From an uncultured bacterium (GTDB taxonomy: Bacteria > Desulfobacterota_D > UBA1144 > Nemesobacterales > UBA2774): a DNA stretch of 64,000 nt. The stretch spans positions 72,533 to 136,532 of the forward strand of contig CAVPJU010000006.1 in NCBI GenBank assembly GCA_963705505.1, read 5' to 3'. Below the pieces are notes generated by a model. That model did no database searches. It saw only the letters and a list, made by a program, of their open reading frames with translations, and had not been told where the DNA came from. A program made the position numbers and the translations under genes. Positions within the stretch are counted from its first letter, which is position 1. Every line of letters begins with the position of its first letter. This document shows, piece after piece, positions 1 through 64,000 of this stretch.

Positions 1-956
<956 letters not shown>

Positions 957-1079
957 TTAATGCAAATTAAATACCCCCGGCCCGATAAAACTCCTAAATG
1001 ATAGTATAAAAGTTATGGCGGTAAAGCGCAATGAAAGCCCGAATTTGTGAACGTTCAAGCGTCCTGTAAACTAATCGGC

Positions 1080-2117
1080 ATGTCTGATTTAGTATTGGGG
1101 ATAGAGACTTCCTGCGACGAAACGGCTGCAGCCGTGATCGAGGGCGGAAGGAAGGCGCTCTCGAACGTCGTCGCGTCTCAGGTGGATATTCATAAGGAAT
1201 ACGGCGGCGTAGTGCCGGAGATTGCGTCGAGAAAGCACGTCGAGCTTATACTGGCCGTAATAAAGAAAGCACTGACGGCGGCAGGCAAGGACGCGGAAGA
1301 GCTTCGAGGGATTGCGGTTACGAACGGACCGGGGCTAATCGGCGCCCTCATGGTGGGGCTTTCGACCGCAAAGGCTTTCGCATACGGCCTCGGCGTCCCG
1401 CTCATCGGCGTGAACCACCTGGAAGCCCATCTGTCGGCTGTGCATCTGGAGCACGACGTGGAGTTCCCGTTCGTGGGCCTGGTCGTTTCGGGAGGACATA
1501 CGAGCCTCTATCTGGTAAAGGACTACACGGAATTCGAGACGCTCGGAAAAACCAGGGACGACGCCGCGGGGGAGGCTTTCGATAAGGCCGCGAAGCTCCT
1601 CGGGCTCGATTATCCGGGCGGAGTTGCGATAGACAGGCTCGCAAAAGAGGGGGACCCGGAGGCGATCGCCTTTCCGAGACCGTTCAAGAGCTCCTCGTCC
1701 CTCGATTTCAGCTTCAGCGGGCTTAAGACCTCTCTCGTGTATTATCTGAGGAAGCATCCTGACCCCGATGACGCGCAGCTGAAAGACATATGCGCCTCCT
1801 ATCAGGAAGCGATAGCCGAAACGCTCGCTGACAAAACGCTGCTTGCGGCAAAAGAGTACGGCGTCAAATCCGCCGTTATTTCAGGCGGAGTGGCGTGCAA
1901 TTCCCGGCTGAGAACGATCGCAGGGGAAAGGTTCGGGGAGGAGGGGATAACGCTCCACATACCGTCGCCCGTATACTGCACCGACAATGCTGCAATGATA
2001 GGGGCGCTCGGCGCAATGAGACTAAGACAAGGGGAAACTTCCGAGCTGAATATAAATCCCTATTCCACTTCCCGGCCTAAGTACATCAGGGGAAAGGGAA
2101 TGGTAAAAAACTCATAA
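1080..2117 (+). CDS. tsaD: tRNA N6-adenosine threonylcarbamoyltransferase TsaD
   Basis: LGIETSCDETAAA, GGVVPEIASRKH, HLEAH, SGGHT, TRDDAAGEAFDK and CTDNAAMI motifs. ATG at 1080 preferred over GTG at 1047. Confidence 0.97.
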   Translation: MSDLVLGIETSCDETAAAVIEGGRKALSNVVASQVDIHKEYGGVVPEIASRKHVELILAVIKKALTAAGKDAEELRGIAVTNGPGLIGALMVGLSTAKAFAYGLGVPLIGVNHLEAHLSAVHLEHDVEFPFVGLVVSGGHTSLYLVKDYTEFETLGKTRDDAAGEAFDKAAKLLGLDYPGGVAIDRLAKEGDPEAIAFPRPFKSSSSLDFSFSGLKTSLVYYLRKHPDPDDAQLKDICASYQEAIAETLADKTLLAAKEYGVKSAVISGGVACNSRLRTIAGERFGEEGITLHIPSPVYCTDNAAMIGALGAMRLRQGETSELNINPYSTSRPKYIRGKGMVKNS

Positions 2118-2129
2118 CACGCCCGCTTA

Positions 2130-2432
2130 TCAGTACTCATAATCGACTACAGCCCTGTCCGAGCGAATCTCGCCCACGAAACCGACGATTTTCAGATGCT
2201 CCGGATGGTTCTGATACGCTTCAAGCCCCTCCCTGTCCTCAAACTCGGAATATAAAACCACGTCGAAGGCGGCCGGGGATGTATTAAAATTAATCCCGAC
2301 CTCGACGGCGACTATCTCCTCTATCACTCCGTCGAGCGCCTCGAGCGCAGCTTTCAGTTTTCCCGCGTTCTCCTCTTTAGAAGCTCCGGCAGCGAAATCC
2401 TTGAGCCTCCACATCACGATGTGTTTGATCAT
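2130..2432 (-). CDS. Dabb family stress-responsive A/B barrel protein
   Basis: MIKHIVMWRLK...FDVVLYSEFEDREGLEAYQNHPEH...RAVVDYE is typical of Dabb. Start trimmed to ATG 2432. Confidence 0.88.
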   Translation of the reverse strand: MIKHIVMWRLKDFAAGASKEENAGKLKAALEALDGVIEEIVAVEVGINFNTSPAAFDVVLYSEFEDREGLEAYQNHPEHLKIVGFVGEIRSDRAVVDYEY

Positions 2433-2655
2433 AGATGCCTCCAGCCTGATCGATACGATACTGCCCCATAGCAATCGGAAAACCGTCATTGACAGTTTTG
2501 ATTTTTTGTAAGGAGCAAATAGAATTATAGTACTGAAGATAATATTCCTTTACAAAGGGGAAGAAGGAAGACCGCTTAAATCCCGAAGTGATATGACCGA
2601 CGGCTAAACTATATTATAAACGAGAGTATTCGTACGCATCCGGGGAGAGAACACG

Positions 2656-4722
2656 TTGGCAGTGACTGAAAGCGAAGAAGCAAAAAAAGGGAAGAGGACA
2701 CAGGACCTCAGGATCGTAGGGTGGCTCTATTCTTTTACGGGACCTCACCGGGCTCTCATGGTCATTGCCCTCATATTGATGATCCTGAGCGCGCTCCTAG
2801 AGCTCGCAGTACCTTACATAACCAAGATCGCGGTCGATAAGTATATCTATCCTTCATGGGGAATCGCCAATTTCAAAGATAACGAAAGGGATAAGACATT
2901 TGAACAATCCATAAGGGACAAATACGCTTCTCTGGTAATACCTCTCGGCGGGAACTCATACCTCGTCGATATGTCCGGACTCGATAACGCCGACAGGACC
3001 AACCTCGAAAAGCTCGGAATGGTCACGAAAGAGAGATACCTTGTTATAAACCAGAGGGACACCAATGAGGACAAGCTCGTCAGGCTAAGGGAAATCATAA
3101 AAAGGAACGGCGGGCTTTTTAAGAAAGCCGATGATATTTACTATATTGACTATGCCGCTCTCAAGGAGCTCGGCAGGAACGACCTCCTCATCCTGAGGAG
3201 CGACGAAATAAGGGAAGTGATTATCCTTTCGGCTCTGGTATTCGCGTGCCTGACCGGAATCTTTATATTCAGCTCGCTCTTTACATACCTGCTCAACTAC
3301 TCGGGGCATAAAATAATGCATAAGATGAGGACGGACGTATTTTCTCATATATTGAGCCTGCCCCAGTCTTTTTTCGATAAAAACCCGGTCGGCAGGCTCA
3401 CGACAAGGGTGACTAACGACATTAACGCCATTAACGAGATGTACACATCCGTAGCCGTCCAGTTCTTTAAAGACGTTCTTGTGGTCATAGGCGTCTTGGT
3501 AGTCATGTTCTATATGAACAGAGAGCTCACTCTCTTCGTCACGCTCTTCACAGTGCTCATGATGTTTTTCGCGGGCCTTTTCAGGATGAAGCTCAAGACC
3601 GTATATAGAGACGTCAGAAGGTCGATCGCCAAGTTAAACGCGTTCGTTCAGGAGAGTGTAAGGGGAATCGTACTGATAAAGCTTTACAACAGGGAAATGG
3701 AAAATTTTGAAAAATTCAAAGAGACGAACAGGGAGAACTTCAAGGCGAACATGGACCAGCTATGGGTGTATGCGACCTTCAGACCGTTTATCGAATTCAT
3801 GAGCGTGTTCACAGTCGCGTTTATACTATGGTACGGAGGACTCAGCGTGCTCAAGCTCGAACTCACACTGGGCGCGCTCATCGCGTATCTCTACTACGTG
3901 AGAATGCTGTTCCGTCCGATCATGGAGCTCGCGGAAAGGTATAACATATTTCAATCCGCCACGGTCGCGAGCGAAAACCTTTACGAACTCGTAAACGTGG
4001 CACCGGAGCAGAAAGAGGGTATAAGGGAAGCTGTCGTAAAGGGCCAGCTTGAATTTAAAAACGTCTGGTTCTCATACAACGACAAAGACTGGGTCCTCAG
4101 AGACGTATCTTTTGCGATAGAGCCCGGAGAGACCGTGGCGCTAGTCGGGCTTACGGGATCGGGCAAGACAACGATCGTCAATCTGATACTCAAATTCTAT
4201 GACGCGCAGAGGGGACAGATACTGTTCGACGGCACTGACATAAGGGAGATCAGCACCGAGTTCCTGAGAGGGAACATCTCTGCTGTATTCCAGGACCTCT
4301 TCTTGTTCGGTAAGAACATATCCGATTCCGAAGACGACGGCTTCTCGAAGGCGATACAGATAGACCAGATAAAGACTAACGGGAATACTATATCTTCAGG
4401 GGAAAAGCAGCTCGTCTCACTGGGACAGGCGTTTTCCAAAAGCTCGAAATTCCTTATACTCGACGAAGCGACTTCGAATATAGACGCCAGGATCGAAAGG
4501 AATATTCAGAAGGCGCTCAGGAACGAAGCGCGGGACCAGACTACGCTGATTATCGCTCACAGGCTCTCGAACGTAAGACACGCCGACAGGATCATGGTTA
4601 TACATAAGGGCGAGATTTCAGAAACGGGCACGCATTCGAGCCTTCTTTCAAAAAAGGGGATATATTACAACCTCTACGAGCTGCAAAACGAGATACAACG
4701 CTTTTCCCTGTTATCGGACTAG
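2656..4722 (+). CDS. ABC exporter half-transporter (TMD+NBD), MdlB/TM288-like subunit
   Basis: TM helices, FFDKNPVGRLTTRVTND, Walker A GLTGSGKTT, Walker B LILDEATS, H-loop IIAHRL, degenerate signature ISSGE. Confidence 0.9.
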   Translation: MAVTESEEAKKGKRTQDLRIVGWLYSFTGPHRALMVIALILMILSALLELAVPYITKIAVDKYIYPSWGIANFKDNERDKTFEQSIRDKYASLVIPLGGNSYLVDMSGLDNADRTNLEKLGMVTKERYLVINQRDTNEDKLVRLREIIKRNGGLFKKADDIYYIDYAALKELGRNDLLILRSDEIREVIILSALVFACLTGIFIFSSLFTYLLNYSGHKIMHKMRTDVFSHILSLPQSFFDKNPVGRLTTRVTNDINAINEMYTSVAVQFFKDVLVVIGVLVVMFYMNRELTLFVTLFTVLMMFFAGLFRMKLKTVYRDVRRSIAKLNAFVQESVRGIVLIKLYNREMENFEKFKETNRENFKANMDQLWVYATFRPFIEFMSVFTVAFILWYGGLSVLKLELTLGALIAYLYYVRMLFRPIMELAERYNIFQSATVASENLYELVNVAPEQKEGIREAVVKGQLEFKNVWFSYNDKDWVLRDVSFAIEPGETVALVGLTGSGKTTIVNLILKFYDAQRGQILFDGTDIREISTEFLRGNISAVFQDLFLFGKNISDSEDDGFSKAIQIDQIKTNGNTISSGEKQLVSLGQAFSKSSKFLILDEATSNIDARIERNIQKALRNEARDQTTLIIAHRLSNVRHADRIMVIHKGEISETGTHSSLLSKKGIYYNLYELQNEIQRFSLLSD

Positions 4723-4742
4723 CCGGACGGCGCTTCCGCAAA

Positions 4743-5951
4743 ATGGACACCATGGAATTTATCTCCTTAGAAGAACAAACGGAACAAGTCGCGGCATATC
4801 TGAGAAGAAGGGAGGACTTCACGGGGCACGACCTCGGTATAGTCGTCTCCCCATACCGCATCTCCCCCCTCGGAGCGCACATAGACCACCAGGGCGGACC
4901 CGTGCTGGGGATGACAATCGACGCCAGAACGCTCCTCGCATTCATACCGAATAATGAGAAAAAAGTCCGCCTATACAGCATGAATTACCCCGGAGTCGCC
5001 GAATTCGCCATCGACAATGTCAAGACCCCGGCGAGGGACGACTGGGGAAGATATGCGATGGGGGCTGCGAAGGTGATGAACGATCTTGGCGGCGTAGAGA
5101 CGGGGTTTACGGGCGCTCTTTACGGGACACTGCCCGCCTGCGGGCTCAGCTCCTCCGCATCCTCGGGGCTCGCCTGCCTGAGGGCGCTCGCGTTCGTTAA
5201 CCGTATCAAACTATCGCCCGGGGACTACGTCGAGCTCGACCGGAGGATAGAGAACGATTATTTGAAGCTCTCAAACGGCATCCTCGACCAGTCATCGATC
5301 GTCTACGGTAAAAAAGACAATCTTATATACATCGATACGAACACCGGGAATACGGCCGGGTATCCGAGACCGGAAAGATCCGAAGCGTTCAGGATCATGA
5401 TCGCCTACTCGGGCATACCGCGCGAGCTCACCTCCTCCGGGTTTAATACGCGGGTCGAGGAATGCAGAAAGGCTGCCGGGCTGCTCGGCATAATGGGAGG
5501 GCTGAGGTCGGCAAAAACGCTCTCTTACGTACCTGAGAAGGTGTACCGGGAAAAATCGGAAAAGCTTCCCGATGAGCTCAGAAGGAGGGCGGTCCATTAT
5601 TTTACGGAAGTCGAGCGTGTAACCATGGGAGTAGCCGCCTGGAAGATCGGCGACATGGAAACTTTCGGAAAGCTCATGAACGAATCGTGCGAGAGCTCGT
5701 TCGTGAATTACGAAGTCGGAAGCCCCGAGCTCATATACCTCCAGAAAATTGTAAGCTCGACCGGAGGGGTTTACGGGAGCAGACTGAACGGCGGTGGCTA
5801 CGGGGGCTCGCTGACCGCATTCGTAAGGAAAGATTTCTCCCGCGAATCCGCAGAGGGGATATTAGAACAGTACACGAACGCGTACCCGCAGCTCACAGAG
5901 AGCGCCCGGGTATATTTTGCGGAACCCGACGACGGGCTAAGGCTATTATGA
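4743..5951 (+). CDS. GHMP-family sugar-1-kinase, galactokinase/galacturonokinase-like
   Basis: PYRISPLGAHIDHQGG N-terminal motif, GLSSSAS ATP-binding loop, NGILDQ, GSRLNGGGYGGS C-terminal loop. Confidence 0.88.
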   Translation: MDTMEFISLEEQTEQVAAYLRRREDFTGHDLGIVVSPYRISPLGAHIDHQGGPVLGMTIDARTLLAFIPNNEKKVRLYSMNYPGVAEFAIDNVKTPARDDWGRYAMGAAKVMNDLGGVETGFTGALYGTLPACGLSSSASSGLACLRALAFVNRIKLSPGDYVELDRRIENDYLKLSNGILDQSSIVYGKKDNLIYIDTNTGNTAGYPRPERSEAFRIMIAYSGIPRELTSSGFNTRVEECRKAAGLLGIMGGLRSAKTLSYVPEKVYREKSEKLPDELRRRAVHYFTEVERVTMGVAAWKIGDMETFGKLMNESCESSFVNYEVGSPELIYLQKIVSSTGGVYGSRLNGGGYGGSLTAFVRKDFSRESAEGILEQYTNAYPQLTESARVYFAEPDDGLRLL

Positions 5952-6724
5952 TAGCGATCCTATTATGCGCCGGCTTTGCCACGAGGATGGAGCCTCTTAC
6001 AAAAGATACACCGAAGGCCCTGCTGGAAGTCGGGGGGAAACCCGTCATCGACCACTTAATCGGGCAAATCCTGGAGCTAAGCAATTTGGATTCGATCTAC
6101 ATCGTGACGAACGACCGCTTCTTCAAACACTTTCTTGACTGGGGTGAAAGGAGCGAGGGGGCGATAACGGAAAGAGGGATAAGCCTTCACATATATAATG
6201 ACGGCGTCGAAAGCCCTGAAAGAAGACTTGGCGCTGCGGGCGATCTGGGATTCATGGTGAGCTCCCTCCCCGAAAACAAAGGGGCGCTCGTCGCGGCGGG
6301 AGACAATATCTTTCGCTTCCCGCTCAAGCCCTACTGGGAAATATTCATGAGGGAAGATAAAAGCTATGTGCTCGCACTCAAAACTCAAGACACGGAAAAG
6401 CTCAGAAGGACCGGAGTGCTCGAGCTTGGTCAGGATGACCGCGTAGCGGCTTTTCATGAAAAGCCCGAGAACCCCCCATCGAGCTTTGCCTGCCCTGCCC
6501 TTTATTTTCTTAAACCCCGCTCGCTCGATCTGGTTCATGAGTATCTGTCGTCACCCGATGCCAGAGACGAAATCGGATATTTCATATCATACCTTGCCAA
6601 GCATGACGTTATACATGCATTCCGGGTCGAGGGGGAGGCTATAGACATAGGGACGATAGAGTCCTACGAGAGAGCTAAAAAAATCCTGTCCGAAGAGCCG
6701 GTCATATGTAGAGAAAGAAAGTAA
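5948..6724 (+). CDS. Sugar-phosphate nucleotidyltransferase (NTP_transferase family)
   Basis: ILLCAGFATRMEPLTKDTPKALLEVGGKP, AGDN, FHEKP and DIGT motifs. ATG 5948 overlaps the kinase stop (ATGA). Confidence 0.9.
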   Translation: MIAILLCAGFATRMEPLTKDTPKALLEVGGKPVIDHLIGQILELSNLDSIYIVTNDRFFKHFLDWGERSEGAITERGISLHIYNDGVESPERRLGAAGDLGFMVSSLPENKGALVAAGDNIFRFPLKPYWEIFMREDKSYVLALKTQDTEKLRRTGVLELGQDDRVAAFHEKPENPPSSFACPALYFLKPRSLDLVHEYLSSPDARDEIGYFISYLAKHDVIHAFRVEGEAIDIGTIESYERAKKILSEEPVICRERK

Positions 6725-6777
6725 CTCGCAGGCACCAATCTATATTTTATCTTGATTCGCCTTCGTGAATTTTGTAA

Positions 6778-6798
6778 ATATTTAGGTATGCTAAATAT
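6778..6798. promoter_or_regulatory. Palindromic operator ATATTTAG-GTATG-CTAAATAT upstream of marR
   Basis: 8-bp inverted arms with a 5-bp spacer, 12 bp before the marR ATG. The same motif recurs at 7450-7488. Confidence 0.7.
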
Positions 6799-6810
6799 GA
6801 GGAAGACCAT

Positions 6811-7428
6811 ATGTCCATTTTTGATCCCGTTTACAGGCAAAAAAATATAGGCGGACAGATAACCAGAACCCTATTCCATATCGGCCAGGCGGTCAAGAAC
6901 ATATTCTGGGATAAAAGCAGGCTGGAGCACCTTACCCCCGCGCAGGTCAAATCCCTGCTCTTCATTAATTACACGAGAAAAGACGCTATTACGATAGGGA
7001 ATATAGCCAGGTATCTGACCTGTACGCCCGCAACCGCAAGCGGGGTAATCGACTCGCTCGAAAGGAAAAACCTTATATTGAGGTCAAGGGACACGACAGA
7101 CAGGAGAAGGGTGCATTTATCGCTAACGCCGGATGGGGAAAGGGTCGTCGGCGATATCGAAAATATAGGTTATGAAATGGAAGAAATCATAAGGGAATTC
7201 GATCCCCGGGAACAAAAGATCCTGGAACAGCTTTTACTTAAGATCTCGGAAAAGCTTGCGGAAAGGGGCCTGATTTTTTCGGGCGACATCTGTACCGAGT
7301 GCTGTTTTTTCAAGCGGGACAGTCACTTAGGAGAGCTTAAGCCCCACTATTGTGAAAACCTTCACATACTTCTGAGTGAAGAGGACATATGTATGGAATG
7401 TCCCCACTTCAAAAAAACTCTCAATTGA
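6811..7428 (+). CDS. MarR-family transcriptional regulator with C-terminal Cys-rich extension
   Basis: wHTH with TPATASGVIDSLERKNLILRSRDTTDRRRVHLSLTPDG. The tail contains CTECC-x15-C-x12-CMECPH. Confidence 0.9.
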   Translation: MSIFDPVYRQKNIGGQITRTLFHIGQAVKNIFWDKSRLEHLTPAQVKSLLFINYTRKDAITIGNIARYLTCTPATASGVIDSLERKNLILRSRDTTDRRRVHLSLTPDGERVVGDIENIGYEMEEIIREFDPREQKILEQLLLKISEKLAERGLIFSGDICTECCFFKRDSHLGELKPHYCENLHILLSEEDICMECPHFKKTLN

Positions 7429-7449
7429 AATCATAAAATTTTTTAGTAT

Positions 7450-7488
7450 TATTATTTAGGTAACCTAAATAATAGGTATACTAAATAT
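7450..7488. promoter_or_regulatory. Tandem operator pair upstream of the sigma factor gene
   Basis: Perfect inverted repeat TATTATTTAGGT-A-ACCTAAATAATA (7450-7474) followed by TAATAG-GTATA-CTAAATAT (7470-7488). It overlaps a possible TTGAAA-N16-TATTAT promoter (7425-7452). Confidence 0.7.
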
Positions 7489-7515
7489 CGTGATTATATT
7501 GAGATCGCCAATACC

Positions 7516-8631
7516 ATGAAGCTAAAACAACTAGCGGACATAGACGAGGAAAGCACCCTGACCGATTCGGATTTCAGCCCCGAGGGCGTTTCCGATGAGG
7601 AATTTGATCCCGGCCAGGATGAAGAGACGGAAGGCGTTGATGAGCCTCAAGCCCGTTTCTTCAACAATAAGAGAGACATAACAGACCAGAACTACAGGCT
7701 ACTTTACGCTTATTTCAAAGAACTCAACGATGAGACTCTTCTCAGCAAGCGCGATGAGGCTGTTCTCGCAGCAAAGATTAAGCTTTGCGAAAGCAGGGCA
7801 AAAAAAATCGCCGGGTTTCTAAATAAAAAGAGTGCCAGGAAGAATGGGAACCCCTCGTGGCATGAAACCGTACTCGATGCGCTCGGCAGGTCCTATACAG
7901 CCAGGTCCAAACACTTTCAGGATAAGTTCATCAAGTCCAATCTGAGACTCGTAATCGAACTCGCCAATAAATACACCGGGAGGGGGCTCCCTCTGACGGA
8001 TTTGATCCAGGAAGGGAACATAGGGCTGATGAAGGCGGTAACGAAATTCGATCATACGAAAGGGTTCAAGTTCTCCACATATGCATCGTGGTGGATACAC
8101 CAGTCTCTATCGCGGGCCGTCATGGAGCAGACGCACGTGATACTGATCCCGGTCTATCTCCAGGAGCTTTCAGCCAAGGTCTTCAGGGCAAAGGCGAAGC
8201 TGGAGCACAATACCGATAAGAATGCCGTGCCCGAACAGATCGCAAAAGAGGTGAATATGCCTCTCGATGCCGTAACCACGATCTTGAAGGGGAACGATCT
8301 CGTAGTCCCTCTGGAGCTGCTGCCGGGAAACGAGGATTCCAAATCCTACCTCGACATAACTCCCGACCCCGACTCCAAGAGGCCCGAGTTTTATCTGACC
8401 ATGAGATCGATCTACGATGAGGTAAGGGACTCGTTAGGCCTGTTATCCGAGAGAGAAAGGGACGTCCTCAAAATGAGGTTCGGTATCGATTATGAAAACG
8501 ACCATAAGCTGGAACAGATAGCGGACAAATACGGCCTCAGCAGGGAGAGGATCAGGCAGATCGAAAAGGACGCGCTAAACAAACTGGCCGGGTCCGGGCG
8601 CAGCCATGTGTTGAGGGAATTCCTGAACTAA
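7516..8631 (+). CDS. RNA polymerase sigma70 factor, RpoD/RpoS-like, lacking region 1.1
   Basis: SNLRLV, DLIQEGNIGLMKAVTKFD, GFKFSTYASWWI and region 4.2 LSRERIRQIE. Short acidic N-terminus. Confidence 0.92.
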   Translation: MKLKQLADIDEESTLTDSDFSPEGVSDEEFDPGQDEETEGVDEPQARFFNNKRDITDQNYRLLYAYFKELNDETLLSKRDEAVLAAKIKLCESRAKKIAGFLNKKSARKNGNPSWHETVLDALGRSYTARSKHFQDKFIKSNLRLVIELANKYTGRGLPLTDLIQEGNIGLMKAVTKFDHTKGFKFSTYASWWIHQSLSRAVMEQTHVILIPVYLQELSAKVFRAKAKLEHNTDKNAVPEQIAKEVNMPLDAVTTILKGNDLVVPLELLPGNEDSKSYLDITPDPDSKRPEFYLTMRSIYDEVRDSLGLLSERERDVLKMRFGIDYENDHKLEQIADKYGLSRERIRQIEKDALNKLAGSGRSHVLREFLN

Positions 8632-8756
8632 GTACTCCTGCTTTAAAACTTCAAGTAACTAAATCGCAGCAGGAAATAACTCTAGTAATATCCGGCTCTG
8701 AACATATCCGATTGAATTTGATTTAATCCGGGTGCGTGGATTAGGAACCAAAGGGT

Positions 8757-9698
8757 TTATGATGCCGTCCTGAATTGAATCGTATCCGGGAACGGGAACC
8801 TCGTGTGCTCTTCCTTGCCGTCCAGCTCCTCCACTTCATCGGCCCCGAATTCTCTCAGGCGGGAAATGACCTCGAGGACTACCGTTTCTGGGGTCGAAGC
8901 GCCCGAGCTCAGGCCGACAACCATGTCATTCCTGAACATGCTCCTGTGTAGGTTATCAGCGCCCTCGATGAGATATGCGTCTTTTACTCCGCTCGCCTTC
9001 GCGACCTCCACGAGGCGGTTCGAATTCGAGCTTTCGGGCGAGCCCATTATGAAGATAATATCCGACTGCGCGGCAAGGGCCTTAACCGCGTCCTGCCTGT
9101 TCTGGGTAGCGTAGCAGATGTCGAGCTTCGAAGGGCTCACTATTTTCGGAAACCTTCTCTTCAGTACTTCGAGTATGTCTTTAGTGTCGTCGACGCTCAG
9201 CGTCGTCTGTGTCACATAGGCGACCATATCGGGGTTCTCGAGGACAACCTCTTCTGCTTCCGCGACCGATTCCACGACGACGACTCTCTCGGGAGCCTCT
9301 CCGCTGGTGCCTATCACCTCGACGTGATTTCTATGCCCGATGAGTATAATCGTGTAGCCCATATCGGCATAATGCCTGACTTCGTTGTGCACCTTCGTCA
9401 CGAGCGGACAGACCGCATCGACGACCTCAAGGCTCCTCCTCTCCGCCTCTTCGCGGACGGCGGGACTGACGCCGTGGGCGCTGAATATTACCTTTGCCCC
9501 TTTCCGGTCGACCTCCCTGAGCTCTTCCACGAACCTGACCCCTTTATTCTTGAGGGACTCCACCACGCGCTTATTATGGACTATGGCATGGCGTACGTAT
9601 ATCGGGGGCCCATACATCTCGAGCGCGCGCTCGACAATTTCTATCGCGCGGTCCACACCGGCGCAAAAGCCCCTCGGTTTGGCAACTATGACACGCAT
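8757..9698 (-). CDS. ispH: 4-hydroxy-3-methylbut-2-enyl diphosphate reductase
   Basis: PRGFCAGVDRAI, IVHN, SAHG, DAVCPLVTKVH, ICYATQNRQ, SSNSNRL, SGASTP. ATG 9698 fits the RBS spacing. Confidence 0.97.
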   Translation of the reverse strand: MRVIVAKPRGFCAGVDRAIEIVERALEMYGPPIYVRHAIVHNKRVVESLKNKGVRFVEELREVDRKGAKVIFSAHGVSPAVREEAERRSLEVVDAVCPLVTKVHNEVRHYADMGYTIILIGHRNHVEVIGTSGEAPERVVVVESVAEAEEVVLENPDMVAYVTQTTLSVDDTKDILEVLKRRFPKIVSPSKLDICYATQNRQDAVKALAAQSDIIFIMGSPESSNSNRLVEVAKASGVKDAYLIEGADNLHRSMFRNDMVVGLSSGASTPETVVLEVISRLREFGADEVEELDGKEEHTRFPFPDTIQFRTAS

Positions 9699-9825
9699 AA
9701 ACATTCTCCCTCAATAATAATACTCTATTCCGGGGGGTCTTCACAGCCGAAAGCCTGTAACCGTCTACTTATGTTTAACTGAAACCCCTATAAGCGATAT
9801 TTGCAGCTTACAAAATAAACTGTGA

Positions 9826-10650
9826 CTATAGCATAATGCAATCTTCCAGAAACGAGTAAAACTCCTCTCTTTTATCCAACATTATCCAGTGAGACGCCAC
9901 ATTAAATTCCTTATATTCCAGATCATTTCTAATTAAAAACCTCCTTGCAGAATCCATAACCGGTCTTGTCCCGACACAAAAGATCTTAGGTATCACTAAT
10001 TCTTTATAAGCGACGGATATCTCGTTATTTCCTTCCCGGTCTTCGGATTCAAACCTGCTGCATATCTCCACTGCCGTTTGGGCAAAGGCTTCGGGGGCAC
10101 ACTCGGTTACGGAATCAAAATATTTTATAGTCGAAGGGCTTTCGAAATCCTCAAGGAGATTCTTTTTAAACCCGCCTTCGTGGAGCCATTTGCCGAATTT
10201 TCTCATATCATGATTAAAATCCTCCAATACCCTGACGGCATTTATCGATTCGATTAGAGTGTCCCGTGCAATGCCTCCTTCGACATTCACAAACTTTTTA
10301 ATCCTCCCATGATTATCATCACCGCATATTAACGCCCCCAGAATACCTCCGTAAGAATGACCGACTAAAATTATATCTTTCAGATCAAAGCGGCTTATTA
10401 GCTCCCGGAGAATTTTCATCTGACACGAAAATGAATAATCCGGGTTCTTCTTAACTTTTTCACTTTTACCGAATCCGAGCAGATCCGGGACGATAATATT
10501 GTATTTACCCGGCATGCCGAAGGCGTCGAAGAAACACCTCCCGGACTCGCCTATTCCATGAATGAATAAAATCGGGGTGCTGCTGCGCTCATTTATCCTG
10601 TACCTGATAAAAATTTTGTGACCCAGCAAATTTATAAGTTCCGCTTTCAT
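9826..10650 (-). CDS. Alpha/beta-fold hydrolase
   Basis: FIHGIG oxyanion motif, PDLLGFGKS, nucleophile elbow GHSYGG, C-terminal His (SHW). Confidence 0.85.
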   Translation of the reverse strand: MKAELINLLGHKIFIRYRINERSSTPILFIHGIGESGRCFFDAFGMPGKYNIIVPDLLGFGKSEKVKKNPDYSFSCQMKILRELISRFDLKDIILVGHSYGGILGALICGDDNHGRIKKFVNVEGGIARDTLIESINAVRVLEDFNHDMRKFGKWLHEGGFKKNLLEDFESPSTIKYFDSVTECAPEAFAQTAVEICSRFESEDREGNNEISVAYKELVIPKIFCVGTRPVMDSARRFLIRNDLEYKEFNVASHWIMLDKREEFYSFLEDCIML

Positions 10651-10814
10651 GGTCAGTTCCCCGGTTAGATTATTTTGAGGAGGAATTGTATCTTAATTCC
10701 CCGTTATGAATCGGCTCTTCCATTTTATATATAATTGTAGTATGGATTTTATTAACCGGGTTCCCGTAAAATTTCCATGATTGCCGGAACAAATCAAAAA
10801 ACGAGGGTAACAGG

Positions 10815-31732: not shown

Positions 31733-32473
31733 TCATGAATTCTTCAGGACCCCGAGCGTCTTGTTCATGTGATCGTAGTGCGACCCTTTCCAGTAAATTT
31801 TGCCACAGTCCGAGCAAATGAAGAATTCGTCGAAGTAAAGGACCGTTTTGGGCTCGAGCCTTTCGAGTATCTTTTCCTTCTCGACCGGTACGATAACGCC
31901 GTTACACTCTAGGCACCTGTTGAAAGGTTTGATAAGCGAATAGAGACCGAACCTTCTAAGCACTTCTGTTATCTGCGTTCCGGGATCGTCCGACCTGAGC
32001 CAGTAGCCGTGGACTATTGCCTTAAACCTCAGGAGGCGGCGGTCACGGCTGAGCACGATGCGGTTCTCTCTCTCCGCGAGCCCGGCAACATCGTGATCCG
32101 TGTAATCGTTCCTGTAACGAGCATCGAACCCGAGCATCCGCAGGAGCCTCGCAAGCTTCCCGAGGTTGACGTCCACGATAAACACGGGGCAGGGATCGCC
32201 CCGCAAGAGCACCTTGGAAGGAGCGGCTGAACCCGAGGATACCGGGTATACGGTTACGTCGTCCCCGTCCCTAAGGTGGTAACCGAACCCGACGGAGGTG
32301 CCGTTCACAACTATGGTATCCACTTCGGTGTGAGGGACTCCGATCGCCTCGATCGCATCTTTGACGGAAGGGTTTCGGTCGAAACCGTAATGTAGCGGGA
32401 ACTCAATATCGGAGCCGGCAAAGAAATCACGCAACTCCCCTTCAAAATGAAAAAGCGCTTTATATTCAGGCAT
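31733..32473 (-). CDS. Mut7-C RNase domain protein (ubiquitin-like + PIN + Zn ribbon)
   Basis: SVKDAIEAIGVPHTEV (Ub-like), FIVDVNLGKLARLLRMLGFD, RIVLSRD, RCLECNG, CSDCGKIYWKGSHY. Confidence 0.92.
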   Translation of the reverse strand: MPEYKALFHFEGELRDFFAGSDIEFPLHYGFDRNPSVKDAIEAIGVPHTEVDTIVVNGTSVGFGYHLRDGDDVTVYPVSSGSAAPSKVLLRGDPCPVFIVDVNLGKLARLLRMLGFDARYRNDYTDHDVAGLAERENRIVLSRDRRLLRFKAIVHGYWLRSDDPGTQITEVLRRFGLYSLIKPFNRCLECNGVIVPVEKEKILERLEPKTVLYFDEFFICSDCGKIYWKGSHYDHMNKTLGVLKNS

Positions 32474-32529
32474 TAATTAACCCTGATGTTTATTTGCAGA
32501 TAATTATATCCGGCGGAACAGCCGATAGC

Positions 32530-34194
32530 TCAGAGGAAGATATTTGAAAGATATTCCGTGAGGTCGCTCTTGCTCGCGGGCTGGTTCCTGAACCCGATGT
32601 AGCCGTCCGGGCGAATGAGATAGAGGCTCGATTTCGCGGCGCCGAAATCGCCGTGCATGAGGTCTCCCTCGTCCGTCCATACGGAGCTAATTTGCATGAG
32701 ATCAGGCGGAAGCCCCTTGCAGCCGACGATTAAATGAGGCTTAATAAGACCAATAAACTCTTCGTCGATAGTGGCGAGTATTTTTCTGAGCTCGTCGAAT
32801 TCCATATCCTCGGGCTCCGCACCCGTGAAGATCAGGAGCTCATGCTCCGCCCCCTTAAAAAGGTCATAAAGCTGTATTCCGCTTTTGCCGTCAAGGCTGA
32901 GAAGCGTGTAGTCCCCGACCCTCTCTCCGGCTTTAAGATCATGGTGGTGTTTATGATCCCCGGGAATCTCCCCCGACCGATACCACCTCTCATCGACTAT
33001 CGGGCTTTCCCCGTAGTTGATCTCTATCTGGGACAAGGTCGTGAGTATCCTTTCCTGAACCGCGTCGAGCTTCGACAGCGTGCCAACGAGCTTATTCCGT
33101 ATAGCGCTCAGAACAGGGTTATGTATCCCGACCATCCTGGTAGCCATGTCCGTCAAGCCGACCACGCCCTCTCCGACGCGGTGTCTTTCCGCATTGTAGC
33201 TATCGAGGAGGCTTTCGGGCGAGCTGCCCTTGAGCACCAGAGCGAGCTTCCACGCAAGGTTATACGAGTCCTGTATCCCCGTATTCATCCCCTGTCCGCC
33301 GATAGGGCTGTGTATGTGCGCGGCGTCTCCGCATAAGAAGACCCTCCCTTCGCCGTATTTATCGACCATGCGGTGATGGAGCTTGAAGTAGGCAAGCCAA
33401 TTGGGATCGCTCACGCTTTTATAGTCGATCTCCCTCTCGCTCATGAGCCTCCTGACATCCTCGATCGTCGGCTCGGGCAGCCCTTCGTCCACATGAGCAT
33501 CGGGCAGCTCGAACATTAGTCTCCCCCTGTCGCTGTAAAGCGGGAAATAGGCCGTCACTCCCCGTGGATGTATAAAGACCGACAGGTGATGGAGGGGGTA
33601 GCTCCAGTCGAGGTTGCAATCTGCCAGGAGCCAGTAATTGGGGTAGGGGGCGCCCTTGAACTCGAGGTCGAGAACGTGACGTGACGTGCTGTGAGCCCCG
33701 TCGCACCCAGCTATGTATTTGCAATCGACAAATTCCTCGGAGCCGTCCTTTAACCTTAAGCGGGCAGCGATCCCGCTATCCGTCCGCTCGATCCCCAGAA
33801 GCTCTTTCTCGCGCTCGACCTTGACGCCGTAGGATTCCAGATGCTCGTTCAATATCCTTTCGGTGTCGCTCTGCGCAAGGATGAGGAAAAAGGGATATTT
33901 GCTTTCGAGTGTGTCGAAAATGACATGCGCCAGGGGTTTCCCGTGATTGTACATATCAAAGCCGTTACAGATGTTGCCCTTTTTGAGCACCGTGTCCACG
34001 ATGCCGATGTTCTCGAAGAGCTCGAGAGTCCGGGCGTGTATTCCGAAAGCCTTCGATTTATCCGAAGGGGCCGGGGCCTTGTCTATGATTCTTGGCGTGA
34101 TTCCGTGCCTTGCGAGCTCGCATGCCATCGTAAGCCCGGTCGGTCCCGCGCCTACCACGAGCACGTCTGCGTGTGAGTCATTGGAAGCTGTCAT
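32530..34194 (-). CDS. FAD-dependent monooxygenase (PheA/TfdB aromatic hydroxylase family)
   Basis: VVGAGPTGL, GCDGAHS, GRVFLCGDAAHIHSPIGGQGMNTGIQD, DSYNAER, C-terminal LIRPDGYIG. Confidence 0.92.
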   Translation of the reverse strand: MTASNDSHADVLVVGAGPTGLTMACELARHGITPRIIDKAPAPSDKSKAFGIHARTLELFENIGIVDTVLKKGNICNGFDMYNHGKPLAHVIFDTLESKYPFFLILAQSDTERILNEHLESYGVKVEREKELLGIERTDSGIAARLRLKDGSEEFVDCKYIAGCDGAHSTSRHVLDLEFKGAPYPNYWLLADCNLDWSYPLHHLSVFIHPRGVTAYFPLYSDRGRLMFELPDAHVDEGLPEPTIEDVRRLMSEREIDYKSVSDPNWLAYFKLHHRMVDKYGEGRVFLCGDAAHIHSPIGGQGMNTGIQDSYNLAWKLALVLKGSSPESLLDSYNAERHRVGEGVVGLTDMATRMVGIHNPVLSAIRNKLVGTLSKLDAVQERILTTLSQIEINYGESPIVDERWYRSGEIPGDHKHHHDLKAGERVGDYTLLSLDGKSGIQLYDLFKGAEHELLIFTGAEPEDMEFDELRKILATIDEEFIGLIKPHLIVGCKGLPPDLMQISSVWTDEGDLMHGDFGAAKSSLYLIRPDGYIGFRNQPASKSDLTEYLSNIFL

Positions 34195-34380
34195 ACGAGT
34201 CTCCTCAAGCGCATGATGTTGTCACTTCAATCAAAATAATTCAGGAATCCATAACAATTCGACAGAGTGTGTCGATATAATCAAATTATACATCCCGGAG
34301 AACGCCCGGTGAAATAAATGACGGATGAAGGAGGGCCTTCGGATTCGTATATCTGAGATTTAATCGGAGCCGCTTCCTTT

Positions 34381-35430
34381 TTACTTCAGGAACTGTTTCA
34401 GGGGGCCCTGGGGATTAATCATCCCTTTGAGATCACTGTAGCCGACGAGAACAAAATACGGCCCTTCGACGTAAGGGCCCACTGCATACGGGGCGAAAGC
34501 GAACGTGATACCCCGGGGAGAGACAGCGAAAACGCTCAGGTCACCGGCCTTAAGCTCCTTCAATTCCCCGTTCAATACCCATCCGGCCTTCTGCTTTCTG
34601 AGATCGCCTATGCAATAACCGGAGAGTGCTTTTATAAAATCCGAATTGGGCTTAAAAAGGTCCGGCAAATTCAGAAGTAATGCCTTGCCGTCCTTTATCC
34701 AGTAATTCGAAGACATGTATAAGGTATTACCGTGGGCGCCGCCGGTGTAGGAAAAGACCTCCCCTGAGAGACTGACCAATTCAGGCGAATAATATTCAAT
34801 CGAGTAGCTGTAGTCTTCCTGCCAGCCGCCGGCAGAATCCCGAGTGGTGAAAAAATCCTCCGCTTCTTCCGCGAATTTTTTTCTTTCCGAGGCGGCTCCT
34901 TTCTCCAGTCTGTCCGTTATTTCACGGAAAGCCTTGGTGTCCGATAAAAAGTAAGGGTACATATAGGACGCCTCATATTTACCTCCCCCGTTTGCATTCG
35001 TTGAAACGAAGTCGGCGACCTTAGTGAGCTTAAAGGGTAACGTCGTGAGTCCGTTCGCCTTTGACCACTTACCTTCTATGACCTTCCCGAAATCCTTCCC
35101 GTCACCGCGGACCGTCCCCGTAAAAGTTCCAGTTTTGCTCCCCTTTTCATCCTGCTCCACGAGCGTAATTGCAGAGGAGTTGTAGTCCGCCTCCCCGGTA
35201 AGAGCAATCGGGATGCCGACTTTGTCATACATATACGATCCAGAAGCGTCTCCCGAGTCAATTATCAGCTCCATCTGCACGTCGAGATTATCCCCTATGG
35301 TCCCGACGTAGTAATAACGCGATTCCCCTCCCTGCTTGTCCTGCGCCGGCAGGGGTAAACAAAAAAAATTACAAAGAGCTATGGAAAATACGAGAATTAA
35401 AGCCGGCTTAGAGAGCCTCGACATTATCAT
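34381..35430 (-). CDS. Secreted DUF3298/DUF4163 (RsiV/PdaC-like) protein
   Basis: Signal peptide, then SYTGGAHGN and FAFAPYAVGPYVEG motifs, with an extra N-terminal beta-rich domain (YVGTIG...GSYMY...FTG). Confidence 0.75.
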   Translation of the reverse strand: MIMSRLSKPALILVFSIALCNFFCLPLPAQDKQGGESRYYYVGTIGDNLDVQMELIIDSGDASGSYMYDKVGIPIALTGEADYNSSAITLVEQDEKGSKTGTFTGTVRGDGKDFGKVIEGKWSKANGLTTLPFKLTKVADFVSTNANGGGKYEASYMYPYFLSDTKAFREITDRLEKGAASERKKFAEEAEDFFTTRDSAGGWQEDYSYSIEYYSPELVSLSGEVFSYTGGAHGNTLYMSSNYWIKDGKALLLNLPDLFKPNSDFIKALSGYCIGDLRKQKAGWVLNGELKELKAGDLSVFAVSPRGITFAFAPYAVGPYVEGPYFVLVGYSDLKGMINPQGPLKQFLK

Positions 35431-35542
35431 CTTTCACCCCCGGGAGGTCGATCAAGAACGATTATAGAATATTACGCTCAAAGCAATAAGGTGTACATCG
35501 TCCCCGGAGACTTGCTTCTTTTTGTCGCTAATTATCGGAATC

Positions 35543-35574
35543 TGTCATACCGCCCTTTGACAACTTTTGTCAAA
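35543..35574. promoter_or_regulatory. Candidate enhancer (UAS) for a sigma54 activator
   Basis: Overlapping palindromes TGTCA-N10-TGACA (35543-62) and TTTGACAA-N3-TTGTCAAA (35556-74), 130-160 bp upstream of the predicted sigma54 start site. Confidence 0.5.
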
Positions 35575-35679
35575 AAAGTACAAAAAATTTACCGCTTTTC
35601 CCCGTTTAATATATACATGCACCATTTCGATATTTATATTATGCAATAATCAGAGCAAGTTGTATCGTATCATTACATT

Positions 35680-35695
35680 TGGCACGCGCATTGCA
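35680..35695 (+). promoter_or_regulatory. Sigma54 (-24/-12) promoter
   Basis: TGGCAC-GCGCA-TTGCA matches the TGGCAC-N5-TTGCW consensus exactly, in an AT-rich intergenic region. Predicted +1 near 35706. Confidence 0.75.
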
Positions 35696-35705
35696 TAATA
35701 TCGGA

Positions 35706-35880
35706 TTAAGTTTTGTAGCAAATTAATGAGTTGATTCCAGAATCGAATTTGCGGAGTCACGAGAGAATGGAAAGTTTGAAACAAAACGTATCGATTGACT
35801 TAAAGCTGGCCATAACATATTCCCCATCCTCTAAAGGGTGGATCCTTGAAGAAATTCATGGGTTCACCCTTATTTCATCT
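35706..35880 (+). ncRNA. Candidate sigma54-dependent small RNA (ends approximate)
   Basis: Lies downstream of the sigma54 promoter with no annotated + strand gene. Contains a 16-bp hairpin at 35834-35871 with two G-U pairs and a GAAA tetraloop, both favourable only on the + strand. Confidence 0.4.
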
Positions 35881-35901
35881 CCTGACTTTATCACCGGATA
35901 A
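35767..35901 (+). CDS. Possible 44-aa small protein, MESLKQNVSIDLKLAITYSPSSKGWILEEIHGFTLISSPDFITG
   Basis: ATG 35767 to TAA 35901, with GGAG 10 nt upstream. Below the ORF-track cutoff; no recognised homolog. Confidence 0.3.
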   Translation: MESLKQNVSIDLKLAITYSPSSKGWILEEIHGFTLISSPDFITG

Positions 35902-35917
35902 ATTTAGGTATTCACTA

Positions 35918-36703
35918 TCATTCACTATTCCCTATATTGAGGGAAAGAACTTTCATCATTTCTTCGTGAATGCCGCCATTGGACGCGAGGATTTCCTTTA
36001 CATAGATGCTGTAATCCCCGCCCGTCAAATTCGTTACCCTGCCCCCCGCTTCCTCTACGATCAGAACCCCCGCAGCCGTGTCCCAGGGGTTAAGGCCGAG
36101 CTCCCAGAATCCGTCGAACCGGCCGCAGGCAAGGTAACAGAGGTCAAGCGCCGCCGAACCGTCCCTTCTCACCGATCTTGCCCTCCTGATGAAATCGGCG
36201 AAGTGCTTCAGATTCTCCTCGACCATCCTGATATCGTCATGAACGAAACCTGTGACGAGGTGGCCCTCGTCGAGGCGCACGGCACCGGTTACGTGTATCG
36301 CCTCTCCGTTCAAAAAAGCCCCGCTGCCGAACTCAGCCGAAAACAACTCGTCTTTAATCGGGTCGTAGACCAGGCCCGCCCTCACAACGCCTTCGATCTC
36401 AAGCGCTATGGATACGGAAAAAAAAGGGTAGCCGTGGGCGAAATTGGTAGTGCCGTCGAGCGGGTCTATTATCCACACGTATTCGGAATTTGCCGACTGC
36501 CTGCCCGACTCTTCCGCAAATATGTCGTGGGAGGGGAAACTCCTCTTTATGCAGTCGATAATAATTTCCTCGGCCTGCTTATCGACTTCGGTCACGAGGC
36601 TGTTCTTGCCTTTATAGGTTATTTCTTTTACCTTCCCTGATTTTTCCCTTAAAAGCTCCCCCGCCTCCCTTGCGGCTTTTTCAGCGACTTTTATATATAT
36701 CAA
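35918..36703 (-). CDS. suhB: Inositol monophosphatase family protein
   Basis: VTEVD, WIIDPLDGTTNFAHG, RRDGSAALDLCYLACGRFDGFWE, PWDTAAG. TTG start with AGGAG RBS. Confidence 0.93.
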   Translation of the reverse strand: MIYIKVAEKAAREAGELLREKSGKVKEITYKGKNSLVTEVDKQAEEIIIDCIKRSFPSHDIFAEESGRQSANSEYVWIIDPLDGTTNFAHGYPFFSVSIALEIEGVVRAGLVYDPIKDELFSAEFGSGAFLNGEAIHVTGAVRLDEGHLVTGFVHDDIRMVEENLKHFADFIRRARSVRRDGSAALDLCYLACGRFDGFWELGLNPWDTAAGVLIVEEAGGRVTNLTGGDYSIYVKEILASNGGIHEEMMKVLSLNIGNSE

Positions 36704-36870
36704 GACATACTCCTGAGTGGGATGATTTTATAAAAAGCTCTGATAATCTATGCTTAATCAAAGATTCCGACTCTGTGAGCGGGAACCTTTCTTGACGAAC
36801 CGGGCGTACACATTACCCCTATTTCGAATACCAGGATATTTATTCGAAGACCGCGGCTCAATACCGAGGA

Positions 36871-37074
36871 TCAATCAGCAGGCGTTTCCGGTATTATTAT
36901 CCAGCCCAATATGTAGACAATCACAGCCGTACCGAGAGTAAAAAGCGCGATCAAGGCAAATATGAGTCTTATCAGAGTGGGATCGATTGAAAACATCTCG
37001 CCGAGGCCGCCGCATATGCCCCCTAACATCCTGTCGGTTCTCGAACGGTAGAGCTTCTTTATATTATCAGCCAT
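36871..37074 (-). CDS. PspC domain-containing membrane protein
   Basis: KKLYRSRTDRMLGGICGGLGEMFSIDPTLIRL...YILGWIIIP. Confidence 0.92.
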   Translation of the reverse strand: MADNIKKLYRSRTDRMLGGICGGLGEMFSIDPTLIRLIFALIALFTLGTAVIVYILGWIIIPETPAD

Positions 37075-37336
37075 GGTTCACCCCCGAATTGAATTATAAA
37101 GGAGTATACCTAAATATAACGCCCGGATTATCTATTTTAATTGAACCTTAATGCGGATACGCCCCATATAAGAATTCACGGGACCTCGTCTACGGAAAAA
37201 ACATTTACCATGAATTATAGGCTTATTGTTTATCATTGCCGCTGAGCTATAATAATCCGGGCGGCGATGCCGGAGCGTCGCGAATTACGGGTTTAAGGTT
37301 CGATACCCAAGAGAAAATTACGAGGAGAGTCAGCAT

Positions 37337-37759
37337 ATGAGTGGTTCACTGAAGCCCGGAATGACTTTCGAGTTCGATTTCACAATACCGGAGTCGAAAA
37401 CCGTTCCGTACATATATCCCGAATCAGAGGAATTCCAGATTATGCCGAAAGTCTTCTCAACGGGGTTCATGATAGGCCTTATCGAATGGGCGTGCGTCAG
37501 GTTCGTCAACAACCACATCGACTGGCCGCGTGAGCAGACCGTCGGCATAGACGTGAATCTGAACCATACGGCCGCGACCCCTCCCGGATTGACCGTAAAC
37601 GTGAAAGGGGAGCTCATCGACGTTGACGGCAGGAAACTGACGTTTTCTATTGTCGCTCACGACGGTATAGACGTGATATCGGAGGGGACGCACCAGAGAT
37701 TCATAGTCGACGCCGAGAGGTTCAGAGCCAGAGTCGAGAAGAAAGCGAAACCGGAATAA
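37337..37759 (+). CDS. Hot-dog thioesterase, fluoroacetyl-CoA thioesterase (FlK) family
   Basis: KTV..IYPES.EF lid, VFSTGFMIGLIEWAC, HTAATPPGL, GTHQR. Thr42/Glu50/His77/Arg121 present. Confidence 0.88.
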   Translation: MSGSLKPGMTFEFDFTIPESKTVPYIYPESEEFQIMPKVFSTGFMIGLIEWACVRFVNNHIDWPREQTVGIDVNLNHTAATPPGLTVNVKGELIDVDGRKLTFSIVAHDGIDVISEGTHQRFIVDAERFRARVEKKAKPE

Positions 37760-37820
37760 CGGGACCGCGCACAATTTTCACATTTTAAGCGCGCCATTCC
37801 GATTGCCGGATGCAGGTGCA

Positions 37821-38564
37821 ATGAATAAAAACGATACTGCAAATAAGAAAATAGATACATCCGCCGTAAAAGCTCTTACATTCGATGTTTTCGGGACAGT
37901 CGTAGACTGGAGGTCTTCGATTATCAGGGAATGCAGTCTCCTCGGGAAATCGAAGGGGATCGAGGCGGACTGGCCCCGGTTCGCCGACTCCTGGCGCGCG
38001 GGCTACGCCCCCGCCATGAACCGCGTCCGCACGGGCGAGCTGCCGTGGATGAGCATCGATTCCCTTCACAGGATGGTACTCGAGAAACTCCTTCAGCAAT
38101 TCGGTATCGAAGGTCTATCCGAGAGCGAGAAAGACGACCTCAACCGGGCATGGCACAGGCTCACACCCTGGCCCGATTCAGTCGAAGGGCTCGAAAGGAT
38201 TCGGAAAAGATATGTTACCGCAACTTTATCAAACGGAAATATCTCGCTTCTCGTAAACATGGCGAAATATGCGGGGCTCACCTGGGACTGCGTGCTCTCT
38301 TCAGAGCTTGCGAACCATTATAAGCCCGATAAGGAGGTATATCTGACGGCGGCAGGATTGCTCGGACTCGAGCCTGAGAACGTCATGATGGTCGCCGCGC
38401 ATACGGATGATCTTCTGGCGGCAAAGGCCCTTGGTTTCAAGACCGCTTTTGTCTGGAGGCCTCTTGAGTTCGGTCCCCCGGGCGAGACTGAGGAAAAAGA
38501 AGAGATGCCGTTTGATATAGTCGCCCGTGATTTCAACGACCTCGCAGAAAAGCTCGGAGCATGA
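37821..38564 (+). CDS. Haloacid dehalogenase type II (L-2-haloacid dehalogenase)
   Basis: FDVFGTVVDWR, WRAGY, AWHRLTPWPDS, LSNGN, YKPD, VAAHTDDL. ATG 37821 chosen. Confidence 0.9.
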   Translation: MNKNDTANKKIDTSAVKALTFDVFGTVVDWRSSIIRECSLLGKSKGIEADWPRFADSWRAGYAPAMNRVRTGELPWMSIDSLHRMVLEKLLQQFGIEGLSESEKDDLNRAWHRLTPWPDSVEGLERIRKRYVTATLSNGNISLLVNMAKYAGLTWDCVLSSELANHYKPDKEVYLTAAGLLGLEPENVMMVAAHTDDLLAAKALGFKTAFVWRPLEFGPPGETEEKEEMPFDIVARDFNDLAEKLGA

Positions 38565-38669
38565 TTTCCGATAAAATTATTTTCCGGGCAGTCAATTAAT
38601 CCGATGCTTTTATAACTTCAGCAGAACCCGAATCATATATATTGTCACAGGCGGATACGTCCCCGGTGT

Positions 38670-40391
38670 CTATTCGAAAGTCTGAATTTTATAGAGACCC
38701 GCGTATATGCCGTTTTTTTCCATAAGCTCTGCATGGGTCCCGTATTCAACGAGCCTCCCCTTGTCGAACACCGCAATGGAATCGAACCCGCTTATAGAAG
38801 GGACCCGGCTTGAGATAGCGAGCAAAGTCCTTCCCTTCATTTCCCTTCTGAGATTCTTCAGTACCATGCTCTCGGTCTTGAGATCGAGCGAGGAAAATAC
38901 ATCATCGAGAATGAGCACGCTCGGCTTAAGGAGAATCGCCCTCGCGATCGCGATCCTTTGCCTCTGCCCTCCCGAAAGGCTGAGACCCCTCTCGCCGACC
39001 CTGGCGTCGAACCCGCCCGGGAAATCTAGGATTTCATCATATATCTCGGCGACCCTGGCGGCTTTCTCGATGTCGGCATCGGTGATATCCGGGTCCATGA
39101 AAGAGATATTATCCTTCACGGTGCCGCTGAATACGGTCGTTTCCTGGGGGACGTATATTATCCCTTCCCTCAAGCTGTCCTTTTTTATTTTTCTGACGTC
39201 GATGCCGTCGACAAACATCGTATTTTCAGGCGGCTCTTCAACCCTGGTGAGGAGCTGAAAGAGCGTGCTCTTACCCGATCCCGTTGCCCCTGTGAATCCT
39301 ACGGCTTTACCGGCCGGTATAGTGAGTGTTATGTTTTTAAGCGCCCTCTTCCCGTTATATGAGAAGCTCAGGTCCCTCAACTCGATATTCCCGTCGATTT
39401 CGACCTCGACGGTGCCCGACTCCGCGGGAGACTGCGGCTTGACGAGGAGTATGTCGTTTATCCTGTTGAGCGAAGCGTTCCCTCTCTTGATTATGTCGAC
39501 CGCCCAGCCCATGGCCATCATGGGCCACGCGAGCATCGTCAGATAAACGAGGACGGCGGCGAAATCACCAAGTGTGATATTGAGCGTGATGGTGTCTATC
39601 CCTCCGAGCCAGAGGAAAATAACGGTCGCGATCGCGGCAAGGTACGTAATTACGGGCTGATATACTCCCCATATCTTTATCAGGTGCAGGTTCTTTCCCA
39701 AATAATCATAGCTCGAAGTCTCGAAGTCTTTTTCTTCCTCACGCTCCCTCACGAACGCCTTAACCACCTTTATCCCGGATATCGATGCCCTGGCGCTCTC
39801 GGTGAGCACCGAGAATGAATCCTGTACCTTCTGGAACCTTTTCTCAATCATTTTGCCGAACCTGAGGATGATAAAGCCTAATATGGGAAAAGGGATAAAG
39901 GCGTATAAGGTGAGCTGCGGGGATATGTACAGCATCGCGCCGAAGATAAATATAAGAAGAAAGACTCCGTCGTAAGCTATGAGCACGCCGAGACCGCAGG
40001 CGAACTTCAGGGTTTCGATGTCGTTCACCGTGTGGGCCATCAGGTCCCCGACCTTTCTTTGTGAAAAGAAGTCAAAATGCAGGCTCTGGAGGTGTGAAAA
40101 GAACTCGTTTCGGAGCGACTGCTCTATCTTCCGCGCCGCGCCCATTATGAAATATCTCCAAAAAAACCTGAATACGGACATGGCGACAGCTATCAGCAGC
40201 AGCAGCAGGCCATATTGTGAAATATCGCCTAAGCCCGCGCCTTTGAGCGTCAGGGTGTCGACTACCCTCTCTACGATCAACGGGATGGAAAGCTGGCAAA
40301 GATCCACCAGGGAAAGAGCCACAAGCCCCGCAAGAAAAGCATATTTGTATTTCAGAAGTAATGAAAAAAGGGTCTTCTTTCTATCCATCAA
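38670..40391 (-). CDS. ABC exporter half-transporter, MdlA/TM287-like subunit
   Basis: GDLMAHTVND, Walker A GATGSGKST, canonical LSGGQRQR, degenerate Walker B LILDD and H-loop (ISSR). Confidence 0.9.
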   Translation of the reverse strand: MMDRKKTLFSLLLKYKYAFLAGLVALSLVDLCQLSIPLIVERVVDTLTLKGAGLGDISQYGLLLLLIAVAMSVFRFFWRYFIMGAARKIEQSLRNEFFSHLQSLHFDFFSQRKVGDLMAHTVNDIETLKFACGLGVLIAYDGVFLLIFIFGAMLYISPQLTLYAFIPFPILGFIILRFGKMIEKRFQKVQDSFSVLTESARASISGIKVVKAFVREREEEKDFETSSYDYLGKNLHLIKIWGVYQPVITYLAAIATVIFLWLGGIDTITLNITLGDFAAVLVYLTMLAWPMMAMGWAVDIIKRGNASLNRINDILLVKPQSPAESGTVEVEIDGNIELRDLSFSYNGKRALKNITLTIPAGKAVGFTGATGSGKSTLFQLLTRVEEPPENTMFVDGIDVRKIKKDSLREGIIYVPQETTVFSGTVKDNISFMDPDITDADIEKAARVAEIYDEILDFPGGFDARVGERGLSLSGGQRQRIAIARAILLKPSVLILDDVFSSLDLKTESMVLKNLRREMKGRTLLAISSRVPSISGFDSIAVFDKGRLVEYGTHAELMEKNGIYAGLYKIQTFE

Positions 40392-40623
40392 GATCGAACT
40401 TTCGTGGTCAGGATATTATTTAAAGCAGGTTAACAGCATTTTAGTATACCTGAAGGGGCGGGGCGAATATTTCCGGCCCCGGAGGTCCCCGTTTTGGAGA
40501 CTAAAGTCGGCCGGGCTCTTGATAATATGCCCGTCACGTGATCATCGCCCCGAAGGCGGACGTATTGACGTGGATTCATAAAAAAATGATGTTTCAATCC
40601 CTGGATATTGAAAAAATCGACTG

Positions 40624-64000: not shown

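Follow-up and report, generated by a model that had tools for sequence, protein, structure and literature searches.

A candidate hexuronate salvage module in an uncultured bacterium: a galacturonokinase-like kinase gene coupled to a nucleotidyltransferase gene

An overlapping kinase and nucleotidyltransferase gene pair

The window, the whole 64,000-nucleotide stretch of uncultured bacterial DNA analysed here, encodes a GHMP sugar kinase followed directly by a short sugar-1-phosphate nucleotidyltransferase of a kind we call type A (Table 1). The kinase carries the Pfam domains GalKase_gal_bdg, GHMP_kinases_N and GHMP_kinases_C, and its AF2 model (pLDDT 93.6) has the galactokinase fold, with TM 0.8-0.9 to solved galactokinases (GalKs). 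Its translation contains the non-canonical motif I PYRISPLGAHIDHQGG as well as DRRIEN, NGILDQS and GFNTRVEEC, all as listed in the initial annotation of this DNA. The catalytic motifs are intact. Since the GLSSSAS loop is conserved across galacturonokinase (GalAK)-like kinases and GalKs, the enzyme is probably catalytically competent, and the Asp of NGILDQ is presumably its catalytic base, a role we carry over from the GalK literature. A second ATG at 4752 ('MEF...') is the usual start among relatives; as most of these are 399 aa long, translation may begin there rather than at 4743.

Table 1. Features of the kinase-transferase locus, in window coordinates
Feature	Position	Strand	Remarks
ABCB-type half-transporter	2656..4722	+	directly upstream of kinase, 20-bp gap
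GalAK-like GHMP sugar-1-kinase	4743..5951	+	402 aa (399 aa from start 4752)
Motif I PYRISPLGAHIDHQGG (res 37-52)	4851..4898	+	Ala45 where GalK has the C6-OH-binding Glu
Motif II phosphate-binding loop GLSSSAS (res 134-140)	5142..5162	+	conserved in GalAK-like kinases and GalK
Asp182 of NGILDQ, presumed catalytic base	5286..5288	+	Asp in 93/94 family representatives and 18/18 GalKs
Phe234	5442..5444	+	counterpart of Arabidopsis GalAK Tyr250 (MAFFT alignment)
Gly354 in motif III GGGYGGS	5802..5804	+	corresponds to plant GalAK Arg371 (GAGFRGC) and human GALK1 Gly349
ATGA overlap of kinase stop and transferase start	5948..5951	+	translational coupling
Short sugar-1-phosphate nucleotidyltransferase, type A	5948..6724	+	258 aa; PF00483

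The transferase scored 95 bits against PF00483 (gathering cut-off 21.2) and contains the motifs AGFATR (the G-x-x-T-R loop), PK, GDN and EKP. It fell far below every cut-off of the named equivalogs RmlA, GalU, AglF and MurU: AglF scored best (86 vs 400 bits), rmlA reached 49 vs 361 and galU 45 vs 327, and the match to the MurU models was confined to the N-terminal 45 residues. The top PDB match was RmlA 3hl3 (E 1e-15). The DNA at 5946-5953 reads ttATGAta, in which the transferase ATG (5948-5950) overlaps the kinase TGA (5949-5951), bearing out the ATGA overlap described in the initial annotation. The two genes likewise abut or overlap in relatives.

Kinase family and diagnostic residues

The window kinase matched Arabidopsis GalAK, which we take to be At3g10700 (EC 2.7.1.44; Yang et al. 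2009 JBC), over its full length with 39% identity (241 bits, E 3e-80), compared with 27% identity and 131 bits for E. coli GalK. In our trees all sequences with G-A-H-x-D-H-Q formed one clade, with plant GalAK inside and the canonical GalKs outside (SH-aLRT 100 in one tree, UFBoot/SH-aLRT 100/100 in another). The kinase is thus placed with plant GalAK and away from ordinary GalK, as the initial annotation had favoured. Within the clade it falls in a strongly supported subclade (100/99) distinct from that of plant GalAK, which itself nests among prokaryotic sequences. All five NCBIfam GalK models (TIGR00131, NF003705 and others) scored the window kinase under their curated cut-offs, with 178.9 vs 226.65 bits, 204.9 vs 385 bits and lower values still for the others, and the canonical G-E-H-T-D-Y signature with its C6-OH-binding Glu is not present, GAHIDH standing in its place. 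By sequence, the window kinase is a member of the galacturonic-acid kinase family of plants (KEGG K18677), here called GalAK-like, and is not an ordinary galactokinase. Relatives are labelled 'galactokinase' or 'galactokinase family protein' at NCBI, and the automatic annotation at JGI already names homologues 'galacturonokinase'.

Residues were counted in 119 aligned representatives, including 94 GalAK-like sequences and 18 GalKs, with 28 sequences in the window subclade, and were numbered in a MAFFT alignment with the Arabidopsis GalAK-cluster protein (P0124) and E. coli GalK as references. G-A-H-x-D-H-Q was found in 94/119 representatives and is the signature of the family, whereas canonical GalKs show G-E-H-x-D-Y-N. 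The motif I residues A45, H46, D48, H49 and Q50 of the window kinase occupy positions that are 97-100% conserved in the family; Ala was present in 91/94 GalAK-like representatives, His49 in 94/94 and Gln50 in 93/94, vs Glu, Tyr and Asn in GalKs. E. coli Glu34 aligned with Arabidopsis Ala41 and window Ala45, and Arabidopsis Tyr250 with E. coli Tyr223 and window Phe234. Both substitutions proposed in the initial annotation, of the C6-OH-binding Glu by Ala as in GalAK and of GalAK Tyr250 by Phe, were therefore recovered, and the Arabidopsis motifs that it had quoted were essentially right (the Arabidopsis GalAK sequence used as query was 97% identical to a database protein).

Tyr250 is said to set the C4 selectivity of Arabidopsis GalAK. 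This position holds Tyr in 56 and Phe in 36 of the family representatives, so Tyr250 is not a family-wide defining residue; the window subclade has Phe in 19, Tyr in 7 and Leu in 2. At the position of motif III Arg371, Arg or Lys occurs in 43/94 family representatives, including Arg in all plant GalAKs sampled and in their nearest prokaryotic relatives, while Gly occurs in 27/28 members of the window subclade and in 18/18 GalKs. Phe234 and Gly354 likely sit at two positions that matter, and if Arg371 is the carboxylate ligand, the window subclade may accept another sugar. We considered Arg103 (in W-G-R-Y, 25/28 of the window subclade) as a substitute carboxylate ligand and dropped it, partly because 26/94 family members have neither Arg.

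Importers, substrate and recurrence of the pair

The window pair itself has no adjoining importer gene. Related pairs elsewhere adjoin an MFS_2/GPH transporter (locus L024), an SSF symporter (L076) or a DctPQM TRAP transporter (L069), and the neighbours of the L024 pair also include YdjC, PIG-L, DegT, SDR epimerase and Gfo/Idh/MocA genes. The subclade of the window kinase (100/99) also holds the kinases of L069 and L024, and Phe234 and Gly354 are common to all three. TRAP substrates generally bear a carboxylate. At L069, close relatives of both genes come after the TRAP transporter genes, a link seen on a single low-coverage contig with frameshifts and, for the binding protein, by similarity only; the transferase there is 39% identical to that of the window. 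The best PDB match of one half of the L069 DctP was 4N8Y, which is galacturonate-bound, and that of the other 4X8R, which is glucuronate-bound (PMC11668362). On this similarity the L069 binding protein most resembles galacturonate- or glucuronate-binding proteins.

A hexuronate is the likely substrate of the window kinase. The enzyme would phosphorylate free galacturonate and/or glucuronate at the anomeric C1-OH, the Phe that replaces Tyr250 being an argument for relaxed C4 selectivity, and the coupled transferase would join the resulting uronate-1-phosphate to an NTP to give an NDP-hexuronate. The same two-step chemistry might instead serve a different acidic sugar, a sugar without a C6-OH (a pentose such as L-arabinose, or a 6-deoxy sugar) or an amino sugar released in envelope turnover, which we regard as somewhat unlikely. 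Motif III is GalK-like, with Gly354 for the plant Arg371, and Tyr250 is replaced by Phe, but the motif I changes are common to the whole family. Ala45, in dropping the C6-OH ligand, would also suit sugars lacking that group, and the L024 neighbours are typical of amino-sugar chemistry; a pair of the same subclade, however, follows a TRAP system with a uronate-binder-like protein. The family comprises roughly 650 members at E <= 1e-30 and >90 clusters at 50% identity, a size and diversity that make a single specificity unlikely, yet the only characterised members of the clade that we know of are the plant galacturonokinases.

The pairing of the two genes was surveyed in 120 genomes of the phylum, of which 39 carried the kinase and 18 both genes. 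A transferase ortholog was absent genome-wide from 21 of the 39, so the kinase has no strict need of that transferase, and the kinase genes of these 21 genomes had no internal stop codons. One genome had a frameshifted transferase, and one genome retained the transferase behind the ABC gene with a PQQ/GSDH-like gene in the place of the kinase. These patterns would suit a kinase that acts alone, passing its sugar-1-phosphate to a mutase, a phosphorylase or a GalU/RmlA-type transferase of broad specificity, with the adjacent transferase non-obligate. This is improbable, however, given the ATGA overlap, the 18/19 transferase orthologs in the phylum that directly adjoin a kinase, and a pairing that arose independently in distant phyla with three non-orthologous NTP-transferase types in the partner role; moreover, generic transferases of other kinds are present in kinase-only genomes and could stand in for type A.

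MAGs of Acidobacteriota, Chloroflexota and Gammaproteobacteria also contained the pair, as did further metagenome contigs, and type A orthologs (38-59% identity) adjoin GalAK-like kinases in other phyla. Conservation of the pair, on which the initial annotation had staked its proposal, thus held as recurrence in several phyla but not as a strict association within the phylum. DctM-kinase and kinase-transferase chimeras were considered as Rosetta-stone fusions; they are probably artefacts, produced by frameshifts in assemblies of low coverage, and we kept them as adjacency evidence only.

The ABCB-type half-transporter gene, whose product has a ~115 aa insert following TM1, is invariably upstream of the kinase in the lineage of the window. 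We considered it as part of the module, with a role either in import, despite an exporter fold, or in export of the glycan product, and retained it as a conserved neighbour only: its ortholog is present in 94/120 phylum genomes, most kinase-less ones included. It probably lies outside the module.

Proposed function and comparison with known systems

In the Dadabacteria genome from which the window derives (93.6% complete) we found no other GalK, no GalT (no PF01087 match, whereas control genomes match) and no UxaC, which leaves the genome with none of the known catabolic routes. It does encode an NDP-sugar dehydrogenase, as do 116/120 phylum genomes, as detected by TIGR03026, a model that lumps UDP-glucose dehydrogenase with other NDP-sugar dehydrogenases. 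NDP-uronates may therefore already be made in the lineage and the kinase route may be accessory, as uronate salvage is in plants. The idea that salvage replaces a missing de novo route was rejected, since the dehydrogenase is near-universal in the phylum with or without the kinase. With these catabolic genes missing and the dehydrogenase present, an anabolic salvage role fits best.

We propose, with moderate confidence, that the two genes form an anabolic salvage module that converts free hexuronate via uronate-1-phosphate to NDP-hexuronate. The product would be used in glycan or envelope synthesis, and the route would run parallel to the de novo NDP-sugar dehydrogenase route; we infer what the substrate and the nucleotide are and where the product goes. 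An ordinary galactokinase at the entry to a galactose pathway of the Leloir or Isselbacher type would account for the Pfam galactokinase signature and GHMP domains, the NCBI names of relatives and the best solved structures being GalKs, but is very improbable in view of the scores under all curated GalK cut-offs, the 100/100 branch that parts the kinase from GalKs, the replacement of the C6-OH-binding Glu by Ala and the lack of GalT in the genome.

The hexuronate salvage reading can be extended, more tentatively, to a joint proposal: that land plants drew their GalAK from an ancestral pool formed by the prokaryotic GalAK-like family, and that the Phe/Gly subclade with type A transferases constitutes an unrecognised bacterial pathway of hexuronate import and activation. 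Such a pathway could take both C4 epimers, might use a nucleotide other than UDP, and would bypass the dehydrogenase and epimerase steps. We see this combination as possible, if on the doubtful side.

If the salvage proposal is correct, free uronates would be converted directly to nucleotide-uronates in Dadabacteria/Thermodesulfobacteriota, Acidobacteriota, Chloroflexota, KSB1 and one Gammaproteobacteria MAG, with pectin, alginate-like polymers, glycosaminoglycans or the cells' own envelope as candidate uronate sources. To our knowledge, experimental evidence of such salvage is confined to plants and a few lower animals. Its occurrence in these bacteria would correct widespread 'galactokinase' and 'glucose-1-phosphate thymidylyltransferase' annotation, offer compact and possibly C4-tolerant enzymes for chemo-enzymatic NDP-uronic acid synthesis, bear on the origin of plant GalAK from its position among prokaryotic sequences, and supply models of carbon cycling by these uncultured groups with an anabolic fate of uronates. 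The initial annotation had described the route as known from plants rather than bacteria. In keeping with this, a literature search returned no paper on a bacterial GalAK and no enzyme data for prokaryotic family members, but bacteria are known to use the general scheme of an anomeric kinase followed by a pyrophosphorylase (Fkp, AmgK/MurU), and the JGI name for homologues also qualifies the claim.

The window kinase shares with Arabidopsis GalAK the GAHxDHQ motif with Ala for Glu, NGILDQ, xNxRVxEC and membership of the same clade, but differs in having Phe and Gly at Tyr250 and motif III Arg371 and in belonging to a different subclade. It is also translationally coupled to a short RmlA-like transferase, whereas plant GalAK has no dedicated partner gene, plants using the broad UDP-sugar pyrophosphorylase USP. 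Canonical GalK (TIGR00131; PDB 1s4e, 1pie, 1wuu) is alike in fold, in motifs II and III and in the catalytic Asp and Arg, but has GEHxDYN in motif I where the window kinase has GAHxDHQ, forms a separate clade, and has a GalT partner that the window genome lacks. Bacterial free-sugar activation by an anomeric kinase and then a sugar-1-phosphate nucleotidyltransferase is likewise seen in Bacteroides fragilis Fkp, a single fused L-fucokinase/GDP-fucose pyrophosphorylase acting on L-fucose, and in Pseudomonas AmgK-MurU, which acts on MurNAc/GlcNAc and in which AmgK is an APH-type and not a GHMP kinase.

Zebrafish and lower eukaryotes possess GKUP, a glucuronokinase fused to a short bacterial-type nucleotidyltransferase that serves UDP-uronate salvage (PMC3938481). 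In GKUP, and by our proposal in the window pair, a GHMP kinase that acts on the anomeric position of uronic acids is physically linked to an NTP-transferase of bacterial type and ~260 aa; GKUP is a fusion with the transferase N-terminal, whereas the window has two separate genes, of which the kinase gene leads. Among GHMP kinases, the GKUP kinase domain is of the GlcAK type and not GalAK-like. Set beside these systems, the kinase-transferase pair is probably a bacterial version of a known salvage scheme.

Gene layout and the family of the kinase

Most relatives of the window kinase are 399 aa long and begin at the second Met, so position 4752 is an alternative start for the 402-aa reading frame. 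In Pfam the protein matched the galactokinase signature and both GHMP domains, and it scored under the curated cut-off of all five NCBIfam galactokinase equivalogs (for example, 178.9 against 226.65 bits for TIGR00131). The closest solved structures were ordinary galactokinases (GalK; P. furiosus 1s4e, E 1.6e-40), and the AF2 model (pLDDT 93.6) superposed on GalK structures with TM 0.8-0.9; the PDB has no galacturonokinase (GalAK) structure.

Features of the window and of loci used for comparison
Locus	Feature	Positions	Strand	Remarks
Window	ABCB-type half-transporter	2656-4722		20 bp upstream of kinase
Window	GalAK-like kinase	4743..5951	+	402 aa; PYRISPLGAHIDHQGG, DRRIEN, NGILDQS, GFNTRVEEC
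Window	Nucleotidyltransferase (PF00483)	5948..6724	+	258 aa; same orientation as kinase
Window	Kinase TGA	5949-5951		overlaps transferase ATG
Window	Transferase ATG	5948-5950		overlaps kinase TGA
Window	MarR and sigma-70 genes			downstream of pair, 86-bp gap
L024, Anaerolinea	Gfo/Idh/MocA, PIG-L, SDR epimerase, YdjC and DegT genes	780-4579 and 9969-11312		surround transporter-kinase-transferase trio
L026, Planctomycetota	Intermediate form	5974-7161		GRLNLIGAHLDYSGG
L070, metagenome	Chimera-like ORF	2139-3764		541 aa
L071, metagenome	Chimera-like ORF	319-1944		541 aa, identical to that in L070
L080 (G019:C13)	Secreted PQQ/GSDH-like aldose dehydrogenase	2893-4056		387 aa
L081 (G087:C9)	Transferase ortholog, frameshifted	~887-1643		split near residue 31

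To obtain plant GalAK sequences, a protein database was queried with an approximate version of Arabidopsis GalAK; the best match was a genuine protein of an Arabidopsis cluster, 97% identical to the query, and about 120 plant proteins named galacturonokinase at source came next. Over its full length the window kinase was 39% identical to that Arabidopsis sequence (241 bits, E 3e-80); its identity to E. coli GalK was 27% (131 bits). JGI automatic annotation names its homologues 'galacturonokinase' or 'galactokinase/galacturonokinase', and no description of a bacterial GalAK was found in the literature searched.

An exhaustive HMMER search returned 657 cluster representatives at E <= 1e-30. Motif I split the best 150 of these cleanly, into P-Y-R-x-x-P-L-G-A-H-x-D-H-Q and G-R-V-N-L-I-G-E-H-T-D-Y forms. 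A quick tree with 119 sequences placed every GAHxDHQ protein, plant GalAK and the window kinase among them, in a single clade (SH-aLRT 100), and a careful tree of 73 sequences recovered this clade with UFBoot/SH-aLRT support of 100/100. The kinase therefore does not group with ordinary GalK, in agreement with the initial annotation, and phylogeny together with motif I makes it a member of the GalAK-like family. It falls within a 28-row subclade (100/99); plant GalAKs sit among prokaryotic sequences in the sister subclade (98/97). This nesting is a hint that the plant gene came from bacteria, with short Logan/ENA contigs supplying the nearest non-plant sequences. Nearest to the plant proteins in the trees were P0303 (sister, 99/89) and then P0284 with P0335 (98/83). 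Between the canonical GalKs and the GalAK-like clade branch intermediate forms, namely the L026 protein, with a GalK-like motif yet Ala for Glu, and P0381 and P0389, which carry GRIEFIGNHVDYNGG.

Pairing of kinase and transferase

Conservation of the gene pair, which the initial annotation had expected, held in part. Among 120 species genomes of the phylum, 39 carried the kinase and 19 a transferase ortholog; in the 18 with both, the genes were adjacent in every case, and the pair recurs beyond the phylum. However, 21 genomes (three whole genera and one more genome) had the kinase with no transferase ortholog anywhere. The frameshifted ortholog of L081, on a 2.8-Mb long-read contig, reflects early decay or else a sequencing error at a homopolymer, and in L080, from a related genome, the aldose dehydrogenase occupies the kinase slot between the ABC gene and the type A transferase. 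Taken with the counts, these two loci make the pair look ancestral in the order, yet the transferase is dispensable.

Outside the phylum, an NTP-transferase follows the kinase, frequently with overlapping codons, in Thermoanaerobaculia (L021, L023) and Anaerolinea (L024), and the arrangement also occurred in a Gammaproteobacteria MAG (L074) and in metagenome contigs (L069, L072, L073, L076). L020 and the P0250 contig had no NTP-transferase behind the kinase. Transferase partners belong to three non-orthologous types: type A, window-like and 38-59% identical (L010, L017, L072, L069, L076); type B (L024, L073, L074); and type C, which has a tail of hexapeptide repeats (L021, L023). Pairing that recurs independently in this way gives good evidence for joint action of the two activities.

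The window transferase is a PF00483 enzyme in which the expected loop is present together with GDN and EKP motifs; it scored far under all cut-offs for RmlA, GalU, AglF, MurU and other named equivalogs. Its homologues are named just 'nucleotidyltransferase family protein' or, by JGI, 'glucose-1-phosphate thymidylyltransferase'.

The chimera-like ORF, found in two independent metagenome samples within a Wzx/Wzy polysaccharide cluster, consists of the first two thirds of a GalAK-like kinase (lacking GHMP_C) fused to a UDP-glucose/GDP-mannose dehydrogenase reduced to its central and C-terminal domains (lacking the NAD-binding domain). It resembles a deletion chimera formed from two once-adjacent genes.

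The half-transporter, whose PDB matches include TmrAB, TM287/288 and BmrCD (YheH chain), contains some 115 inserted residues (~63-178, between TM1 and TM2) with no Pfam match. It precedes the kinase in every case in the window's lineage. We rejected it as part of the module and regard it as a conserved neighbour, because its ortholog occurs in 94 of the 120 genomes, mostly without the kinase. Sister families (L010, L017) have two ABC genes (575 and ~700 aa) before the kinase, where the window has one.

Clues to the substrate

Alignment bore out both pocket replacements noted initially: Glu34 of E. coli GalK corresponds to Arabidopsis Ala41 and window Ala45, and Arabidopsis Tyr250 to window Phe234. 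Phe at the latter position is common in the family (Tyr 56, Phe 36; in the window subclade Phe 19, Tyr 7, Leu 2). The motif III Arg (GAGFRGC, Arabidopsis R371) is found in plant GalAKs and their nearest prokaryotic relatives, with Arg or Lys in 43 of 94 sequences; Gly stands there in 27 of 28 members of the window subclade (GGGYGGS) and in 18 of 18 GalKs. This position (window Gly354) equals human GALK1 Gly349, a conserved motif III glycine. If Arg371 contacts the carboxylate, the substrate of the window subclade may differ from that of plant GalAK. Arg103, specific to this subclade, was weighed as a stand-in for the motif III Arg and dropped as evidence.

Importers adjoin the pair elsewhere: an MFS_2 transporter of the glycoside-pentoside-hexuronide type in L024, an SSF symporter in L076 and a complete DctP-DctQ-DctM TRAP system in L069. 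The L069 and L024 kinases belong to the window kinase's subclade, both with Phe234 and Gly354, and the L069 transferase is a type A ortholog 39% identical to that of the window. Compared with the PDB, the two halves of the L069 DctP were closest to 4N8Y and 4X8R (E 1e-24 to 1e-29), reported bound to galacturonate and glucuronate respectively (PMC11668362). This link, drawn from similarity and from one low-coverage contig, is the strongest evidence for a hexuronate substrate in the Gly-type subclade. The genes around the L024 trio look like an amino-sugar or acetamido-uronate toolkit.

The closest relatives of the window point to a Dadabacteria / Thermodesulfobacteriota MAG as its source. The window's own genome (2.88 Mb, 93.6% complete) contains no canonical GalK, GalT or uronate isomerase UxaC, and has an NDP-sugar dehydrogenase, as do 116 of 120 genomes of the phylum; the kinase is therefore unlikely to serve catabolism by any known route. 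As an accessory salvage route it would add to the supply of activated sugar without being its sole source.

Comparison with known salvage systems

The feature is real, and its initial reading as a route from uronic acid through the 1-phosphate to an NDP-uronic acid was in the main correct as to the kind of route. Salvage by an anomeric kinase and then an NDP-sugar pyrophosphorylase, the general mechanism, is well supported and held with high confidence; a hexuronate is a likely substrate, at roughly even confidence. The pair matches the two-step logic of Bacteroides Fkp and Pseudomonas AmgK-MurU, and shares it with plant GalAK plus USP. From plant GalAK the window kinase departs at Tyr250 (Phe) and Arg371 (Gly). 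The same logic is seen in zebrafish, where glucuronokinase and transferase are fused (PMC3938481). The pair would be a new bacterial variant of an already known salvage scheme.

Follow-up and report, generated by a model that had tools for sequence, protein, structure and literature searches.

How might a one-component regulator place an alternative sigma factor under the control of a chemical signal? The question is raised by a locus within a 64,000-nucleotide stretch of DNA from an uncultured bacterium (the window), where a gene for a MarR-family protein with a cysteine-rich C-terminus precedes a gene for a sigma-70 factor and palindromic sequences precede both (Table 1). We think it likely that the two genes form a sensor-to-sigma module in which the tailed MarR represses marR and the sigma gene until a centre held by its tail is perturbed. 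The wiring of such a module is ordinary, and the sensor tail is its unstudied part.

Table 1. Features of the marR-sigma locus, in window coordinates
Feature	Position	Strand	Description
Tentative marR promoter	6752..6780	+	TTGATT-17-TAAATA; weak match, read from the sequence, absent from promoter scan calls
Operator O1 (putative)	6779-6797	.	TATTTAGGTATGCTAAATA; core TTAGG-TAT-GCTAA; directly 5' of the marR ribosome-binding site
marR	6811..7428	+	MarR-family regulator of 205 aa; residues 42-101 form the winged helix, 132-151 a long dimerisation helix
C-terminal Cys4(+His) tail domain	7273..7425	+	Residues ~155-205; C161, C164, P178, H179, C181 and C197 invariant
Predicted sigma-gene promoter	7425..7452	+	Sigma-70 type TTGAAA-16-TATTAT, 10/12; overlaps marR stop codon
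Operator O2a (putative)	7453-7471	.	TATTTAGGTAACCTAAATA; perfect core TTAGG-TAA-CCTAA; spans expected transcription start
Operator O2b (putative)	7469-7487	.	ATAATAGGTATACTAAATA; core ATAGG-TAT-ACTAA, 2 mismatches; centre 16 bp downstream of O2a
Group-2-like sigma-70 paralogue	7516..8631	+	371 aa; regions 1.2-like, 2, 3 and 4; acidic N-terminus; without region 1.1

A cysteine-tailed MarR family

We found that the marR product matches the Pfam MarR family (8.8e-12) and belongs to it (PF01047/PF12802) on a PF01047 score of 45.2 bits against a cut-off of 24.6 over residues 42-101. An AF2 model (mean pLDDT 89.5) predicts the all-helical dimerisation fold flanking the winged helix that typifies the family, and its core superposes on MepR, ST1710 and MexR, which Foldseek also returns (E ~1e-7 to 1e-6, TM score on the target up to 0.84). 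Indeed, Staphylococcus aureus MepR and classical MarR repressors (PDB 4L9T, 4LLL, 4LLN; ST1710, MexR) are the best structural and sequence matches over residues ~1-150. The predicted likeness extends to a dimeric winged helix-turn-helix, pseudo-palindromic operators over the regulator's own and a neighbouring promoter, and autorepression. The MepR-type proteins, however, lack a C-terminal cysteine domain, sense ligands or drugs, and target an efflux pump and not a sigma factor.

The initial annotation of the locus had described a tail of the form C-x2-CC-x15-C-x12-C-x2-C-P-H, and this is exactly what residues 161-199 of the open reading frame contain (C161-x2-C164-C165-x15-C181-x12-C194-x2-C197-P-H). 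When 63 diverse family members were aligned, the four cysteines, one histidine and one proline marked in Table 1 proved to be the sole invariant residues, while C165, C194 and H199 are lineage-specific; because nothing else is invariant, the alignment indicates that the tail is clearly functional. A profile search for tailed MarRs gave 80 representatives, mostly MarRs of 200-225 aa with the same signature, CxxC-x(13-16)-PH[HY]C-x15-C(P), which is present in the window protein and in nearly all of the 79 matches examined. By this signature, the tail defines an uncharacterised MarR family spread over several bacterial lineages. No Pfam or NCBIfam model matched the tail when the window protein and ten broad family members were scanned, a PDB whole-protein search, a tail profile search and a Foldseek search returned nothing covering it, and we found no description of the tail family in the open-access literature. 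The AF2 model, which is of the protein only and holds no metal, gives the tail a pLDDT of 81-91 with a broad alignment and <50 with a close-family alignment. The tail centre is probably an Fe-S cluster or a Zn-thiolate site.

Gene context in other lineages, sampled by nine single look-ups, suggests what such a centre might sense. The neighbours of the tailed MarR include protoglobin (4 loci), cytochrome bd, a flavodiiron-like protein together with a hemerythrin/PAS protein, and cytochrome P460. Since protoglobin, cytochrome bd, the flavodiiron-like protein and cytochrome P460 occur in this position, the context points to O2, NO or redox state as the class of signal. Furthermore, six loci of other lineages each contain exactly one TTAGG-N3-CCTAA-type site, located beside a -10-like hexamer, with protoglobin, cytochrome P460 or the regulator gene itself downstream. 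Regulator and operator thus appear to travel jointly with differing cargo genes, and the sigma-linked version is the sole case in the family in which the output is a regulator and not an enzyme. We tentatively suggest, as a bolder possibility, that the tail is a new gas- or redox-sensing domain (Fe-S or redox-active Zn-thiolate) of a multi-lineage MarR subfamily with the fixed operator TTAGG-N3-CCTAA. This subfamily would usually switch single NO/O2-handling proteins (protoglobin, P460, cytochrome bd, flavodiiron) and would have been rewired onto a group-2 sigma in one Dadabacteria order, giving genome-wide O2/NO reprogramming without an anti-sigma factor, kinase or proteolysis.

Several known regulators offer parallels for cysteine-based sensing. 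ArnR of Corynebacterium glutamicum, reported almost exclusively in Actinobacteria, joins a winged helix-turn-helix to a C-terminal Cys3(+His) [4Fe-4S] site and represses hmp (PMC12343034). Like the window protein, it has a MarR/ArsR-like winged helix, a dimerisation helix and a small C-terminal Cys(+His) domain without recognised homology, and it is a repressor with an NO/O2-related haem protein as cargo, comparable to the protoglobin and P460 cargo of tailed MarRs elsewhere. By its published description, however, ArnR has three cysteines (C179-x13-C193-x29-C223), a spacing that the window MarR does not share, its tail reading C-x2-C-x16-C-x15-C (PMC12343034). ArnR also differs in its operators, in its demonstrated [4Fe-4S] cluster, where the cofactor of the tail described here is only proposed, and in controlling no sigma gene.

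In the account given in PMC4500134 (refs 98, 99 therein), ChlR of cyanobacteria is a MarR-type protein with an O2-labile [4Fe-4S] cluster; it would share with the window protein, where an Fe-S centre is only proposed, an oxygen response in which Cys-ligated Fe-S chemistry sets the activity of a MarR-family regulator. As described there, ChlR is a tail-less activator of 135 aa with its cysteines inside the MarR core and with tetrapyrrole and desaturase genes as targets, whereas the window MarR has 205 aa, carries its invariant cysteines beyond residue 155 and has an operator geometry that indicates repression. NsrR (Rrf2 family), which acts on hmp, and SufR are likewise one-component Fe-S repressors that occupy the promoters of genes for NO/O2 or Fe-S stress, and SufR is a winged helix-turn-helix protein with four spaced C-terminal cysteines and a [4Fe-4S] cluster. 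Both nevertheless belong to other DNA-binding families and have other cysteine spacings; the SufR model TIGR02702 gives no match to the window MarR and aligns with one family member in the helix-turn-helix part only (20.8 bits against a cut-off of 178.8).

Four cysteines in a domain of about 45 aa would fit a structural Zn site equally well. The wiring would then be the same, with the tail a structural Zn(Cys)4 stabiliser of the dimer; the signal would be either oxidation of Cys71 or a small molecule that binds in the usual ligand pocket of MarR proteins, where the DNA-binding and dimerisation lobes meet. We regard this alternative as unlikely. The CxxC...C...C pattern and the small size are typical of Zn knuckles and ribbons, and Zn has also been found in ArnR preparations (PMC12343034), but a purely structural role leaves the invariant Pro-His by Cys181 and the Cys-Pro at 197-198 unexplained. 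Most of the characterised MarRs among the PDB relatives sense ligands or single-Cys oxidation and C71, in the DNA-binding domain, is invariant within the Dadabacteria group; across the wide family, however, invariance is limited to tail residues, and neither the core ligand pocket nor C71 is conserved. In addition, the cargo in other lineages is consistent in its NO/O2 chemistry, which a gas or redox sensor fits better than diverse organic ligands would.

Operators and promoter geometry

The initial annotation had counted three palindrome copies, and two of these stand: O1 and O2a, before marR and the sigma gene, read as perfect 7+5+7 palindromes of 19 bp each. A pattern scan allowing up to 2 mismatches recovered exactly these two, with 0.14 expected from shuffles. 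O2b keeps GTATA-CTAAATA and matches 3/7 bases of the left arm, and is therefore a degenerate site and not a third palindrome; the left arm of its counterpart is better kept in relatives (ATATTAGG). The core TTAGG-N3-CCTAA occurs exactly once in the genome, at O2a, with one mismatch in O1 and two in O2b. A genome-wide motif scan had been proposed as a check, and in the whole 2.88-Mb genome the word TAGGTANNCTAAATA (up to 1 mismatch) occurs in three places only, O1, O2a and O2b. The genome-wide operator search found no credible further target beyond this locus; a candidate at C3:41521 was rejected as a ribosome-binding site adjoining an ATG.

Non-conservation at orthologous loci had been named as grounds for abandoning the idea. 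Instead, a comparison of 24 upstream and 49 intergenic sites, taken from loci with MarR proteins 44-92% identical, showed invariant arms of the core around a 3-bp spacer that varies freely. Of 25 distinct orthologous loci compared, 24 have a site at -28 to -70 from the marR ATG; most orthologous loci also carry a second site, at +16 bp, before the sigma gene, and the outgroup locus L035 lacks a site upstream of marR. The sites and positions of the putative operators are thus established by sequence and comparison. Conservation together with synteny, and uniqueness in the genome, back the earlier suggestion that the palindromes are operators common to the marR and sigma promoters. Their presence, position and conservation are consistent with MarR as the binder of a palindromic operator over its own promoter.

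The -10 element of the predicted sigma-gene promoter abuts O2a, as at other loci of the tailed family, and TTGAta/TTGAtt-16/17-TATTAT/TATAAT is kept before the sigma gene in relatives. O1 and the marR ATG are separated by 13 nt, so any marR promoter overlaps O1 or sits just upstream. Operators placed at or after the -10 element imply repression and autoregulation, in agreement with what the annotation had proposed. We infer that MarR is the binder and a repressor, and that, very probably, it silences both marR and the adjoining sigma gene via one shared DNA site. When four metatranscriptomes were compared with the locus, one 151-nt contig lay over marR, and the other hits were cross-matches to the conserved sigma region 2; these data gave no reading of a transcription start or of induction. 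The region matched no RNA family in Rfam.

An activator acting from the same palindromes, with an intact centre turning the sigma gene on, is very improbable. ChlR, as presented in PMC4500134, is such an activator of the MarR type and carries a [4Fe-4S] cluster sensitive to O2, and the promoters of marR and the sigma gene were assigned by consensus matching only; but at the sigma-gene promoter, as at all six other-lineage loci, the operators coincide with or follow the -10 element and do not precede the -35, and the end of O1 leaves no room for a promoter between it and marR. We give slightly less credence still to a reading in which the palindromes are not MarR sites and would instead form an attenuator or terminator hairpin in the RNA after marR or serve another factor, for instance as promoter elements of the sigma itself: the intergenic RNA does fold better than shuffles (z = -2.96) and the motif holds the -10-like hexamers TATGCT and TATACT, but the arms are invariant in sequence, beyond complementarity, around a free spacer, the AT-rich stems lack a U-tract and no terminator was called on the + strand between the genes, the same site stands beside Cys4-MarR genes of other lineages that have no sigma gene, and a sigma promoter motif should recur in the genome, which this motif does not.

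The sigma factor and its pairing with marR

We found that the sigma factor has the features of group 2 sigma-70 proteins, namely matches to regions 2, 3 and 4, a region-1.2-like stretch (the TIGR02997 alignment begins at residue 64) and, elsewhere in the same genome, a distinct primary sigma. As the annotation had stated, region 1.1 is missing; the domain search gave no match to it, and the N-terminus is merely acidic. The primary sigma has 530 aa and follows dnaG elsewhere in the genome (C6:810798-812390), which rules out that role for the present protein. Its scores fall below the cut-offs of the RpoD equivalog NF004208 (262.9 bits against 555) and the RpoS equivalog TIGR02394 (238.2 bits against 378.7), and it is one of ten group-2-like paralogues. 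The annotation had also pointed to divergence in the -10-reading region. The quoted sequence, WWIHQSLSRAVMEQTHVILIPVY, is correct, and QTHVIL (against QTRTIR) is specific to this sigma among the ten; the divergence was nevertheless overstated because most changes, including H-for-R and Y-for-H, are common to all ten paralogues, and because the -12-reading Q/S/R and RERIRQIE of region 4.2 are kept. The annotation's mention of control without an anti-sigma factor is overstated too, this being the norm for group-2 sigmas and no special feature. No sigma regulon or sigma promoter motif was found, and we found no account of Dadabacteria sigma regulation in the open-access literature.

The order marR then sigma holds at every related locus with room downstream, about 40 loci of the Dadabacteria order, so the synteny that had been suggested as a check is present. 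One locus, L011, proved to be no exception, since its contig ends there. In family f1, genomes with the MarR also carry the sigma orthologue (at least 56% identity), and genomes without either gene also lack its partner, contig ends excepted. Co-inheritance of MarR and sigma is thereby established by comparison of the genomes. AU tests for one clade of marR-linked sigmas gave p = 0.09 and 0.05; orthology of the sigma is solid within the order for the family f1 clade alone, and elsewhere in the order other sigma paralogues may have been recruited anew to the pairing.

A proposed sensor-to-sigma switch

We propose that a MarR dimer would bind the TTAGG-N3-CCTAA operators, with O1 lying over marR's own promoter and 5' leader and the tandem O2a/O2b, 16 bp apart, right after the -10 of the housekeeping-type promoter that would drive the sigma gene. 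Bound MarR would block RNA polymerase at both promoters, giving negative autoregulation and keeping the sigma gene off; since O2a/O2b is a double site, tighter repression is expected for sigma than for marR. The sensor would be the C-terminal domain on the end of the dimerisation helix, with four invariant cysteines and an invariant Pro-His, and its centre would most likely be an Fe-S cluster, with a redox-active Zn-thiolate site as the second choice. Exposure to O2, NO or oxidants would damage or remove the centre, alter the spacing of the winged helices and release the DNA. With the operators free, marR and the gene of the group-2-like sigma could be transcribed by the primary sigma holoenzyme; the sigma so made would draw some of the core polymerase away to a stress regulon, and freshly made MarR would reset the switch. 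In this scheme we infer the cofactor, the signal, the polarity of the response and the existence of a sigma regulon.

Should the tail prove to be a metal-centre sensor, the MarR family would gain a small, modular sensory domain with its operator known, and a ready assay in Escherichia coli is expected because operator and promoter are of the sigma-70 type. The proposal, if true, would provide a handle on the signal controlling bacterial protoglobins and P460-type proteins, and on the way in which about ten RpoD-like sigma paralogues are allotted to stimuli in an uncultured phylum. Once identified, the sigma regulon would reveal how these wetland and groundwater bacteria respond to that signal.

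A one-component sensor-repressor beside its sigma gene, with no anti-sigma factor, is also the arrangement of the LitR-LitS light modules. In these the sensors are of the MerR/B12 type, whereas the sensor described here is a MarR, and the sigma here is group-2-like and not ECF-like. A candidate LitR-like module is seemingly located elsewhere in the same genome.

Operators around marR and the sigma gene

The window carries a MarR-family regulator gene followed by a sigma-70-family gene. The 5' neighbours of this pair encode a GHMP kinase and a nucleotidyltransferase (window 4743-6724; a galactokinase-like GHMP kinase of 402 aa, then an NTP-transferase whose start overlaps the kinase stop), while ispH (LytB) lies 3' of the sigma gene on the opposite strand, in convergent orientation. 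Two tRNA genes are the sole Rfam matches in the window. The sequence turns up in DNA runs from metagenomes of three habitats: wetland, groundwater and sediment.

Features of the marR-sigma locus and tRNA genes, in window coordinates
Feature	Position	Strand	Description
Candidate marR promoter	6752-6780		TTGATT-17-TAAATA; weak; absent from scan calls
O1, operator before marR	6779-6797		TATTTAGGTATGCTAAATA; perfect 7+5+7 inverted repeat
marR	6811-7428	+	205-aa MarR-family regulator
Sigma-gene promoter, sigma-70-type	7425-7452		TTGAAA-16-TATTAT; 10/12 matches; abuts O2a
O2a, operator before sigma gene	7453-7471		TATTTAGGTAACCTAAATA; perfect 7+5+7 inverted repeat
O2b, third copy	7469-7487		Centre and right arm kept; left arm 3/7 bases
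Sigma-70-family gene	7516-8631	+	371 aa; same direction as marR, 87 bp after marR
tRNA gene	48319-48390	-	
tRNA gene	49574-49644	+	

The initial annotation described three copies of a palindrome; two of them, O1 and O2a, are indeed perfect (chance expectation in the pattern scan, 0.14), but O2b is degraded in its left arm. The word common to all three, TAGGTANNCTAAATA, has no other site at one mismatch or fewer in the entire 2.88-Mb assembly. Orthologous loci were drawn from genome contigs, exact-protein look-ups and 120 genomes of the same class. The synteny that the initial annotation proposed to check in relatives was found, with the sigma gene 88-330 bp after marR in every locus with enough downstream sequence (approximately 40 loci), and the four seeming exceptions to this order are contig ends. 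Nearly all orthologous loci contain one operator ahead of marR, 28-70 bp from its ATG, and a strong one 30-60 bp past the marR stop, and most contain a weaker second intergenic site exactly 16 bp beyond the strong one. The expected conservation of the motif also held: in a non-redundant set of 24 upstream and 49 intergenic sites, the TTAGG/CCTAA arms are essentially invariant, though the MarR proteins of those loci are only 44-92% identical, while the three bases between the arms differ freely from site to site (TAT, TAA, TAG, CAG, GTT, AGT, ATT and others). Invariant arms around a free spacer are the pattern expected from sequence-specific recognition by a dimer, and this shape of conservation marks the palindromes as putative protein-binding sites. 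An RNA hairpin would conserve pairing and not sequence, whereas the arms are conserved in sequence; the stem is AT-rich and lacks a U-tract, and the scan called no terminator between marR and the sigma gene.

A genome-wide scan found O2a as the sole exact core (TTAGG-N3-CCTAA) in the genome. Twenty genome sites lie within one mismatch of the core, compared to about 80 in simple shuffles, and among the others none has extended arms or a plausible position. Since no other credible site exists in the genome, the predicted direct regulon of the MarR is marR itself and the sigma gene. Against a block shuffle that kept neither dinucleotides nor codons (73-87 sites), near-core words are about four-fold rarer in the assembly, a deficit that possibly reflects composition and not avoidance of the motif.

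The sigma promoter runs into O2a, so transcription is expected to start inside O2a with O2b behind; at this position relatives carry a TTGATA or TTGATT element spaced 16-17 bp from TATTAT or TATAAT. Only 13 nt, holding the GAGGA ribosome-binding site alone, separate the end of O1 from the marR ATG, which places any marR promoter over O1 or just upstream of it. Activator sites normally lie upstream of the -35 element, and neither promoter leaves room for such a site. This operator geometry implies repression of the predicted marR and sigma promoters.

A cysteine-rich tail and its operator in other lineages

We found that residues 1-150 of the regulator form a standard MarR protein (Pfam PF01047, 8.8e-12). 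The AF2 model superposes on MepR, ST1710 and MexR, and the best PDB relatives (PA3341, MepR and others) all stop near residue 150. The last ~50 residues, referred to here as the Cys4 tail, had no match in Pfam, NCBIfam or PDB. Within the Dadabacteria group C71, C161, C164, H179, C181 and C197 are invariant, while C165, C194 and H199 are variable. A search of 1.84 billion representative proteins with a tail-only profile (E 1e-3 or better) gave 80 matches, most of them 200-225-aa proteins with the tail at the C-terminus, and those examined are MarR proteins of several bacterial lineages, including Cyanobacteria and Pirellulaceae. Nearly all carry the signature CxxC-x(13-16)-PH[HY]C-x15-C(P). Aligning 63 diverse members (20-88% identity to the window protein) leaves C161, C164, P178, H179, C181 and C197 as the only invariant columns. 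With this alignment AF2 confidently modelled the tail as a small domain rich in strands, attached where the long dimerisation helix ends (pLDDT 81-91); with a shallow alignment it could not fold the tail confidently. The invariant Cys, Pro and His residues together with the confident fold indicate that the Cys4 tail is a real, strongly constrained domain, and its essential residues are of metal-ligand types. The extra C165, C194 and H199 (window 7291-7407; CxxCC, CxxCPH) occur in proteins of family f1 and are missing from families f2 and f3 and from other lineages.

We also looked up six family members that lie beyond the class-level set of the window. The nearest (L035, 43% identical) also precedes a sigma gene, beside an Fe/Mn-SOD; a second sigma gene adjoins this pair as well. 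Protoglobin adjoins the regulator in four of the six loci, one of which also has cytochrome bd and another a hemerythrin/PAS protein and a flavodiiron-like protein, and cytochrome P460 adjoins it in one. Each locus (3.9-8.7 kb) contains exactly one TTAGG-N3-CCTAA at one mismatch or fewer, abutting a -10-like hexamer, as in TTGACA-17-TAACAT-G-TTAGGAGTCCTAA (L037) and TTGACT-16-TATAC-TTAGGAGTCCTAA (L067). Regulator and operator thus move together while the cargo changes, and this co-travel is the best available evidence that the palindromes are bound by the Cys4-MarR. The cargo of the family consistently belongs to O2/NO chemistry. No protoglobin occurs in the window's genome, which leaves the sigma as the only cargo there.

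Proposed switch and known systems

We propose that MarR dimers on O1, O2a and O2b would repress both promoters, and that attack on the tail centre by an oxidant, O2 or NO would release the DNA. The sigma would then steer core polymerase towards a stress regulon. With two tandem sites, O2a and O2b, the sigma promoter may be shut more tightly than the marR promoter with its one. On balance we slightly favour an Fe-S cluster in the tail; a redox-active Zn-thiolate is improbable, and a merely structural Zn somewhat more so. The polarity of the switch could be reversed relative to our proposal.

In action, the regulator resembles ArnR and NsrR, one-component Fe-S repressors on promoters of NO/O2 defence genes, if its presumed cofactor is granted. 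In build, it resembles ArnR and SufR, in which a small C-terminal Cys domain follows a wHTH and a dimerisation helix. However, ArnR differs in Cys number and spacing (PMC12343034), the SufR HMM has no match to the window MarR, and ChlR, the one MarR with a proven [4Fe-4S] cluster, is an activator whose Cys lie within a 135-aa core (PMC4500134), unlike a Cys4 tail with predicted repression. These differences place the window MarR outside those families. A description of the tail family was not found in the open-access literature. One-component sensors that repress an adjacent alternative sigma gene are already known, and the wiring is therefore not new. The initial annotation, which had a Cys-rich MarR gating the sigma through a shared operator, was right on the wiring and had picked out a real feature, but its chemistry is unproven. 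The new element is an undescribed, putatively sensory Cys4 tail on a predicted MarR repressor, wired to a group-2 sigma under conventional regulatory logic. The family and its fixed operator merit biochemical study, and the system should be tractable in E. coli; its own host, however, is uncultured.

The sigma factor and its paralogues

The 2.88-Mb genome contains 26 sigma-70 region-2 matches, 11 of them RpoD-like. The primary sigma is the 530-aa protein encoded directly after dnaG, and the remaining ten RpoD-like proteins, window sigma included, are group-2-like, with regions 2-4, an alignable region-1.2-like stretch and a short linker between 1.2 and 2. None of the ten reaches the RpoD or RpoS equivalog cut-offs. 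The -10 reader had been singled out as divergent; this is mostly a family trait, since WWI(H/Q)Q and PVY are common to the paralogues, but QTHVIL (versus QTRTIR) is peculiar to the window sigma. Also conserved are the Q, S/T and R that read the -12 position, and RERIRQIE in region 4.2. The switch had also been read as lacking an anti-sigma factor, and no anti-sigma gene is adjacent, but this is normal for group-2-like sigmas.

In a tree, the MarR-linked sigmas of f1 group together with 100/100 support, and the stem of their clade is long. The f1 genomes with the MarR carry the sigma at at least 56% identity, eight f1 genomes are without both, and the few mismatches are contig ends. This co-occurrence shows that the pair is inherited and lost as a unit within f1. 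For the order as a whole, a single origin of the pairing was neither established nor rejected (AU p = 0.09 and 0.05).

The group-2-like set (ten proteins of 370-460 aa sharing WWI(H/Q)Q...PVY; L016-L027) is unusually large for so small a genome. One paralogue (L021, G000:C2:~49660-54080) is flanked on one side by a divergent 336-aa MerR-like regulator (N-terminus ...LTPHAIRAWERRYGVV) and on the other by a photolyase-like gene, a gene set that resembles a LitR/CarH-LitS light-response module and is a candidate for one. Another (L020, G000:C6:~702200-706455) lies beside an Fe/Mn superoxide dismutase, an Rrf2-type regulator and a SufB-like gene. In a distant relative (L033:1117-4797), codirectional genes for a 4Fe-4S ferredoxin and a 630-aa nitrite/sulfite-reductase-type protein come after the marR-linked sigma, possibly a hint at the sigma regulon in that lineage.

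Follow-up and report, generated by a model that had tools for sequence, protein, structure and literature searches.

The locus lies in the genome of an uncultured member of Ca. Dadabacteria, the assembly of which is 2.88 Mb in 10 contigs. The window, i.e., the whole stretch of DNA that was analysed, is 64 kb in length. Metagenomes from peat, wetland, soil, rice paddy and freshwater sediment contain DNA matching the locus. An intergenic gap of 487 bp (positions 35431–35917) separates two genes, both of which are on the minus strand. One is a lipoprotein-like gene with DUF3298/PdaC domains (34381–35430; Pfam PF11738 and PF13739). The other encodes an SuhB-type inositol monophosphatase (35918–36703; Pfam PF00459, 2.7e-72) and is convergent with the predicted small RNA described below. 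The gap has a sigma-54 (-24/-12) promoter on the plus strand. Because both flanking genes are on the minus strand, this promoter faces no plus-strand gene, as the original prediction for this DNA had claimed.

The promoter, TGGCACgcgcaTTGCA, is at positions 35680–35695. The motif TGGCACGCGCATTGCA at these positions is the sole match to TGGCAC-N5-TTGCW in the 64-kb window, where 0.01 matches are expected; in a shuffle control, a match was present in 1 of 100 shuffles. A perfect TGGCAC-N5-TTGCA had been proposed here, and it is in place and unique in the window. The genome as a whole has 27 strict sigma-54 promoter matches versus approximately 5.5 estimated by chance, and most of them are 10–125 nt upstream of ORFs, so the motif is truly in use in this organism. 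The corresponding proteins, which the original prediction had suggested should be looked for, are encoded as well: rpoN is present (Sigma54_DBD match of 3.8e-54 in a 525-aa frame), together with 11 full-length enhancer-binding proteins (bEBPs) that have the Sigma54_activat domain. A weak sigma-70-like match overlaps the promoter, but it was rejected because its -35 part is not conserved.

Upstream of the promoter is a putative activator site (35543–35574). It consists of a core palindrome, TGACAACTTTTGTCA (35558–35572), and a TGTCA half-site (35543–35547), which is spaced by N10 from the TGACA at 35558–35562. The second palindrome is TTTGACAA-CTT-TTGTCAAA at 35556–35574. Both palindromes had been described as occupying an enhancer position; they are found as described and the site is kept in relatives. 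The 15-bp TGACA-N5-TGTCA palindrome is 122 bp upstream of the promoter. Between the activator site and the promoter there is an A/T-rich block, ATATTATGCAATAATCAGAGCAAGTTG (35636–35662), which is conserved in the genus alignment and may represent a DNA-bending region. Inspection by eye of the whole interval from site to promoter revealed no convincing match to the IHF consensus.

Architecture and conservation of the predicted RNA

The predicted transcription start is 12 nt past the -12 C (35694), and the 3' end is placed by a hairpin followed by a U-rich tail. This defines a predicted small RNA of approximately 172–175 nt on the plus strand (35706–35880). The same cassette is present at about 30 Ca. 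Dadabacteria loci in five genera, and also in metagenome contigs. The order of its parts is TGACA-N5-TGTCA palindrome, -24/-12 promoter, a 5' body of variable length, the UAUUCCCCAUCCUCUA tract, a covarying hairpin and, usually, a U-run. When 40 relatives were searched at the DNA level, the region was detected in the genus itself (all nine other genomes) and in several further genera of the family. The part that is conserved best by a wide margin is at positions 35808–35875, with 78–94% identity between genera. The predicted homologous RNAs are 71–178 nt in length and display a common architecture. A covariance model of the module (model R1) has matches scoring above 50 bits in five of the family's genera.

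The 5' body of the RNA (35706–35809, plus strand) is poorly conserved and fast-evolving, with indels that are not multiples of three. Its length is about 100 nt in the organism's own genus, about 30–45 nt in genera g3 and g6, and about 15 nt in most genomes of genus g4. Downstream of it on the same strand is the seed, a single-stranded C/U-rich segment, CCAUAACAUAUUCCCCAUCCUCUA (35810–35833), with an invariant core, UAUUCCCCAUCCUCUA, at 35818–35833. This 16-nt core is identical in every homologue across the five genera. Predictions for 16 full-length RNAs give the core a mean unpaired probability of 0.50–0.95. The complement of the seed resembles a region made up of a Shine-Dalgarno (SD) sequence, a spacer and an AUG.

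The -24/-12 promoter is upstream of the module at 21 of the 21 genome loci that have a readable seed motif and upstream DNA, and in 16 of the 16 genuine metagenome contigs of the same description. There were 20 metagenome pattern hits; the four left out represent one unrelated gut/oral sequence without the hairpin. Across the seed-matched loci GGCAC-N5-TTGC is invariant and the 5-nt spacer varies, and the distance from promoter to seed is 42–145 nt. Conservation of the promoter in relatives had been put forward as a check on the original prediction, and it is found at every one of these loci.

The terminator hairpin (35834–35871) and its U-rich tail occupy positions 35834–35880 of the plus strand. 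The hairpin has stems of 12 bp and 4 bp that are separated by an internal U/U mismatch, and it is closed by a GAAA loop. Folding of a 205-nt stretch gives z = -2.15 on the plus strand versus z = -0.16 on the minus strand, where the hairpin is weaker. This agrees with the strand-specific, GAAA-capped hairpin that had been noted from the sequence. Comparison of the relatives, which had also been suggested, reveals compensatory changes at 7 of the 14 pairs, and 97% of cells are paired. In the controls, none of 500 shuffles reach the observed score, and a slid partner leaves 18–57% of cells paired. The covariation was reproduced on 27 distinct sequences.

In most relatives UUAUUUUUU is found directly after the hairpin. 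The tail in this genome, UUAUUUCAUC, is U-poor and a terminator scan gives no call. With so weak a terminator tail, read-through into the antisense of suhB is possible in this genome. The hairpin had further been described as flanked by two tracts that resemble an anti-SD sequence. The 5' tract stands and is the invariant segment; the second, CATCTCCT (35877–35884), is not conserved, and relatives have a U-run in its place.

An Rfam cmscan of positions 34000–38000 at E <= 1 produced no matches, either to Qrr, GlmY or other sRNA families. The original prediction of an undescribed, signal-activated sRNA is supported in its core by the comparison, in which promoter, palindrome and hairpin are all conserved. 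Conservation of this kind makes it highly probable that the locus is a real, conserved and sigma-54-dependent non-coding RNA gene. Among public RNA runs, including those from rice paddy and estuary, no run has the locus sequence; it is contained in DNA metagenomes only. A 191-nt contig in run X25 coincides with the extent of the sRNA, but this run is probably DNA.

Coding potential, a sibling RNA and the position beside suhB

The transcript had been said to hold a 44-codon ORF and possibly to be dual-function. The ORF is indeed present on the plus strand at 35768–35901 with an ATG start, or as 56 codons from a TTG at 35731, and a GGAG is located 10 nt upstream of the ATG. If it were translated, the sigma-54 transcript would be the mRNA for a peptide of 44 or 56 residues. 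However, the frame is open only in this genome. None of the other genomes of the genus keeps it open (13–24 open codons there, for the most part with no start), and other genera have no homologue of it. In a comparison with 16 other loci, 14 have just 13–26 open codons in the same frame, again mostly without a start codon; the remaining two, which are g4-type loci, have longer plus-strand frames but these show no similarity to the 44/56-codon ORF. The indels in the 5' body that are not multiples of three, and the shortness of this body in most g4 genomes, also argue against coding. A micro-protein gene or dual-function RNA is thus extremely improbable, and the frame at 35731–35901 is regarded as a chance ORF outside the element.

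Read on the opposite strand, the conserved block (AGAGGAUGGGGAAUAUGUUAUGG) could be where a small gene located downstream of suhB has its ribosome binding site and start. In reverse complement, the seed does resemble an SD sequence followed by AUG, and a 34-codon minus-strand ORF (35723–35827) begins there. This frame (MGNMLW) varies from 7 to 57 codons in 17 loci, though, and the only residues conserved are those imposed by the seed. The promoter, the G-U pairs and the U-run all indicate the plus strand, and a minus-strand gene is extremely improbable. With a plus-strand ORF that is private to this genome and a minus-strand ORF that is not conserved, the transcript is therefore considered a non-coding sRNA and not a dual-function one.

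Model R1 has a second, weaker match in most genomes. In this organism it is a sibling RNA-like gene on the minus strand at C6:248489–248561, outside the window, with model scores of 33–47 bits. The sibling has in common with the sRNA the module CAUCCUC-N-A-N-AGGG(U/C)G...hairpin...CCCUUGUUUUUU. It is at a different locus, its seed is CCAUCAUCCUCCA, and it has a sigma-70-like -10 box in place of the -24/-12 promoter. At a permissive threshold it has no credible Rfam match. Its distribution is wider, comprising genera g1–g4, which include a genus without the sigma-54 copy, and families f2, f7 and f8. A -24/-12-like motif ahead of the family f2 RNA (G038) was not counted, as it is apparently within the body of the sibling RNA. 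The common 3' module and the wider spread of the sibling suggest that the sigma-54 sRNA is probably a paralogue of it that gained a -24/-12 promoter and the palindrome.

Gene order around the cassette is strongly maintained. Synteny with suhB is kept at every locus of the family that carries the sRNA, and synteny with the DUF3298 gene in five genera. In the sRNA-bearing genera the cassette is always between these two genes and in an orientation opposite to both. In genus g2, which has no cassette, the DUF3298 gene begins 25–40 bp past suhB. The two genes abut, and therefore the whole cassette of approximately 450–490 bp is missing there. Such an arrangement could point to a cis element acting on a suhB-DUF3298 unit, i.e., an antisense RNA, a transcription-interference device or an insulator, with the hairpin serving as a two-way terminator. 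The abutting genes of g2 look as though co-transcribed, and in this genome the terminator tail is weak and the end of suhB is only 46 nt away. Yet a cis role leaves unexplained the 16-nt invariant single-stranded tract immediately 5' of the hairpin. Strong U-run terminators in most relatives would halt antisense read-through, and just 3 U come after the hairpin when it is read on the minus strand. In addition, a related RNA with a similar seed and terminator is found at unrelated loci. A cis element is for these reasons an unlikely reading of the locus, and the cassette is treated below as the gene of a separate RNA.

The activator palindrome and the pilin genes

The TGACA-N5-TGTCA palindrome is rare, with only 7 sites in the 2.88-Mb genome. 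Strict sigma-54 promoters lie 90–170 bp downstream of four of the seven; they belong to the sRNA, to a type IV pilin, to a secreted subtilase and to an RpoD-like sigma factor. Another of the seven precedes a second, tandem pilin gene by about 200 bp. The distance between the palindrome and the sRNA promoter is 121–122 bp in 10 of the 10 genomes of the genus. The palindrome of the sRNA is present with no more than one mismatch in genera g3, g5 and g6, and in g4 it is degenerate, with two mismatches. The promoter of the pilin gene and its upstream palindrome are kept in 16 of 19 relatives belonging to five genera.

A candidate for the protein that binds this site is found in the pil gene cluster. 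A PilS-type kinase with the six-helix membrane domain 6TM_PilS adjoins a response-regulator bEBP in a cluster with the order pilB-pilT-pilC-pilS-pilR. All 22 genomes of the five sRNA-bearing genera have PilS, versus none of the 11 genomes of g2 and g7. The sigma-54 pilin has the same pattern among genera as PilS and the sRNA, i.e., it is present in five and absent in two. This co-occurrence of sRNA, PilS and pilin may rest on a single evolutionary event.

Both sigma-54-dependent sRNAs and sigma-54 regulators of pili have been documented (PMC10162802, PMC4152352, PMC10117139, PMC3333781). As cited in PMC3333781, transcribing pilin genes from sigma-54 promoters is what PilR classically does in Pseudomonas, Myxococcus and Geobacter. 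The shared palindrome, the gene neighbourhood and the co-occurrence pattern together suggest that the activator of the sRNA is a PilR-type protein, an assignment made from genome comparison that we hold with moderate confidence. The sRNA could instead be a genuine sigma-54 sRNA under another of the 11 bEBPs, with a function unrelated to pili. There are 11 candidate activators to choose from, and NCBIfam models name none of the six bEBPs tested, all of which score under every curated cut-off. On the other hand, the same rare palindrome is kept ahead of pilin genes, classical PilR targets, in five genera, and PilS, pilin and sRNA have one presence/absence pattern. A different activator is accordingly possible but on the doubtful side, and the PilR-type protein is the candidate carried forward here.

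Candidate targets and relation to known small RNAs

An invariant, exposed C/U tract beside a terminator is the architecture of a seed-pairing sRNA, and occlusion of ribosome binding sites is taken as the likeliest mechanism. It seems a reasonable expectation that the seed acts as an anti-SD sequence that pairs with G-rich Shine-Dalgarno regions. Any such pairing would take place without Hfq: the Pfam model detects no Hfq in the 33 genomes of the family, and the same search detects it in control genomes. Searches by tblastn for Hfq, CsrA and ProQ also gave no match.

The strongest duplex site in the genome spans, with 17 uninterrupted pairs, the start codon of a 98-aa ORF (C10:352350); the ORF itself is conserved, but this site is not conserved in relatives. 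A second candidate target is an RpoD-like sigma paralogue (C10:146257), the ribosome binding site of which, AGGAUgaaGGGGAAUAUG, can pair with CAUAUUCCCC and AUCCU. Eight of the 10 genomes of the genus, and one further genus, retain this site; g6 and G007 have lost it. Orthologues of this RpoD-like paralogue are found only in the sRNA-bearing genera. The energy of the site does no better than about the 1% level of random sequence, which for windows of 65 nt is -21.9 kcal/mol (the 0.1% level being -25.2 kcal/mol). Against this background the prediction of targets is not specific. An apparent target site in contig C2 was rejected as it falls within a 511-aa ORF. No notable complementarity to the seed is seen in the pil genes or in the members of the palindrome regulon. 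G-rich REP-like repeats that are complementary to the seed also occur.

The best model for the region at 35431–35917, as judged from its sequence, is a self-contained gene for a non-coding, trans-acting sRNA of about 175 nt on the plus strand, which would be activated by a PilR-type protein and act independently of Hfq through an anti-SD seed. A phosphorylated enhancer-binding response regulator would bind the palindrome and activate the RNA polymerase that contains RpoN. The likeliest regulator would be the PilR-type protein (C1:134096–135514) encoded beside the PilS-type kinase in the pil cluster. In that case, production of the sRNA would accompany that of the type IV pilins, the secreted subtilase and the RpoD-like sigma factor, all of which have the same site. 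The exposed seed would pair, without Hfq, at the SD and start-codon regions of target mRNAs, and translation of these would be blocked.

The Vibrio Qrr RNAs, which depend on LuxO and sigma-54, are similar in several respects. These too have an orphan intergenic sigma-54 promoter with upstream activator sites and a short RNA, an invariant single-stranded seed with a terminator hairpin, and input from an NtrC-class response regulator (PMC10162802). However, the Dadabacteria sRNA shows no sequence or structure match to Qrr in the Rfam cmscan. The Qrr RNAs need Hfq, which is absent in the Dadabacteria family, and their input is quorum sensing, whereas the Dadabacteria seed is C/U-rich and anti-SD-like and its input would be a pilus regulator.

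Sigma-54 promoters under two-component bEBPs are also a property of GlmY/GlmZ in Enterobacteria, NcS25 in Burkholderia and Dv_sRNA2 in Desulfovibrio vulgaris (PMC4152352, PMC7073468, PMC10117139, PMC3333781); the last is a target of the sigma-54 regulator DVU0679. The sequences of these RNAs are nevertheless unrelated to the one described here, and none is part of a pilin regulon. GlmY differs further in that it works as a protein decoy.

The RsaE/RoxS RNAs of the Firmicutes have an exposed C-rich tract that is complementary to G-rich ribosome binding sites, and they do not require Hfq. The Dadabacteria sRNA resembles them in its exposed C-rich tract and in being Hfq-free, and would share their mechanism. 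It is not homologous to them, and its lineage, promoter type and structure are all different. To our knowledge no sRNA has been described as a direct target of PilR, and a search of the literature found no regulatory RNA described for Ca. Dadabacteria. The sRNA is a new RNA family; the principle, that of sigma-54-driven sRNAs and of C-rich anti-SD seeds, is already known.

A wider scheme can be drawn, which as a whole we consider speculative and unlikely. The sRNA would be the post-transcriptional arm of the PilS-PilR pilus circuit in an Hfq-less bacterium and would rewire sigma-factor usage. PilR would directly switch on one RpoD-like gene (C1:57385), the pilins and the secreted protease, and the sRNA would silence the other RpoD-like gene (C10:146257) by means of its anti-SD seed. 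Together with the sigma-70-driven sibling it would form a Dadabacteria-wide family of anti-SD sRNAs.

Ca. Dadabacteria is an uncultured lineage that is common in peat, wetland, soil and sediment metagenomes. For this lineage the locus provides an sRNA family with well-defined limits, for which a covariance model, a clear promoter class, a candidate activator and a candidate regulon are available and which is cleanly present or absent among genera. It illustrates that metagenome-assembled genomes alone suffice to recognize sRNA genes together with the inputs that regulate them. If the mechanism is as proposed, it would be a case of Hfq-independent seed pairing beyond the usual model phyla, and if the link to PilR is true, a riboregulator would be added to the pilus regulon.

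Probable sibling sRNA-like gene and sRNA records under other labels

A second conserved sRNA-like gene, a probable paralogue of the predicted sigma-54-driven small RNA (sRNA), is located outside the window on the minus strand of the same genome (C6:248489–248561; loci L121–L138). The -10 box of this sibling RNA gene is sigma-70-like. The predicted RNA carries a 5' tract, GGGUGAUGG, complementary to its seed, GCCAUCAUCCUCCAUA, and a terminator hairpin and U-run are also present. The sibling gene is found in genera g1–g4 and in families f2, f7 and f8, and a comparison with Rfam shows no match.

The g4-type sRNA is present in two records titled 'uncultured Spirochaetia' (L018 and L025) and in one titled 'human oral metagenome' (L169). 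In L018 and L025, DUF3298 and suhB are also syntenic, in the arrangement characteristic of Dadabacteria. The three titles probably represent wrong labels or contaminated samples.

Repeats, a conserved 98-aa protein and ORFs with a shared end motif

A REP-like repeat is found in intergenic regions in approximately 45 copies in the genome, e.g., at C10:121805, C5:36911 and C9:22091, with the pattern TTCC[CT]TCCCC-loop-GGGGGA[AG]GG-N3-GG[AG]TGGGGGTGT. The sRNA seed, a predicted single-stranded C/U-rich tract, is complementary to the G-rich arm of the repeat (GAGGAUGGGG).

A conserved 98-aa protein is encoded on the minus strand at C10:352057–352350, with orthologues in L062–L089, and has no match when compared with Pfam. 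Upstream of its gene is a promoter-like sequence, TCTAGGTTATAATATTTCC, which is almost invariant family-wide. The motif ..PTLSEWGMI.. is present at the end of dozens of ORFs on C9 and C10, with clustering on contig C9. These endings look like IPTL-CTERM-type sorting signals.

Further sigma-54 promoters, pilin and sigma factor genes

A strict sigma-54 promoter without a long ORF downstream is at C8:53087 on the plus strand. It is followed 3' by a short receiver-like start (MSSARIMVVEDSG...) of fewer than 60 codons, which is possibly a broken response-regulator gene.

Two type IV pilin genes are in tandem at C6:29223–29495 and C6:30251–30490, each preceded by the palindrome TGACA-N5-TGTCA, a candidate activator site. 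At 91 aa, the first ORF is shorter than the open frames of ~205 aa in relatives, and may represent a truncation or an assembly error. RpoD-like sigma factor paralogues (regions 1.2–4) number ~9–11 per 2–3.5 Mb genome in this organism and its family (f1), and one of them, at C1:57385, has both a sigma-54 promoter and a palindrome of the pilin type.
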